Positions 1-64,000 of a stretch of 64,000 bases of DNA are shown in pieces. The notes below the pieces were generated by a model. That model ran no database searches and had not been told where the DNA came from. It saw only the letters and a list, made by a program, of their open reading frames with translations. The DNA lies in IMG/VR virus record IMGVR_UViG_3300044614_001341, positions 50,608-114,607 of that record. One strand, written 5' to 3'. The stretch comes from a virus. Numbering within the stretch: position 1 is the stretch's first letter; the number at the start of each line of letters is the position of its first letter. The translations under genes were made by a program, and so were the position numbers.

Positions 1-395
1 GATGGTGAGCGTGTCAAGAAAGAAACCGCTGGAGGAGCAAATTTGATAAAGATTGCAATGACCGCTAAACCACCCAGCACTTGCCATCTAAATTTTGAAA
101 TACTTTCTACTTTTTCTTCTACCTTATCTATCCTTTCACCCAATTCTTTACTTATTTGTTCATGCTGTTCTCTTGATGATCTTTTAATATCTTCAATCAT
201 CGATACAATTAAATTGTCAGTTCTATTACACTGTTCAATCTTTTCATTATGAACGGCAAGCATTTGACTGATATTTTGACTCGTCTCACCAATCTTTTGA
301 ATTGCCGTATCAATTCTTTCCATCATCTGCTCATACACAGATAACCTTTCTTCCAATATTGCTATTTTTGTATCGGTAGATGATGGATTAAACAT
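1..395 (-). CDS. Partial (runs off the left end) coiled-coil protein with a C-terminal hydrophobic helix; conserved cyanophage hypothetical
   Basis: Hand-translated from ATG at 395: MFNPSSTDTKIAILEERLSVYEQMMERID...KFRWQVLGGLAVIAIFIKF; no stop before base 1; not in the ORF track. Confidence 0.8.
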   Translation of the reverse strand, partial: MFNPSSTDTKIAILEERLSVYEQMMERIDTAIQKIGETSQNISQMLAVHNEKIEQCNRTDNLIVSMIEDIKRSSREQHEQISKELGERIDKVEEKVESISKFRWQVLGGLAVIAIFIKFAPPAVSFLTRSP

Positions 396-403
396 TGTCC
401 TAA

Positions 404-610
404 TTATTGTGGTGGTTTTCTTCTTTGCATCCAACGAGAACGAGACCCTTTTCCACCATAGATATATCTTTTTTTCGGTGCAGGCATCACTGGGTCATAT
501 CCTGCAACAGGACCTTTTGGATCGGCGGCGCCAGTAAACCCATTGGCACCAACTACCATACCCTCCTCTTTAAGGGTTCTAATAATAGAAATAACTTTAT
601 CAATATCCAT
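404..610 (-). CDS. Small conserved cyanophage hypothetical protein
   Basis: Track ORF 404..637; the ATG at 610 (MDIDKV...) overlaps the upstream stop (TAATG) and is the likelier start. Confidence 0.7.
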   Translation of the reverse strand: MDIDKVISIIRTLKEEGMVVGANGFTGAADPKGPVAGYDPVMPAPKKRYIYGGKGSRSRWMQRRKPPQ

Positions 611-981
611 TAGATTGCTTGCAATTGAGAAAGACACTCATTGTCTTCCGGAATATCATGAATTTGAGTTCTAGGGTATTCTGGAAAACGATTCAAAAAC
701 AAAAGAAAACTTTTAATAGATGGCCACAGTTCTTTTTCTAAATTATAGAAAAGTAGAGGAACCGTAGCATCACTAAAAACATTAAAAAGTATGATTAAAT
801 GATTAAGTATAAGATGAGTCTTAAGCTCACCAGTATTCTTATATCTCTTTAGTAGTCTTTTAACATAACGAATTCTTTTCAAATCAGTTTCAAAATCCTC
901 CATCGTTACCGCTTGAGGATTATCGTAGAATTTTATAGCGAATAGTAAATAATTTTCTTCATTCAATTCATCAAATCTCAT
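610..981 (-). CDS. Conserved T4-like phage hypothetical protein
   Basis: 123-aa ORF; ELKTHLILNHLIILFNVF motif typical of marine and freshwater T4-like phages. Confidence 0.8.
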   Translation of the reverse strand: MRFDELNEENYLLFAIKFYDNPQAVTMEDFETDLKRIRYVKRLLKRYKNTGELKTHLILNHLIILFNVFSDATVPLLFYNLEKELWPSIKSFLLFLNRFPEYPRTQIHDIPEDNECLSQLQAI

Positions 982-991
982 ACATCAATTA

Positions 992-1576
992 TCAGCTTTC
1001 TGGATATCTGGAATCGTCGTCGGCGTCGTTAGTAATGCTACTTCCAGCGACTAGAGTTTCGGACTTAACTCTGAAATTGCCGTGATTATCAACGTAAGTT
1101 ACAATACCAACCCATCCAGCGTGAGCAACTGCATAAGCAGCATTTTTACCACCAACTGTTCTACCAGCTGCAACAGTAGCTTCAATAGTGCTTACACCAA
1201 CAACAGTTGAAAAATATGCTTTAGCACCATTACTATTTACCTTTACATCTGGTGCATAATATTGTCCATCCTCAAGAGTGTATTTTGGTTTTTGGGTTAC
1301 TGTATAAGCAACACCAACACTTATTCCTGGTCCAGTAGTCCCTATTCCAATGAGAAATTGAGTTGATCCAATTGAAAGTTGAGTAGCAGATGTTACTCCA
1401 GTTATAACCGCCTGTCCGTATGTTGCACCAACGCCAATGACTAGAATATCACCAGTAGAAATTCCAGCGGTTACAAAAGTTGTACCACTTCCAGTTACAA
1501 CTTCAGTAGTGAGATTGATTGTAATAGTTCCCGTAAGACCAGAACTGAATGAATCTTTATTGCCCCAAAGAGACAT
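992..1576 (-). CDS. Probable virion structural protein
   Basis: G/T/V-rich beta-type sequence, MSLWG start, HAGWV...RVKSETLVA end; late promoter TATAAATA at 1608-1615. Confidence 0.7.
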   Translation of the reverse strand: MSLWGNKDSFSSGLTGTITINLTTEVVTGSGTTFVTAGISTGDILVIGVGATYGQAVITGVTSATQLSIGSTQFLIGIGTTGPGISVGVAYTVTQKPKYTLEDGQYYAPDVKVNSNGAKAYFSTVVGVSTIEATVAAGRTVGGKNAAYAVAHAGWVGIVTYVDNHGNFRVKSETLVAGSSITNDADDDSRYPES

Positions 1577-1665
1577 GTTTCCCTACCTATAAATTCTGTT
1601 ATATTGATATTTATAAAAAAAGAAGACCTTTACTTTTGGCCTTCTTTATTTTATTTAATTTTATA

Positions 1666-1845
1666 TCAGGGTGTTAAATCTTGAGCACCTTTCTTCTTCA
1701 ATACTCCTTGAGCTTGAAGAAGAATAAGTGAAAGAATACCGTTTGACTTAACTTTTGGATTTGCTCCAAGTGCTTCCGAAACTGCAAAAAGAACGGTTGC
1801 GATAAGAGCCTGATTTGCTAAACACCAAGCGACGACTGCCGACAT
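1666..1845 (-). CDS. 59-aa small membrane protein (holin-like candidate)
   Basis: Hand-translated MSAVVAWCLANQALIATVLFAVSEALGANPKVKSNGILSLILLQAQGVLKKKGAQDLTP; GGAGG SD 5 nt upstream; below track cutoff. Confidence 0.75.
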   Translation of the reverse strand: MSAVVAWCLANQALIATVLFAVSEALGANPKVKSNGILSLILLQAQGVLKKKGAQDLTP

Positions 1846-1885
1846 GATGACCTCCGCGTGAAGAGTATCATGTATTATTTAGGAA

Positions 1886-3523
1886 TCAATCAAATCTAGA
1901 ACCAAGGTCAGGTCTTTTTCTTGCTTGCTTAGCAGCATATCTGCCTTCACCCTGCTTACTTTCAGGTTTCGCATAAATTCCACCCGGTTGATCTACGTAT
2001 CTACGACTTGATGCACGTCTTTCCTCTTTTGTTCTACCTTCTTTACCTCTGGTATGAGGATTTTGTCCCCCAGAATAAGAAGTTTGTGGGTTGGCAATTC
2101 CACCAATTTTCGTCTTTTGGCGCTGTCTTTGTGCTCCAGTAGAACCAAGTCCTCTCTTTTCTTCTGCTCTTGCTTCATCAACCATTTCACCTTCTAGATC
2201 ATAAGAACACTTAAGACCAATTGCTCTCAGTTTGTTTTTAGCAAGATTCATAGCAGTTGGAATTGAACGGGGATCCATTTCATCCTGTTCTTTCTTTGCT
2301 TTTTTATCTGCCTGAACAACTGTTTCTTCTTTTACTGGTTTCGTTGGTTTTGTTTTTGCACCCCCAAAAATTTTTTGAACATTTTGCGGAAGTTCATCTA
2401 CAAATTTATAAACCGAAGGTGGAACATTGGGAGCACTTCCACCACCTTTTGGTTCTGCTGCTTCTTTAACATGACCAGGAAGATCTTTGTGCTTGGTCTT
2501 TGCAAATTTCTTTGCTTCTTTCTTACTCATTCCTGCTGCTGCTTTTGCAACTTCTGGAGATGCTGGTTTTGCTCCCTTTTTAGCAGCATAAACCATTCCC
2601 ATAAACTTTTGTTGGGCGGTACTTACTGCCTTTTCTGTAATGAAAGGTCCTTCCATTTCATGATGAGCAACTTGCATATAAGAAGTTGAATTTTTTCCAG
2701 TTCCAGGAACTTCTGGATTAATAGTAATAGAATTCTTACCCTTCATCACATCAATTTTCTTTTGATTTGCATCAGGATTTACTTTTTCATCATTTACTTC
2801 GCCAAGAAATGCTTCCGCAACACCCTTTCTTTTACCAATCGCAGTACTTCTAACTTTTCTACGATTCAGAAGATACTTATCAGTCTTATCGTGGTCACCG
2901 TCATTATCAATGTCCTTATCTTCCTTACCAACTGGGTCTAAACCTTTACCTGCCTTTGCTCTTGCAGTTTGCTCACCTTTCTTTTTTTCACCTTCATAAG
3001 GTTCACCATACCCAGTCATTTCGACAGATTGAATGTTTGAATTGGAACGAAGTGCATTAATCTTTTCGCGGTCAGCATATCTTACATATGAACGACCATC
3101 CTTACCCGTAACTCTTACCTTATATTTTCTATGTTCAGAAGCTTCTAACTTTTCCATATATGTTAGAACGATTGGTTCCTCTTCTTTTTGAACCCCCTCT
3201 ACAAATACCATGTAAAGTGCATTTGCTACATTGGATGAAGCAAATTCTTCAATATTAAATTCTTCTGCTTTCATCCCACCTTTACCAAATAATTTCTGCT
3301 TTACCAGAGTTTTCTCTTGTTGACTCATACTACTGTTTGCAATATATTGTGAATATGCTTGTTGAAGAGGTAACTCTTCTCTTCTAGCACGATAACGAAT
3401 ATCATAAATTGCTTGCTTTACTCTTTTTTCTGGAGATTTACCACCAGCTTCCTTTTTATCTCCAGCAGCAGCGGCAGGAGCGTGTTTTCTTGCTGGAAGC
3501 TCTTCAGCAATATGTTTTTTCAT
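1886..3523 (-). CDS. Modular basic/acidic protein, probable internal virion protein
   Basis: 545-aa ORF; modules such as AVSTAQQKFMGMVYAAKKG and DKDIDNDGDHDKTDKYL separated by acidic linkers. Confidence 0.75.
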   Translation of the reverse strand: MKKHIAEELPARKHAPAAAAGDKKEAGGKSPEKRVKQAIYDIRYRARREELPLQQAYSQYIANSSMSQQEKTLVKQKLFGKGGMKAEEFNIEEFASSNVANALYMVFVEGVQKEEEPIVLTYMEKLEASEHRKYKVRVTGKDGRSYVRYADREKINALRSNSNIQSVEMTGYGEPYEGEKKKGEQTARAKAGKGLDPVGKEDKDIDNDGDHDKTDKYLLNRRKVRSTAIGKRKGVAEAFLGEVNDEKVNPDANQKKIDVMKGKNSITINPEVPGTGKNSTSYMQVAHHEMEGPFITEKAVSTAQQKFMGMVYAAKKGAKPASPEVAKAAAGMSKKEAKKFAKTKHKDLPGHVKEAAEPKGGGSAPNVPPSVYKFVDELPQNVQKIFGGAKTKPTKPVKEETVVQADKKAKKEQDEMDPRSIPTAMNLAKNKLRAIGLKCSYDLEGEMVDEARAEEKRGLGSTGAQRQRQKTKIGGIANPQTSYSGGQNPHTRGKEGRTKEERRASSRRYVDQPGGIYAKPESKQGEGRYAAKQARKRPDLGSRFD

Positions 3524-3532
3524 GAGTAAACT

Positions 3533-4849
3533 TTACTTCTTACTTTTTCTATATTTATTTATGAATTGCTTAATATCATATCCCAAATATGCCTTTCCGC
3601 CCGCTTGAAGATTTTCTTTTCCAGTTCCAACTGCACCTGGAGTCATATCTGAAAAATGTTTGAAGGCGCCCAAAGTTCCAGTAAGAGTATTAGGATGAAT
3701 ATTATCTCTCATTTTACGATCCATTCTAACCTCAGTGTATTCTACTAAGTCTTTGATCCAAGACTTGAACATTTGACCAGACTCAGTTACACAAATTAGA
3801 TAGTTGGTGCCTCTACGAATAATACGACCAACTAATCCAGTATTTAAATTTTCAACTTTTTCACCAAGTTTAAAAATAGATTCTGTAAGATAGTTTTCAC
3901 GAAGAGTTTGAAAATCAAACTTAGGTGCAATCTCCCAAATACTCCACCCTTCTTTAACACTCATTGCACCACGAAGGATATTAAAAAGTTCTTTTGCTTC
4001 AGCAGGTTTAACCTCTGGGGGAAGACCTGAACGGAAAGTTTTAAAGTCACCTTCTGCTGCAGCAAGCCTCATTCTAGATGCGGACATTCCTTCTACACCT
4101 TTTGCGTCAGGATCTCTATCTCCAGCAGACATAACTTCAATATTATCGAAGTTATATAATTGACCATTATATTGATTAGAAAGTTTTTCAAACTCTTTAA
4201 CTCTATCTCCACCACCAATAATTCTTACACCAGCATAACCATTATTATGTGCCATTTTTAAGACATCAAAAATGGTTTTAGTATTAGAGTCATTTACAAT
4301 ATTGCCCGCATGATTTGGATAAAACTTTTGCATATAAGCAATCTTTGTATCAGGATCAAGAGGATTCTTTTTCTTATCCTGACTTCTTGAAGGAAAGATT
4401 AGATATTGTCCATCTTTATCTTGAGATGCTGCTTGTGCCGCAACGTCCATTAATTGCTGGTGTCCAATTGTTGGTGGGTTAAAACGACCAAAAGCGACCG
4501 TAAGAGTTCCTTTTGTTTTGGGAACTGGAAGATATCGTGCAGGTGGTTGTTCTTGTGCTGCTGCTTGTTGCTCTGGTGCAGGTGCTTGCTGCTGAACAGG
4601 TTGCTGTTGAAGTTCTGGGTCATTATACCCAGGTGATGCAATTGTTTTTTCTTTTTCAGTTTGTACTGGATCTTTACCACCAACTTTTTGACGCTTATTA
4701 TAAAACTTAAGTTGCCCGCCTTCAGTTTTTGCTACAAACTCTCCTTGCTTATCGTACCAACCACCATGCCCATCTCCAACAAGTCCAAGACGCTGTGCTT
4801 GCTGAGATGCGGTTGCTTCTGTTATGAATTGGAAAAAACTTTTCATCAT
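3533..4849 (-). CDS. Cytidyltransferase-like nucleotidyltransferase (HIGH-family fold)
   Basis: FGRFNPPTIGH and MSASRMR motifs; conserved cyanomyovirus gene. Confidence 0.85.
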   Translation of the reverse strand: MMKSFFQFITEATASQQAQRLGLVGDGHGGWYDKQGEFVAKTEGGQLKFYNKRQKVGGKDPVQTEKEKTIASPGYNDPELQQQPVQQQAPAPEQQAAAQEQPPARYLPVPKTKGTLTVAFGRFNPPTIGHQQLMDVAAQAASQDKDGQYLIFPSRSQDKKKNPLDPDTKIAYMQKFYPNHAGNIVNDSNTKTIFDVLKMAHNNGYAGVRIIGGGDRVKEFEKLSNQYNGQLYNFDNIEVMSAGDRDPDAKGVEGMSASRMRLAAAEGDFKTFRSGLPPEVKPAEAKELFNILRGAMSVKEGWSIWEIAPKFDFQTLRENYLTESIFKLGEKVENLNTGLVGRIIRRGTNYLICVTESGQMFKSWIKDLVEYTEVRMDRKMRDNIHPNTLTGTLGAFKHFSDMTPGAVGTGKENLQAGGKAYLGYDIKQFINKYRKSKK

Positions 4850-4893
4850 CTATTAGAATATGTATTCATTTACTCTTATATAATGTATTTATT

Positions 4894-5817
4894 CTACACA
4901 AATCTTGCAACGGTCCTTCCCCCAAGAGGATTAATCGTAATTCTTGCCCCTTTTATACCATGATCACTTCTATCACCTTTATACACTGCTAAAAATATTG
5001 GTTCATAAGGACCAGTAATTCTATCACCATTATTCATTTTATGACCAGAAGACGTGAGTTCATAATATGTCCCTCTCTTTAAAACATTCAAAGTTCCTTG
5101 CATTGTTACATCTACATTATTTTCACCTGCAGGACCACTATAATTTTGACCATATACTGCTAATTTTTTTAATGTATCATCCTGTATTCTTCTACCTACT
5201 GTAGTTGCTGGAGGCATACCATCAGGAAACATATTCATCAGAGTGTTTATAAATGCTTGAGTTTCTGGATGTCCATAAATTGTAGGTTCAACTCTTTTAG
5301 ATGTTCCTGCCCATTGTTGAAATCCCCTTGGACCAGATCCAGCTTTATGAGATACGTGCCCAACATATCCACCCTGACCTACAAAATGAAAATCACATTT
5401 TGGTGTTCCTGGTGTACTTTCACAAAGACCAACTTGATATGTTATTTTTCCCACTTTTAATGGAACAAAATCTGTACCAAGTTGATCCATTATTTTTGTC
5501 AGTTGCTTATTAATACTAATAACTTCGGCGTCTTCTTTTGCCGTTGTTGCTTGAGTTCTTCCAGAAAATTCAGAATCCTTATAAAGTTCTGTGAGTCTTA
5601 TTTCCTTTCCAGAATCAGTCAAAAGAACTATTGATTGACCCTTTTTAAATTTGTTAAAATTAGAAATACTTGTTAATTCTTTTAACAAATTTTTATTTAA
5701 TTTTACAGATGCACCGTTACCATCGTTTACTTTAAATTCTTTTGCGTTACGAATTCTAGATACAAAGATATTAAAATTATTTCTTTTTGCAAGTTCGGAT
5801 ACTGATAACGTAGCCAT
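4894..5817 (-). CDS. Putative PD-(D/E)XK restriction-like nuclease
   Basis: E...GTPKCDF...VSHK motif pattern; late promoter-like CTAAATA upstream. Confidence 0.55.
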   Translation of the reverse strand: MATLSVSELAKRNNFNIFVSRIRNAKEFKVNDGNGASVKLNKNLLKELTSISNFNKFKKGQSIVLLTDSGKEIRLTELYKDSEFSGRTQATTAKEDAEVISINKQLTKIMDQLGTDFVPLKVGKITYQVGLCESTPGTPKCDFHFVGQGGYVGHVSHKAGSGPRGFQQWAGTSKRVEPTIYGHPETQAFINTLMNMFPDGMPPATTVGRRIQDDTLKKLAVYGQNYSGPAGENNVDVTMQGTLNVLKRGTYYELTSSGHKMNNGDRITGPYEPIFLAVYKGDRSDHGIKGARITINPLGGRTVARFV

Positions 5818-5836
5818 TTTTATTTTTATTTAGAAG

Positions 5837-5918
5837 TGCCCAAAAGAGGACTTGAACCTCCACTCCTTACGGAACAAGTGCCTAAAACTTGCGTGGCTAC
5901 CAATTACACCATTTGGGC
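5837..5918 (-). tRNA. tRNA-Leu(UAG)
   Basis: Acceptor GCCCAAA/TTTGGGC; anticodon arm CAAGT-TTTAGGC-ACTTG; long variable arm TTCC-GTAA-GGAG; T arm GGAGG-TTCAAGT-CCTCT; CCA not encoded. Confidence 0.95.
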
Positions 5919-6365
5919 TAATGAATTTCTTCCACAAAAAGTTTCAGTTTGTGAATGACAATTTGGACAAAGCAATCTTAAATTTGAAACTTCATTATTA
6001 TAACATAATCCATCAATATGGTCAACTTGCATTCTTAAATATTTTCCATTCCAAACAGATGCAATTCCACACTCAAAACAATAATCTCCATTTTTTTCAA
6101 CTAACAATCTATGTAAGATTGATCTTCTACATTTATTACCTCTAGATAAAACATATTCCTCCAAACTATTCCATTTATTTTGTCCACCAAATTTAGATAA
6201 TTTTTTAGTATTATTTGGTTTGTATTCAGGTATCCATTTTTTATATCTAGAGCGTAATGTATCCGGTTTACAATTTAATTCTAAACATAATTCAGTTGGA
6301 GTTTTTTTGCCATTTAATAAGGATTTAATTATATAATCTTTTTTTAAATCTATATCTTTTCTCAT
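5904..6365 (-). mobile_element. Free-standing HNH homing endonuclease gene between two tRNAs
   Basis: CFECG...QVDHIDG...NEVSNLRLLCPNCHSQT HNH/zinc motif; N-terminal HTH-like region; AT-rich. Confidence 0.85.
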
Positions 6366-6370
6366 AATTA

Positions 6371-6405
6371 GTAAACGTGCTAGTATTATTTATATTAGCG
6401 TCTAC
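6371..6405 (-). promoter_or_regulatory. T4 late promoter (TATAAATA) embedded in a hairpin upstream of the HNH gene
   Basis: GTAGACG-CTAATAT-AAATA-ATACTAG-CA-CGTTTAC on the minus strand, ending 5 nt before the ATG. Confidence 0.7.
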
Positions 6406-6411
6406 CTATAA

Positions 6412-6483
6412 TGGAGTGTAAGGAAATCGAATCCTTATTGCTGGAATGCAAATCCAGAGTAATAACCGTTATACGAACACCCC
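6412..6483 (-). tRNA. tRNA-Ala(UGC)
   Basis: Acceptor GGGGTGT/ACACTCC with the G3:U70 Ala identity pair; anticodon loop TT-TGC-AT in stem CTGGA/TCCAG; T arm AAGGA-TTCGATT-TCCTT. Confidence 0.93.
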
Positions 6484-6492
6484 AATAAAACC

Positions 6493-6521
6493 ATTATATC
6501 ACCGAAGTGGCATAAGGTCAA
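6493..6521 (-). promoter_or_regulatory. Sigma70-type promoter for the tRNA-HNH-tRNA unit
   Basis: TTGACC-17 bp-TATAAT, ending 9 nt upstream of tRNA-Ala. Confidence 0.8.
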
Positions 6522-6906
6522 ATAGTTCTGGATGAAGTTGCCCATACTTACGCATCAATTCACCTGCTTTTGCATTTGCTTGATTTTCAGTTGGACTCCC
6601 AGCATGAGAACTCTTACGGTCTAAACCTTTCTCCATATGCTGCTTATAATGAACATATTCATGAGCAAGAGTTCTCAAAATATCCATAGGATGACGATTG
6701 ATAATACTTAAGTGAATAGCATTATCTCTCGATATTTCCCCAAACGCTGCAATTCTTTTTGCAAAGTCAGCATCATCTATGAGAATGACTGGAATATCAT
6801 AAGTAAGACGCAACTCTCTTTTTAAGAAGATAGTAAATCTTTTGAGAATTGCGTCAAACTGAATTTGAGTAACTGGTCTTCCTTTTCTTTTTCCAAGAAG
6901 AGACAT
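6499..6906 (-). CDS. Small zincin-like metallopeptidase
   Basis: LRTLAHEYVHYKQ (HExxH) plus downstream ENQANA. Confidence 0.7.
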   Translation of the reverse strand: MSLLGKRKGRPVTQIQFDAILKRFTIFLKRELRLTYDIPVILIDDADFAKRIAAFGEISRDNAIHLSIINRHPMDILRTLAHEYVHYKQHMEKGLDRKSSHAGSPTENQANAKAGELMRKYGQLHPELFDLMPLR

Positions 6907-6923
6907 ATTTTTTAAAATATTTA

Positions 6924-7109
6924 TTAGGCACCAAGAACAGCACCAATACCATCATCGATATCTTGAATTACTGTACGAATACTAGAAATACGAGGAGGAA
7001 CAATTACATCATCATAAGTATATCCTTTTTGCGCCTCAAACAGAACTTGACGGACTGCAGCGGCGGATCGAGCATCCATTTTAATTGTTACTTTTTTATC
7101 TTTAGTCAT
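6924..7109 (-). CDS. Small conserved cyanophage hypothetical protein
   Basis: 61-aa ORF coupled to mazG by an ATGA overlap. Confidence 0.7.
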   Translation of the reverse strand: MTKDKKVTIKMDARSAAAVRQVLFEAQKGYTYDDVIVPPRISSIRTVIQDIDDGIGAVLGA

Positions 7110-7519
7110 CGGTCATCAGGTGCTCTATTTTCCGAAAAGTATGAATCAAACGCACCCTCAGGATAACGCTTGAGAAGTTTTTGAACATTACGAGCAACAA
7201 CATCATCGAGTGTAGTATCCAGTGCCATACAAGCCTGGGCAACATACCACATAATATCACCCAGTTCAATAATCAGGTGCTCACGATTATCCTCATTATA
7301 AGGTTTACCTTGAAACACCATCTTCTTAACAATCTCCATAAACTCACCACCTTCTGCATTAATACCAACAGCAGAAGTCAGAAGACGCTCAATATTTGCA
7401 CCTTTCTCATCCAGTTCAACCAGGCGATCAGAAAGGGCAAGAAAGTCTTTAGATGCGTCAGAAGTTACGGCATCTACAAACTCAGCGTACTTATCAAAAT
7501 TAACGTGTTTAGTTTCCAT
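7106..7519 (-). CDS. mazG: MazG nucleoside triphosphate pyrophosphohydrolase
   Basis: GINAEGGEFMEIVKK...IELGDIMWY motif; directly downstream of gp41. Confidence 0.92.
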   Translation of the reverse strand: METKHVNFDKYAEFVDAVTSDASKDFLALSDRLVELDEKGANIERLLTSAVGINAEGGEFMEIVKKMVFQGKPYNEDNREHLIIELGDIMWYVAQACMALDTTLDDVVARNVQKLLKRYPEGAFDSYFSENRAPDDR

Positions 7520-8898
7520 TAAAATTTAAATCCTTCAAATGACTTTTTGAGTTTCTTGTCTTCGTAATCATTATACTCGTCTTCGTTTCCAGAGTCAAGT
7601 ATGTCTTTTTGTGCTGACTGTTCACAATCATACAGTCTCATTTTAGCACGATCAATACCCACAATAAAACGCTTAAAGATTGTTGGGTCATTATAACGAT
7701 TCTTCAATTGTTTCACCATAATCTGTCCCAATCCCTCCAACTCTTCAGTGCTAATAAGGGCAAACATAAGATCAGCAGTAGCAGGGAGACCAAAGGACTC
7801 ACTAGTATCAGTAAGTTCAACATCAGAATTACCATAACCACTGCGGGTAGTCTGGGTAGCAGAGACAATGGGAACATTGAATTCCACTGCCAAACCGCGA
7901 AGTTCCTCTGCAATTGACTTAATGTATGAATAAGAATTGATAGAACTGTTTGCCTTATGCCTAGAGGAAGCACAAATATTAAGGTAGTCAATGAAAATAA
8001 TATCAGGTCGAAATGATTTCTTAAGAGCAAGTTCATTGAGAAGTGCCTTGAAATGTCCTGAGTGTGCAGAAGCGGTAGGATATTCTTTGATTACCAAAGA
8101 ACCTTGTGTCTTCTTTGCAATATTATTTACTTTATTTTCAAATGCCGAACGTGGGAGATCAACCAGTTGCTGAATCGGGACATTGAGAAGGTTTGCATCA
8201 ATTCTTTCTGCAATTCGTTCTTCCGCCATCTCAAGAGTGATGTAGAGTACGTTCCTACCCTGTAGCAACGCGGCACTAGCAACGTGACACATGAACAACG
8301 ATTTCCCAACACCCGTTCCAGCGAGAGCAATATTGAGAGTCTTGTTAGGTAAACCACCTTTCGTGATTTTGTTGAAATATTCCAAGTCAAACTCGATTTT
8401 ATCTTCTTTACGGTGGTAAAATTCATAACGCTCTCCATAATTTTGAAGATAATCGTGTCCAATATTATTATCAAAAGATACTGCTAGAGCATCTGAAAGA
8501 ATACTTGGAATAGCATCACGATTTTTCTTCCCATCATTACCATCGGCAATATGAATAGACTCCATAAGTGCTAGGTAAATGGCACGATCACGACACCACT
8601 TTTCTGTGGTGTCAAGAATCCATTGCTTATCTACTATAGCATCGTTCAAAGATGCATTGATTTCTCGAATCTCCTTGACTTCAGTTTCATTGAGATCTGT
8701 GCGATTTTCTACCTCAATGTTGAGTGCTTCAATGGTGATTGCTGAACCATACTTAACAATGAATTGAACAATCTCCTCAAAAATGACCTTCTCCGCCTTT
8801 TGCTCAAAATAATCTGGTTGTATGAAAGGTATAACTTTTCGTGAGTAATCTTCATTAAATACAAGGTTCCTTAAAATAGTAGTTTCAATTCTTTCCAT
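7519..8898 (-). CDS. gp41: Replicative DNA helicase (T4 gp41, DnaB-like)
   Basis: Walker A AGTGVGKS; LYITLEM; IFIDYL; QLKNRY. Confidence 0.96.
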   Translation of the reverse strand: MERIETTILRNLVFNEDYSRKVIPFIQPDYFEQKAEKVIFEEIVQFIVKYGSAITIEALNIEVENRTDLNETEVKEIREINASLNDAIVDKQWILDTTEKWCRDRAIYLALMESIHIADGNDGKKNRDAIPSILSDALAVSFDNNIGHDYLQNYGERYEFYHRKEDKIEFDLEYFNKITKGGLPNKTLNIALAGTGVGKSLFMCHVASAALLQGRNVLYITLEMAEERIAERIDANLLNVPIQQLVDLPRSAFENKVNNIAKKTQGSLVIKEYPTASAHSGHFKALLNELALKKSFRPDIIFIDYLNICASSRHKANSSINSYSYIKSIAEELRGLAVEFNVPIVSATQTTRSGYGNSDVELTDTSESFGLPATADLMFALISTEELEGLGQIMVKQLKNRYNDPTIFKRFIVGIDRAKMRLYDCEQSAQKDILDSGNEDEYNDYEDKKLKKSFEGFKF

Positions 8899-9455
8899 TA
8901 TTTGTAATGCAAATAGGCACTCATAATATACTTTGGACCACTGATAGAAGGTTCTCCCTTATGAGGAAACATCCAGAGTGGGGGAAACATAATTAAGGTT
9001 CCCTGCTTTGGTTGAATTTGAACATCCTTAAAGACAGTTTGACCACCACTTTCAACATCATTCAAATACCACATAAACGATAAAAATCTGCGGGCGGTCC
9101 CATAGTCTATCACATCTACGTGAGTATCAAACTGATCAATACCATTTGGTTCGTATTTTTTAATACGAAATTGTTCTAGAGCGTGTTCTTCAGGAAATAC
9201 ACGCTTATCTACAAACTCGTAATACTTATCACGATACTCAAAAATCTTTTTAATGATGTGATTATGAACTTGATTAACTTCTGGTGTTAATTCACGATTT
9301 TCTGTGAAATTAAATTGATTAAAATTAGGTTTCCCCTCATTATCATGACGCTCTTGTTTGTCAGGAACCTGATCAAATAAACTAATTAGAAAGTTGCATA
9401 TATCAGGTTCAAGAGCATTTTCGTAAATATGAATAAAATCTCGAAGTTCATCCAT
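8898..9455 (-). CDS. 2OG-Fe(II) oxygenase (prolyl-4-hydroxylase-like)
   Basis: HVD...YLNDVESGGQT...FPPLWMFPHKG...KY motif; likely ATG at 9455. Confidence 0.88.
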   Translation of the reverse strand: MDELRDFIHIYENALEPDICNFLISLFDQVPDKQERHDNEGKPNFNQFNFTENRELTPEVNQVHNHIIKKIFEYRDKYYEFVDKRVFPEEHALEQFRIKKYEPNGIDQFDTHVDVIDYGTARRFLSFMWYLNDVESGGQTVFKDVQIQPKQGTLIMFPPLWMFPHKGEPSISGPKYIMSAYLHYK

Positions 9456-10452
9456 AAGAGAATTCACCTTTAGCAATCACATCCAGTTTTTCCATTACTT
9501 CTTCAGTAAAGTACTCTTTTGGATTTGCTAGAATTTGTTTGGCATAAATTTTCTTACCATCCATTTCATAACGTCCCGCAACATTCTTCCAGAGTCCGCC
9601 GAGTTCCCCGAGTTCCAAAAGACCATAATAGCGATCAAGACCGCGCTCATCATAAAATAGACGGACTTCAACTTGCTGGTTCTCCTTACTTAAACGCGAC
9701 TTAGCAGTCTTTGCCTTGATAATATTTCCAACGATTTCTGTTCCATCCTTTTCCTTTTTCTTTGAAAGGTAAATGATACTAGAAGCAGCATACTTAAGAC
9801 CACTACCACCACCCATCTCCTTAGTAGGAACATAAGCACCAATAACATCATAAGTGTGATTGGTTACAATCATAGGGATTTTTGCTTGACCAAGTTTCAA
9901 AGTAAGCATACGGAATGCACCTTTAATCAGTTGGGATTTGGTCATGTCACGAACTTCTTTATCATTCAAAGCATCATTAATCTCTTTACTTGTAGAAAGC
10001 ATTCCCAAAGAGTCTAGAACAAACATACAAGGATTTCGTTCTCCCTCAGGTTTTTTCATATACATATCTACTGCTTTGAGTGCCGTTCCACGAAACTCTT
10101 CAACAGTAACAACATTGACAACCACAAGACGAGAAGTATCAATTCCACGGGATTCTAAAAGAGATTTAGTGATAGCAGCCTCAGTGTCAAAGTAGAGACA
10201 GTAACCATCGGGATGAGTATCAAGAAAGTTCTTAACCACGGCGAGAGAGAAAAAAGTCTTTCCAGTAGAAGACTCTCCAGCAATAGCAGTAATCTTATTC
10301 CCAGATACACCACCAAATACACTACCTGAAACCAGTGCATTAAAAATGTATGAACCTGTATCAACATAAGTCTCTGTCTCATCAATGTCGGAAGCAAGTT
10401 GCGTATACTCACCACCAATTTCTTTTACAATATCTTTAAGAAAATCCATCAT
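9448..10452 (-). CDS. uvsX: RecA-like recombinase UvsX
   Basis: AGESSTGKT Walker A; MGGGSGLKYAAS. Confidence 0.96.
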   Translation of the reverse strand: MMDFLKDIVKEIGGEYTQLASDIDETETYVDTGSYIFNALVSGSVFGGVSGNKITAIAGESSTGKTFFSLAVVKNFLDTHPDGYCLYFDTEAAITKSLLESRGIDTSRLVVVNVVTVEEFRGTALKAVDMYMKKPEGERNPCMFVLDSLGMLSTSKEINDALNDKEVRDMTKSQLIKGAFRMLTLKLGQAKIPMIVTNHTYDVIGAYVPTKEMGGGSGLKYAASSIIYLSKKKEKDGTEIVGNIIKAKTAKSRLSKENQQVEVRLFYDERGLDRYYGLLELGELGGLWKNVAGRYEMDGKKIYAKQILANPKEYFTEEVMEKLDVIAKGEFSYG

Positions 10453-10589
10453 TCTTTCTCCATATTTTCATTTTTATCAATATAGTTCATTTTATAAGTC
10501 CATAATTTTTGATAGAGTGCAGAATCTCCTCCCAATCTCATAGCACTAATAATCGTATTCAATTCTTTTTCGTTAATAGGCAAATCCAT
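10449..10589 (-). CDS. 46-aa conserved small protein between gp43 and uvsX
   Basis: Hand-translated MDLPINEKELNTIISAMRLGGDSALYQKLWTYKMNYIDKNENMEKE; overlaps both neighbours (TGATG, ATGA). Confidence 0.7.
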   Translation of the reverse strand: MDLPINEKELNTIISAMRLGGDSALYQKLWTYKMNYIDKNENMEKE

Positions 10590-13090
10590 CAGTTAAAAAA
10601 TGACTCTAAGGTTGTTATATGTTCTGTTTTCCATCCAATTGCATCAAGAATGGACTTAAGTGGTTCAAGAAAACTTTTTTCAAATTGTAGTTCATAGTCA
10701 ATATATTTGTCAAGTCCAAGTTCCAAAGGAAAATCTTGAATGAAAGAGACAATATTTTCTTGAATAATATTTGGTTTTTTGAGGTAGATAAATTTAATCT
10801 TTTCCCCATTACCAATAAGTGAATATTTATTGGTGAGTTTTTTCTCTTTAATATAATGATTAAAGAGAAGTGCTCCACGAATATGAATTGGTGTTCCCTT
10901 CATATAAATGTCAGAATGGGAATGATATTTACGAACATCTGAGGCAGTTCTTGGAAAAGCAATCTGCTCTGGTGGCAGTTTTTTGAAGTCAGAACGACAC
11001 TTATCAATAAACTTAATCACCTGTTCTTCAGTTCCACTCATCATTAGTTTCAGACCATCTTTAATCATCTGGCGACAAGGAGCAGGTGTGGAGGATTTAA
11101 CTGCCTCAATACCCATCATCTTCAGTTTAGGTTCTTCATAACGAACACCCTCACTATCCCAAACATTGAGAATATACCGCTTTTTGGCAGTCCAGATTCC
11201 ACGGTCAGCAATATTCTCCCGCTTCATCTGCATCTTTTGGTCATATGCATTCACATAATCCGCCAGTTCTTGGTAGCAACTTTCAATATATTTTTCAAGT
11301 TCCACCTTAGCGACCTTATCAAGGAACGAAACAACGCTTTCAGTAGTTTTTTCTCTTCCCTTGTATACAGTTTCAACCAAAGGACCCATATTGAGATAAA
11401 TGGAATCAGTATCAGAAGCAATAACATAATCTACCTCTTTAGTTTTTAGAAGTTTATTGAGATAAGTATTCATTTTTTCTTCTATCCAACGAATAGCAAC
11501 TTGCCCAGAAAGAGTAATTGCCTCAGCATTCGCTAATTTAAAGTAACGAAAATACTGATTACCAATAGCACCATAGGCAGAGTTAAGTTGAATCTTTCTT
11601 GCCATTTGGATATTGTTACATCTAGCAATCTCCTTCTCAAGTTCCTTTGTCTTTTTCTTTTCATACTCCTGTTTAGCAGCAAGCATCTTCTTTTTGTAAA
11701 TGGTGCGATCTTCATAGATCTTTTCCATCAACTCTGGAAGAAATCCCCGAACATCTTTACGATACATTGCCCCATTAGCACATACCGCATAGTCCTTATA
11801 CATTTCAAATGTGAGTTGTTTGTTAAGGATCTTATCGACACTAACAGATGGGTGCCTTTCTTCTACCAAAGTTTCTGGTGAAATATTATAACCCATAATC
11901 AGGTGAGGATACAGTGAGTTAAGGTCAAAGTTCACAACCCAATCATACACCCCAGGAATCGGTTCTTTTACATAAGCACCAGCATACTTAGAATCTTTAT
12001 CAGACCTCACGTTTGGAGGAATCACAATATTCTTCTTTTTCAGATAGTTGTAGATAATTGTATCCCACATACGAACCTGAGAGAAAACATCAGCATAGTT
12101 TGCCTTAGCATCATACGCCATCGTCAAAGCAAGTTCAATGAGTTTCATCTTGTCTTCCAAACGGTCAACAAGTTCTACGTCAATGATGTTGTATTCTACA
12201 AACTTCTGCCAACCTTTGGTGTAGAAATCTTTGAACGTATCAAACTCACTGTGATCTAACTTTTTCTGACCAAGTTCTACATTTGCAATGTGGTCAAGAC
12301 GATAAGATTCCTGTGCCTTATAAGTAAACTTCTTATAAAGATTCAGATAATCAAGTTGACTTACTCCACCAATATCATAGGAAATATGCTTACGCCCAGA
12401 GATGAATGTTTCACTTTCAGTTACCAATCCCCATGGAGACATACGCTTCATGAGTTTTTCTCCCAGAACACGATCTATACGACGAACCAAGTATGGGATA
12501 TCATATAATTCACTATTCCAACCAGTAATGACTTCAGGTGTATTCTCCTCAATCATCCACCAATTAATAAAGTCGTTCAACAAATCATGCTCATTTGTAA
12601 AAGAACGATATTTTACATTACTCTGTTGATTATTGAACTTACCAAGACCCCAAGTAAGAATCTGTTTTGTATTATAATCTTGAAGTGTAATGAGCAACAC
12701 TTCTTCAGCGGCACTTTCCACATCAGGGAATCCATTCTCGGATGCAACCTCAATATCAATTGTTGTTACTTTGATTTTATTAATATCAAACTTAACTTCA
12801 TCTTCAGGATAAGTTTCGGAAATATATTGATAGATGTATCGGTCATTTCCATGAATTGAAAATCCTTGAACATCAGTATATTTCTTAATAAATTCTCTAC
12901 ATTCTCTTACTGTTCCAGGTTGAATTGGTTCAACACATTCACCATTCAGAGTTTTATATTCAGTATTCTTTTTTGAAGGAACAAAAAGAGTCGGGTAAAA
13001 CTTCTCACGGGTCATGAAATGTTTACCATTTTCATAACCACGGACCAAGAAGTGGTCCCCGACCATCTGGACATTTGTATAAAATCGCAT
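10589..13090 (-). CDS. gp43: Family B DNA polymerase (T4 gp43)
   Basis: DIEV exonuclease motif; FDLNSLYPH; KIQLNSAYG; SDTDS. Confidence 0.97.
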   Translation of the reverse strand: MRFYTNVQMVGDHFLVRGYENGKHFMTREKFYPTLFVPSKKNTEYKTLNGECVEPIQPGTVRECREFIKKYTDVQGFSIHGNDRYIYQYISETYPEDEVKFDINKIKVTTIDIEVASENGFPDVESAAEEVLLITLQDYNTKQILTWGLGKFNNQQSNVKYRSFTNEHDLLNDFINWWMIEENTPEVITGWNSELYDIPYLVRRIDRVLGEKLMKRMSPWGLVTESETFISGRKHISYDIGGVSQLDYLNLYKKFTYKAQESYRLDHIANVELGQKKLDHSEFDTFKDFYTKGWQKFVEYNIIDVELVDRLEDKMKLIELALTMAYDAKANYADVFSQVRMWDTIIYNYLKKKNIVIPPNVRSDKDSKYAGAYVKEPIPGVYDWVVNFDLNSLYPHLIMGYNISPETLVEERHPSVSVDKILNKQLTFEMYKDYAVCANGAMYRKDVRGFLPELMEKIYEDRTIYKKKMLAAKQEYEKKKTKELEKEIARCNNIQMARKIQLNSAYGAIGNQYFRYFKLANAEAITLSGQVAIRWIEEKMNTYLNKLLKTKEVDYVIASDTDSIYLNMGPLVETVYKGREKTTESVVSFLDKVAKVELEKYIESCYQELADYVNAYDQKMQMKRENIADRGIWTAKKRYILNVWDSEGVRYEEPKLKMMGIEAVKSSTPAPCRQMIKDGLKLMMSGTEEQVIKFIDKCRSDFKKLPPEQIAFPRTASDVRKYHSHSDIYMKGTPIHIRGALLFNHYIKEKKLTNKYSLIGNGEKIKFIYLKKPNIIQENIVSFIQDFPLELGLDKYIDYELQFEKSFLEPLKSILDAIGWKTEHITTLESFFN

Positions 13091-13344
13091 TATGCAGTCA
13101 ATTCAAGATACTTTTCAACAATTTCTGGTTTAGGATTTACAATAGTAAGAATACTATCGGAGTGAATCATCATTTCTGTTTGGTCAGATACATCTGGCCA
13201 AGGAGTTAAATTTCCCTCAGCATCAATTTTATAGGGATTAATTAGTTTACAATCTGGTTCTCCAAGTTCAGAACCAACTTCAATAATCTCAGTGACAATT
13301 ACATTGTCAACCTTCAGTAAAAGACACTTCACTGTTTTCGACAT
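13090..13344 (-). CDS. Small conserved protein (Sm-like fold candidate)
   Basis: 84-aa ORF; resembles the adjacent ORF (L-N-P-Y...L-x-P-W). Confidence 0.7.
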   Translation of the reverse strand: MSKTVKCLLLKVDNVIVTEIIEVGSELGEPDCKLINPYKIDAEGNLTPWPDVSDQTEMMIHSDSILTIVNPKPEIVEKYLELTA

Positions 13345-13639
13345 TTACTTTTTCCTCATACATTTCTTTAATAGTTTGAATTGGTTCTACAATCGTAACA
13401 ACCCAATCTGGCGGAACTGGTATTTGTTCATCGCTGGTTAGAATAATCCAAGGAGACAAAGAAATTTCTAAATCACCTTTTGAATTTTCATTTTCTTCTA
13501 CCAACAAAAATGCCTTTCTCGTCTCTATTTTATGAGGTTTCGTAAGTAGATACCCACATATCTTATCACCAGAAATCAATTCTTTGGCATCAGAAATAAC
13601 AGTTTCACCAGACTTTAATAGTACTAACTTGATTGACAT
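13307..13639 (-). CDS. Small conserved protein (Sm-like fold candidate)
   Basis: IKLVLLKSGETVI start typical of T4-like Sm-like proteins. Confidence 0.72.
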   Translation of the reverse strand: MSIKLVLLKSGETVISDAKELISGDKICGYLLTKPHKIETRKAFLLVEENENSKGDLEISLSPWIILTSDEQIPVPPDWVVTIVEPIQTIKEMYEEKVNVENSEVSFTEG

Positions 13640-13660
13640 TTTACGATGTACTCTTCGATC

Positions 13661-13689
13661 ATTATAGCAAAAAAATGGGGGAGCGTCAA
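13661..13689 (-). promoter_or_regulatory. Sigma70-type promoter for the DNA polymerase operon
   Basis: TTGACG-17 bp-TATAAT. Confidence 0.82.
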
Positions 13690-13713
13690 ACTGGATTGTG
13701 CCAGTTGCTCCCC
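13669..13713 (-). terminator. Intrinsic terminator with an extended stem
   Basis: GGGGAGC-AACTGG-CACAAT-CCAGTT-TGAC-GCTCCCC followed by CA-T7. Confidence 0.75.
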
Positions 13714-13737
13714 TGCGGCGACGATATTCAGTTCTAT

Positions 13738-13917
13738 TTAGTCGCCACCAGAATCACCAGAAGATCCTCCAGAACCACTATCAGTATTGAGAGCACAAAC
13801 TTTCTTTTTGGGTGCCATAGCATATTTCACAGTTTTACCATAGCAATTTTCTTTTGTTGGTAAAGGAGGATTTCCAAAATCCCCAACTTTTTCCATAAAC
13901 TGCTGAAAAGTTTTCAT
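13738..13917 (-). CDS. 59-aa small late protein with a capsid-targeting-like N-terminus
   Basis: Hand-translated MKTFQQFMEKVGDFGNPPLPTKENCYGKTVKYAMAPKKKVCALNTDSGSGGSSGDSGGD; CTAAATA upstream. Confidence 0.7.
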   Translation of the reverse strand: MKTFQQFMEKVGDFGNPPLPTKENCYGKTVKYAMAPKKKVCALNTDSGSGGSSGDSGGD

Positions 13918-13940
13918 TGCCCAACTAAGTTTTTTTCTAT

Positions 13941-14381
13941 TTAGAGATAGTCCTTACGAGTATGATGCTCTGGTACTATTTTCCCAAGTACGATCCGTAA
14001 AAGTCCGTCTTCAAATGTGACTTCGCGAACTTCTGTGTCGTCGGATAAAGTCCACGCTCGTTTAAAACTTCTGCTAGCCACTCCCTTGTGGATAAACGTC
14101 CTATCCGTTTCGGCATTTGATTTTTGTCCTTCGACAAAAAGCTTTCCATATTCTGTGAAAACATTGACCTCTCCCTTCTTGAATCCTGCTAATGCAATCT
14201 CTAAGTGAGACTCTACATTATTTACCTGAATAAGATTGTAGGGGGGATAGTTTGTTGTAGTTTCGTGAAGATTAAATAAACGATCAAAATATTCATCCAT
14301 TCCAATACTATTGCGAGTGATTCTTTCCATCAAAGCAGGAAGATCCGCAGCAGTAAACCGTGATGTTGCAAGGTTAGTCAT
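13941..14381 (-). CDS. hsp20: Small heat shock protein (Hsp20/IbpA-like)
   Basis: NYPPYNL...EIALAGF...HKGVASRSF...FEDGLL. Confidence 0.95.
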   Translation of the reverse strand: MTNLATSRFTAADLPALMERITRNSIGMDEYFDRLFNLHETTTNYPPYNLIQVNNVESHLEIALAGFKKGEVNVFTEYGKLFVEGQKSNAETDRTFIHKGVASRSFKRAWTLSDDTEVREVTFEDGLLRIVLGKIVPEHHTRKDYL

Positions 14382-14458
14382 TATGGTAGCTCCTTAAAAA
14401 GCGAGTTTGTTTTTTGTGGACCCTTTCGGCATCCGTATATAATTATAACACTTTACAT

Positions 14459-14484
14459 AAAAAAGGCGGGTGTAAAACCCGCTC
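14459..14484 (-). terminator. Intrinsic terminator after regA
   Basis: GCGGGT-TTTAC-ACCCGC then C-T6. Confidence 0.75.
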
Positions 14485-14488
14485 TTTT

Positions 14489-14929
14489 TCATTCGGCATC
14501 CTCCACCTTTTTCTTTTTAGCACCAATATTATACTTGGTCTCTAAAATCCAATCTCCCTTATCCTTATAGGCAAGAACTTTAATTTGATTCAGGGGAGCA
14601 ATATCCTGAATCTTTTTAACATCAACAATCTCAATCAAACCCCAATCAGCGAGAAGTTGAGCGATACGATTGCGACGTTGCACATCATTCACAGTCAGGT
14701 TAGCGTGTTTGCCATCCAGAGCAAACAGTTCCTTAAAGTGAACGAGATAATACCTACCTTGCTTGTGTAGAATATGGCAAGACTGATAGATTTTCTTTTC
14801 CTTTCTTGAAGCAACTCCGATACGGGTCAAAGTCTCACGAACCTTAAGAAAATCATCAGGTTCATTAAGGATCACTTCCACCATTTGGTCGGGCGCCCAC
14901 TTCACTTCAGGTTCTTGAACGACACTCAT
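14489..14929 (-). CDS. regA: Translational repressor RegA
   Basis: PDDFLKVRETLTRIGVAS...QSCHILHKQGRYYLVHFKELF. Confidence 0.96.
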   Translation of the reverse strand: MSVVQEPEVKWAPDQMVEVILNEPDDFLKVRETLTRIGVASRKEKKIYQSCHILHKQGRYYLVHFKELFALDGKHANLTVNDVQRRNRIAQLLADWGLIEIVDVKKIQDIAPLNQIKVLAYKDKGDWILETKYNIGAKKKKVEDAE

Positions 14930-15306
14930 TTTGTTCCTCCAGTTTCAAATTTCGATTTAATAAATGTTAGTTGTTCTTTAGTAAGAATCCTCAAAGCTTG
15001 TTTTGCCTTCTCATTACTATAACCATAATAACGTTTGACATAATCAAGGTCTTTGATTTTATCTTGACGGAGCCAGGGAGAAAATCTCTTCTTTTTCCTC
15101 AGACTATTTATATAAAAGTCATATTGCATCTTTTTTGGGAGGAAATGATATTGATTCATTTCATTTGCATACATCAAACAATCAATGTGCCCAGAAAAGC
15201 AGCGATTGATAATATAGGGTGCATATTCCTTCTCAAGTGAAGGGTCTTCGTCAATCAGGTGCTGTTTCGTTTGATTGATCGAGTTTAACCAGTCCTTCAA
15301 TTCCAT
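14926..15306 (-). CDS. gp62: Clamp loader small subunit (gp62)
   Basis: MELKDWLNSIN...LRKKKRFSPW...YYGYSNEKA; ATG at 15306. Confidence 0.93.
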   Translation of the reverse strand: MELKDWLNSINQTKQHLIDEDPSLEKEYAPYIINRCFSGHIDCLMYANEMNQYHFLPKKMQYDFYINSLRKKKRFSPWLRQDKIKDLDYVKRYYGYSNEKAKQALRILTKEQLTFIKSKFETGGTK

Positions 15307-16123
15307 AATTAAAAAGCAAGAGTTCTTTACGTTGTTTTTGCTCACGCATATATTCACCAACGGAACGCATCGTGTAAGTTAGATCAAACTCAGCAGCGTT
15401 CCAGTTCTTAAATCTATCTTTTACAAGTTGATCCGAATTATAACTGATTAACTGGTCCATATCATTAGAATCACAATCAGCAGCAAACTTATCGTGATCA
15501 AATCTTTTGTGCATTGATCCCTTATTCCCATAGAGATTGTCCTTAATATCATAAGGAGGATCGAGATACATAAAAGCACTCTTGTTTCCATCCATTAGAT
15601 AATCATACGAGTAATTAGTTATACGCCAATTAGCGATTAACTTAGAATACTCTGACAATTTTTCAATTCCTCTCAGGGAAAAATTGGAGTTACTTGCTTG
15701 CCCTGAAAAAGATGAACTTTCGGTAAGACCACTAAAAGAACATTTGTTAACAATATAGAAAGCGACAGCACGATTAAAGTTCGTTTCAGACTCATCATTG
15801 ATATGCTCCTTTGATTTTAAAAAAAGTTCTTTAGCAAGTTCAGGAGTATTGTAGGCAAGTTTACAATCAACTAGTTCGTTCTTTAAATCATTCCCAAACA
15901 TCTGGAGTTGTTGCCAGAAGTTTACAAGAGGTTCATAGAGATCGTTTACCCAAATATCCAAACTGGGATACTTTTTAGTAATATATATCGCAACACTTCC
16001 ACCACCAATAAATGGTTCACGAAATTCATCATAGTTCCGTAGGTCTGGAAAGTATGGACCCATCTTTTCACAAGCACGGGACTTTCCGCCAGGGTAGCGT
16101 AACGGGGTTTTAAGAGATTTCAT
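15251..16123 (-). CDS. dam: DNA adenine methyltransferase (Dam/D12 class)
   Basis: LRYPGGKSR; EPFIGGGSV; YLDPPY. Confidence 0.92.
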   Translation of the reverse strand: MKSLKTPLRYPGGKSRACEKMGPYFPDLRNYDEFREPFIGGGSVAIYITKKYPSLDIWVNDLYEPLVNFWQQLQMFGNDLKNELVDCKLAYNTPELAKELFLKSKEHINDESETNFNRAVAFYIVNKCSFSGLTESSSFSGQASNSNFSLRGIEKLSEYSKLIANWRITNYSYDYLMDGNKSAFMYLDPPYDIKDNLYGNKGSMHKRFDHDKFAADCDSNDMDQLISYNSDQLVKDRFKNWNAAEFDLTYTMRSVGEYMREQKQRKELLLFNYGIEGLVKLDQSNETAPD

Positions 16124-16319
16124 AATCAGGTTTGTTATACTTCAAGTATTCAAAGAAAGTGAGTTTCATTTCTTTTTGAGTCATCCCACAATGCTTTGCT
16201 GCTTGTGGCAGATTCATTTTAGAATAAAAGAGTGCCTCATTTGCCTCTTTTACATTTTCAGGGGTTGTTTTCACTGGAACTTCTTTAAGAAGTTTATCAT
16301 CAATTTTATAGGGGTTCAT
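16110..16319 (-). CDS. Small conserved hypothetical protein
   Basis: 69-aa ORF overlapping both neighbours; short HTH-like segment. Confidence 0.7.
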   Translation of the reverse strand: MNPYKIDDKLLKEVPVKTTPENVKEANEALFYSKMNLPQAAKHCGMTQKEMKLTFFEYLKYNKPDYEIS

Positions 16320-17266
16320 TGGAATTCACACTCTGCCATAATTTCAATCAGTGCTGCTAGGAGATTAATTTCTTGGTCAGCCACAAAACAAATTTGGTAT
16401 TGATACTTAGCAATAATAAGAACGGCAGCGGGGATAGACTGGGGAAGTAGAACACTATAAAGGGCGTCATAAACCCTGCGAAGAATGATAGAAGAATCGT
16501 TGTCCAAGTTGGCGACCACCCACTTTCGGACTTCTGTGAAATTTTTTTCTTTGATGTATTTAATGAGATCATTTACGGCAATGTCAGAGAAGGATGCAAG
16601 AATACCAGAGTCAATTTCTCCACCAACAGAATAACGTTGGCATTCATTGAGAACTCGCCTAAAATCAGGAAAATGCTTGGATATCAGTTCGGCAAGAACT
16701 TTTGAATCATATTTAATTCTTTCATTATCAAGAATATTTTGCAATCTTTTGAAAAAAGAACCTGCTAATTGTGCCTTCTCTTTACCCTTTACACTAAAAT
16801 CAACAACAGCACATCGGGAATGAAGAGGTTCAATAATTTTATTTTTGTAGTTACAGGTAAAGATAAATCTACAATTATTGTAAAATGTTTCAATATTTGC
16901 TCTTAGCAAAAGTTGAACATCATTACCCGTATTGTCCGCCTCATCTATAATAATAACTTTATGTTTAGAATCTGCTGTTAGTGAAACTGTTGATGCAAAG
17001 TTTTTTGCCTGATTCCTTACAGTATCAAGAAAACGACCTTCATCAGAACCATTAATTACATAATAATCTGCACCCAATTGATTACAAAGTGCTTTTGCAA
17101 TTGTAGTTTTACCAATACCAGGAGGTCCAGAAAGAAGAAGATTTGGAATCTCGCCCTTACTGACAAAATCATTAAATGTTTTCTTTGTATCATCTGGAAG
17201 AATACAATCATCAATAGTTTGAGGTCTGTATTTTTCTACGAACAAAAATGAATTGTTATCGCTCAT
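16316..17266 (-). CDS. gp44: Clamp loader large subunit (gp44)
   Basis: VEKYRP; GPPGIGKTT; IIDEAD; LHSRC; FPDFRR. Confidence 0.96.
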   Translation of the reverse strand: MSDNNSFLFVEKYRPQTIDDCILPDDTKKTFNDFVSKGEIPNLLLSGPPGIGKTTIAKALCNQLGADYYVINGSDEGRFLDTVRNQAKNFASTVSLTADSKHKVIIIDEADNTGNDVQLLLRANIETFYNNCRFIFTCNYKNKIIEPLHSRCAVVDFSVKGKEKAQLAGSFFKRLQNILDNERIKYDSKVLAELISKHFPDFRRVLNECQRYSVGGEIDSGILASFSDIAVNDLIKYIKEKNFTEVRKWVVANLDNDSSIILRRVYDALYSVLLPQSIPAAVLIIAKYQYQICFVADQEINLLAALIEIMAECEFQ

Positions 17267-17282
17267 AATCAAAATAAAAAGT

Positions 17283-17816
17283 TCAAAGGTAATAATAGTT
17301 TGCGAATGATTTACTTCTCATTCTCCAACTTACAGTATCTTTATGGATACCAAGTATTGTAGCACATTCTTTTACAGATTCATAAATCACACCATCAACA
17401 TAGCATTTTTTTCCCATAGATTTTGAAAGATTTTTTTTATGCTCTTCAGTAAAGGGAACTCCTTTTCTTGGATGAGAATTTTTAGACCAATATTCTTTTT
17501 GGGACTTACGCATTTTATCAATAGAATCTTTTGTGTGCTTCGTTCCCCACAAAGAATTCAAAGAAGGATTTAACCATTCGCAGTATTGTTGTTCCACGGA
17601 TTTAATGTCTTCACCTTCGTGAATCCATTTGACAACTTCAATAGTAAAATTATGATATCCATATTTTAAAAAATTGTTATAAAGTTTAGGACAATCCATT
17701 TTATTACTATTACACATTGTTATATGTTTAGCAAATCTAAGCATATAATTCTTTTCAGTAGAACCTATGTAATTTTCTCCTGTTATTTTGTTTCTTATTT
17801 GATAAACGCAACTCAT
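17283..17816 (-). mobile_element. Free-standing GIY-YIG homing endonuclease (Seg-like) with NUMOD3-like repeats
   Basis: CVYQI...YIGST...R; HTKDSIDKMRKS and FTEEHKKNLSKS repeats; C-terminal HTH. Confidence 0.85.
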
Positions 17817-17854
17817 TTACTAAACCTCGTAATATAATACTATTTAGTAAATGA
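17813..17854 (-). promoter_or_regulatory. Perfect 12-bp inverted repeat sequestering the GIY-YIG start codon, with a late promoter in the 5' arm
   Basis: TCATTTACTAAA...TTTAGTAAATGA; the ATG lies in the 3' arm and CTAAATA overlaps the 5' arm. Confidence 0.8.
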
Positions 17855-17859
17855 ATTAT

Positions 17860-18369
17860 TTACACCCATTCTGGTTTACGTTCTGGCATACGGAGATAGT
17901 TGTCCGCAACCCAGGGTTTGGAAGCAATATACATTTTGTATGCAGTAAATGTATCAATGCTTTCATCAAATTTGTATTCGTCAGGCATAGCACGAACGAA
18001 TGGAGTCACCTCAGTAATCTTTCCTTTGGGAAAAAGGTAGTATGCGGCAACAAGAGTATTATAACACGAATGCTGCTTGCCGTATCGCAGAGTGTACTCA
18101 TCACAGAGATTCATCCCGTGCTTAATCAACCAGTAGGCATTGTCAATAGTCTTTGCTACCCATTGAGTGCAGGGATGATTGCGAAAGGCACCCTTCTCAG
18201 TTGCATAGGAGGTTCCATCTGCTTTAGGAAGAGTGCCATAGTTGTGATACCACTTAGATGCCACGATAGAAAGCATTTGGCAGCACTCAAGAGACATTTT
18301 CGTTACGTGACGGTCAGGAAGTACGATAGCACTTTCTGCTGGAAATGGTGAAGTGACAAAAATATTCAA
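17860..18369 (-). CDS. Pyrimidine-dimer DNA glycosylase-like protein (DenV-related family)
   Basis: MNIF...LPDRHVTKMSLECCQML...NHPCTQW...EYTLRYGKQH; TTG start. Confidence 0.8.
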   Translation of the reverse strand: MNIFVTSPFPAESAIVLPDRHVTKMSLECCQMLSIVASKWYHNYGTLPKADGTSYATEKGAFRNHPCTQWVAKTIDNAYWLIKHGMNLCDEYTLRYGKQHSCYNTLVAAYYLFPKGKITEVTPFVRAMPDEYKFDESIDTFTAYKMYIASKPWVADNYLRMPERKPEWV

Positions 18370-18371
18370 AG

Positions 18372-18953
18372 TTAGTTCCTCAAAGTTTTGTAATAATTTA
18401 AAAGTAGTTCTAACTCTTTAACTGTAGCATCTCTCTTTAAGATATTTGCTCTTCTACTGACAACTGTAACATTTCCTTTTATATAACCTTTGGAACTGTC
18501 AATTCTATCTACACTCGGAGCATACATCCAAGTTTGTTTGTCTTCTCTTTTTAACTCAAATCCAAATACAGGGCATTTTTCTGGAATTATAATATCTTCC
18601 AATTCAATAGAAAACTCTCTTCCAGTTCTTTTGCATCTTGATTTGATGTTTTTGTAGAGAAGTTTAGCAGCATCAACTTTCCAATCTCTGTTTAATTTTT
18701 CAATTTGTCTTATTTTTGTAGAACATTTCTTACAAATGTCTTTTGTTCCAGAATTAACATTCCATTTTTCAATTAAACTAAACTTATTAAGATTTAGTGA
18801 TTGATTGCACTTTTTGCAAACTTTGTATCTGTTTGGATTTTCTTCTCGGTGTTTCATACCAAATTCTCTTGCATTATATACATTCATACATTTGCGAGAG
18901 CAAAATTTTCTTTGTCTTTTGCCAAGAATAGAATTACATTCCAAACAATACAT
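18372..18953 (-). mobile_element. Free-standing His-Me finger/HNH-like homing endonuclease with N-terminal zinc ribbons
   Basis: CxxC motifs; CPVFG...PSVDRIDSSKGYIKGNVTVVSRRANILK. Confidence 0.8.
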
Positions 18954-19005
18954 TTGATTATCTTCTAACTGTATAAGTATTTATAAAAAGAAAACTTACA
19001 AATGT
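18950..19005 (-). promoter_or_regulatory. Interrupted hairpin enclosing a late promoter and pairing the endonuclease start codon
   Basis: ACATTTG..TTTTCT..TATAA-ATAC-TTATA..AGAAGA..CAAATGT; TATAAATA at 18978-18985. Confidence 0.65.
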
Positions 19006-19199
19006 TATTTCACTCTATCAAATCTCACAAAAGGAAATACTCCTTTTGGCATAATAGTCCAGGTTCTTTTTGTTGGTTCATCCCAATATCCACTAAAACC
19101 AGTTGGAGTACAATATCCTTGATTATGCCAAACAAAACCAAAGATTTTCCCCCAATCACTTGTGATAAAAACTGGCAAACTTGTTTTAGTTTCATTCAT
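19005..19199 (-). CDS. Small hypothetical protein
   Basis: ATG at 19199, right after the upstream stop (MNETKTSLPVF...). Confidence 0.6.
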   Translation of the reverse strand: MNETKTSLPVFITSDWGKIFGFVWHNQGYCTPTGFSGYWDEPTKRTWTIMPKGVFPFVRFDRVK

Positions 19200-19200
19200 A

Positions 19201-19623
19201 TCAGAAACAGTACTTTTGGAGTACATATTTAACTTCGTTAGGTTTATCTTCCATCCAATATGCTTCGTGTTCAATTCTTCTAGGGGCAGTAGAAGCACTT
19301 AAAGAATTTTTAATATCTTGAAGTTTATTGGATGGAAGAGGCATATCATTTAGTGATATTCCAAATGGTTTGTATCCATTACAAAAATGACCAACGTGAG
19401 TACCTTCGTGATAAACAGTTTCATTAATATAAAATTTTGGATCAAATCCACTGCGTTTAATATTTTTGGTGCATATTATGAATTTTTTATCAAAATCTGC
19501 ATATCCAAAAAGATTTTTGTTACTCCTACAATATCCAAAATTTTCAAGAACAGAATATTTTGCTCGATAGATTTGATTAAGAATATCTTTTGCTTGAGGA
19601 GTAAGATACAGTAAGAATTCCAT
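19201..19623 (-). CDS. Hypothetical protein with an HExxH zincin-like motif
   Basis: TVYHEGTHVGH...IEHEAY. Confidence 0.65.
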   Translation of the reverse strand: MEFLLYLTPQAKDILNQIYRAKYSVLENFGYCRSNKNLFGYADFDKKFIICTKNIKRSGFDPKFYINETVYHEGTHVGHFCNGYKPFGISLNDMPLPSNKLQDIKNSLSASTAPRRIEHEAYWMEDKPNEVKYVLQKYCF

Positions 19624-20288
19624 TAACCAAAAGTAGAATCAGGTTCCAGAGCAATATAATAGCAGAGGTTGTACTTAGGATTCGTGAACTGTGACAGAAG
19701 TTTAGAAGACACTACCACGTCATAGGCACCAGGAATAATCTTGATGTTTTCTACCTTGAAGTTAAAGGTAAACTCCTTGTCAGTTTCACCAACCACGATG
19801 GCATACTCGTTAGAAGTATCATTCTTCTTATCACGAACCACCAGTTTGATCACACCATTCTCACCAACCGCAGAGAGATCAGGGAGTTGATATACTGCTG
19901 CTGCCTTGACCAGTTTCTCCAGAGAAGTGCTGTCCAGTTGGAAGCAAACATCTTGTGAAGGAAGTTGAATGTCCTTATCGGGGGGTGAAATGATCACATT
20001 GGGGTCTGCAAAGAAATACTTCACACGACGTTTGCCTTCTTTGATGCTTAGGTAAGATCCCTCAGTGAAATCAAGATCAGGGTCCTGATGAAGACTCAGA
20101 CCATTCAAAAACTGGTTGAGATCATAAATCGCAAAGTCACGGGGGAAGTCTTCTGTAATCTCTGCCTCGGCAAGAATGTTCTTTGCCACAGAAATCGTGC
20201 GAAGACGATTGCCCTGTTTCACAAGAATCGAGTTGTTAATACCAGCAAAGTTCTTGAGAAGTGCGAGAGTATTGTCAGAAAGTTTCAT
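19623..20288 (-). CDS. gp45: DNA polymerase sliding clamp (gp45)
   Basis: MKLS...LKNFAGINNSI...FAIYDLNQFL...YYIALE; 221 aa from the ATG at 20288. Confidence 0.95.
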   Translation of the reverse strand: MKLSDNTLALLKNFAGINNSILVKQGNRLRTISVAKNILAEAEITEDFPRDFAIYDLNQFLNGLSLHQDPDLDFTEGSYLSIKEGKRRVKYFFADPNVIISPPDKDIQLPSQDVCFQLDSTSLEKLVKAAAVYQLPDLSAVGENGVIKLVVRDKKNDTSNEYAIVVGETDKEFTFNFKVENIKIIPGAYDVVVSSKLLSQFTNPKYNLCYYIALEPDSTFG

Positions 20289-20311
20289 AGTTTTGTTCGG
20301 AAGTTTCATAA

Positions 20312-20638
20312 TCAGCGAAATTCAGTAAGACCATTATCTTTGCGAGAATAATGCCCATCGAAGTGGAGAAGAAGCATAGCATAGTGAATAACCTTCATCA
20401 AATCACGTTTGTTGCGTCCATCTTTATCACCATAACGACTTCCATATTTTAAGATATTTGCCTGACAGAATCCTGGTGCAAGATCTTTTGCCGCCATCAA
20501 GTCAATTGTTTGAATGTCTTGATACTGCTGATTATGTCCACAGTAGTGACTGCCGTAAGTGCTAGTCACGTAATCTTGAATATCTTTTAGGATTTTATCT
20601 TCGTTGTATTTCCAAAGATGATTTGTTTTTTCAGTCAT
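20312..20638 (-). CDS. DUF3310-like protein (T7 gp1.7 nucleotide-kinase-related)
   Basis: HY...IQTID...FCQANILKY..RY..K..DLMK..HY pattern; start position uncertain. Confidence 0.7.
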   Translation of the reverse strand: MTEKTNHLWKYNEDKILKDIQDYVTSTYGSHYCGHNQQYQDIQTIDLMAAKDLAPGFCQANILKYGSRYGDKDGRNKRDLMKVIHYAMLLLHFDGHYSRKDNGLTEFR

Positions 20639-20694
20639 AGTAATAGTAAAATTCGAATCAATCATAAAGAGAAGGCACATTTTTACCTTCCCCA

Positions 20695-20723
20695 ATTATA
20701 TCAAATTTGAGGAGGATAGTCAA
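20695..20723 (-). promoter_or_regulatory. Sigma70-type promoter for the gp45 operon
   Basis: TTGACT-17 bp-TATAAT overlapping the 3' end of the AAA+ gene. Confidence 0.78.
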
Positions 20724-21831
20724 TGTATTCTACAGTCAATTCAGGTTGTGAAGGCATCACAAAATCAGCATCCACCTTATCATACAGTTCAAGGAAAGCA
20801 GTCTTGGTTTCTTCATCAAAACGATTCACACAGACTTGAATTGCCTTTGCCTTATCGTTGAAGATGCTGTAAGCACGAATGATATGAACCAGACGACGGG
20901 TGCTGATGATTTCCTCAATACCACCATCATAGAAGGTCTTGCGGATAATATCACCCCAATCCACCAGACGCTTGCAGAAGTCACGATCCTCCATCCCAAG
21001 GTCCAGAGCGATGCCTTCCAGAATCTTCTGCTCAGTAGCAGGAGCAGGATAGGACTGCTCCAGAGTCACAGGGAAACGCTCTAGAAACGCCTCGTTGAGC
21101 ACGTTGGTGCCAATGAAGCGCCCATCATCGCTGCCCTTGCCCTTGGTGTTTGCAGTGGCGAATACGTTGAATCCAGCAGCAGGTTTGACGAACTTGCCGA
21201 TTTTCTTGAGGAAGACACCCTTACCTTCCAGAACAGATTGAAGACACAGAATCTTGTTAGAAGCAAGGTCAATCTCATCCAGCAGAAGGATTGCACCACG
21301 TTCCAGTGCCTCAATCACAGGACCGTTATGCCAGGCAGTTTCACCATTCACAAGACGGAAACCACCAATCAAATCATCCTCATCAGTCTCAATGGTGATG
21401 TTGACACGAATCAGTTCACGCTTAAGTTGAGCACACGCTTGCTCAATACTGAACGTTTTACCATTACCCGAAAGACCCGTAATGAACGTTGGATAAAAAA
21501 GATTGGAAGAAATAATTTTCTTAATATCGTTAAAATTACCAAACTTGACGAAGGTATCATCTTTATCAGGGATCAGGTTTTGTTCCACGGCAGGAAGTGC
21601 GGGAGGTGCTTGATAAGAACGTTCAATCTCTTCTACACGTTCTTGAGTCACTTCCAGATTCCAACGACCACGAGAAGTCTTGAATTGCTCCAAACGACGA
21701 GTCACAGTCTGGTAGTTGAGACTACGAGAAGCACAGAAACCTTTCAGGTCACCAGAAGTAATTTCGGAACCATAAAGTTCTTTGATGGATTCAATCAGTT
21801 GAGCGTCGTTCACAGAGGACTTGCGAGACAT
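20701..21831 (-). CDS. cobS: CobS-like MoxR AAA+ ATPase
   Basis: GLSGNGKT; LLLDEID; ATANTKGKG; LNEAFLERF; ISTRRL. Confidence 0.9.
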   Translation of the reverse strand: MSRKSSVNDAQLIESIKELYGSEITSGDLKGFCASRSLNYQTVTRRLEQFKTSRGRWNLEVTQERVEEIERSYQAPPALPAVEQNLIPDKDDTFVKFGNFNDIKKIISSNLFYPTFITGLSGNGKTFSIEQACAQLKRELIRVNITIETDEDDLIGGFRLVNGETAWHNGPVIEALERGAILLLDEIDLASNKILCLQSVLEGKGVFLKKIGKFVKPAAGFNVFATANTKGKGSDDGRFIGTNVLNEAFLERFPVTLEQSYPAPATEQKILEGIALDLGMEDRDFCKRLVDWGDIIRKTFYDGGIEEIISTRRLVHIIRAYSIFNDKAKAIQVCVNRFDEETKTAFLELYDKVDADFVMPSQPELTVEYIDYPPQI

Positions 21832-21863
21832 AATGTAGTTAGGTGGTTTGTTTCAACAGACTT

Positions 21864-21922
21864 ATTATACACACAAAAAAGGGGCAACCAAGTGCCCCTT
21901 GTGACAGTTTGAAAAGTGGTTC
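21864..21922 (-). promoter_or_regulatory. Early-promoter-type element: palindrome, hairpin and TATAAT
   Basis: CCACTT-TTCA-AACTGTC, then AAGGGGCA..TGCCCCTTTTTT, then TG-TATAAT. Confidence 0.7.
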
Positions 21923-21937
21923 AGGTAAGGTTCATTG

Positions 21938-22072
21938 TTAACTTTTCTTTTTAGTTGCTTTTGTCGGTTTTTCAACAACAACTTCTTCAACCTTGACCGA
22001 TTCTGATTTTACTTCTGGTTCTGGTGTTACTTCTGGGGGTGTTTCCTGAAGTAAATCTGTAAATCTACTCAT
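21938..22072 (-). CDS. 44-aa acidic small protein with a basic tail
   Basis: Hand-translated MSRFTDLLQETPPEVTPEPEVKSESVKVEEVVVEKPTKATKKKS; GATAAATA late promoter at 22097-22104. Confidence 0.6.
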   Translation of the reverse strand: MSRFTDLLQETPPEVTPEPEVKSESVKVEEVVVEKPTKATKKKS

Positions 22073-22102
22073 TAGACCTAGTATAATTCTTGAAAGTATT
22101 TA

Positions 22103-24250
22103 TCAAGCAACAAGTTCCACAAACTCACCCAAAATTTTCTTATTCATTTTTTTAGTTTTAAGACTTTTCACAAATGCGGATTTAATTTGTGCCTTTGTTG
22201 CATCCTCAGCAACAGCAAACTCAGATTCCTGAGAAAGAGTGTTTGCAGACAGACCGAAGTAGGAATGATAACCAGAATTCTTAAGAATAAATGCTTTCTC
22301 TTTTTTCCAAGCGTTCGTTACCTTATCATACTCAGAACCATAATATCCACAGTAGCGACGAATAAAAGCGCCAGCATCACGAGATTCAAGAACACGAATA
22401 CCAATAAAGTTAATATCAATAAACTTGTCCCGCAAATTGTGAAGAAGAACCTCAGTGAAATCCTGATGCTCATAGTCACAAGAATAGGTCATTCCAGTCT
22501 TACGATCGCGAAGAAAGGCATTAGATCCAATATGAGCAGTGCCCATAAAGGGGTTATCCTCCCAGCGGCGTTGAACCTCACGATGATATTTCACAAGGCA
22601 ACCCTCACCATCAGTCAAAACCACACACTGAACTTTCTGCAGTTTGTTCTCCTTCTGGAACTTAGGCAGAATCTGGTGAAGAGAAATCAGTGCCTCATTC
22701 AGGGGAGTGCCTGAAAGTCCCATTCCAAGAGGAGTAGAATAGTAGCAGTGAGAATTATAAGAGAATGACTTAGCAAGACGAAAGATATTTTTCATCTGCT
22801 CCTCCAGAGTGTTTGAATTCACTTTGCTGGTGAGAAGATTCATCATAGAGAACCATTCACCCACCTGAACAAGACCATCTTTCTTCTTGTAGGCAAGTTC
22901 ACGAATGTTTGCCTTACCATCTACATCATACTTTACAAGAGGATAATCAGTGGTGAAGGCATAGACCTCAAACGGAATCGCAACTTTTTTACAAAACCAA
23001 ATAAGATTGAAGAGTTGTTTGGCAGTATCCAGCATCACATTGGACATAGAACCAGACCAGTCTAGAACGAACACCAGACCATGATTCTTACCATCAGCAA
23101 GAGTTGTAACCTTCCTGAAGATATCTTCATTATACTTGTAAGTGTGCAGTTTGGAGCAGTCCAGAACGCCAGTACGGGCAGTTGATGCACGTGCATAGGA
23201 ATCTGCTGCCTTGCGACACTCAAACTCTTTCACCAGATAGTTGACTTCCTTTTGAGCAGAACGCTTGAATTCAAAATACTGCTTATCAACTTCACCAAAG
23301 ATATTCTCATACTTATAATCATTTCTTGTAAGAAAGTCATCCCAAGATTCTTTACACTTGGAATGAATCTCTTGATTGGGAACAATAACTTTAGTCAAAT
23401 CAAGTTGAGGCAGTTCAAGATAAACATTCTCATAAGGGTTAGTACCGACGAGTTCTTTCAGTGCCTCTTCAAGAGACTCCATCGTTTTGACTTCAGGTTC
23501 CTCATTCTTCTCACCACCTTCATTCGTAGGTTGCTGTTGCTGAGAATTTTCTTCAGAAGAGGAAGCACGATCAGAACCCTCAGTTTCAGGTTGATCGCTC
23601 TCACCTTGCTCCTGATCACTAAAATCAGAAGCAGGTTGATTATCGGCACCACTTTGTTGCAACTCAAGACTATCCAGAGAAGTCTTGGTTTCTTCCTGTT
23701 GCTTTTGCTTACAATACTTATACAATGCTTCTGCAGCAATTAACACATCAGCAAAGGTCTCAGTATTAGCAATCAGTTTGATAATCTCAGTCTCTTCACC
23801 ACGCTCAATCGGCACATCAACATAATTGCCAATCTTGAACCACAGGTTTGCACGGTCAGCAAGGTTATAAGTTTCTACATTATCATCTTTGATTTGAAAG
23901 AAGTCATCATCGGCAAGTTCCTTGTAACCACTATAAAAACTTTTAGGAGAACCTGGATATTTTCTTTTACAAAGTTTTTCTACACGCACATCCTCACAAA
24001 TATTTACAAAAGTCGCTGGGACTTTACATTCTTTAGTCCAATCATAATTTGGGGTCCAAAGGGCATGGCTAATTTCGTGCAGGACAAGCATGGTGTAAAT
24101 ATTATCACTCGCTTTTTCCCACATAGGTAAGGTCAATACCCTTGTATGGACATTAAAACAAGCAGTTTCTACCTTTTTATGTTCCACCACAAGGTCCTCC
24201 GTCGCCAATAAACGAGCAAGGGACCCTTTGACTTCAAACTTAACGGACAT
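22103..24250 (-). CDS. CobT-like protein: N-terminal HExxH domain, acidic linker, vWA domain
   Basis: LHEISH...ED.RVE; MIDAS motif LDWSGSM; GTPLNE; LTDGE. Confidence 0.85.
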   Translation of the reverse strand: MSVKFEVKGSLARLLATEDLVVEHKKVETACFNVHTRVLTLPMWEKASDNIYTMLVLHEISHALWTPNYDWTKECKVPATFVNICEDVRVEKLCKRKYPGSPKSFYSGYKELADDDFFQIKDDNVETYNLADRANLWFKIGNYVDVPIERGEETEIIKLIANTETFADVLIAAEALYKYCKQKQQEETKTSLDSLELQQSGADNQPASDFSDQEQGESDQPETEGSDRASSSEENSQQQQPTNEGGEKNEEPEVKTMESLEEALKELVGTNPYENVYLELPQLDLTKVIVPNQEIHSKCKESWDDFLTRNDYKYENIFGEVDKQYFEFKRSAQKEVNYLVKEFECRKAADSYARASTARTGVLDCSKLHTYKYNEDIFRKVTTLADGKNHGLVFVLDWSGSMSNVMLDTAKQLFNLIWFCKKVAIPFEVYAFTTDYPLVKYDVDGKANIRELAYKKKDGLVQVGEWFSMMNLLTSKVNSNTLEEQMKNIFRLAKSFSYNSHCYYSTPLGMGLSGTPLNEALISLHQILPKFQKENKLQKVQCVVLTDGEGCLVKYHREVQRRWEDNPFMGTAHIGSNAFLRDRKTGMTYSCDYEHQDFTEVLLHNLRDKFIDINFIGIRVLESRDAGAFIRRYCGYYGSEYDKVTNAWKKEKAFILKNSGYHSYFGLSANTLSQESEFAVAEDATKAQIKSAFVKSLKTKKMNKKILGEFVELVA

Positions 24251-24297
24251 TTGGTTGTGTGCGATATGTGAGTATTATACGGTAACTTTAAAACGCT

Positions 24298-25017
24298 TCA
24301 CACCTTTTTATCCAGTTCCTCAACTGTCACAACCTTCCAACCCTTATGGTTTGTATACTTACCACGAGCAACAGAAGTCATTAAACGAGCAGTTAAATTA
24401 TGTTCTTCACAAAATTTTTTCATATTATTAGTAATGAAAATATTTTCATCAGGACTTTGAATTGTATATTCATATTTTATACTTCTATTAGAAAGTTTTT
24501 TTAAAGTTTCTGGTGTTGCTTTTCTACCAATATTCCATTTACCATATTCAACACCTACTTTGTTTGATATAATTCTTCCAAGAACCCAACCATCACCAGG
24601 ACATTCTTTACAAAGTTTTTCTTTTATACCATTATTCCATCTTTTATTTCCCTTTCTAACTTTACTCAATTTTTCTCTATGTTTTTGAGATAGGGACTTA
24701 CCAAGTTTTTTTTGTCTCATTTTTTCCTTTGTAATATCACTTATATTTGATGTTCCATCACCACCTTCTGTCCTATTATGCAGAATACCTGTCCCCAAAT
24801 CTTTTCTACCAAAAACAGCAATCATATACTTTTCGTGATTAAATGCCTCTTCTTCTAAAAGATTTTTCTTTAAAAACAAAATCCGTTCTTTTGGTGGAAC
24901 AAAAATATTGATGTGATTTTTACTATATGCCCTATCTCTTTGGCCCTTACCAATATAATAAGGAGTTCCATCTTTACGCAAATAAGCGTAAGTATAAAAT
25001 CTTTTTGGATTTTTCAT
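24298..25017 (-). mobile_element. Free-standing GIY-YIG-like homing endonuclease with NUMOD3-like repeats
   Basis: FYTYAY...PYYIGKG..R; E..MI..FGR.D...LHNRTEGGDG; SDITKEKMR and SQKHREKLS repeats; AT-rich. Confidence 0.85.
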
Positions 25018-25053
25018 CCTACTCTAATACAACGGCATAAGTATTTATACAGG

Positions 25054-25075
25054 AAAAGGCACCCGAAAGTGCCTT
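25054..25075 (-). terminator. Intrinsic terminator inside the endonuclease leader region
   Basis: AAGGCAC-TTTCGG-GTGCCTTTT. Confidence 0.7.
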
Positions 25076-25174
25076 AACCATCCTAACAGATTGCCGTCGT
25101 ATTAGGTTCAACTATTTATCATACAAAAAAAGAGGGTGGTGAAACCCTCTTATGTACCAGTTTAAAAAGTGGAC

Positions 25175-25744
25175 TCACGCACCTTCAAGTTTTCCCATTT
25201 GTCTTGCAGACTCTTTGGCCTTTTGTAATGCTTGTCCAGCATTTTGTTTTCCTGGAATATAAGTAAGACCTGATCCAGATTTTTCAGCATTTTGACGATT
25301 AAATTTATCCTGAACATAATCAATTCTTGCGGTTTGCTCAATAATACTCTGCCTCCACTCTTCACTCATGTTTGCCATAATAGCAAGTGCTGCATTGTTG
25401 GTGTCAGCATAACCTTCGGCAACTAGGTGCTCCAAGATATGCTCAAACATATCTTTACCGCCTTTTTTAGGAACTTTTCCCCTATCTCTAAGTCTCTCAC
25501 GACCACCTTCTGCTCTCTCCTCTTTAGAAGCTCCTGGACGGAATTTACCCAACATTAATCTGCCGTGAGTTTCAGACTTAGTTTCTGGTCTTCCTCTTTC
25601 CTTATCTTCTTTACGCTTTTGAGATTCACGTGAAAGAGCACTGAGACTCGTTGTTCTACCTTCATCAAGTTGCTCTACTTCCTCTTGAGAAGAATAAACT
25701 TGCTGATAGGCTTCTTGAAGGGCACGAAGTTCTTTTGAGTTCAT
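25175..25744 (-). CDS. Late modular protein (putative internal head protein family)
   Basis: MNSKELRALQEAY start; DMFEHILEHLVAEGYA..AIMANMSEEW module; TATAAATA upstream. Confidence 0.75.
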   Translation of the reverse strand: MNSKELRALQEAYQQVYSSQEEVEQLDEGRTTSLSALSRESQKRKEDKERGRPETKSETHGRLMLGKFRPGASKEERAEGGRERLRDRGKVPKKGGKDMFEHILEHLVAEGYADTNNAALAIMANMSEEWRQSIIEQTARIDYVQDKFNRQNAEKSGSGLTYIPGKQNAGQALQKAKESARQMGKLEGA

Positions 25745-25772
25745 CTTACAACTACTTTTTAGTTATTTATAA

Positions 25773-26666
25773 TTAAGCAACCTTATAAGATTTGTTGTTC
25801 CAAGTAAAAGTAGAACCCATTCCACTCTTCTGTTTTGCTGTTTTATATGCCTTATCAAAAGACTGTGCTCTAGTCAAACCTTGATCTGGATTTTTTGGTC
25901 CTTGTTTTGGTTTATAATCTCCTCTCTTAAGAGCACCAGTTAATGTGGCATCACCAACTGGTTTGGGTGCCATTACAGCAGCAGCAGGAGCAGCAGCACC
26001 AACACGACCAGAACTGGCAATATTTCTTAGCGCAGAAACGGCACCAGCAGTTTTAGCAACTGGTTCAGCAACTTTTCTTGCCTGTCCAGCAAATCGTTGA
26101 AGTTCTGGAAACTTATCCATATTTGGTCCAGTTGCTCTAACTGTAGCACCAGGTCTATATGGATTTGGTTTTGTTGGTGCTGGTGGTTTTGCTGCTGGAG
26201 AAGCAGTTTTTGTTATTTTAGGAGCAGGTGCTTTAGGAGCTTTAACTTCTTTTGGTTTATTTGGATAGAGCATTTTTCTCAATCCTTGGGCAAAAACCTG
26301 AGTTGGATGTGGTTTATCAAATCCAAGAATATTTGCAATTCCTCTACCAATTACTTCCTGTGGATTCATTCCTTGTTCCACAACGTAAGACATAATATAG
26401 TTTGATTCTTCTAAAGTACATCCCTCATTAATAAGATAATCTAAAACTTCATCATAAAGATCTTCATCAAGAACTTCACCTTCTAGTTCATAATGTGCTT
26501 TTTGCAGCCCACCCTTGAATGTGTGAACCTTTTCTCCTTTGGGTATCATTTTTTCAAGTTGATCCTTTGCAGCACGATCAGTTGGTTCTTTTAAAGGAAC
26601 TCCAATTTGTTGTTCATAAACTTTTTGATATGCCTCAACTAATTCTAGATATTCTTTCACTTTCAT
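25773..26666 (-). CDS. Late modular protein, same family as 25175..25744
   Basis: MKVKEYLELVEAY start; DLYDEVLDYLINEG module; C-terminal SFDKAYKTAK...FTWNNKSY; TATAAATA upstream. Confidence 0.75.
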   Translation of the reverse strand: MKVKEYLELVEAYQKVYEQQIGVPLKEPTDRAAKDQLEKMIPKGEKVHTFKGGLQKAHYELEGEVLDEDLYDEVLDYLINEGCTLEESNYIMSYVVEQGMNPQEVIGRGIANILGFDKPHPTQVFAQGLRKMLYPNKPKEVKAPKAPAPKITKTASPAAKPPAPTKPNPYRPGATVRATGPNMDKFPELQRFAGQARKVAEPVAKTAGAVSALRNIASSGRVGAAAPAAAVMAPKPVGDATLTGALKRGDYKPKQGPKNPDQGLTRAQSFDKAYKTAKQKSGMGSTFTWNNKSYKVA

Positions 26667-26688
26667 CTTTCAAGTACTTTTGAGTTAT

Positions 26689-26823
26689 TTATAAAAAAAC
26701 ACCCCTTTCGGAGTGCTTTTTCTTGAGTGCTTGGCGTCGTGCCTTTGCTTGTCGAAGTGCTTGCGGTTTCAGTTTCCGCTTCTGCTCCTTTTTAGAATGA
26801 TGGTAGCGGTTGGGGACTTGCAT
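26689..26823 (-). CDS. 44-aa highly basic conserved small protein
   Basis: Hand-translated MQVPNRYHHSKKEQKRKLKPQALRQAKARRQALKKKHSERGVFL; own promoter TTGACT-17-TAATCT (26845-26873); a terminator overlaps its 3' end. Confidence 0.75.
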   Translation of the reverse strand: MQVPNRYHHSKKEQKRKLKPQALRQAKARRQALKKKHSERGVFL

Positions 26824-26895
26824 TAGTCTTGTGCTTGTGAGGACAGATTACTATCTGTATTTACGGAAGTCAAGGAGTCCAGTTGAGAAAGTGTC

Positions 26896-28611
26896 TTATA
26901 ATTCAGTTTTATAAGAAAATCCTTTTTTCTTTTCAAATTTTAGAGTCGTATCAAACTTATCTTGAAGGTCTGTTTTATGAGAAATTACAAAAACATTAGT
27001 ATCTTTAACCACATATCTAATAATTTTTAAAAATTCATCCGCACCAAAACCATCAAGAGAAGAGTCAAAAACTTCGTCAAATAAAAGAATATTGCAATTT
27101 ACGGAGTTTTTGACTCTTGCAACTTCACGCCAAGCAAACAGCAAACTCAAATCAATTCTTGCCTTTTCACCTTCAGAAAATGAAGAGTATGAGAAATCTT
27201 CATGAATAGGTGACTTAACACTCTCATTAAATTCAGAATCCAATTCAAAATTAATATAAAAATCCATCATCTGAAGATAACGATTCACCTGCTGATTTAT
27301 AAACGGAAGATACTTCTTGATTATCTTCGTTTTAACGCCATCGTCCTTGAGTAAGGAATAGGCAAAATCGTAATAAACGATTTCTTCTTTTTTCTTTGAA
27401 AGGTCTTCGAATGTTTTTTGGAGATTGGTTTGAAATTCTTCTAACTTCTCATGCTCAGTATTTCTGTTTGCAAGGTTTTGGGTAATAGTTTGAATTTCAG
27501 ATTCAAGGTCTCGGATTTGTCTCTGGTTGAGTGAAATGCGAGTATTGTTTTGAGAAATCTCATGGTTGAGTTTCGTAATCTCCTTGGATAGAACTGCGAA
27601 TTGACGCTCTCGTTCTTGTTCTAACTTTATAGTCTCCTCAAGTTCTTGAAAACCTTTCTGGAGTTCCTTTGCTTTATTTTGAGCGTGTACAATTCTATTT
27701 AACCTAAACTCTTCTTCAATTGTTTGAGTGCAAGTGGGGCAGACCGTATTTTCTGTGAAAAACTTATGTTCTTTGGTAATAGCAGATACTTTCTGTGATA
27801 TTTTGCCCTTAAGATTGTTTAGTTTTACTAACTTATCATCGGCACCAATGAGTTCTTCCTGCTCTTTAGTATAGGTAAAAATCTGCTCTTCGGTTTTGGC
27901 ACTTTCGGTCATATAAATGCCAACTTCTGCATCTAAATTGACAATCTTTTCTTTATTGGCATTGATATTGGCATTACCACGATTTTCAAGTTCCTCAATG
28001 AAACTCTGTTGCATCTTCATCTTATCCTTAAGAGTTTCTTTCTTAAGTTCAAGAGATTTAATCTGGTCTTTTTTCTCACGAATTTTATCCTTAATGAGAT
28101 TGTTCATCGCAGAAAAAATACGAATATCCAAAAGATCTTCAATGACCTCTCGACGATTAGAAGTAGTCAATTGCATGAACGGGACAAAAGTACTACTACC
28201 CAAAATTACAATTTGAGTAAAAGACTTATAATTTACTTTAAGAATATTTTCTTCTAATATTCTTTGATTTGCCCTATCATCCGCTTCTTTATGAAGAAGA
28301 TTACCATTAACCTCAATATCAAAAATATTTGGTTTAATCCCACGACGAACAAGATAATCTCGACTATTCACAGAGAACTCAATCTCTACAAGACAATCTT
28401 TTTCGTTGGTAGTATTAACCAGTTGCGGTTTATTAATCCGCCTAAATGGTTTGTTGAAAAGAACAAAAGTAAGTGCATCCAAGATTGTGGACTTACCTGC
28501 ACCATTCGTTCCAATAATTAAATTTGTATGGTGTTTTTCAAAATCAACTTCTGTCCACTGATTTCCAGTAGAAAGAAAATTTTTCCATTTAATCTTGTGA
28601 AATACTAGCAT
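26896..28611 (-). CDS. gp46: Recombination endonuclease ATPase subunit (gp46, Rad50/SbcC-like)
   Basis: GTNGAGKST; CPTC zinc hook; FSEGE; LFDEVFD; VISH. Confidence 0.96.
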   Translation of the reverse strand: MLVFHKIKWKNFLSTGNQWTEVDFEKHHTNLIIGTNGAGKSTILDALTFVLFNKPFRRINKPQLVNTTNEKDCLVEIEFSVNSRDYLVRRGIKPNIFDIEVNGNLLHKEADDRANQRILEENILKVNYKSFTQIVILGSSTFVPFMQLTTSNRREVIEDLLDIRIFSAMNNLIKDKIREKKDQIKSLELKKETLKDKMKMQQSFIEELENRGNANINANKEKIVNLDAEVGIYMTESAKTEEQIFTYTKEQEELIGADDKLVKLNNLKGKISQKVSAITKEHKFFTENTVCPTCTQTIEEEFRLNRIVHAQNKAKELQKGFQELEETIKLEQERERQFAVLSKEITKLNHEISQNNTRISLNQRQIRDLESEIQTITQNLANRNTEHEKLEEFQTNLQKTFEDLSKKKEEIVYYDFAYSLLKDDGVKTKIIKKYLPFINQQVNRYLQMMDFYINFELDSEFNESVKSPIHEDFSYSSFSEGEKARIDLSLLFAWREVARVKNSVNCNILLFDEVFDSSLDGFGADEFLKIIRYVVKDTNVFVISHKTDLQDKFDTTLKFEKKKGFSYKTEL

Positions 28612-28864
28612 TCTTAGGAGGAATAACGATATCGTCAGGAGTGATTACAGCATAACGGTAATTATACATCTTACAAGTCTTGATTGCAAGCTCATCATCA
28701 ACTTCTACAACTTCCATTTCAGTTTCTTCTTGATCTTCTAACATCAAGGCATAACGAGTTGCATCATCTTCTTTCTCAAAAAGAAATAGGACCTTATGAC
28801 CGTACTGGTCCTGAACTGCATATGCTCCGTCGTCTTTTCTGTCCTTGAGTGTAAGAAGAAACAT
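28589..28864 (-). CDS. Conserved hypothetical protein between gp47 and gp46
   Basis: 91-aa ORF; ITPDDIVIPP C-terminus. Confidence 0.75.
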   Translation of the reverse strand: MFLLTLKDRKDDGAYAVQDQYGHKVLFLFEKEDDATRYALMLEDQEETEMEVVEVDDELAIKTCKMYNYRYAVITPDDIVIPPKNASISQD

Positions 28865-29902
28865 TTACTCTACTTCGCAAGATTGTTTATAGAGGTCTTG
28901 AAAGATTCCTTTGATGACATTCTTATCAAACTCAAACTCTGCCTCATCAATATATCTATTCAAAATTGAAATGGTGCTTTCCTCTTCATCAATTTCAAAA
29001 TCTTCACTTTCTTGAATGTCAAAGTTCTCAACAATTTTGAGTTCTTGAATGCCAGCAGTATAAAGTTTGTCGATGAATTTCTCAAAATCTTTTGGTTTAG
29101 ATTTTTTGCGAACAATCACTTTAACAATTTTATTTTCATATTCGGTAGCGTCAAATAACTGATATGGCGTATCCTCATAATAAATGTGGTAAAACAATTT
29201 ATAAGGATTATTGACTGGAATGTGTTCTAATGTTTCTGTATCAAAGATATGAAAACCGCGAGTATCATTCACATCTGTCCAGTACATTTCATAAGGATTA
29301 CCAAGATAGAAAATGCGTCCATTATCAGAACGAGTGTGGTAATGACCAGAAAATACCTTTGTGAAGTTTGAAAAAATATTCGAATCCAGTCCATGTTCCT
29401 CCATAATCAAATTTCGATTTACACGGAAACCTTTAAGTTCTAAGTGCCCCATTGCAATCTTTGCTTTGGTCTTTTTGATTTGATTGAGAGTTTCATCATA
29501 GTTCTCACTACAAATCCAGGGAACCATCATAATATCCAGACCACCAACTTTAATAGTCTGTGGAGAACTATAAGTGCGAACATTAGGATAAGTTTGAAGA
29601 AGCAAACTTGGAGAGTTAACACTATTGGTATTCTTATAATAGCAATCGTGATTACCAATAATCATATGAACATCATAATCTCGCAGAGGTTCAAATACAA
29701 CACGCTTTGCCCATTCAAGACTTTGATAATCAATTGATTTGCGACTATCAAATGCATCACCCATATGAATGACTGCCTCTACCCCATGTTCTTCAAGGGC
29801 AGGAAAGAAGACATTTTTATAGAAGAGTTCAAAGTGGTCGTGGAGGTATTTTGAACCCTTCCTTGCCCCATAATGACTGTCAGTTAAAATTGCTACCTTC
29901 AT
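28865..29902 (-). CDS. gp47: Recombination endonuclease subunit (gp47, Mre11/SbcD-like)
   Basis: TDSHYG; GDAFD; GNHD; SGHYH. Confidence 0.96.
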   Translation of the reverse strand: MKVAILTDSHYGARKGSKYLHDHFELFYKNVFFPALEEHGVEAVIHMGDAFDSRKSIDYQSLEWAKRVVFEPLRDYDVHMIIGNHDCYYKNTNSVNSPSLLLQTYPNVRTYSSPQTIKVGGLDIMMVPWICSENYDETLNQIKKTKAKIAMGHLELKGFRVNRNLIMEEHGLDSNIFSNFTKVFSGHYHTRSDNGRIFYLGNPYEMYWTDVNDTRGFHIFDTETLEHIPVNNPYKLFYHIYYEDTPYQLFDATEYENKIVKVIVRKKSKPKDFEKFIDKLYTAGIQELKIVENFDIQESEDFEIDEEESTISILNRYIDEAEFEFDKNVIKGIFQDLYKQSCEVE

Positions 29903-30417
29903 CGGTTACTGCGATACTGGATATTGTCCTTCATACTATTATACTCCGAATTGCTTCCAGAAAGCAAGTTGTCATCTATCATCATAACCTCATCAAACCC
30001 AGTTCGTTCGATAATCTTAGTCTTAATATCTAGTTGCTTCTTCTCTTTTTGAATTCTTCTCAAAAATGCGTAGTGAATGATTTGAGTAAAATAAGCAAAA
30101 GGATTCTTTGACTTCTCAGGATCAAAGTTATGAATATATTGAACACAATTTTCAATTCCGTCAGAAATCATATCCTCACGAAACATATAATTTACAAAAT
30201 TTGGTTTGTATGATAAATGAGTCGCAATTTTTAGAAAACATTCGCCAAGATAGTTTGGAATTGGTGGTTTACCTTCCCAATGCTTTCCCCTATCCTGTTT
30301 AGTTGGTGCTCTATCATACTTTTTAAGAAAAGAACTTTCAACCTTAGAGCGATAAACGATCATCGCTTCTAATAATTCTTTATTGTTTACATAATGTTCA
30401 GTTTTTTTCTTGGGCAT
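29899..30417 (-). CDS. gp55: Late-transcription sigma factor (gp55)
   Basis: HYVNNKE...LSYKPNFVNY..REDMISDG..NPFAYFTQI. Confidence 0.96.
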   Translation of the reverse strand: MPKKKTEHYVNNKELLEAMIVYRSKVESSFLKKYDRAPTKQDRGKHWEGKPPIPNYLGECFLKIATHLSYKPNFVNYMFREDMISDGIENCVQYIHNFDPEKSKNPFAYFTQIIHYAFLRRIQKEKKQLDIKTKIIERTGFDEVMMIDDNLLSGSNSEYNSMKDNIQYRSNR

Positions 30418-30449
30418 GGCATTGGACTCATTTAATATAACTTTTGTTT

Positions 30450-30500
30450 ATTATAGCATAACTAAAAAAGCTTGACAAGGTATGAAAATACGAGTAGAAT
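30450..30500. promoter_or_regulatory. Divergent overlapping sigma70 promoters
   Basis: Minus: TTGTCA-17-TATAAT with an extended TGn (toward gp55). Plus: TTGACA-17-TAGAAT. They share the near-palindromic CTTGACAAG. Confidence 0.75.
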
Positions 30501-30527
30501 TGCTTTGTTGCTTTTGAAGATAAGGAT

Positions 30528-30935
30528 CTAGCCTTCTTTAATATCCTTAAAGAGATCCTCAAGTTTCTTTCTGGCATCTTCAACAGAAGAAATATATCCC
30601 ATCTTTGATGATGGTTTTACTTTTCCTGAAGGGTTATAGACATCAATTAAAGATTCATCTTCAATATAATTATTGTAAATATCAATCAATCTCTTATCTT
30701 TAGTCTCTGTCATTGTAATAATCTTATCAAGTTTTACAATAAAGAAATCATCACTTGACATTTCTATCCAGGGTTTTACCTTAATGTGAGTTCCATGATG
30801 ATTATGAAATGCTTTCATAGTGACTGGATTTTGTAGAACAATAACTGGATCGCCATCATTTTCATCAGACATGACCAATGATAATATTTCTTCACCAGAT
30901 ATTAATTTAATAATTGCGTAAAACTCTTCACCCAT
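30528..30935 (-). CDS. Conserved protein (Sm-like fold candidate)
   Basis: FYAIIKLISGEEI start; MGYISSVEDARKKLE end. Confidence 0.78.
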   Translation of the reverse strand: MGEEFYAIIKLISGEEILSLVMSDENDGDPVIVLQNPVTMKAFHNHHGTHIKVKPWIEMSSDDFFIVKLDKIITMTETKDKRLIDIYNNYIEDESLIDVYNPSGKVKPSSKMGYISSVEDARKKLEDLFKDIKEG

Positions 30936-32398
30936 TAGTTTTTAAGCGGTATGTTTACAATATCATAATTAAAGTTTTCTTCATTATAAACTTTAATTCT
31001 TTCGATTAAATGATTGAGCGTATAATTTTTTCTTGATTTATAACTAATATCATCGGCAATGTCATACAGAGTTGCCTTTGTTTTATTGTCCCCCTTTCTT
31101 AAGACTCTTCCGATTGATTGGAGGTTTCTGATTCTTGATTTACTAGGGGAAGCAAAGATAACATTATGTAGATTTCTAATGTTAATACCAGTAGAAAAAG
31201 TCCCGTAAGAAGCAACGATGATTGCATTATTTTCTTTTTCTGTAATTTCTCTAACTTTTTCTCGGTCCTCAGTATCAACACCACCATGAACAAAGAACAC
31301 GTGACGATCTTCAGCGATATTCTTATTTATGAGTTCGTATAAAGGTTGTCCGTGACCTTCTACTCTTGAAAATAGAATCAAAGTATTACCTTTAAGATCA
31401 ATAGCAAGGTTCTTGATGAACTTGTTGCGTTTCTCGTGATTGATAATATACTGAACCTCATCCTCAAATGTTTCAAACTTATTCGGTGGGTGTTTCAATA
31501 GGAGAATGTTAATATCCAGTTTGGCAACGTGACCCTTCTGCATCAGTTCTTCTGTACGGATAATTTTGTATGAAGGTCCAAATAAACCTTCCAGAACCCA
31601 CTTGTGCGTCTGTGTGCCATCAAGTGTTCCTGTAAATCCAAAACGATATTTTGCATCAGAAAGTTTTGTCATTATAGATACTAATGACTTTGATTTAAAC
31701 TGGTGTGCTTCATCTCCAACGACCACATTGAATCTTGAAAAATATTGTCGGGGAAGTTTGTAGATGGATTGCCAGGTCGTAATGATCACCTGAGAGTCAG
31801 TTTCTCTTTCTTTACCTGCATAGATCTTGTGGCAAAATGAACCCACATCCCACCCATAATCTGCAAAATCTTTATAAAGTTGTTCTACAAGGGATGTCGT
31901 TGGAACAATTATCAAAGTATTTTGTCCTTTCTCAACGTAATATCTCACAATCGAATATATCATCAACGACTTTCCAGAAGCAGTTGGAGATATCAACAAC
32001 TTTCGATTATGTCGTAAAGCGTCGTATACTCCCTCAACTTGGTACTCGCGGGGAGAATACTTGCAGATAGAAGTCATATAGTCTTTCACACCCTCCTTTG
32101 AGATATTTTCGTTCACTTCAAAGGGAAGACCATAATACTTATTGTTTATAAACTCATAAGTATAATCCTGATTTTCACAGAACCGAGTGAGTTTATCTAG
32201 AAGACCGATATAAATCTCACCAGTCTGCGTATTGAATAGACGTATTTTTCCATCCCAATGCTTGTTGCGAAACTGGGGCATAAACTTGGCACCTGGCACG
32301 TCAAATGTGAACTGATCTGCAAGTTCGTAATAGACGTGTGGTTCTGCTTTTACCTGAAGATATACCTCATTCTTTTTAGATATAACCAAATGTGACAT
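30935..32398 (-). CDS. uvsW: DNA helicase UvsW
   Basis: SPTASGKS; DEAH; GFTGT; QSIGRVLR. Confidence 0.96.
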   Translation of the reverse strand: MSHLVISKKNEVYLQVKAEPHVYYELADQFTFDVPGAKFMPQFRNKHWDGKIRLFNTQTGEIYIGLLDKLTRFCENQDYTYEFINNKYYGLPFEVNENISKEGVKDYMTSICKYSPREYQVEGVYDALRHNRKLLISPTASGKSLMIYSIVRYYVEKGQNTLIIVPTTSLVEQLYKDFADYGWDVGSFCHKIYAGKERETDSQVIITTWQSIYKLPRQYFSRFNVVVGDEAHQFKSKSLVSIMTKLSDAKYRFGFTGTLDGTQTHKWVLEGLFGPSYKIIRTEELMQKGHVAKLDINILLLKHPPNKFETFEDEVQYIINHEKRNKFIKNLAIDLKGNTLILFSRVEGHGQPLYELINKNIAEDRHVFFVHGGVDTEDREKVREITEKENNAIIVASYGTFSTGINIRNLHNVIFASPSKSRIRNLQSIGRVLRKGDNKTKATLYDIADDISYKSRKNYTLNHLIERIKVYNEENFNYDIVNIPLKN

Positions 32399-32453
32399 AC
32401 GTTCATATCAATACAAAAATATTTATTGGCAATAAAAAAGAGGCATTTCTGCC

Positions 32454-32885
32454 TCAGTTGAATCCCGATTGGAATCTATGCCATTCCAGAGCATTTTTAA
32501 TTTGGAAAGTTCTATTAGATATACACTTAATAATTTCTTCTAAGAACTTCAACATAATGTCGTAGTATCTTATTTTGAGTTCTACCTTACTTAACTTCTC
32601 ATCACCATCCATATGCCTCTGTAGTGCCTCTTTGTCCCGAACTTTATATGGGAACGGTTCTTCTTCGTAGACCTCTATAGGCGCCTTTCCAGTGTAGTAA
32701 TTGTAACGTTCTAGTTTGACTCTATTAAAAGTCTCTCTTGCCTTTTCACGTAACAAAGTAATTGTGTTATAGATTGTATAATACTTTGAATGAAGTTGAG
32801 GAATTTTTAAAGACTCATCATGTAAATTGTCAGGATCCATAACAGAGTCTCTCTGCCACATCTCCTGGATTTCGTCAAGGTTCAT
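32454..32885 (-). CDS. uvsY: Recombination mediator UvsY
   Basis: LHSKY...YYTGK...RTFQIKNALEW; synteny. Confidence 0.9.
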   Translation of the reverse strand: MNLDEIQEMWQRDSVMDPDNLHDESLKIPQLHSKYYTIYNTITLLREKARETFNRVKLERYNYYTGKAPIEVYEEEPFPYKVRDKEALQRHMDGDEKLSKVELKIRYYDIMLKFLEEIIKCISNRTFQIKNALEWHRFQSGFN

Positions 32886-33427
32886 AAGGGTTGATTATTT
32901 TCATTGAGTATATTGTAGACAGTATACTTGAAAGTAACGTCTGCTGTAAAGTACTGAATGTCAGTTTGTGTGGAGTCAAAATCGAGAGATGATAATGAAA
33001 CTGGAAAAAGATCTTTAAATTTTACAACCGCACTAGTTTTATAGTTACTATTCAGCACATATAAACTTCCATCACTAAATGCTTGTTTAGGATCTAAAAT
33101 ACCATCAGCATCTGTAATTAAATCTTTATACTGCCCTGTTGTCTCTGGAAAACCAAGACCAGTTAACCAATTATGAATTGCCATATAATTTTCCATATTC
33201 TCATCAACGATAAATCTTAAGATTAGATCACCATATTGAATCTTTCCACCAGGAACATCAAGATCCTTTAAGTAAGTTGGTTGTTGTAAAACTGTAAGAT
33301 TTATTTCAGGTATTCTTGCAGAGTTGCAAAAAAATGGAACAGTTGGTTCTTTTGATAAGCTAAACTTGAAACCAACTGGCGATAAAAAATTTCTATTCGT
33401 AATTTGGTTTGGGAAATTACAAGACAT
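32882..33427 (-). CDS. gp3: Tail completion/sheath stabiliser (gp3)
   Basis: NFLSPVGFKF...F.VDE..ENY..IHNW...FPVSLS. Confidence 0.9.
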   Translation of the reverse strand: MSCNFPNQITNRNFLSPVGFKFSLSKEPTVPFFCNSARIPEINLTVLQQPTYLKDLDVPGGKIQYGDLILRFIVDENMENYMAIHNWLTGLGFPETTGQYKDLITDADGILDPKQAFSDGSLYVLNSNYKTSAVVKFKDLFPVSLSSLDFDSTQTDIQYFTADVTFKYTVYNILNENNQPL

Positions 33428-33430
33428 TTT

Positions 33431-33961
33431 TTACCTCTTATTGGGTTTTACTTTTGCTGTTTGCGGATTCTGAGCAGTTTTCACGTAAATTGTTCTTTTT
33501 CCAAAATCACTTGATGTAATTTTTGGATTACCTGAAACATCTCGAGCTGTTTGTAATGCCAAATCGTAGTTTGTTGAACGATTATAATCTCCAGCAGGTC
33601 CAAAATTACCAGTATCGGATACTTTAGTTGTTGCAACAGGTGCTTTTGTCCCTGGTGCCATTGTCATTTGCAGCTTTGTACCAAATGGTGCTGAAGGTTT
33701 AGTACTAGTTCTTGATGCATATGGAACGGCAACTAATCTTTGCTTATCATTAAAACGTTCTCCACTTGCTGTCAATGAACCTGGAGTATCTGCTTTACTA
33801 TAAGAACTGACCTTTACAGGTTTCCAACCATATCTTTTTTGTTCAGTATCACTATGAGATCTTGGTGTAAATTTTCCAGTTTTCTTATCAAGAACTCCTG
33901 GTTTATAGTTTTTATATGCCAAAACTTGAGATTCCGATAAAAACTCTCTAAATGTTTTCAT
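33431..33961 (-). CDS. RlpA-like double-psi beta-barrel protein with a capsid-targeting-like N-terminus
   Basis: SSY...TASGERF...PFGTK...VSDTG.F...YDL; N-terminus MKTFREFLSE. Confidence 0.7.
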   Translation of the reverse strand: MKTFREFLSESQVLAYKNYKPGVLDKKTGKFTPRSHSDTEQKRYGWKPVKVSSYSKADTPGSLTASGERFNDKQRLVAVPYASRTSTKPSAPFGTKLQMTMAPGTKAPVATTKVSDTGNFGPAGDYNRSTNYDLALQTARDVSGNPKITSSDFGKRTIYVKTAQNPQTAKVKPNKR

Positions 33962-33981
33962 CTTTTTATTTGTATTTAGAT

Positions 33982-34008
33982 AAAAAAAGAGACCCCTAAG
34001 GGTCTCTT
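33982..34008 (-). terminator. Intrinsic terminator after gp23
   Basis: AAGAGACCC-TTAG-GGGTCTCTTTTTTT. Confidence 0.85.
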
Positions 34009-34027
34009 GGTCGAGTTGTGAACTAAC

Positions 34028-35428
34028 TCACATCAGGTTAGCAACCTTGACTCTTCTGTAGTAGGTGTTTGCATTGGTGGTCAGAGCACCTGCACCTGGG
34101 TTAAGACCCTCAGCGAATGGGTTTGCAACCATTCCATAACGGGTCTTAAAGCCGATCTTAGGCTGGAAGGTGTTCTCGCCAACTGCACGTACCATCTGGA
34201 GAGGTACATATGGGCAATAGAACAGACCAGCATCATATGGGCTAGAACCCTTATAACCGACAACGTAGAACTGGTTAGCAGATACGTTTGCCGAATATGG
34301 GTCAATGTATACGCGATACTTACCTTGGAGAACACCAGCGAAGGTGTTACCGGTATCATCAACGTTCAGGTTAGCGTTGAGTGCAGGGGTGTAATCGAGA
34401 ACACCAGCCATTGCAAGTGCTGAAGCAACGTCAGCGGAGCAAAGGATAGTGTTGCCCTTTCCTCTACGAGTTTGCTGTGCAATTGCGTTTGCATCGCGCT
34501 CGATTTGGAAGATAAGACCCTTGAACTTCTCAACCGACCAACGACCGTTGGAGTCAACGTCGAGGTCAAAAGTACCAGCGGTAGCGGTATTTACTTGAGC
34601 ACCAGGCTTAGCAATCTTGTAGATGGTTCTGATAACTTCGCGGTTGATCTCAGCAAGAATCTCAGTTGAGAGAATATTTGCGAGTTCAGCCTCAGCATTC
34701 AGACCGTGGATTGCCTTGAGGTCCTGAGCAAGCTCAAGTGAGTACTCAGCCTTGAGGGCGCGTGACTTAGCGGTAACGGTGACTTTCTCAATCGAGAATG
34801 CCATCTGGTTAAACGCATCAGATTCGCCAAGCGATTCTGCGTTGTCAGTTCTCATGCCCTGACCGACGTTGTAGATATCAGCGCCGGTAGCGTTAGCAGT
34901 CTGGTTTGTTGGACTTAGAACTGAAGGGTTGAGACCTTGCTGGGCAGTAGTACCCATACCAACAGCACCACTCGTCCATCCTTCGACTTGATCGAACGAT
35001 GCACTCTGACCAGAGAATGCTGAATCTACTTCGTTGTAGAAGGTTTCAGTTCCAGACTGGTTGGTGTAGCGTGAACGCATTGCGAAGATCAGTCCGGTAG
35101 GACCGTTCATTGGTTGAACGCCACAGAGATCATAGGCGATCAGGTTAGGCATCGAACGACGGATCAGTGAGATCAGTACGGGATCGAAACCTTGCATAGC
35201 GCCGGTGCTACCAGCACTAAATCCAGTACCAGCTCCAGTGCTGGTTCCTGTGCTATTAGTTGGTGACTCATAGAGGAACTCGCGCTCTTCGCGGATGATT
35301 CTCTCTTGGTTTTCGAGCAGGATTGCGGTTACAGCTCTACGATGTGAATCTTTGATAGGATCCAGACCGTCGTAGTCTAGGAGCGGTGCCCACTTCTCCT
35401 GCAATTGCTCGGTATTGAACATTTGCAT
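34028..35428 (-). CDS. gp23: Major capsid protein (gp23)
   Basis: GVQPMNGPTGLIFAMR; KSRALKAEYSLELAQDLKAIHG; FKTRYG. Confidence 0.98.
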   Translation of the reverse strand: MQMFNTEQLQEKWAPLLDYDGLDPIKDSHRRAVTAILLENQERIIREEREFLYESPTNSTGTSTGAGTGFSAGSTGAMQGFDPVLISLIRRSMPNLIAYDLCGVQPMNGPTGLIFAMRSRYTNQSGTETFYNEVDSAFSGQSASFDQVEGWTSGAVGMGTTAQQGLNPSVLSPTNQTANATGADIYNVGQGMRTDNAESLGESDAFNQMAFSIEKVTVTAKSRALKAEYSLELAQDLKAIHGLNAEAELANILSTEILAEINREVIRTIYKIAKPGAQVNTATAGTFDLDVDSNGRWSVEKFKGLIFQIERDANAIAQQTRRGKGNTILCSADVASALAMAGVLDYTPALNANLNVDDTGNTFAGVLQGKYRVYIDPYSANVSANQFYVVGYKGSSPYDAGLFYCPYVPLQMVRAVGENTFQPKIGFKTRYGMVANPFAEGLNPGAGALTTNANTYYRRVKVANLM

Positions 35429-35478
35429 TTGGTTTTTACCTCTTTAGAAGTGTTAGTTTGATTGTTATGATTTAAAAA

Positions 35479-36636
35479 TCACTTTTTAGAAACTCTTTGG
35501 AGAGTCTGAAGATATGCACCCATGGTGCCACCGACTGATTGAATATTCAAATTGGTTTCCTCAGACAAATTTTCACTAGCGTTTCTTTGAGCACCAGTAG
35601 TTCTGGTTGGGAAGTATGATTCCCTCAGAGTTACCAGTTTCTCACGATAGCTCTCTTCACCATCAAACTCAACATTTTCGGCAAGAGAAGCGAGTTTGTC
35701 CTTCTGAGAAAGTGCAAGCCCCTCAGCGACATCTGCAAAAATTACATCAGCAACTGACTCCGCTAATCTTCTATTCAGAGCAACATTTCTTTCGATTTGC
35801 TCGTTGAGTTTTCCTTCCATTTCATCAAGTTTATCTACCATATTCTCGATTACATCATATCTATCTTCAGGGATTGTTACATAATGATCTTCAAAAAGTT
35901 GCTTCATTCCAACAAGGAATGATTCAGTCATTTCGGTCTTAAGACCGTGCTCAACTGCGAGTGCATTTTCTTGGATCCACTCGTCAGCAACATACTCAAG
36001 ATAAGCATCAACTCTACTGGTGAGGCTTTCCTTGATTGCTTCGATTTCTTCTACAAGTGTATGCTCATAAGCATTTTGTAGAGACTCTTTGATTTCAACA
36101 ACCTTTGATCTGATTGCTGCTTCAAAAATAGTACGTGCTTTTTCTTGGAACTCTTCGGAGAGTTCTTCGCCAGCAAGAAGAGCATTGACATCTTCATCGA
36201 TGTCGAACTCTTCTTCCATTTTCTTTTTGCCCTTTTTCTTGCCACCCTCTTCTTCTTCCTCTTCCTCTTCCTCTTCCTCCTCCTCTTCCTCTTCCTCCTC
36301 AGCCGCCTCAGCAACTACTTCCTCTTCATCTTCGAGAATCTCTTCTTCATCAATAAGATCCTCATCCTCTTCAGTCTCTTCCTTTGCCACAGTCTTCATA
36401 GGTTCAGCAGCCGCTGCCTTGGCATTGACTACATTTCTTACCTGAGCAAGAGTTGGAGTTTTGAGATGTGCTGACTCGTCATCTGGACGATAATTTTCTG
36501 GAGTAGGACCACCAAGATCTTCCCAACCAGCAGTTTGACCTGGAGTTGCTCCAGTTAATTTGTGCATTGGTTCGGCAGGTGCAGCCCCTTTGGTTACTAC
36601 GTTTTCCATTTCTTGTAAATTTCTACCAACGGACAT
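35479..36636 (-). CDS. gp22: Prohead core scaffold protein (gp22)
   Basis: LSEEFQEKARTIFEAA; YLEYVADEW; lies between gp21 and gp23. Confidence 0.93.
   Translation of the reverse strand: MSVGRNLQEMENVVTKGAAPAEPMHKLTGATPGQTAGWEDLGGPTPENYRPDDESAHLKTPTLAQVRNVVNAKAAAAEPMKTVAKEETEEDEDLIDEEEILEDEEEVVAEAAEEEEEEEEEEEEEEEEEEGGKKKGKKKMEEEFDIDEDVNALLAGEELSEEFQEKARTIFEAAIRSKVVEIKESLQNAYEHTLVEEIEAIKESLTSRVDAYLEYVADEWIQENALAVEHGLKTEMTESFLVGMKQLFEDHYVTIPEDRYDVIENMVDKLDEMEGKLNEQIERNVALNRRLAESVADVIFADVAEGLALSQKDKLASLAENVEFDGEESYREKLVTLRESYFPTRTTGAQRNASENLSEETNLNIQSVGGTMGAYLQTLQRVSKK
36247..36300 (-). repeat. GAG/GAA microsatellite encoding 18 consecutive Glu in gp22
   Basis: 54 nt of GAR codons, mostly (GAGGAA)n. 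Confidence 0.9.
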
Positions 36637-36677
36637 TTGTTTTAGATTCTTGTATATAATCTATATTTATTTATAAA

Positions 36678-37328
36678 TTATAGATTTGAAAGAAACTGTT
36701 GGAACAATTGTACTTTATGTTCCTGAAGAGTCTTTTCATTAACTAAGGTATTAATTCTACGCTTAGTTGACTCGGCAAGTTTTTCGCGAAGAATTCCTCC
36801 TTCCCAAACCCACTCTTTACCTTCCATAATTCCCTGAACAAAAGCATCAGGAGCAGAGGGATCGGCAACGATATCTGCAGCAGTTGCTAGCATAAAATCT
36901 TCACCAACAATTTTATGACCTTCGTTGGTCATCTTGAGTGAACCAACACCACGAGAAGAAACACCAAGACAAACTCCTTCTTTGATTAAAGATTCTGCAA
37001 TCTTACCCATTGGAGTTCCAAGAAGTTGTGCTTTACCGATGAAATTGGTTCCCTTTTGTTCAAGAGAAACAATTTTATGAGAAACACGGTCAAGATTGAC
37101 GGTAGGACCATCAGGATGTCCAAGTTCTCCAAGAGCACGACCCTTAGAAACAAATGCTTCGTTATATCTTTTTACCTCGCGGGCAAGAGTTTGCATAGGA
37201 TACATTCTTCCATTACGATTGCAAATATCACCCTGAAGGAAAACTCCCTCAATATACATTTTCTTTTCAGCACCTTTTCCTTCGGTGATGAATTTTACTT
37301 GTGAGACTTCTTCTGTGATGAGTTTCAT
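36678..37328 (-). CDS. gp21: Prohead protease (gp21)
   Basis: NRNGRMYP; GELGHP; GVSSRGVGS; DIVADPSAPDAFV. Confidence 0.96.
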   Translation of the reverse strand: MKLITEEVSQVKFITEGKGAEKKMYIEGVFLQGDICNRNGRMYPMQTLAREVKRYNEAFVSKGRALGELGHPDGPTVNLDRVSHKIVSLEQKGTNFIGKAQLLGTPMGKIAESLIKEGVCLGVSSRGVGSLKMTNEGHKIVGEDFMLATAADIVADPSAPDAFVQGIMEGKEWVWEGGILREKLAESTKRRINTLVNEKTLQEHKVQLFQQFLSNL

Positions 37329-37329
37329 T

Positions 37330-37857
37330 TTATTCGGAAACTAATTGAACAACTTCTGTGATACTAACGTTTGTTGTATTATCAAGAGCAAGGGCTGAAA
37401 CCTTTACACTTCTAGATAAAGTGGCACCAGTTGCAGTAATTACGCCAACAACTGAGGATGTATTTGCAGCAATAGTAACTGATGCATTAGTTGTAGCAGT
37501 TATTAATCTATGAACTGTATTAATTCCTGCAGGTTGAGCATTTTCAATTGTTACATAATCACCAACTAAAAATGGATTTCCTGCATTATTATCAAAAGTA
37601 ATTACGGTTGATGCTCCTGTAGTAATTCCTGCTATTTGTTGTTTTGCAATTCTCTCTTTTAAAACTTCATTTCCAAAAGGAGAAATCAGGAAAGAATTAA
37701 CAGTAGCTACAGGTTCCCCACCAGTTTCCACATATACTGCAGTCGAAGCACAAGCAACACGAAGGTATCCACTTTTAAGTGCAATTGGATTGCTAGTAGC
37801 TGCTACAGATACTGTGGGAGAAATTCTATTTACGTTCTGAACAACTTTTATTGCCAT
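37330..37857 (-). CDS. Conserved virion structural protein
   Basis: 175-aa beta-rich ORF in the head gene cluster. Confidence 0.7.
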   Translation of the reverse strand: MAIKVVQNVNRISPTVSVAATSNPIALKSGYLRVACASTAVYVETGGEPVATVNSFLISPFGNEVLKERIAKQQIAGITTGASTVITFDNNAGNPFLVGDYVTIENAQPAGINTVHRLITATTNASVTIAANTSSVVGVITATGATLSRSVKVSALALDNTTNVSITEVVQLVSE

Positions 37858-38027
37858 TATTCTTCGTCTCCTCCTGATTGTTCATCATCACCAAAAATAA
37901 ATGATGCTATTTCTGGACGAGCAGCATCAACTCTTTCAGCAGCTTTATTGTATAAAAGTTCTTTAATTTTGTCGGAAACAACCAATGGTGATCCATCAGT
38001 TGCAATCAAATCGATAAGTTCTTCCAT
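37857..38027 (-). CDS. 56-aa acidic prohead core protein candidate (gp67 position)
   Basis: Hand-translated MEELIDLIATDGSPLVVSDKIKELLYNKAAERVDAARPEIASFIFGDDEQSGGDEE; follows gp20; TAATG overlap downstream. Confidence 0.75.
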   Translation of the reverse strand: MEELIDLIATDGSPLVVSDKIKELLYNKAAERVDAARPEIASFIFGDDEQSGGDEE

Positions 38028-38055
38028 GAAAAACAGTTTATATTTATAAGATTAT

Positions 38056-39738
38056 TTATATCTTCCCACCTTTGGGTTCCGTAGGAACCTCTGGTGCGGG
38101 CGAGGCAGCAGGTTCCATTGGAGTTTCTCCAAGTGCTGGTTGTTCTCCTACTGCACCTTCTGGAGGAATTGGATTGCCCATTTCATCGACAGGTGCGTTG
38201 GGATCTGGAAGAATACCTTTTTCTATCTCATCTTCAATTTGAGTATCAATTTCAATAATCTCTGCATCAGTTTGGCGAAGAATTCTTTTTCTTACATATT
38301 CGGTGGAGTAATATTTTCCAATATAAGGTTCCATTTGTGTCATTAAAGTTAATCGATTTGTTATAAGTTCAGCTTCCTTAAGTTCTGCAAAATGATTATC
38401 ATAGAGGAAATCATATTGGATATGATCTTCCATTTTTTCCCAATCTTCTGGAGATACAACATTCTTTAAAAGAAGTTGGGTGCGAAGCATATCATTGAAC
38501 ATATTTGAGAAACGCTTTCTAAGTCTCCCTACAAACTTAGAAAACTTAAGTTCATCTCTTAGAATTTCGGATGAACGCCCAAGATTAAAACCATCACCAC
38601 CACCAGCAATTCTGGATTCTGGAACTCCAAGTGCCCTATAAAGTTTTTTCTGGAAATATTCAATATCTGCAAGTTCTCCAAGATTTTGACCACCTGGAAG
38701 AGTTGTGATTTCAGTTCCTCTACCACCTTCTCTTCTTGGGAGCCAAAAATCTTCAAGCATTGACATATATTTACGGTCATCACGAATTTCTCCAGTATTT
38801 GCATCGTAAACAAGTTTGTTACGATAACGACTCATAACTTCTTTAAGATATTGCTCTGCTTTTACCTTAGGAAGATTGCCAACATCAATATAGAAAATCC
38901 TTCTTTCTGGAGCACGTGATAGTCTATAAATGACCAGACTATCTTCAATCATTCTCAATTGATTGAGTGCTTTAATTGCTTTGTGAAGATATGAAAGAAC
39001 AGTTCCCTTATTTCTATCTACAAGTCCAGATGTACAATAAGTAATTGAATCTTTTGCAATTTTAAGAGATCCTTTAGAAGCACCACTTAAAGAACCCATT
39101 GGATAATTTGGTGCTGGAGAATAAATGAAATACTCTTCAACATCTGAATAACTTAATTCAGAATTTGTGAGGTTTGCGTTTGCAGTTAAGGTGCTAACAA
39201 TTGCTTCACCATTTTTCCCTTTCGTCCTAGTTTCTTGACGAACGTGCTTCATCTTCATTGGGTCAATATACCTGATTTCTTTTATTCCTTCCTCAGGTTT
39301 CTTGACATCAATAATCTTCAAGTAATATAATCTACCATCTACATACCAGTTTCTAAAAATTTCGTGACACTTCCTATCAAAGTCCATCATTTCTTTGATG
39401 GACTTAAACTCATCCCTAATTGCCTGCTTTAACTTATCACTAGCGTTTAAATTTGATAATTCAATTTCAACCGGAGAATCATAAAGATCACTTACAATTG
39501 CTTCATTTACAACATCTTCAATCGCTGCATCACATTCTGGATGTAATGCCATTTCACGATAACGACGCATCAAATCAAATTCAGTTCTGTAGACACCTTC
39601 AATATCTACATACTGACCATAAAAACCAGACTGAATATAATAATCAACCCCGTCCTCATCTGTTTGAGGTACGGGGGATACTATGGATTTTGATTTATCT
39701 TCTTTATCCTCAATCGAAAAACCAAAAAGTTTCGCCAT
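38056..39738 (-). CDS. gp20: Portal vertex protein (gp20)
   Basis: WYVDGR; RAPERRIFYIDVGNLPK; EDFWLPRREGGRGTEI. Confidence 0.98.
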   Translation of the reverse strand: MAKLFGFSIEDKEDKSKSIVSPVPQTDEDGVDYYIQSGFYGQYVDIEGVYRTEFDLMRRYREMALHPECDAAIEDVVNEAIVSDLYDSPVEIELSNLNASDKLKQAIRDEFKSIKEMMDFDRKCHEIFRNWYVDGRLYYLKIIDVKKPEEGIKEIRYIDPMKMKHVRQETRTKGKNGEAIVSTLTANANLTNSELSYSDVEEYFIYSPAPNYPMGSLSGASKGSLKIAKDSITYCTSGLVDRNKGTVLSYLHKAIKALNQLRMIEDSLVIYRLSRAPERRIFYIDVGNLPKVKAEQYLKEVMSRYRNKLVYDANTGEIRDDRKYMSMLEDFWLPRREGGRGTEITTLPGGQNLGELADIEYFQKKLYRALGVPESRIAGGGDGFNLGRSSEILRDELKFSKFVGRLRKRFSNMFNDMLRTQLLLKNVVSPEDWEKMEDHIQYDFLYDNHFAELKEAELITNRLTLMTQMEPYIGKYYSTEYVRKRILRQTDAEIIEIDTQIEDEIEKGILPDPNAPVDEMGNPIPPEGAVGEQPALGETPMEPAASPAPEVPTEPKGGKI

Positions 39739-39766
39739 CTTATAAACTTTAACTGTTGTTTACTAT

Positions 39767-40357
39767 TTAGTTGATGTTGGCGCCACCAGCAGCAGGAGAA
39801 GATCCCTTGATAGCCTCCCACCAGAGAACTTGTAGTTCAACTGTAAACTCTTGAATTGAGTCGGTGCCATAGTCAAGAGGAATGCTGCTGATACTAGTTG
39901 GGAACAAATCATACATGTGATAGGATCTTAAAATAGATCCATCACGATTAAGTTGATGAACAAATGCATCTGCTTGATAAAGTGCAGGATCAGTTGTACC
40001 AGTATTATCAGAAAGACGGTTGATATAATTCATCCACTGTTCAAAAGCAGAGCGAATTGCAAAGTCAGTGTCGTTGATAACGGTAATTGTCCACGATTCG
40101 AATGAACGATCACCTGCTACTTTTAAAGTTCTTCCTCTAAAAGAAACTTCAAGAGAAGTAACATTTGATGATGGAATTGCAGCTGCCTTTACAAGAAATC
40201 TTGATTTGTCCAAAACTACATTATCAACTCCAACTGCAGCAGGGAATGCTAACTCAACTTCAAAGAGGTTACTTCTAGTACCGCCACCAGTAAGCTTACT
40301 CTTGAAATCTGTAATCTTCCTTAAAGGAATATTATTAATTTGATTTCTAGTTGCCAT
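39767..40357 (-). CDS. gp19: Tail tube protein (gp19)
   Basis: GGTRSNLFEV; FRGR.LKVAGDR.F..WTIT. Confidence 0.95.
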   Translation of the reverse strand: MATRNQINNIPLRKITDFKSKLTGGGTRSNLFEVELAFPAAVGVDNVVLDKSRFLVKAAAIPSSNVTSLEVSFRGRTLKVAGDRSFESWTITVINDTDFAIRSAFEQWMNYINRLSDNTGTTDPALYQADAFVHQLNRDGSILRSYHMYDLFPTSISSIPLDYGTDSIQEFTVELQVLWWEAIKGSSPAAGGANIN

Positions 40358-40377
40358 TGTTGTTAACCTCTGTTAGA

Positions 40378-42528
40378 TTAGAAATTGCCGATTACTTCTT
40401 CAAACGAAACACCAGTCTTAGTGGCGATGAAAGTAAGACCAATGAAGTTAATTGATCTTGCTGGTTTGATATAAACATCTGCTACAAATTCATTGTTATC
40501 AATTACTGCAGCAGTGTTATTTGTTTCATCACAAATAACAACATAATCAGAGATTCCTCTCTTTGCCTGAACATCACGGAGGAAAGGTTCAATTGTATTT
40601 ACAAAGTTTGTTCTTGTAATCTCATCATTAAATTCGAAGAGTTGATCTTTAGCAGCCTGAGAAATTGCATCTTCAACATAAACAAATAGTCTACGAACAT
40701 TGATGCGATCAAATGCAGATGCCTTTGCAAGTCCAGTTCTATCACCAAACAGAATAATTCCTGCACCAGGTGAGAAGATAACTGGATTAATTCTACTAGT
40801 ATAAAGACGATCTCTTTGAGATTTGGATGGGTTATACGCCAGTTTCACTGCGTTTAAAATCGCACCTCTAGAAGTTCCAGCGGGCGAGTACCAAGGGAAA
40901 TTGTTAATATCATTACGGGCACATAGACCAGCAATATCACCATTTAGAGGAACATATCTAAAGGTGTTCGCAAATCTATCGTACATGTACTTATAACCAC
41001 TATCAAATACTGCATAAGATGATGATGTAATAGGTGCATAGAAAGATAAAACATTAGTCGTAATATCTTCTGCTGAATTGATAGTAACTGCAGTTTGTGA
41101 TGAAGTATCCGTTAAAGCAGCACCTCTATATGGTGAAATGAATGCAATTGCATCTTTTCTCAGTTCTGCAACAGAGATTAGTTTATTAGCAAGAGCCTGT
41201 GCAGTCTCTTTACTATAACCTGCAGATCCCATTAATAAGAAGTCAACTTTAAAGTTATCGGTATTTTCAAATAAATCATATCCAGAAGAAAGATTACCTA
41301 AAGATACGCTGAGTGAACCAGATGTTGTTACATCAGAAGCACCACCATAATCTTTACCGCCACCTAATGTATTGGTTGAAGAACCTGCAGCAGCAAAAGT
41401 AATATTAGATGCTTCTTGATCCCAAGCAACATCACTCGAAAGTGTATATCCAGAACTGAATCCAGTAGTTACAACTCCAACAGGCGATCCACCTGCAAAA
41501 ATGTAATCTGAATTGGTTGCAATGTACTTTCTCCAGTAAGATGGTGAACCTACTGAGAATTCTGCATCTGTTGCTTTTGAAAGACCTAGGTGCTTTTCAA
41601 GAATCGTTCCAGCGTTACCTGTAACCTTTCCAAGAGAGTCAATAACTACAACGTGAACCTCATCAAATCTTGAGTTTCTGGCAGCAGCGTATGCGGTTGT
41701 AGATGGTCTAGGTGCAATATTATTCCAATTGATGGTTGAACTGGTTGTAATACCAATTGTCTGCTGATCGAACCAATCTGCTTGTGATGAAACTGATGTA
41801 GTAGCAACACCAACACCACTTGCATTTACAACAGTTACATTACCTGCTGTCCCAAATGTATAAACACCACTTGGTTGATAATCAACTATTGTTTCTGTAC
41901 CAGCAACAGATACTTGACTTAAAACTTTTACACTAAGTTTTCCAACACCAATTTCTGTAATGATTCCTTTTAAGTAACCATTTAAAACGGAAGTTGAACC
42001 TGCTCCTGGAAGAACAGAAGAAATTGCTTGAGTTACCCCATACCCAAGAACAGCGCCAGTAGTTGTGACACCAAGAATTTGATCTGCCTTGGCATCGATA
42101 ATGGCAACATTGATACCATTACCCCAAGAACCTGGGTTTTTGGCGGTAACTACAACATTACTAATTGTGTTCTCGTCATATCCTAAAGCTTCATAATGCT
42201 CCAAACTCTTGATCTTGACGCTAGATGCAGTTCCTACAAAAGCATTTTTGATTTCATCATCATCTGCTCTAACAACTCTTAAAGATCCACCATAAGCAAG
42301 GTATGATGATGCTGTTAACCAATGCTCATAGTGCTTATCTGCATTATATGGTTGTCCAAAAACATTAAGTAAATCGTTCTCATTTTCTACTAAAGTGGGA
42401 GAATCTACAGGTCCTTGAGCGAAAGGTGCAACAATGGCACCAATCTTATCCGATGAAGGAGTAGCTCTTCCAAGTGTTAAATCAACTTCCCTTACTACAA
42501 TTCCAGGAGATGCTAAATTTAGCGGCAT
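40378..42528 (-). CDS. gp18: Tail sheath protein (gp18)
   Basis: SPGIVVREVD; PWYSPAG; FDRINVRRLF; KPARSINFI. Confidence 0.97.
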   Translation of the reverse strand: MPLNLASPGIVVREVDLTLGRATPSSDKIGAIVAPFAQGPVDSPTLVENENDLLNVFGQPYNADKHYEHWLTASSYLAYGGSLRVVRADDDEIKNAFVGTASSVKIKSLEHYEALGYDENTISNVVVTAKNPGSWGNGINVAIIDAKADQILGVTTTGAVLGYGVTQAISSVLPGAGSTSVLNGYLKGIITEIGVGKLSVKVLSQVSVAGTETIVDYQPSGVYTFGTAGNVTVVNASGVGVATTSVSSQADWFDQQTIGITTSSTINWNNIAPRPSTTAYAAARNSRFDEVHVVVIDSLGKVTGNAGTILEKHLGLSKATDAEFSVGSPSYWRKYIATNSDYIFAGGSPVGVVTTGFSSGYTLSSDVAWDQEASNITFAAAGSSTNTLGGGKDYGGASDVTTSGSLSVSLGNLSSGYDLFENTDNFKVDFLLMGSAGYSKETAQALANKLISVAELRKDAIAFISPYRGAALTDTSSQTAVTINSAEDITTNVLSFYAPITSSSYAVFDSGYKYMYDRFANTFRYVPLNGDIAGLCARNDINNFPWYSPAGTSRGAILNAVKLAYNPSKSQRDRLYTSRINPVIFSPGAGIILFGDRTGLAKASAFDRINVRRLFVYVEDAISQAAKDQLFEFNDEITRTNFVNTIEPFLRDVQAKRGISDYVVICDETNNTAAVIDNNEFVADVYIKPARSINFIGLTFIATKTGVSFEEVIGNF

Positions 42529-42610
42529 CTTTATTCTCCGTGCTAACCAGAATTATCTAAAAGTATTTATTAAAATGGTTCTTTTAATTGGGGAAACGGT
42601 GCATGAATGT

Positions 42611-42838
42611 CTACCAATCAGGATATTTCCATTCTGTAGAGTAAATATCTTTTTTTCTATATTCTTCAACTCTTTTTATGGTGCATTCTTTGCACTCATA
42701 TGCATATGATGAAAGAAGTGTATTATTCTTTCTTATTTTATAGAAACCATCTATTAGATTTTTTTTCATTCCACAAACTCTACATTTTCTTTCTGTAAAA
42801 AGTAAATGTTCTACTTCAAACTGTTCCTCCAAATCCAT
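42611..42838 (-). CDS. Small zinc-ribbon protein
   Basis: CRVC...YECKEC; coupled to the gp17 stop (TAATG). Confidence 0.75.
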   Translation of the reverse strand: MDLEEQFEVEHLLFTERKCRVCGMKKNLIDGFYKIRKNNTLLSSYAYECKECTIKRVEEYRKKDIYSTEWKYPDW

Positions 42839-44538
42839 TAGCGATATTCCCACATATAGGATCTGTCGCCATATTCATCCACGTTCCAAACTTCAGTTGA
42901 TTGCATACCATTATCCTTTGTTGCAAGCAACCACCTATCTCCAGTTGATTCTTCAATAAACGTTTCCATGTCGTCTAAACCATCTGATATGAAACCAAAA
43001 GGTGCCATATCTTGTTCAATCTGATTCTTTTGTTCTTCATAAATTCTTTTACGAACATCATTGTCCGTCATTTCTTTGAAATAATCTTGAGCAACTAACC
43101 AAGAGAAAATAACTAAGCACATTGCTAAGTCATCATTACAACCTTCCTCTGCTTCAAAAGAATTATGCTTTTGTGCAAATGTTGTCAATTCGGAAATAAT
43201 ATCGTAGTCAACAGTAAGTAACTTATCATCCTCTAATAGAGTTTTTAAGTTAGAACAACCAAGTTTTTTAACGGCGGCAGTAGTTCTTACCCCAAGTTGA
43301 GATTTTTTACCACTAAAACCTGAACCAACAATTTGACCAGCACGACCTCTCATCGCACACATTAAAACATTATCATACTCAAGATCAAAATGTAGAATAC
43401 TTGCTACTTGGTCTCCAATATCATTAACTTCGATTAATAACCAAGCATCATTGTAACCCTTTGCAACTTCATGAATAATGCTTGGGAATAGCATTGGTTT
43501 AATTTCATTATTTCTATATTTTGCTACAACTTTATATGGAAAGTTCGTAATGTCAAAGACAATGAATGCCGAGTAATCGTTTCCGAGACCACGTGCTACG
43601 TCAACTGTAATTAGATAGTTATGTTCTTCTTTTGGGTGAACATAAACATCCAATCCAGCATTTCTTTTAATTGGATCCTCATATACAAGATTTCTAAGTT
43701 TTGATGGATTAATGAGTGTATTTGTAGAACCCAAAAATTCACATTCAAACTCAACCTTAAACTGTTGCTCACTAGTGTTAGCAATCGTCTGCTCCTTCCA
43801 GGCAGCGTCTCTACCAGGCACTTCGGACCAATGAACATCTGTAGGCACATATTCGTTCTTGCCCCTCTCAGCGTCATGCCACATGCGGTAGAAGTGATTC
43901 ATACCGCGAGGTGTAGAAACAATAATTACCTTTGTGCTTTGACCAGAAGAAATAGTAGGATAAACAGAGGCAAAGAAGTCATCAGCAATGTGATTTGGGA
44001 TGAATGCGAATTCGTCCAAAAAGATGACATTATAGGATCCGCCTCTGACAGCAGATGAAGAAGTAGAGTTTGATGAAATTTTTGATCCATTTTCTAATTC
44101 GAGTGATCCTTTGTTCCAAGATATAATGCCCTGTTGCATCCACTTGGGTAGGTTCTCATAGGCGAGTTGTAATCTCCCAAGCAGATCTCTTGCAGTGGAT
44201 GCTTTGTTCGCTAAGATGGCAATATTGACATTATCGTTAAACACAGCGTAGTGGAGCAGGTAGGATACGCAGGTGGTTGATTTACCAGTCTGTCGTGGCA
44301 TCTTACAAATGTTAAATCTATTCTCGTGGAAGTTTTTTACAAGTTTCTCTTGAAATGGATACATCTCAAAAGGAACAAGACCGTGATCCAGAGAAACGAT
44401 CTTAATATAGTTCTTTGCAAAATATACAGGATCTTCTTTACACTTCAAGAACTCTATAATTTGTTCTTCCGTAAATTGAATTTGTGTATTTGCTCTTTTT
44501 AGTAGAGGATTACCAAGATAGATGTCATTATTTGGCAT
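42838..44538 (-). CDS. gp17: Terminase large subunit (gp17)
   Basis: PRQTGKST; FLDEFAF; VSTPRG; DVARG; DDLAM. Confidence 0.97.
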   Translation of the reverse strand: MPNNDIYLGNPLLKRANTQIQFTEEQIIEFLKCKEDPVYFAKNYIKIVSLDHGLVPFEMYPFQEKLVKNFHENRFNICKMPRQTGKSTTCVSYLLHYAVFNDNVNIAILANKASTARDLLGRLQLAYENLPKWMQQGIISWNKGSLELENGSKISSNSTSSSAVRGGSYNVIFLDEFAFIPNHIADDFFASVYPTISSGQSTKVIIVSTPRGMNHFYRMWHDAERGKNEYVPTDVHWSEVPGRDAAWKEQTIANTSEQQFKVEFECEFLGSTNTLINPSKLRNLVYEDPIKRNAGLDVYVHPKEEHNYLITVDVARGLGNDYSAFIVFDITNFPYKVVAKYRNNEIKPMLFPSIIHEVAKGYNDAWLLIEVNDIGDQVASILHFDLEYDNVLMCAMRGRAGQIVGSGFSGKKSQLGVRTTAAVKKLGCSNLKTLLEDDKLLTVDYDIISELTTFAQKHNSFEAEEGCNDDLAMCLVIFSWLVAQDYFKEMTDNDVRKRIYEEQKNQIEQDMAPFGFISDGLDDMETFIEESTGDRWLLATKDNGMQSTEVWNVDEYGDRSYMWEYR

Positions 44539-44543
44539 AAAAA

Positions 44544-46145
44544 TTACCTACTAATTTCTTCCCAGTCCATAGACCCGTGAATATCTGCACCATTAGAATT
44601 GGAAGAAGCAACGAGAGAAAGTTCATAAGGTGTTCCAGTTAGTGCATCTCTTTCTAACTGAAACTTAAATAATGCCTCTTTAAGAATATCAACTGGTGTT
44701 GAACCTTGATTAGACCCGTACAAATATCCAGATGCTAATATTCTTCCACCAGTATAAGTTCCACCATCAATTTTATATTCCACAGAACTATCAAGACCAG
44801 CATCATTCCAAGTTCCGCCATTAGATGTTCCACTTGCTCTTACTTGCCAGTTATAAGTTGCATTATTTGTAATACCAAGAATAGAAAGTGCAGTCATAAT
44901 TACAATTGCATCCAATCTATTTGGCGTTGCTTTGAGACGAATTGATAAAACAGTATAATAAGTTCCTGCTGTTGTTAAATCAACTGGTGTTTGAATTGGT
45001 GTTCCTACTGCTTGTTGTAATCCACGAAGTTCATAACCACCTTCTGAAATTACAGTGGAACAAACTTGTTTCAGTGTGCTTGCACTCGTTGTAATTCCAG
45101 TATTTGCAATCTCATATCTCAAAGGTAATGATGCTGTTGTGATATAAGTTGTATTGATAAGATTTGCGTGATGAAATGAATGGCAGTGAATGAATTGACC
45201 GTCAATTACAAAACCAACTCTTACAGTTCCAACTCCCAACCACTCAATATCCATCCACATAATCTGTGCTTTGGAAATATCTAATGTGACACCAGATGGA
45301 TTGAGATGCCCAGGTCCAAGCATCGTATCAACATTCCATTCGTGTTGAGATTTTCTAGTTTCTGTTAAAACTCCAGGAACATAAGTTCTTTCTACAAAAT
45401 ATAAAGTATCTCCATTAAGTTCTAGATACATCCCATTGTCTGCACCATAGTATCCTACTCTTTGGCGAAGATTTGCTTTTGCTGAATTCATTACAAATGT
45501 ATTCAATACCTGTAATGATTTTCCCGGTTGATAAGAGAATACTTTTGTAGTTTCTCTAATGACTGATGCGGTACTTCCCACCCCAACAGTCATATTAATC
45601 AAACCTTGTGCTGTTGAAAATCCAACTGTTGAACCAGTACCAACAACTAAACCACTCCAAAGATTATTATCTCTATATCTGTGAGATGAATCAAAGAGAG
45701 TGAGTGGAGTAGACATTCTTTGTCTACCAAATGCATCAGTTGCTATTGGTGGTAATTCAATATCAACTGATCCAGTAATCGGAAATGGATTTGTGGTGCT
45801 GACTGGTGAATTGTTGAGGTTGATTGATACTTGCCCTGTGGTGCCAATACCTACAGTATTCAGTAATGTAGAAATACCGACTGGAAGATACGGAGTTGTT
45901 AATGTTCCACCTGTCCCAACTTCAACTATGTGATTATGAATTGGATTATCTGGAGTGCTTGTAACTGTTACTATTCCTGGAATTGTAATACTACCATTAA
46001 TAGTAATATTGGAACTTCCAAGAGATACTGGAAATGGATTATCAATAGTAACTACTTCGCCATTCTTATTGGCAATCATATTGACTTCAAAAAGGGTTCT
46101 TTCTTGATTCAGAAAGTCCTGGTCATTCTTATTAAATTGTGCCAT
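44544..46145 (-). CDS. Probable virion structural protein
   Basis: 533 aa; DAFGRQRMSTP...YQPGK...WLGVG.VR family; beta-rich. Confidence 0.7.
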   Translation of the reverse strand: MAQFNKNDQDFLNQERTLFEVNMIANKNGEVVTIDNPFPVSLGSSNITINGSITIPGIVTVTSTPDNPIHNHIVEVGTGGTLTTPYLPVGISTLLNTVGIGTTGQVSINLNNSPVSTTNPFPITGSVDIELPPIATDAFGRQRMSTPLTLFDSSHRYRDNNLWSGLVVGTGSTVGFSTAQGLINMTVGVGSTASVIRETTKVFSYQPGKSLQVLNTFVMNSAKANLRQRVGYYGADNGMYLELNGDTLYFVERTYVPGVLTETRKSQHEWNVDTMLGPGHLNPSGVTLDISKAQIMWMDIEWLGVGTVRVGFVIDGQFIHCHSFHHANLINTTYITTASLPLRYEIANTGITTSASTLKQVCSTVISEGGYELRGLQQAVGTPIQTPVDLTTAGTYYTVLSIRLKATPNRLDAIVIMTALSILGITNNATYNWQVRASGTSNGGTWNDAGLDSSVEYKIDGGTYTGGRILASGYLYGSNQGSTPVDILKEALFKFQLERDALTGTPYELSLVASSNSNGADIHGSMDWEEISR

Positions 46146-46148
46146 TAA

Positions 46149-46457
46149 TCATTCACTCCACGATAATCTTTCTGGTCTATATCTTTGTGCGTTTTTGATT
46201 TTTATAGAATTAGATTCTATTGGGTATATATTATGAACAATCGCTCCAGGATATTCTCCTTGTAGTTGTTCTGCAAGTTGATTTTTATCCATCATCTTAC
46301 CTTCAACTTGCATACGATATAATCTCCCCTGCCAAACTACATCTGCAAGGAAAGATTCGCTTGCGGTCTCTGGTTGAGATGAATTCATATAAAGATTTCC
46401 ATTGAAATCTCCTGCAATATTAATGCTTTCGGAAATAAACTGTTGAAATGATTTCAT
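46149..46457 (-). CDS. Small protein with a capsid-targeting-like N-terminus
   Basis: MKSFQQFISE; EQLQGEYPGA motif. Confidence 0.72.
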   Translation of the reverse strand: MKSFQQFISESINIAGDFNGNLYMNSSQPETASESFLADVVWQGRLYRMQVEGKMMDKNQLAEQLQGEYPGAIVHNIYPIESNSIKIKNAQRYRPERLSWSE

Positions 46458-46458
46458 T

Positions 46459-47979
46459 TTAGTTACAGTTCCAACGACGAAGTGCTTTATTGATTCTTGA
46501 ATCTGGATCTCTTGCAGTTTTTGCTGAGGTAAGTTTATCCTTCATCCCAGACATACGACTACAAAAATTTGAACGACGATCTGCCCTTTTTCCTTTTGGG
46601 TTCTTTTCAGTGACTGCAGTTTGTAGTTTTGAACCTGGATTCTCGCGGCGATAAGCATTAACTGCTTTTTGACTTAAACCATCAGTCTTGTCTTGACGAT
46701 TGACTTTTTGCCAATCTTCCGATAATCCAAAATCTTCTCTCCAATTTGAATATTCTTCCGTCTTCATTTCACCACTATCGACATAATCTGCGGCAGCATC
46801 AATATAATCTGCTGCTTTAGTAATTTTTGATTGAACCCACGCTTCAATATTACCTTCACCCTTCATTTTTTTACGAAGTCTCTTTGCTGCCTTAATAATA
46901 GTAGAAAGTTCCGAACGAGCCATTGAATACTCATGGTCATATGACTCTGGGAAATTTCCAGGATGAACCGTAGCAATATTATACTTTAATTGATTGGTTG
47001 TAAGTGTCGATGGAATTGAGAACATATCCCAATACTTTGGTCCATACTTACACTCATCACGAGTTTCGTCTTTTTGACACTTGGGGCAGTATCTAATCAT
47101 TGTTTGCTCCTCTTTTACTGGTACGCAATTTGGGACAATTTTTTTACCTTTCTTTTTCATACCCTCTTGCTTATAACCATCCCAACAATCTTCCAATTTT
47201 GTGCCCCAGTTATCGGCACCAACTTTACGACATTTAACAAGTGCTCCAGATGCATATGCACTTGGCCAAACATCATATCTTGACTTTACCTTGTGGTAGC
47301 AAGCATCTTTTTTACCGCTACCTTTGCCTGGTTTGTCTTTGACTTCTTGTAAATGCATTTCTTCAGTTCTTACGTTTGTTGGTTTAGTGCCACCAGTTTT
47401 TTCTGGTTGATTTGGATCTAAACGATTTTTTCTTCTTCTTGCAGATTCTTCTTCGTCTTTAGATAACACCCTCTTCATTTTAGAACTTCCGCATTTTGGT
47501 GTAGAAGTTTGACCTGGTTGGCGAGCACAAGGTTTTCCTGCCCATTTACCACCTAATTGAACCCATCCTTTTTTATCATCAGAGGACTTTGATTTATTAA
47601 ACCAATCATGAAGACCTTCATCGCCAGATGTAGTTTCTTCTTTTACATCTTTAAATTTTTTATGATGCTTTTTAGCATCTGTTTCCATTTTTTTGAGGCG
47701 AGTATAATAATCTGGAATTTCGTCCAAATGTTGAAGGGCGATTTCTTTAGCAAGTTCATGATTTTTGGTATGCTCATGTTCAATAGGTTCCCCCATATCC
47801 AATTGCTTTTGGATGAAAGAAACATCCATACGATGCTTCTTAGCAATTTGCTCAACGGTTTTAAATGATTTCAATTGCTCTTTCAATTTCTCTTTACGAC
47901 CCTGGCAGTGAGCTTTTTGTGAAAATCCTTTTGGATTGTCGCAGTCAATAGATTTTTTATATTTGTCTGACCAACCCAT
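46459..47979 (-). CDS. Multi-module basic, Cys-pair-rich protein (candidate polyprotein)
   Basis: About 8 unrelated short modules joined by acidic xxE linkers; between gp16 and gp17. Confidence 0.75.
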   Translation of the reverse strand: MGWSDKYKKSIDCDNPKGFSQKAHCQGRKEKLKEQLKSFKTVEQIAKKHRMDVSFIQKQLDMGEPIEHEHTKNHELAKEIALQHLDEIPDYYTRLKKMETDAKKHHKKFKDVKEETTSGDEGLHDWFNKSKSSDDKKGWVQLGGKWAGKPCARQPGQTSTPKCGSSKMKRVLSKDEEESARRRKNRLDPNQPEKTGGTKPTNVRTEEMHLQEVKDKPGKGSGKKDACYHKVKSRYDVWPSAYASGALVKCRKVGADNWGTKLEDCWDGYKQEGMKKKGKKIVPNCVPVKEEQTMIRYCPKCQKDETRDECKYGPKYWDMFSIPSTLTTNQLKYNIATVHPGNFPESYDHEYSMARSELSTIIKAAKRLRKKMKGEGNIEAWVQSKITKAADYIDAAADYVDSGEMKTEEYSNWREDFGLSEDWQKVNRQDKTDGLSQKAVNAYRRENPGSKLQTAVTEKNPKGKRADRRSNFCSRMSGMKDKLTSAKTARDPDSRINKALRRWNCN

Positions 47980-47992
47980 TAGGAGATTAAAA

Positions 47993-48415
47993 TTACTCTT
48001 TATTATTTAGAAAACCTTGCTTGAGTAGTTTAGAAAGTTCGGATGTGGAACCAACAAATACGGCATTGTTGGTAACATTGTTTGTTGTTTTTGCAGTGTC
48101 CTCTTCAACATCCTTAAGTTTCTTTTGCAAATCAATAAGTTTATCTGTCACATCACCAACGCTTTTAATTAATTGACCAGCAACTTCATATGCTCTAGGC
48201 GAATCACTTTCGCCGGCAAGTTCCATAATTCCATTGATAGCTTCCTGACCCTTTTCTATCAAAGAATAAAGATTTGCACGGGTGTATTCATAGTCCTTTT
48301 TAATATCTTGACCTTGAATTGGTACGACTTCTAATTTATTTTCGGTCTTTTCTACCTCAACAATTTTACTTTCAATGTTGAGGGCATTATCTAGACCATC
48401 ATAATTATTTTTCAT
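47993..48415 (-). CDS. gp16: Terminase small subunit (gp16)
   Basis: DYEYTRANL...SPRAYEV...FVGSTSEL. Confidence 0.93.
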   Translation of the reverse strand: MKNNYDGLDNALNIESKIVEVEKTENKLEVVPIQGQDIKKDYEYTRANLYSLIEKGQEAINGIMELAGESDSPRAYEVAGQLIKSVGDVTDKLIDLQKKLKDVEEDTAKTTNNVTNNAVFVGSTSELSKLLKQGFLNNKE

Positions 48416-48421
48416 AAGATA

Positions 48422-49219
48422 TTAAATGTCAGTTTGTTGTGTAGGACTATAAGTCTTAGAGTCATCAAAAGATAACCACTCTTCATCAAACCCAAAATTA
48501 TCATCTGGTGCAGCATCATAAGGATCTGGTTGGGCAGTATATCTCATCTCTCTCTTTGCAGTTTGCCTATTTGTATCACTATACATATCAACTTGAACCT
48601 TACGGATCAGACCATCAGTTGTTTCTGCTACAGGTCCAAATAGATATGTTTTAACTGTAAAGTTAAAAGTGTAAATTAAAATTCTTCTTGTCGAAAAATC
48701 ACCCTCATAATCATCAACGAACGAAACATTATCTAATACAATAGGTATATCTCGTTTTTCACCAATAGAATCGATAAGATCGACTGTAAGATTGAATGAT
48801 GGTTGAAAATAAGGAAGGATTTGTTCTGTTACCTGCAAGGCATCATCTTGAAGTTTTGTCATCAAATTTAGTTGAAAACCTATATTATATGGTACAGGTA
48901 GAAAAACTTTTTTCAAATTAGAACCATCACAAGCTCTAAATGTTTGAGTTATATTTGCCTTTCTTGTTGGATCATACTGAATGGAGTTCATCTCAAATGA
49001 TAATCTAGGCAATGTCATTGCAATTGGTTTATTTAATTCTGGTTGTTGCTCTATCCTCGCAAGAAATTTTTGAATTGGACCATATGCCAATGGAACTTTC
49101 ATTTCATTGATACTATCACCACTTGAGTCTTTATGCCTGACATAAATGTCATTAAACAGTGTGCCAAAGGCAATCACTGTTCTTCTAATAATTTCGTGAT
49201 AGTAATAAGTTCCTAGCAT
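48422..49219 (-). CDS. gp15: Tail sheath stabiliser/completion protein (gp15)
   Basis: FGTLFN; VPLAYGP; LPRLSFE; EQILPYFQP. Confidence 0.95.
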   Translation of the reverse strand: MLGTYYYHEIIRRTVIAFGTLFNDIYVRHKDSSGDSINEMKVPLAYGPIQKFLARIEQQPELNKPIAMTLPRLSFEMNSIQYDPTRKANITQTFRACDGSNLKKVFLPVPYNIGFQLNLMTKLQDDALQVTEQILPYFQPSFNLTVDLIDSIGEKRDIPIVLDNVSFVDDYEGDFSTRRILIYTFNFTVKTYLFGPVAETTDGLIRKVQVDMYSDTNRQTAKREMRYTAQPDPYDAAPDDNFGFDEEWLSFDDSKTYSPTQQTDI

Positions 49220-50610
49220 TAAAATATACCAAATGGATTAGACTCTGAGAAATCTATAATGCCGTCAGCCGCATTTTCAATTTCTATATTTTCACTATAT
49301 TTATCATATTGATCCCAAGAATCAAAAGAACTGAGAGAATATATGGCACTAGATGCTGCACCAACAATAAGTTCACCACCATAAAAACCTTTTGTTGCTG
49401 CATTATCAACTAAAGAAACTTTGAGAATCTTGGTATCATAATCCCAAGATTTAACACGTGCCCTAGTTCCAGATTGAGAACCAACCACTTCTTCATTAAA
49501 TTGATATGTACCAATTCCAGATAAAATTGATGGTGCTGCAATTGTAACAGTTGGGGATACAGTATAACCAACACCAGAATTGATAATCCTAATTGAAGAA
49601 ATAGTTTGACCAGAACCAACTACAGCAAGTCCTATAGAGGTTTGACCAGTTCCAACTGAACCTGTAATGGTAACAGTTGGTGATGTAACGTATCCACTTC
49701 CAGGAGAAGTTACTGTAAACCTAGTAACTCCACTTCTAGAGGTTTCAATTGCACAAGTTACCGCTGCACCAGATCCTCCACCACCAACTATTGTAATTGT
49801 TGGGGCAACAGTGTATCCTGCACCGGCATTAATTAATACAATAGACTCAATTGAATAAACACCTGCTCTATTTGTTGTAATAGCAACTGCTGCAGCATTA
49901 GTTCCACCAGATGGTGCTGTTGAAATTGCAACAGTTGGTGACGAAGTGTAGTCGTAACCATCATTGTTTAAGTATATTTCTCTAATATAACCAGTATTAA
50001 TAAAAGCAGTTGCGGATGCTGTTGAACCAGTTCCAATCAATTGTAGAGTTGTAATGTATCCCTGATCTTCAATTTGAGTATCAATTTCTTGAATAGAAGT
50101 ATCAATAACTTCATCTTCATATTCAAATAATTCACACTTTAATTCATAAACATATAATTTTCCAAGTTGATAAAAGTTTACTTCATGTTCAACAAACTTA
50201 ACTTCAAATATTCTTTGACCCAAAGGAAAATATATTAAATCTCCTTCTCTCGGTCTAGATGAAAGAACAATTTCATTGTCATTTTCTCCTTCTAAAAATG
50301 GAGAGATGAAATCTTCAAACCTTTCTTTTGAAATGATTAAACTTAATTCATCTCTTAAACTCATTCCAAATTTTGTGAGAATATCTCCTTGCCCACCATA
50401 ACCATCAAAACTATTAACATATGCTTCAATAGCAAAATTATCATCAAATTTTGATGATTGTATTTCTTTAATAATAGTTTGCTTTCTTACAAATTTTCTT
50501 GGAATGTAGATGACATCTACACCATAAATTTTTAACTGTTCATTAATTAAATCTTGTATAAGTCTTTGTTCTCCTGGAGAACCTTGTAAGAAAAAGGGAT
50601 TGAGAGACAT
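49219..50610 (-). CDS. gp14: Neck protein (gp14) with an inserted GxGY repeat region
   Basis: YGVDVIYIPR; RPREGDLIYFP; FYQLGK; DFSESNPFG. Confidence 0.93.
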   Translation of the reverse strand: MSLNPFFLQGSPGEQRLIQDLINEQLKIYGVDVIYIPRKFVRKQTIIKEIQSSKFDDNFAIEAYVNSFDGYGGQGDILTKFGMSLRDELSLIISKERFEDFISPFLEGENDNEIVLSSRPREGDLIYFPLGQRIFEVKFVEHEVNFYQLGKLYVYELKCELFEYEDEVIDTSIQEIDTQIEDQGYITTLQLIGTGSTASATAFINTGYIREIYLNNDGYDYTSSPTVAISTAPSGGTNAAAVAITTNRAGVYSIESIVLINAGAGYTVAPTITIVGGGGSGAAVTCAIETSRSGVTRFTVTSPGSGYVTSPTVTITGSVGTGQTSIGLAVVGSGQTISSIRIINSGVGYTVSPTVTIAAPSILSGIGTYQFNEEVVGSQSGTRARVKSWDYDTKILKVSLVDNAATKGFYGGELIVGAASSAIYSLSSFDSWDQYDKYSENIEIENAADGIIDFSESNPFGIF

Positions 50611-50612
50611 TA

Positions 50613-51455
50613 CTAACCAATAAAATCGTAAGGGGGAAGTTCATAATCCATAGACATTCTTTGCCTTATACTTTCTAACTCTCTTTCAGCATCTTCATAT
50701 ATCTCTCTCCCATTTAATTCAATACCACCTGGCAATTTAACTCCCCTAAATTTAATTAAGTTTTGACCCCATTGACGCTTCATTATGGCAGTTAGATATT
50801 TCTTCAAGAAACTATCATTATATACTTTAGTAAAATCATTTGGATCTAAAATTCTATAGCAGTCTAGAATAATAAAAGTATCTTTTGCTTTTGCTTCCCA
50901 GTCAATATCTAGATACAATCTATTTTGCCTTTTATTAAACCTAATTTGCTTATCTGTAGAAAGTAAAAAATCAATATCTTCAAGATAAGTTTTTACCATT
51001 GCATATTGTAAAAGTTCTACAGAATTAAAATAGTATAAGTCATTTAAAAATAACTGATATTTAATACTCCACATACCAGCAGAAATTGAACTGGTATCAA
51101 ATTTAAAAACTTTTTCAATTCCTATAACACTATCTGGAACTTGAATAAAGTTTGAATTTTCGTAAAAATTAAATGTTGTGGTTCCAATTCCACTAATTGA
51201 TGCAGTTCCTGTAGTTGTAACAATTCCTACACCATTTGTTGGATTTGCCCTACCTCTATTTAAATCTGCCTCTGTGATCTTGTATTTTAAATACATTCTT
51301 TCAACACCGTCAAAATGACGCTCTTGAAAATATTGAAGAGCATCATCCACTAAATCGTCAATTTGATCATCATCAATATTAATTTCCAAGACTGGAGCAC
51401 CTAAACGTCTTAAACAATAATCAATTAGTTGCTGTCTACTTGCCGGTTTAGACAT
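50613..51455 (-). CDS. gp13: Neck protein (gp13)
   Basis: LRRLGAPVLEIN; HFDG; KRQWGQNL.KF.G..LPGG. Confidence 0.95.
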   Translation of the reverse strand: MSKPASRQQLIDYCLRRLGAPVLEINIDDDQIDDLVDDALQYFQERHFDGVERMYLKYKITEADLNRGRANPTNGVGIVTTTGTASISGIGTTTFNFYENSNFIQVPDSVIGIEKVFKFDTSSISAGMWSIKYQLFLNDLYYFNSVELLQYAMVKTYLEDIDFLLSTDKQIRFNKRQNRLYLDIDWEAKAKDTFIILDCYRILDPNDFTKVYNDSFLKKYLTAIMKRQWGQNLIKFRGVKLPGGIELNGREIYEDAERELESIRQRMSMDYELPPYDFIG

Positions 51456-51456
51456 T

Positions 51457-51906
51457 TTAATAAGTTCCTCCGTCTATTGCATTTGACCAAGCTGGAACTC
51501 CAGCATTATCTGTCGTCATTATATAGTTTGTATAATCAATTCCATTCTGAGGACTTGCAGTTGATACCATTAACCCTGAAGAATTAAAGTAAGGCAATCC
51601 ATTTGTATAATATGGACCATAATATAATCCACCAGAAATGGTAGCAATGCCGGTGATATTTCCATTTCTAGCAGTAAATTCATCAAATTTTAAATCATCG
51701 CCAATAATTAAATCACCATCAATGTAAACATCACTTTTAAATGTACTTACACCAACAAATGTGGATACACCACTGACTTGTAGTTGTGTAACAGAAGCAA
51801 TTCCTCCTATTACATTTACTGCGTCATTGAAAGCGCGTTCACCTGCTATACTCGAAATAACTTTTATAGAATTTTGTTGCCCAACTCTAATTTTAATATC
51901 TGACAT
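51457..51906 (-). CDS. Probable virion/tail-associated protein
   Basis: GGIASVTQL.VSGVSTF repeat type; IDGGTY C-terminus. Confidence 0.7.
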   Translation of the reverse strand: MSDIKIRVGQQNSIKVISSIAGERAFNDAVNVIGGIASVTQLQVSGVSTFVGVSTFKSDVYIDGDLIIGDDLKFDEFTARNGNITGIATISGGLYYGPYYTNGLPYFNSSGLMVSTASPQNGIDYTNYIMTTDNAGVPAWSNAIDGGTY

Positions 51907-52250
51907 TATCGGGTAACTCCCTCTGTTACGAGAACCATTCCCTCAACAACTCTAGTTTTACTGCCAGATAGGTCTGTGATTACAATATCGTATACGTATC
52001 TTCCTGCTTTTAAACTCGAAGTTTGTGTGGAAGTTAAACTTAATGTAATTTTTCCACTTGTATATGGACTTATGATTGTAGCAGTAAAACTTGTTGCAGA
52101 AGAACTTCCTGCCCATTTTCTCATTTGGGCTACAACTGTATATCCAGATAAATCTAAAGCAGAATTAGTATTTGCACCTTCTAAAATAAAAGTTTGATCA
52201 AAATCACTGCCAGCATTCACAACTAAGTTATTGACGTATACTGCTGCCAT
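51906..52250 (-). CDS. Ig/BppU-like small virion protein
   Basis: G.DF...LDLSGY...AQMRK...GRYVYDI...RVVEG. Confidence 0.75.
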   Translation of the reverse strand: MAAVYVNNLVVNAGSDFDQTFILEGANTNSALDLSGYTVVAQMRKWAGSSSATSFTATIISPYTSGKITLSLTSTQTSSLKAGRYVYDIVITDLSGSKTRVVEGMVLVTEGVTR

Positions 52251-52275
52251 CTATTTTTTAAGCTCTACTTTTTAT

Positions 52276-52452
52276 TTATACCTCAAGAGTGCCAAGGGAA
52301 CTCAAAACTTCTTGTTGCTTAAGATATAATTTACAATATAACTTCGAAAACTCTTTAAGTTCTTCGAAATTTAGTTCATCTATAACCCGAGAATGCTTTT
52401 CAAATTCAAACATTTTATCTATCGTTTCCAGTTGAATATCATTTGGTTCCAT
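52276..52452 (-). CDS. 58-aa helical protein, NblA-like candidate
   Basis: Hand-translated MEPNDIQLETIDKMFEFEKHSRVIDELNFEELKEFSKLYCKLYLKQQEVLSSLGTLEV; AAGGAG SD upstream; the ORF is solid, the function tentative. Confidence 0.6.
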   Translation of the reverse strand: MEPNDIQLETIDKMFEFEKHSRVIDELNFEELKEFSKLYCKLYLKQQEVLSSLGTLEV

Positions 52453-52642
52453 TTATAAACTCCTTAAGTAATAATTTAATTTCGTCAATATCTTTTTTTA
52501 TTTGTTCCATCTCACGTTTTTGAGAATCTCTATTGTATAAACTGTTCACATATTGATTATAGGAATAATTATCACAGTTTATAATTGCCCCCGATTGCTC
52601 ATCACGATATAAATTTGGGTGTCCTTTTACTGGTATCATCAT
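52439..52642 (-). CDS. Small conserved protein
   Basis: PVKGHPNLYRD..SGAIIN plus a coiled coil. Confidence 0.78.
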   Translation of the reverse strand: MMIPVKGHPNLYRDEQSGAIINCDNYSYNQYVNSLYNRDSQKREMEQIKKDIDEIKLLLKEFINGTK

Positions 52643-55600
52643 CTAATTGCAATACTTCTTAGATCTTTAAATCTTGGGGCATATGCCTGGTTAGTGCCAG
52701 ACATTACAATTTTAATTGTGTACCCTGTAAATTCGCCTAAATTGTTTGCAGTAAATTCATAATCTAAGAACTGATTTTCTAAACTTGCAGGAACAAATGT
52801 ATCTGGTAAACCGCTATTATTTGCAGAATTAATAACATCGGGATAACCGTCTTGATTTGCATCAATTGTGAGGTTATTATAACCTGGGAATAATACAAAT
52901 GCCTGCTCAACCTCACTTGAATCTGGTCTAATTAGACTATAAAGAACTCTAAAATCTGCTGATGAATGTCTATATGCGCTTATAATGACCTTAAGTGAAG
53001 TTGCCGATTGAGAAAGACGTACCGTATTTGAAACATATATTGCAGCATGTGGATCATCAATCAATGAATTTGCTCTGTTGTCAGTGATATAGTTTGAGAC
53101 AGGACTATTAAGTCTGCTACTAAGAAGTTGAACTGCAGAGTTCTTCCAGAAAATCATGGGCGAAAGATTATTATCTGTTGTAGATAAATTAACCTTTGCA
53201 ACAAAAGATTTAGATCTATTAGACAGTAGTACGCCTTCCAGATAAGTGTCTTCGTTAATGTTGGAACAAATAATTCTTGTTGAAGAAAGTTTATTAAGTA
53301 CTCCAATTTCCACATTTTCATAACCTTGATCTTGGAATGAAACTTCGGTTCCGTCTACACTTGTTCCACTTACACTTCTAATTTGTGCAGTAACTTCGGT
53401 TGCAGATCCAGGAACCAAACCAACAATTTCTGGGATAATGCTATCATACTGTATATTTTCTGTGGATTCAACTCCAGATCCTCCAGTAGCAATTTCAGCA
53501 TCAAAAGATAATTGTGGTGCTGATGAGAGACTTCCATCAGTACTTCTATTGATTGCATTTGAATCAAAGTTTGACCTATTGAACTCAATATAGTAACTAT
53601 CAATATCGTTTCCAGTATCACTAATGTCATGTGTGGTATTGATTCTTCTTAGAGAAACACCACTGAGTTCATACTTATAGACTAGAGTGCTTACAGGATG
53701 ATCTAAAACAAGAGTCGAATCTATTCCTCTGGTGATTGTTAATAACTGACCAGTTCCAACAGATTCATATTTAATAATTTCATTTTCTATTTTTATGTAT
53801 CCTGGGTTAGATCCGCTAACTGCAATACCTTCAAATGTTGTAAAGTTTGAGGTTGAAGCAACACTAATAGAAGTGTCTGTTGAAAGTAGAGGTAAAGAAA
53901 GTGTAGTTGGAATAATATTAGATTCTACATTATATAATGTAAGTTTATTGTTTGCTGCGTACATTCCATGATCAAAATGATTTACCTTCATAAAGTTACC
54001 AGCATAAATTCCACCAACTGGAGATGAAGTTCTAATAGTTGTGCTTGCAAGAGAGATTGCAGTTCCAGAGTCATTATAATAAACTAAAGTAGAAATCCCA
54101 ACGGTTGTAAATGATTCTGCCTGAGCATTTGAGATGTACAGGGTATCTAAACCAGTTATTGCAGTGATTGTAATTCTTGCATCACGACCTGCGGCAGGTG
54201 AAACATTGGCAGTCGTGATTCCAACCACATCTCCTACTGCATAACCATTTCCAACAGATGCAACTGTAGCGGCAGAAACAGCACCATTGGTTGCAGTAAT
54301 ATTGAGTCTCAAACCAGTTCCACTTCCAGTAATCGAATATGTTCCAACATTAGAAGTGGTTGTATAATTTGACCCACCAGTCGTAATACCTACAGTTGAT
54401 ACCGAACTTCCGGTGCCAACAATATAACCATAATTGTATGGTTTTGCTGCGTCTGCAATTTTTCTTCCAGTCGTTAAGATCCCAATCATTGCACTACTTG
54501 TTACAGTGCTTATACCAATTGCAAACTTTTTAGGTAAAGTTGTGACTGGATTGTTTGAAAGTGTTGGAACATACCCATTACTTTCGTTTAAAGTTGGATT
54601 TTGGAAGAATACACTTCCACTTGTTGCAGTAAAGTTTGCCTTGTAAAGTTTAAACTTGAGATCTTGATATTGATTCTCAGTCCAAATTGAACCATTTTGT
54701 GATTTGAAGAGACTACCAATTGCAAACTGTTTTGTGTATCTTACACTTTCAGCATCTGGAAGATTTGCAGTATTTACAGTCTTCTCACCCATCTCTGCGA
54801 TCCAAACCTCATATTGATCAGTTTGAGGGGCAAGAAGAACAATGGCATACTCTAGTCCAGGTGCAAGATAAATTGGATAGTCGAATGTTACTGTTGTTGC
54901 AACAGACGCATTAGTTGACGTTTGAATTTGATCTGGTTTTAGGGTAACAGGATTGCCAACAATTACTCTAGTAGGTGTTCCTAGTTCAACAGTTCTAACT
55001 TCTACCGTTAGTGGGGCATTATTTGGATCTTTACTTGCAAAGAATAAATCCACCGCAGTTAAGTATGCACCATTTGCATCATCATTTGGAGAATTGCCAT
55101 TAGTATCTTCAATATTTCCGCCAACAGAGAAAGATTGTGCTAAAGGATCAACGAAATAAATGGTTGTTGATGTTGTTGTAACTCTTTGTCTCTGTTCCCA
55201 AGTACCTTCTGCCTTATAAATCGTTTCTGCAGAACAAATAAGTTTGCTTCCTGGAAGTGGAGTCTGATTTGTTGAACTTGATGTTAATTTATAAACCTTA
55301 GAACCAGTGGCGATTCTAACTGGAGGTGTAGGATTTGTATTTGGATCTCTTAAGAAGAAAGAACCCTTCAAATCTCCATAGTTATCTGTAATTAATCTAA
55401 GGGTTTTAACATAAGCAACAGCACCACTAGTTTGTCCAACTAATTTCATTCCAGTAATAAGATAACCAGAATATAAACCTTGAGCTTCAGCGCAAAGGGA
55501 ATCAATATCAATATTGAGAACTTTAGAAGTTAAACTATATGAAGAGGGAATATTTTCGCTCTTATTGTATGGGTTAATATTATATGTTGTTGTTGGGGAA

Positions 55601-58600
55601 CTAAATGGACCCTCTTTATGATTTGATGTTGCAACTCTAAATCTAATTAAGTTTTGTCCATTATATGAACCAACAACAGTTTCTCCAACAGAAAATGCTG
55701 CCGATGCGCCATAGTTTTGTAGAGTAGAATCATTCGCAATCTCAACAAGTTTTGGAATAAAATCTACACCACTATTACCATCTAAGAATTGATAAGTTTG
55801 TGTCAATGGTTTCATATTAACTGCACTAAAACCAGTGTTACGGGATCTCATATAGAGTTCGGTTCCACTGGCAAGTAATCTATCATCAACATTTGTAGAA
55901 GAACTTGATCCAACAATAGCCCAACGTCCAGTTGCTCTCAACCAGACCCAGTTTGTTTGATTAATATTTACATCTGCAAGTCTAATTGTTCTTACCCAAC
56001 TATCACTAGATGGATTAAGTTTAATAGTTCCACTGTAAGAAACGACATGGAATGGGTTCACATTTTCAACCTTAGTTGCCAATGGTTGCTCAATCCAACC
56101 AATAGATTCGTACTTTAATGTAATTACATCATTGATTTTTTGAACATTTGAATCATATAAAGAGAAATTGCTACTAAGATCTAAAGTTTCGTCGGTAAAG
56201 ACCTGGGCAGAAACAGGAAGTAAATTAATACTATTTCTACTAATTTGTGGAGTTAATTCATCATTCTCAAAATCTACTTCAACTTTTGATACATCCGTAT
56301 TAATTAAATCTGTGTTTTTAAAATCATCGACAAAAAATCCTGTTTTAAATCTATTAAAACCTTGTGCATCCTGAATTTGTAATGTTTGAACATTAAGTTC
56401 CAAAAGAGATAAAGAGGTAACTCTTTCAAGATTTTCTACTCTATCTTCAATTAAACCAATATCACGCATCGTATATCTTCTATTATCTGCAAGAAAGACT
56501 GACGCATCTTTTGGATTATAAAGATATGGTGGAAGATTTATTGTTGCAATCTCCATTACATCATCAGGTTTTGATGGTGCCTTAGGATCAGTTGATGGGG
56601 TTCCTTGAAGAACAATGAAGTTTCCTAATTTATCAAGATATAACTTGTCGATTCTTCCAAGATAAAAATCATATCCAATCAAAGAATTTTCATTCGGAGA
56701 TAGAATCAACTTTGGATCAGTTCCAAAAGATCTTGAAGAGAAGTCGAATGGTGAAGAAGTTGTGCTAGAAAATATTGATACTCTTGGTCTAAAATCAAGG
56801 GTATCAGATGCTCTCACATTGTCTTTACCTATAGATGGGATATCGGAACCAAATCTTTCTGCAGTATAACTATTAACTGTAAATACGTCTCCAGTATCAC
56901 CAGATGGAATTGAATAATAATCAAATACGATTAAAAGTTGTTTGGTTGGAGCAGATTCTCCGGAGTTTCTAATAATTTTCGAATAATCATAATATTGCTC
57001 TTTTTGACCTTTATCAAGTGTAAAACTATTGGTAATATTTTTATAATTTCCTTGGATAATTGTAGCAATTGATGTATTAATGTTGGACTCTTCGAAAGTA
57101 ACATTCTCACCAGCAATAAATCTATTAGTATTCAAATACACAATACCAAGATTATTTGAAGATGGTTTAGTTACAACTCTGGCGATTGCCTTACTGGATT
57201 GTCCAATAATATTCTCACCAACGATTGCATTTGTATCTACATTTGCAATTGAACTAAAGGTTAAAGTATCTAATGAAGGTGCTGAAGTATTTAAAGATTC
57301 ATACACTGCAATCACTTTTACAACATCTGGGTATTTTAAACATATCTCTTCATCTTGAACCCTTAAACCATAAAATTGATTATATGTTAATCCATCATTA
57401 ATAGAAGTACTAATTCCTGTACCAGATTCTGGATATTTTGATAGATTTACATTAATGGTTTGACTTCGCGTAAATTGTTTTACTTTACTTTGTGTGCCAT
57501 TTTTAATAAAGGTGGCATTAATTGTAGAAATATTTTTATTTTGGATATTATTAAATGTTACTTGATTATTAGATAGAGTTACTTTATCTGATGTTAGACC
57601 TTCTATGCTACCGTCAGCATAATGAATTGAATATCTTTCCTCATCAAAAGACTGGAATTGAGAAAATGATGAACTAATCCCTAAATCAAAATTTCCTGTT
57701 GTAACTGTCAGAGTGTTGCTAGATGGTGTTAAAGTTGTGTTAGATTGTGCTGTAAATGATAATGTGGAGTTACTCAGGTTAGTTGATGCAATATTGGCAT
57801 CAGGCAATTGAGCATAAAGGTAACCTTTTTGCTCATTTCTAATTTTTGGAGCACCGATTGAAAAAGTTGTACTTGTTTGTGATAATGGCAATCCACCATC
57901 ACAAACACCCGACACAGTATTAATACCAACAAGTGTCATAGATGAACCATCTGACGAAACAGACAGAACTCTATTGTAAGTTTCGGTAACAAAACCTACT
58001 CTTTGGTATCTGATAATTGTATCAGATGCAATTCCACTAAAAGGTTTTCCTGAAGAAGAAACAGCACCTGATGATTGAATAGTAATAACATCTGTTGGAG
58101 AAAATCCAAACGCAGTTGTTTTATCTAACTGAGCATCTGCCGCAAAAGCCGTAGAAAAACCAGAAGTTGCAGTTGATTGGAATAAAGATTTTATATCTTG
58201 AGTGGAATATACTCTAATTGATTTAATTGTTCTGGGATATAATTCTAGACCATTAATTATAATTTGCTCACCAACAATAAAAGTACCTGATGTCTGTCTA
58301 AGAGAAATAATATCAGAACCTGTACCGGCAGCAGTGGCATATCCACTTGCACCACTACTCTTACCCTTTATAAAGGATGTTATTGGAAGTTGAGCACCAG
58401 ATATTGATTGATTTAACGTTAATTGTGTATATGTTTGAATATCATATAAGTATAGATCCCAATTTGTAGCAACATTCGAGTATGCTGCATCAGTTAAATT
58501 AAAAGCATAAACTCTAGCATCACCTATTTTTGTTCCTGTTGCAGCAATTGTTGATGATTTTCTTTGGTTATAGAGATCAATTGAAGACTTTTGTTTTGGC

Positions 58601-59832
58601 GCTCCAGAAGAATTATTGACTCTAATCAAATTGCCCATTTCAAATGGTATATTAACATTTGATTTTGATAGGGACGTCCTGGGTTTTGGAACATCTACAA
58701 TTTCTACACCAGTTTTTTCAATATCATAACCTCTAACATAAGCCTTTCCTGGTGAAAACTTAACACACATCAAATTATCTGATGGTATATTATTTTGTTC
58801 TGTCTTTTCATTACTAAAGAAAAGACCATCGTTTCCTAATCTATTGTTAAGAGAATTGTTTAATGAAAATTGAAATGGAGTTACAACATAATCCCCAGAT
58901 TCATCATATGTTCTTTGGGCAAGATAATCTCTAATAATAGAATATTGGGATTTAGTTTCAATCTTTTTAATGTTTCCATCTTGAACTCTTAATAACTCGA
59001 CAAAATCAGTATCATTCTCAATGTCAGATAAAAGTTTTTTGTCTAATGTTAATGATATTTTAAATCTATCAGATCCAGGTGCTGCATAGTTTGTAAAACC
59101 TTTTGCATTATCATATAATGTCGGGTCATCTTTTGCTGTGATGATTTGTTCGTTTACTCTTAAACCTACTCTATATGATGGGGTGTTTGAATAATAATCA
59201 AGAATTATTGTTTGCTTAGGAACACGTACAAATGTTCCTCGGATAAAATATACGCCTTCACCAATAGAAGATGCAGATCCAGTAGAAGTTGAACTATTGG
59301 AAATAGTGGAAGCGAAAGGTGTACCAGAAGCAATTGTCGTTCCTGAGTATACTACATTTTCACTCGCATATAAAAATTCACCATCTTGGAATTCATTAAA
59401 TGTAAAATTATTATCGGAATCTTGATATTTTACATAAATGGTTGCATATTCAACTTCTGAATTTGGTAATTGGACTTTTTGTACTGTTGCTGTAGTCCCA
59501 GAAGTTTGACCGGTAATTTTTTTCCCAACAAACTGCTCAAGATATGAAATAATATTTGCGCCGTAAATTGTGGGATTTAATTTAACTGAATAAAATTGAT
59601 TATCGTAAACAATATTTCCAGGGATCACCATTGACCCTTCTTTGAAAATATGACTACCAAAAGATTCTACTTGATCTTGTAGAATAGATTGTAAAGTATT
59701 TAATTCTCTCGCTTGAACAGGTTTTCCCGGATTAAATAAAACCTTATAATAATTTTTGTCTTTAGCGCCTACATCAGGCTCATTAAAATCATCATAGTAG
59801 GGGCTTACATTAAGATTTGTTTTCTGAGCCAT
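52639..59832 (-). CDS. Large baseplate-associated structural protein (VrlC/DUF4815-like)
   Basis: NLNVSPYYDDF; QARELNTLQ; RTYDESGDY; RYTMRDIG; DPLAQSF; GSLFKSQN; DLRSIA. Confidence 0.88.
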   Translation of the reverse strand: MAQKTNLNVSPYYDDFNEPDVGAKDKNYYKVLFNPGKPVQARELNTLQSILQDQVESFGSHIFKEGSMVIPGNIVYDNQFYSVKLNPTIYGANIISYLEQFVGKKITGQTSGTTATVQKVQLPNSEVEYATIYVKYQDSDNNFTFNEFQDGEFLYASENVVYSGTTIASGTPFASTISNSSTSTGSASSIGEGVYFIRGTFVRVPKQTIILDYYSNTPSYRVGLRVNEQIITAKDDPTLYDNAKGFTNYAAPGSDRFKISLTLDKKLLSDIENDTDFVELLRVQDGNIKKIETKSQYSIIRDYLAQRTYDESGDYVVTPFQFSLNNSLNNRLGNDGLFFSNEKTEQNNIPSDNLMCVKFSPGKAYVRGYDIEKTGVEIVDVPKPRTSLSKSNVNIPFEMGNLIRVNNSSGAPKQKSSIDLYNQRKSSTIAATGTKIGDARVYAFNLTDAAYSNVATNWDLYLYDIQTYTQLTLNQSISGAQLPITSFIKGKSSGASGYATAAGTGSDIISLRQTSGTFIVGEQIIINGLELYPRTIKSIRVYSTQDIKSLFQSTATSGFSTAFAADAQLDKTTAFGFSPTDVITIQSSGAVSSSGKPFSGIASDTIIRYQRVGFVTETYNRVLSVSSDGSSMTLVGINTVSGVCDGGLPLSQTSTTFSIGAPKIRNEQKGYLYAQLPDANIASTNLSNSTLSFTAQSNTTLTPSSNTLTVTTGNFDLGISSSFSQFQSFDEERYSIHYADGSIEGLTSDKVTLSNNQVTFNNIQNKNISTINATFIKNGTQSKVKQFTRSQTINVNLSKYPESGTGISTSINDGLTYNQFYGLRVQDEEICLKYPDVVKVIAVYESLNTSAPSLDTLTFSSIANVDTNAIVGENIIGQSSKAIARVVTKPSSNNLGIVYLNTNRFIAGENVTFEESNINTSIATIIQGNYKNITNSFTLDKGQKEQYYDYSKIIRNSGESAPTKQLLIVFDYYSIPSGDTGDVFTVNSYTAERFGSDIPSIGKDNVRASDTLDFRPRVSIFSSTTSSPFDFSSRSFGTDPKLILSPNENSLIGYDFYLGRIDKLYLDKLGNFIVLQGTPSTDPKAPSKPDDVMEIATINLPPYLYNPKDASVFLADNRRYTMRDIGLIEDRVENLERVTSLSLLELNVQTLQIQDAQGFNRFKTGFFVDDFKNTDLINTDVSKVEVDFENDELTPQISRNSINLLPVSAQVFTDETLDLSSNFSLYDSNVQKINDVITLKYESIGWIEQPLATKVENVNPFHVVSYSGTIKLNPSSDSWVRTIRLADVNINQTNWVWLRATGRWAIVGSSSSTNVDDRLLASGTELYMRSRNTGFSAVNMKPLTQTYQFLDGNSGVDFIPKLVEIANDSTLQNYGASAAFSVGETVVGSYNGQNLIRFRVATSNHKEGPFSSPTTTYNINPYNKSENIPSSYSLTSKVLNIDIDSLCAEAQGLYSGYLITGMKLVGQTSGAVAYVKTLRLITDNYGDLKGSFFLRDPNTNPTPPVRIATGSKVYKLTSSSTNQTPLPGSKLICSAETIYKAEGTWEQRQRVTTTSTTIYFVDPLAQSFSVGGNIEDTNGNSPNDDANGAYLTAVDLFFASKDPNNAPLTVEVRTVELGTPTRVIVGNPVTLKPDQIQTSTNASVATTVTFDYPIYLAPGLEYAIVLLAPQTDQYEVWIAEMGEKTVNTANLPDAESVRYTKQFAIGSLFKSQNGSIWTENQYQDLKFKLYKANFTATSGSVFFQNPTLNESNGYVPTLSNNPVTTLPKKFAIGISTVTSSAMIGILTTGRKIADAAKPYNYGYIVGTGSSVSTVGITTGGSNYTTTSNVGTYSITGSGTGLRLNITATNGAVSAATVASVGNGYAVGDVVGITTANVSPAAGRDARITITAITGLDTLYISNAQAESFTTVGISTLVYYNDSGTAISLASTTIRTSSPVGGIYAGNFMKVNHFDHGMYAANNKLTLYNVESNIIPTTLSLPLLSTDTSISVASTSNFTTFEGIAVSGSNPGYIKIENEIIKYESVGTGQLLTITRGIDSTLVLDHPVSTLVYKYELSGVSLRRINTTHDISDTGNDIDSYYIEFNRSNFDSNAINRSTDGSLSSAPQLSFDAEIATGGSGVESTENIQYDSIIPEIVGLVPGSATEVTAQIRSVSGTSVDGTEVSFQDQGYENVEIGVLNKLSSTRIICSNINEDTYLEGVLLSNRSKSFVAKVNLSTTDNNLSPMIFWKNSAVQLLSSRLNSPVSNYITDNRANSLIDDPHAAIYVSNTVRLSQSATSLKVIISAYRHSSADFRVLYSLIRPDSSEVEQAFVLFPGYNNLTIDANQDGYPDVINSANNSGLPDTFVPASLENQFLDYEFTANNLGEFTGYTIKIVMSGTNQAYAPRFKDLRSIAIR

Positions 59833-59835
59833 TTC

Positions 59836-61395
59836 TTAAAATTCCAGGATAATTTTAACGTCTTCTTTTTGTCTAGAACTTCTTGTTACTGTAGGTCTAT
59901 TATCAATGTAGATTACATCACCAGACTTATTATTTATCTCTGGATTTGCAAGACCATTTGTAAATTCTACCCCCAGATTTACAATTTTATTTGAAATTGT
60001 TGTTGTAATACCAGAAAAAGAACTATCTACAGAGGCATTAAACCCACCACCAACTTTTGTAATTTGATTGGTTGAATTAAAATCTAATACTTTTCCTGTA
60101 GATGATATACCAATATAATCAGTTTGATCATAAGTTGTGGGGTTGAAGTATAAAGATCTATCTCTAAAATACTTTAGAACTTGTGTTTCAGAATCATATG
60201 ATGCAACATAACCAATTGCCTTCCCGCCAGTAACTGATTGTTGAATTTTATCTCCAACTGAAATTGAACCTGATGGTGTTCCGCCAAGTTTTAGTGCGTA
60301 AACGGCAGAAAATTCTGTTGATGTAAAATTTGTTGTATTAATGCCCGTAGAATCAAATACTGATGGATTTTTCAATATTCCAACTTGAGCAAATTTCGAA
60401 TCAATAGGGAAGTTTTTAGTTGAATCATCAAATCTAGCATAGATTAAAATTTTATCAGCACCTAATTCCTTATAGATATCAAAACCATGTCCTTTTGATG
60501 GTGGTATGATTGGAATCAATTCTGCATATTGACCTGGGATTGTTGTTGTTCCTAAATCAACTAAACCATAAGTATAATTTTTACCACCAGAAGTTACAGT
60601 AGTATCTGTAATTCTTCCTGATGAGTCCACTTCTACAGTTACTGTGGCACCACTACCGTCTCCAATAATATTGCAAGACTGTCCAGAAGACAATGTATAC
60701 CCCAATCCTCTTTTTTCAATATAAACTTTTTTGATTTGATTATCATTTAGAGTGGAGTCGCCATTTTCTCTAACAGCGGTTATTTGGGCATCTGTAGATG
60801 TGTCCCAGTCATTTGGTACAATGATATATTCAATAGAATCAAATTTAATAATATCACTCGGTGAGACTGTATAAAGATATTTCCAAAGATAACCATCACC
60901 ACTTTCACCTGCTGGAGATGGTTCTAAATCTGTAAAAGTTGGTTCATCTTGGGATGCACTTCCTGTTGTATTAATACCAGAGGAACCGTTGTCAATGCAA
61001 ATATAAACTCTATAATCAGAATTAATAACATAATAGTTAGCATCATATAATCTCATTGCACCGGTAATTGGTGAAGGATTTACAACACTGTAATCGGGTC
61101 TGTACATTTCATATTTTGTACCTCTTACCCAATCAATTCTTCTAACTACTCTTTTAACATTTGCACTTGTAATTTTTTTACCAAAAAGAGCAGTCGTTTT
61201 GTATTGATTCAAATAATCTATATTATCAGTGGGATTAGGTGGAGTTGTATCCCAATTAGAATCTCTACCAAAACCAGAGGTAGTTGGATTTGATAGACCT
61301 ACAAAGACATAATATGAATTTGAAGAATCCTGAACAGAATCTATGAAATTGGATCCATTCAGAATTCTAAATTGATCTGTTACAAGTGCAGACAT
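59836..61395 (-). CDS. gp8: Baseplate wedge subunit (gp8)
   Basis: YYVINSDYRVYICIDN; DGYLWKYLY; SGDVIYIDNR...QKEDVKIILEF. Confidence 0.92.
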   Translation of the reverse strand: MSALVTDQFRILNGSNFIDSVQDSSNSYYVFVGLSNPTTSGFGRDSNWDTTPPNPTDNIDYLNQYKTTALFGKKITSANVKRVVRRIDWVRGTKYEMYRPDYSVVNPSPITGAMRLYDANYYVINSDYRVYICIDNGSSGINTTGSASQDEPTFTDLEPSPAGESGDGYLWKYLYTVSPSDIIKFDSIEYIIVPNDWDTSTDAQITAVRENGDSTLNDNQIKKVYIEKRGLGYTLSSGQSCNIIGDGSGATVTVEVDSSGRITDTTVTSGGKNYTYGLVDLGTTTIPGQYAELIPIIPPSKGHGFDIYKELGADKILIYARFDDSTKNFPIDSKFAQVGILKNPSVFDSTGINTTNFTSTEFSAVYALKLGGTPSGSISVGDKIQQSVTGGKAIGYVASYDSETQVLKYFRDRSLYFNPTTYDQTDYIGISSTGKVLDFNSTNQITKVGGGFNASVDSSFSGITTTISNKIVNLGVEFTNGLANPEINNKSGDVIYIDNRPTVTRSSRQKEDVKIILEF

Positions 61396-61428
61396 TTGAA
61401 TATAGTTTTTTCTATATTTATATCAATA

Positions 61429-64000
61429 TCACAAGTTCTTTTCAATTGGTCCAATATTCCTTAAACCATATCCTCTTCTTTGAATGGTTGGGAACGTCGT
61501 AAGACCAGCATTAATTGTAAACCCAGAAACTGCAATTGAAACTGGTGAAGATGATCTTGTAAATCCAGATAACTTGCCCCAAGAGAATTTTCCTACAGTT
61601 AAACCTGTAGTTGCAATTCCTACGATAGAAGAATTAGATCTAATATTGCAAGTTATTATACCTACACCAGCATCAATTCCACTAATATTATAAATGTTAT
61701 CTAAGAATGTAGTTCCAATACCAATAATTGCATCATTAGATGAATATATTGAAGTAACACCATTTCCAACTTTGGTGTCAAAAATATAAATTGGATAACC
61801 AACTGATAAACCATTAACTGATGATAATGTAAATTTAATTGCTAAATCAGTTCCAATTCCAACTGTTGTTCCAATTCCAGTAATATTTCCTGATGCACCA
61901 ATAAGTGCAGTAATGTCGGAAATATTTTCATAGGTTGGATCTGGTAGAGGGGCAATGACCTGAGGTACAATACTTGTTGTATAACCAAAACCTGGGTTTG
62001 TTATAGTTGCCACAGAAAGAGAACCATTTACAATGGAAATTGATGCAGTTGCAACAGTTCCAATGCCAACACCCACAGTTGGTGGTGCAGATATCTTAAC
62101 TGTTACTGCAGAACCGACATAACCACTTCCGGAATTATTAATAGTAAGTGATTGAATTGTTCCTGCAGCAGAAACAATCGCTGTAATTGCGGCAGAAACT
62201 GGGTCTGGGGAACCAGAGACAATGAGAGCATTAAAATCAATACTTCCTGGTAATTCACCTTCGTAGTTAAAGAACTGTGCATTATCAACATAAACTTCAG
62301 TATCAGATATGCCAATGTTTTTAATAATTTTTGCTGTTGGGTATATTTGTGGTTCAATAGAGTCTCTAGATTTAGAAACAATATTACCGTCAATAATTTG
62401 ATCTGTTTTTTGTTTTGTCCAACTTACAGGCTTTTCATATGTGATATCAATACCATCTAATGTGTATAGATTTGTTTGAACTTTGTCGGAAGAAGGAATA
62501 TCCGAAATTGTTCTTATATTTTGTGTTGTAGTAATGTCAAGTAAAGCATTGTTACTATAAACTTGTAGGTTGTCTCCTATTTTTAAAGATTCAAACACAT
62601 CAACAGAAGTACTATCTGAAGAACTACCTTTATAGAAGAAAATTGAAACTTGATCTTCTGGTTTTGGAGCCTGAGTAAATGTAAATGATGTTCCACCTTC
62701 AAATTGATATGCAACTTTTGGTTCTTGTAAAATACCATTAATAAAAATTATTAATAAAGAATCGAAGTCAATCAACTGAGAATCTGAATCACTACTACTT
62801 CTTTCAAAACTTAATAGTTGAGAATTATAATAAAGTGGGAATCTAGTTCTAGATCCATCTTGATAATTTTGAACTGAATCAATATAATCTAGTTCACCAA
62901 ATTGCCAAGATCCAAATGAATCTGTAAAGGTTTCTAAAACCGTCAATTCAAACTGAGAAACTGGGCTTGCTAGACCATAAGCAGTTACTAGACCAACTGG
63001 TTTAAATACATCACCTTTTTTAAATCCATATCCAGGTCTAGTAATCTTGAAAGATTTAACTACAAACAAAGAACTTAAAGAATTGATATCGGAAACTGAT
63101 AGATAATTGTTAATAGTTATCCCCGCCGGCACCACTGCTCCACCAGCAGCAAGAAAAACTGAATTGTCATCATCATAAATTATTGAATTGATATTGTCAG
63201 TGTAGATAAAACTATCAAATTCATAACCTTGTGTATTTGAATTTCGCATTATCCAATTAATTCCATCAACTGAAGTGCCTATTTTTCCATTATTACCACC
63301 AGCAACATAACTATTGTTTCCAAATGCGAGAGTTTTAATACTATCAGTATCAAAACCAGAAGGTGTTGGGATCCATGTGATTGTATCTGTTGAGGTATTT
63401 AAGATTCCACCATAACCACCAGCAACATAGACATTGTTGCCAAAAGTAAGTGCATAAATGGGGTTGTTATTGCCAAAACTAGTAGTTCTTAAGGTCCAAT
63501 TAATAGAATCTGTTGATGTGCCTAAGATTCCACTACCACCAGACACAAACCCACCAGCAACATAAGTATTGTTTGCGAAAGTAAGTGCATAAATGAAACT
63601 ATTACCAAAACCAGAAGTTCTTCTAGTCCAACTAATTGCATCTGTTGAGGTATTTAAGATTCCACTAGCACCACCAGCAACATAGACATTGTTTGCATAA
63701 GTAATGGCAAAAACAGTAGAACCACCAATGCTAGAAGTTCTTAATTCCCAAGTAATTGCATCTGTTGAGGTATTTAAGATTCCACTAACACCACCAGCAA
63801 CATAGACATTGTTTGCATAAGTAATGGCAAAAACAGTAGAACCACCAATGCTAGAAGTTCTTAATTCCCAAGTAATTGCATCGGTTGATGTAGTAATGTA
63901 TGAATCATAAAAAGGTAAATTTGAGTCATATATCTCACCCGCCGCAATATAAATTCCATTTCCATATGATACTAAATTAGTATTTCCAATATCAATGCCA
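61429..64000 (-). CDS. 3' part of a large baseplate wedge protein (gp7-like) with an inserted beta-propeller region
   Basis: By hand translation the frame stays open from 63546 to the window end, so the true start is outside; FINGILQEP and FSWGKL motifs; upstream of gp8. Confidence 0.8.
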   Translation of the reverse strand, partial: GIDIGNTNLVSYGNGIYIAAGEIYDSNLPFYDSYITTSTDAITWELRTSSIGGSTVFAITYANNVYVAGGVSGILNTSTDAITWELRTSSIGGSTVFAITYANNVYVAGGASGILNTSTDAISWTRRTSGFGNSFIYALTFANNTYVAGGFVSGGSGILGTSTDSINWTLRTTSFGNNNPIYALTFGNNVYVAGGYGGILNTSTDTITWIPTPSGFDTDSIKTLAFGNNSYVAGGNNGKIGTSVDGINWIMRNSNTQGYEFDSFIYTDNINSIIYDDDNSVFLAAGGAVVPAGITINNYLSVSDINSLSSLFVVKSFKITRPGYGFKKGDVFKPVGLVTAYGLASPVSQFELTVLETFTDSFGSWQFGELDYIDSVQNYQDGSRTRFPLYYNSQLLSFERSSSDSDSQLIDFDSLLIIFINGILQEPKVAYQFEGGTSFTFTQAPKPEDQVSIFFYKGSSSDSTSVDVFESLKIGDNLQVYSNNALLDITTTQNIRTISDIPSSDKVQTNLYTLDGIDITYEKPVSWTKQKTDQIIDGNIVSKSRDSIEPQIYPTAKIIKNIGISDTEVYVDNAQFFNYEGELPGSIDFNALIVSGSPDPVSAAITAIVSAAGTIQSLTINNSGSGYVGSAVTVKISAPPTVGVGIGTVATASISIVNGSLSVATITNPGFGYTTSIVPQVIAPLPDPTYENISDITALIGASGNITGIGTTVGIGTDLAIKFTLSSVNGLSVGYPIYIFDTKVGNGVTSIYSSNDAIIGIGTTFLDNIYNISGIDAGVGIITCNIRSNSSIVGIATTGLTVGKFSWGKLSGFTRSSSPVSIAVSGFTINAGLTTFPTIQRRGYGLRNIGPIEKNL
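63633..63882 (-). repeat. Tandem 120-bp near-perfect duplication encoding 40-aa propeller blades
   Basis: 63633-63762 versus 63753-63882 differ at one base; more divergent copies extend to about 63230. Confidence 0.92.

Follow-up and report, generated by a model that had tools for sequence, protein, structure and literature searches.

In the T4-like cyanomyovirus examined here, a gene that lies between those of the terminase proteins gp16 and gp17 encodes a product resembling a string of small, mostly basic modules, and the question that this locus raises is whether such a product acts as one protein or as a precursor of several. The window analysed is a stretch of 64,000 nucleotides (positions 50,608 to 114,607 of IMG/VR record IMGVR_UViG_3300044614_001341), and the product under study is referred to as P0001. 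The reading favoured here, to which a probability of roughly 0.6 is assigned, is that P0001 is a precursor packaged in the prohead and cut by gp21 into products of 3-11 kDa, the cleavage being predicted from sequence comparison.

Gene family and genomic context

In the window, the gene order is gp15-gp16-X-orf102-orf533-gp17, where X corresponds to P0001 and its ATG is found 13 nt past the gp16 stop. The order gp13-14-15-16-X-orf102-orf533-gp17 is repeated in dozens of IMG/VR contigs, while X-orf102-orf533-terL is common to S-B43 and S-SCSM1, and X is also placed beside gp16 in S-SRM01, Syn9, S-SM1, S-RSM4 and many IMG/VR contigs. The phrog_727 profile matched P0001 with E=3.2e-112, and two Pfam domains were recognised, DUF5661 at residues 43-100 (E=7.6e-14; 52.2 bits for a cut-off of 27) and DUF6321 at residues 429-503 (E=4.4e-13; 50.1 bits for a cut-off of 28.5). 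By profile match and by synteny beside gp16, P0001 is assigned to the T4-GC119 / phrog_727 family (DUF5661 + DUF6321), whose clusters number 12,599 at 50% identity and over 8,000 at 90%, and whose existing annotation is hypothetical or structural protein only. No further copy of this family was found on the 114.6-kb contig. Additionally, P0001 is encoded within a T4-type head and neck cluster, together with gp20, gp21 (S77), gp22 and gp23. The end of the gp23 propeptide (Table 1) is an example, within the same genome, of the type of site found at the P0001 junctions; its position is presumed, on the basis of where the Pfam Gp23 domain begins and of the T4 site.

Table 1. Location of P0001, its modules and the associated head genes in the window; a slash marks the bond after the Glu of a candidate or presumed cleavage site.
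Feature	Coordinates	Strand	Description
Whole ORF P0001	46459..47979	minus	506 aa; predicted head polyprotein, T4-GC119 / phrog_727
M1, residues 1-34	47878..47979	minus	GWSDKYKKSIDC..HC, Cys13/Cys25; ends LKE/Q
M2, residues 35-114	47638..47877	minus	helical DUF5661 (EHEH, ALQHLDEIPDYY); ends KFKDVKE/E
M3 + basic tail, residues 115-212	47344..47637	minus	ETTSGDEGLHDWF.., Cys151/Cys163; ends HLQE/V
M4, residues 213-263	47191..47343	minus	DACYHKVKSRYDVWPSAYASG, Cys227/Cys250; ends TKLE/D
M5, residues 264-290	47110..47190	minus	CWDGY..VPNC, Cys265/Cys285; ends PVKE/E
M6, residues 291-345	46945..47109	minus	CPKC..EC (Cys298/301/310) + conserved HP; ends NFPE/S
M7, residues 346-421	46717..46944	minus	acidic helical, HEYSMAR..WVQSKI; ends SNWREDFGLSE/D
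M8, residues 422-506	46462..46716	minus	DUF6321, DWQKVNRQDK..RRWNC, Cys473/Cys505, pI 10.6
orf102, 102 aa, phrog_1742 (partner gene)	46149..46457	minus	N-terminus MKSFQQFISE/S, a T4-type capsid-targeting sequence
gp21 prohead protease, Peptidase_S77	36678..37328	minus	PF03420, E=3.2e-36; proposed processing enzyme
gp23 major capsid protein	34028..35428	minus	propeptide probably ends FLYE/S (residues 51-54)

Module composition and rearrangement

The sequence-only reading had described about eight small basic, mostly Cys-paired modules in this gene. The open reading frame and every motif quoted for it are present, and the description of the modules holds for most of them: Cys residues are found in six of the eight, as five pairs and one triple, and the predicted pieces are basic in six cases out of eight (pI 8.8-10.6), the exceptions being two pieces with a pI of 6.8 and 5.2, the latter being M7. 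As a whole, the 58-kDa protein is also basic (net charge +31, pI 9.4). The CPKC..EC and HP of M6 probably constitute a metal site. When single modules were compared with Pfam, nothing else emerged beyond a weak likeness of M4 to DUF5872, below the cut-off (E=0.038), and a search of the ESM Atlas with M8 returned no informative named cluster, with scores below 0.9.

The same reading had suggested, as a check, looking for the modules in different orders or alone in other phages, and such occurrences were found, since 104 module orders were observed among 269 homologues, with M5 changing its position among them, and since M8 also exists as stand-alone genes of 94-95 aa (the contexts of stand-alone module genes were drawn from IMG/VR loci and isolate genomes). 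The modules thus appear as independent evolutionary units, present in many orders and also alone. On the other hand, M3 and its tail always co-occur, and the junction motif described below is present between them in 2% of cases. Moreover, where N-terminal or stand-alone copies have their start Met, internal copies have the P1 Glu. In the case of M1, 15 of the 16 internal copies found elsewhere have hydrophobic-x-Glu at the position of the P0001 start Met (VKE/GWS versus M-GWS), and the stand-alone copies of M3 begin with M-[AN]-x-KSGD at the identical boundary.

The junction motif

Across the homologues, a hydrophobic-x-Glu motif is conserved where modules meet, and its register is that of the sites cut by T4 gp21. 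In 417 inter-module linkers, this motif was 2.3-fold more frequent than in composition-preserving shuffles (z=18.6, a value inflated by the related sequences that the linker statistics take in), and 4.3-fold when followed by A/G/S/E/D, whereas in the module cores the same two motifs were depleted, with ratios of 0.61 and 0.14. The motif was present in most distinct linkers for 23 of the 27 junction types, in every linker for 17 of these 23, and in 98% of the 44 distinct linkers of the M2-M3 junction; at the M4-M6 and M6-M7 junctions, the hydrophobic P3 was mostly absent. Considering a background of 12.9%, it was found directly upstream of M8 (within 9 residues) in 93% of 240 contexts, just upstream of the M5 CW in 85% of 152 distinct contexts, and within 9 residues upstream of M3 in 85% of contexts; upstream of M6, M7 and M4, it was found in 37-52%. 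P3 is V or M at many junctions, which is outside the T4 L/I rule.

In P0001, the named boundaries are LKE32-34, VKE112-114, LQE210-212, KLE261-263, VKE288-290, FPE343-345 and LSE419-421. The claim that most of them match [ILV]-x-E stands for five of the seven, the exceptions being KLE and FPE, with Lys and Phe at P3, respectively. According to the T4 L/I-x-E rule, LKE, LQE and LSE are canonical, while VKE, which is found twice, has V at P3. However, the number of [ILV]xE in P0001 alone is not above chance (7, where sequences shuffled at constant composition give 4.4 ± 1.9; P=0.14); the excess over chance lies in the placement of the sites, which is visible only through the comparison of homologues. 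Two extra [ILV]xE sites are found inside modules, LDE85-87 in M2 and the conserved VTE456-458 in M8, and therefore the motif by itself does not define a cut.

The individual boundaries are unequally conserved. At VKE114, V occupies P3 in 100% and E occupies P1 in 99% of 81 aligned homologues, and at LQE212, 98% of the aligned homologues have a hydrophobic residue at P3 and 97% have the Glu. The Glu of KLE263 is 96% conserved, but cleavage at the end of M4 is doubtful due to the Lys at P3. Since the motif is present in only 36% of M6-M7 linkers and these two modules are usually found together, a cut at FPE345 is also uncertain.

Predicted structure

The AlphaFold model of P0001 obtained with a 131-sequence alignment was of moderate confidence (pTM 0.26, mean pLDDT 57.5), and the one obtained without an alignment was poor (pLDDT 43.8). 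Six of the seven junction sites have a pLDDT below 50 in the former, and their location in low-confidence linkers indicates that they are probably exposed to protease. The only junction site outside such stretches is LKE34, which is found in a confidently predicted helix, so that M1 and M2 may stay joined. Residues 398-421 of M7 are likewise of low pLDDT. The model as a whole is consistent with modules that do not share one invariant fold. A sequence search with P0001 gave no match among PDB chains, and a Foldseek search of the PDB with the alignment-based model gave nothing at E<=0.001. Against BFVD, Foldseek recovered only members of the same family, with TM values of 0.1-0.14 although the identity was 34-36%, as would fit floppy chains.

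Capsid-targeting sequences and presence in virions

In T4, the capsid-targeting sequence is MKTYQEFIAE and the gp21 motif is L/I-x-E, and it was established that positions 8 and 10 of this tag govern processing, which an Asp in place of the Glu blocks while leaving targeting intact. The junctions of the P0001 family retain precisely these two positions. The stand-alone M8 (DUF6321) genes are composed of a 10-aa T4-type capsid-targeting sequence (MKTLNNFIQE, MINLKEFLNE or similar) immediately before DWQKVNRQDK and the rest of M8, and the Glu that ends the tag falls in the same column as the Glu of LSE/DWQ in P0001. Additionally, the T4-GC119 member P-SSM7_194 starts with MKTYSQFIEE, and the tag of orf102 is conserved in S-SRM01, S-B43 and S-SCSM1, this gene being syntenic in many IMG/VR contigs. 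P0001 has no N-terminal capsid-targeting sequence, its start being MGWSDKYKK, which counts against the prohead-precursor reading. An internal tag-like string was also considered, and the closest one, LKSFKTVEQ, was rejected as the conserved start of DUF5661. The two podovirus copies examined are devoid of a tag and are found directly after the capsid gene. The S77 protease was present on one of the five fragmentary contigs (21-36% complete) with stand-alone module genes.

It was verified by mass spectrometry that T4-GC119 homologues are virion proteins, as 13 peptides of T4-GC119 were detected in S-SM1 virions and 7 peptides of ORF160 in S-CREM2 virions. These published proteomes are given at the level of peptides. 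The homologue S-SCSM1_29 is annotated as 'virion protein', and no per-ORF proteome data were found for ORF29 in the S-SCSM1 supplement; the homologue gp114 of Syn9 was undetected in Syn9 virions. The tag was also seen in the T4-GC190 cytidylyltransferases of this window and of P-SSM7, and this family was detected in S-SM1 and S-CREM2 virions, which would link the tag to virion packaging in cyanophages.

Proposed processing and alternative explanations

According to the favoured reading, P0001 would be a beads-on-string precursor of eight small modules joined by short flexible linkers, which would be taken into the prohead interior, presumably by a route that requires no N-terminal tag, and there gp21 would cut most junctions behind the Glu of hydrophobic-x-Glu. 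VKE114, LQE212, VKE290 and LSE421 are the firmest candidate sites, and LKE34, KLE263 and FPE345 are less sure. Six to eight mostly basic products would then stay alongside the DNA inside the head, as the T4 internal proteins do, and may function as DNA-associated and/or ejected proteins. The proposal that one gene yields many mini-proteins is thus retained as a predicted cleavage: module shuffling, the junction motif, the tag ends and the presence of homologues in virions speak in its favour, while the N-terminus without a tag, the helical LKE and the non-canonical KLE and FPE weaken it.

It is unlikely that P0001 is kept whole, as a flexible multi-domain virion protein with metal- or disulfide-stabilised domains and charged linkers, in which hydrophobic-x-Glu would represent domain caps or the relic of fused tag-bearing genes. 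The untagged N-terminus, the lack of a canonical P3 at some junctions, the conserved copies of the motif inside M2 and M8 and the helical position of LKE34 would all fit such a protein, as would the S-SM1 peptides, which came from a gel-slice workflow that favours large proteins over pieces of 3-10 kDa. However, a relic would not be kept at 85-100% over 23 junction types with the rest of the tag gone, the motif is depleted within modules, the junctions lie in probably exposed linkers, and the T4 protease does cut exposed L/I-x-E in head-core proteins. Processing could also be limited to one or two cuts, for instance before the DUF6321 module, resulting in a few larger pieces and not in about eight mini-proteins. 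The motif strength is indeed uneven, being high before M8, lower before M5 and M3 and lowest before M6, M7 and M4, and M3 with its tail, M6-M7 and perhaps M1-M2 act as units; nevertheless, at least four junctions, the firmest candidates named above, combine strongly conserved P3 and P1 with low-pLDDT linkers, which makes such restricted processing somewhat unlikely.

A location outside the head interior, with P0001 acting in the cytoplasm, in nucleic-acid binding or regulation, or else as an accessory protein of the tail or the virion exterior, and with protease-like sites that are coincidental in either case, is very improbable. Many non-structural genes are found between gp16 and gp17, a region known to be hypervariable, which would agree with this possibility, as would the failure to detect Syn9 gp114; however, it is opposed by the S-SM1 and S-CREM2 proteomes and the S-SCSM1 annotation, by the T4-type capsid-targeting sequences of homologues and of the adjoining orf102, and by the podovirus copies that adjoin the capsid gene.

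Relation to known systems

[quoted passage not shown] Short or stand-alone T4-GC119 members bear a near-identical tag, and the predicted products of P0001 are also small and mostly basic. However, the mature parts of the T4 proteins have no sequence similarity to the P0001 family, each of them is cut once, beside its tag, whereas several internal junctions are predicted in the untagged P0001, and P3 in the P0001 family is often V or M and not L or I. The T4 proteins gp22, gp67 and gp68 are alike in that a single precursor with several L/I-x-E sites is cut by gp21 into multiple fragments, and the statement that a polyprotein strategy is little described in tailed phages needs to be qualified in this respect. 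In contrast to P0001, these are scaffold or core proteins, their fragments mostly leave the head, and they are not shuffled strings of Cys-bearing, independently folding modules; besides, the P0001 phage has a separate gp22 of its own.

Head proteins of the phiKZ/SPN3US type are also cut by the prohead proteases of their phages, and in phiKZ-like jumbo phages such as SPN3US and 201phi2-1 a gp21-related protease cleaves many head-internal or ejection proteins behind a Glu. In this case, the motif is small residue-x-Glu, unlike that of P0001, and the protein families are unrelated to it. To our knowledge, phiKZ-like phages have no reported counterpart of a cassette-like polyprotein made of mini-domains. 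Literature searches on DUF6321/DUF5661 and on capsid-targeting sequences or processing in cyanophages yielded no paper that deals with the processing or modular make-up of the P0001 family.

Implications for cyanophage biology

A broader proposal, to which somewhat less than an even chance is given, is that marine T4-like phages use combinatorial cassettes, in which dozens of Cys-stapled mini-modules would be swapped among genes and phages, bounded by prohead-protease sites, expressed either singly behind a tag or as polyproteins, and released in the capsid at maturation. In this way, one variable gene would supply the head with mini-proteins, DNA-associated or injected, in a changeable assortment. 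T4-GC119 / phrog_727 is a very large family, and some of the phages that carry it rank among the most abundant in the ocean. If the proposed processing is true, the extreme variation in length and order of this gp16-gp17 hot-spot gene would be explained, and the T4 system of targeting tag and gp21 cleavage would extend to cyanophages, which would also explain the presence of the cytidylyltransferase in cyanophage virions. It would additionally provide a simple annotation rule for predicting mature products, and the small proteins known from the capsid interior would gain a new class, whose stand-alone relatives adjoin the podovirus capsid gene.

Genomic context and virion occurrence

The window is a portion of a 114.6-kb IMG/VR virus contig with an estimated completeness of 56%. 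The source virus, a T4-like cyanomyovirus, is closest among isolates to Synechococcus phage S-SRM01 (Kyanoviridae); the 609-aa homologue in that phage shares 70% protein identity with the target. The target ORF, which encodes the predicted head polyprotein, is real: its ATG lies 13 nt after the stop of the preceding gene, and all strings quoted in the sequence-only reading were found in its 506-aa translation. It occupies the gp16-gp17 interval (table), a hypervariable hot-spot in cyanomyoviruses (PMC3037559). The neighbouring phrog_1645 gene is syntenic across many contigs; in S-SCSM1 the homologue carries a virion-protein annotation.

The target protein matches phrog_727 (E=3e-112) and carries the Pfam domains DUF5661 (residues 43-100) and DUF6321 (429-503); at E<=0.001 it has >8,000 related clusters at 90% identity and 12,599 at 50% identity. 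The isolate counterpart is cluster T4-GC119 (SSM1_115, PSSM2_123 and PSSM7_194; Sullivan et al. 2010). Supplementary Table 8 of that study gives it as a structural protein represented by 13 peptides in S-SM1 virions; Syn9 encodes it without its being detected, and neither S-PM2 nor T4 has it. The Syn9 homologue was identified by sequence search as gp114. Additionally, SSCSM1_29, the homologue in S-SCSM1, a phage whose virion proteome was determined by mass spectrometry (MS), bears the annotation 'virion protein', and S-CREM2 ORF160, which overlaps our tblastn match H53, yielded 7 peptides by virion proteomics. No fragment sizes or termini are given for family members in the S-SM1, S-SCSM1 and S-CREM2 virion proteome papers.

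Positions of genes, modules and predicted products (nucleotides of the window unless another source is named; residues of the target protein; ↓, putative cut)
Feature	Position	Strand	Remarks
gp15	48422-49219	minus	
gp16, terminase small subunit	47993-48415	minus	between gp15 and target ORF
Target ORF	46459-47979	minus	
102-aa gene	46149-46457	minus	phrog_1742; directly downstream of target ORF; MKSFQQFISE↓S, T4-type tag
533-aa 'virion structural protein'	44544-46145	minus	phrog_1645; between 102-aa gene and gp17
gp17, terminase large subunit	42838-44538	minus	
gp18, gp19, gp20, DUF7243 gene		minus	in gene order between gp17 and gp21
gp21, Peptidase_S77	36678-37328	minus	
gp22, gp23		minus	after gp21 in gene order
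176-aa ORF	33431-33961	minus	beside gp23; MKTFREFLSE↓S, capsid-targeting-like tag
437-aa cytidylyltransferase	3533-4846	minus	phrog_395, PF01467; MKSFFQFITE↓A, tag
[YF]S[ND]WRx[DE][LF]..E↓ element	46717-46760	minus	residues 407-421
S-CREM2 ORF160	128342-129235 of S-CREM2		
P-SCSP1q small-gene region	2959-3377 of locus L017		Autographiviridae
HTVC103P small-gene region	2852-3270 of locus L018		Pelagibacter phage
M1	residues 1-31		
M2	residues 35-111		
M3	residues 118-170		
M3 basic tail	residues 171-214		
M4	residues 215-262		
M5	residues 263-290		
M6	residues 291-340		
M7	residues 345-415		
M8	residues 419-506		
Predicted product	residues 1-34		4.0 kDa, pI 9.3
Predicted product	residues 35-114		9.6 kDa, pI 8.8
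Predicted product	residues 115-212		11.0 kDa, pI 9.4
Predicted product	residues 213-263		5.6 kDa, pI 9.7
Predicted product	residues 264-290		3.1 kDa, pI 9.1
Predicted product	residues 291-345		6.5 kDa, pI 6.8
Predicted product	residues 346-421		8.7 kDa, pI 5.2
Predicted product	residues 422-506		9.8 kDa, pI 10.6

Modules as independent units

The protein is basic (K+R 106 vs D+E 75; pI 9.4), and its 13 cysteines form five pairs (13/25, 151/163, 227/250, 265/285 and 473/505) and one triple (298/301/310). When its module pieces were mapped with phmmer onto 269 homologues, 104 architectures were observed, many of them proteins of just one to three modules, which bears out the expectation that the modules occur alone or reordered elsewhere. 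M5 varies in position, M7 can succeed M1, and M8 is nearly always the C-terminal-most module, while M3 and its basic tail are never apart and M6-M7 are mostly joined.

The AlphaFold model, built with a 131-sequence alignment, reached a mean pLDDT of 57.5 and a pTM of 0.26. Six of the seven junction sites fall inside stretches of pLDDT <50 (109-123, 188-224, 257-264, 288-293, 326-358 and 398-421); LKE32-34 lies within a confident helix running on into M2, and the intra-module LDE85-87 is inside a helix of M2 (local pLDDT ~75). No similar PDB entry was found by sequence or by fold.

A conserved motif at module junctions

In T4, the L/I-x-E motif is cleaved after Glu by gp21, the S77 prohead protease (PMC9026906). 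The sequence-only reading had described most module boundaries as [ILV]xE, which holds for five (LKE32, VKE112, LQE210, VKE288 and LSE419) and fails for KLE261 and FPE343; two further triplets, LDE85 and VTE456, lie within modules. These seven are no excess over composition shuffles (4.4 +/- 1.9, P=0.14), so the argument is not carried by the single sequence.

Across the 417 inter-module linkers of 151 representative proteins there were 278 occurrences of hydrophobic-x-E vs 121 +/- 8.5 in shuffles preserving the composition of each linker (2.3-fold), and 199 vs 47 when it was followed by A/G/S/E/D (4.3-fold). For control motifs the excess was smaller or nil (hydrophobic-x-D 1.7, hydrophobic-x-x-E 1.5, E-x-hydrophobic 1.4, hydrophobic-x-K 0.87, hydrophobic-x-Q 0.77, hydrophobic-E 0.63), and within module cores the ratio was 0.61, or 0.14 with the trailing residue. 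Because linker sequences are related, junction types were also counted, as ordered module pairs with >=3 distinct linkers: the motif was found in the majority of linkers for 23 of 27 types, and in every linker for 17 of those 23. The exceptions are M4-M6 (29%, mostly K-S-E), M6-M7 (36%, mostly N-E-E), M7-M3 (47%) and M3-tail (2%), the last of which does not count as a true junction. Similarly, among distinct contexts, the motif occurs <=9 residues before the first conserved residue of M8 in 93% (240 contexts), M5 and M3 in 85% each, M2 in 69%, M6 in 52%, M7 in 50% and M4 in 37%, against 12.9% of 9-residue windows of the same proteins. In collinear homologues, the hydrophobic P3 and the P1 Glu, after which the putative cut falls, are kept in 100/99% at VKE112, 98/97% at LQE210, 83/100% at VKE288, 96/97% at LSE419 and 74/69% at LKE32; at KLE261 the Glu is kept in 96%, but P3 is Lys.

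The same boundaries coincide with gene starts. In first-in-protein modules the start Met occupies the column of the P1 Glu of internal copies, as seen for M1 (M-GWSDKYKK vs VKE↓GWSDKYKK, VDE↓GWSEKYKK or VSE↓AWSAKYKK; 15 of 16 internal contexts), M2 and M3. They also coincide with the ends of tags, the ~10-residue N-terminal sequences of T4 capsid targeting (MKTYQEFIAE in T4; bioRxiv 10.1101/2021.01.19.427310). Stand-alone DUF6321 genes (94-95 aa, ~90% identical to M8) consist of ten residues (MKTLNNFIQE, MINLKEFLNE, MINFKTFITE or MKTLKDFISE) followed directly by DWQKVNRQDK, vs FGLSE↓DWQKVNRQDK in the target; they lie on fragmentary contigs from genomes estimated at ~170 kb, with an S77 protease on 1 of 5 contigs examined. 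Two-module genes read tag-M5-VKE↓M8, longer homologues carry internal tag-like strings (K[ST]FxxF[MIV]xE↓A) ahead of a module, and P-SSM7_194 begins MKTYSQFIEE. In the T4 tag, positions 4 and 7 govern targeting and 8 and 10 processing, the latter two being those kept at the junctions.

The target, S-SCSM1_29 and many homologues also share an element, [YF]S[ND]WRx[DE][LF]..E↓, that recurs before junctions; it precedes differing modules (M8 in the target, M5 in S-SCSM1) and may act alongside the classical tag as another type of mobile junction or targeting element.

Tags in neighbouring genes

Three ORFs within the window bear tags. The target gene has a conserved partner in the 102-aa gene, the two occurring together in S-SRM01, S-B43, S-SCSM1 and many IMG/VR contigs; the 102-aa product is probably a small head-internal protein. 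For the 176-aa ORF, neither Pfam (E<=0.01, DPBB/RlpA included) nor PHROG (E<=0.001) gave a match. The cytidylyltransferase belongs to T4-GC190, a non-structural enzyme family yet detected by MS in S-SM1 and S-CREM2 virions; its packaging may be explained by the tag, which was seen in the window and P-SSM7 (MKKFSAFLTE) copies, the virion-detected copies being those of S-SM1 and S-CREM2. The tag thus appears functional in cyanophages. Moreover, gp23 of the source phage has FLYE↓S at the inferred position of the T4 propeptide site.

Proposed processing model

The best-supported reading, to which we give a rough probability of 0.6, is that the target protein is a precursor that would enter the prohead, where gp21 would cleave it at most junctions. 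The target lacks an N-terminal tag, as do the S-SM1 and S-SCSM1 copies, which are yet present in virions. Of the putative cuts, those at 34, 263 and 345 carry the most doubt, which leaves room for six to eight products. The gene family itself and the T4 processing system are already known. Jumbo-phage head proteins are among the precedents for multi-site head proteolysis. The sequence-only reading called the polyprotein strategy little described in tailed phages; the searchable literature contained no proposal that this family is a polyprotein of shuffled modules delimited by protease sites, with single-module relatives that bear tags, but T4 gp22, gp67 and gp68 are precedents for head proteolysis at multiple sites (PMC9026906).

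In both marine podoviruses inspected, P-SCSP1q and HTVC103P, an untagged DUF6321 gene directly follows the major capsid gene, as would fit, for these two, a processing signal that belongs to T4-type assembly alone. It stands there among tiny, very basic genes, including in P-SCSP1q a 58-aa KKKGLYANIHAKRKR-type protein resembling one module of P-SSM7_194; these may encode head-internal proteins in phages assumed to be without a prohead protease. Ejection of the cyanophage products into the host is speculation; with the basic T4 internal proteins as an analogue, and because the podovirus copies lie near the capsid gene, the predicted products are probably DNA-associated head contents.
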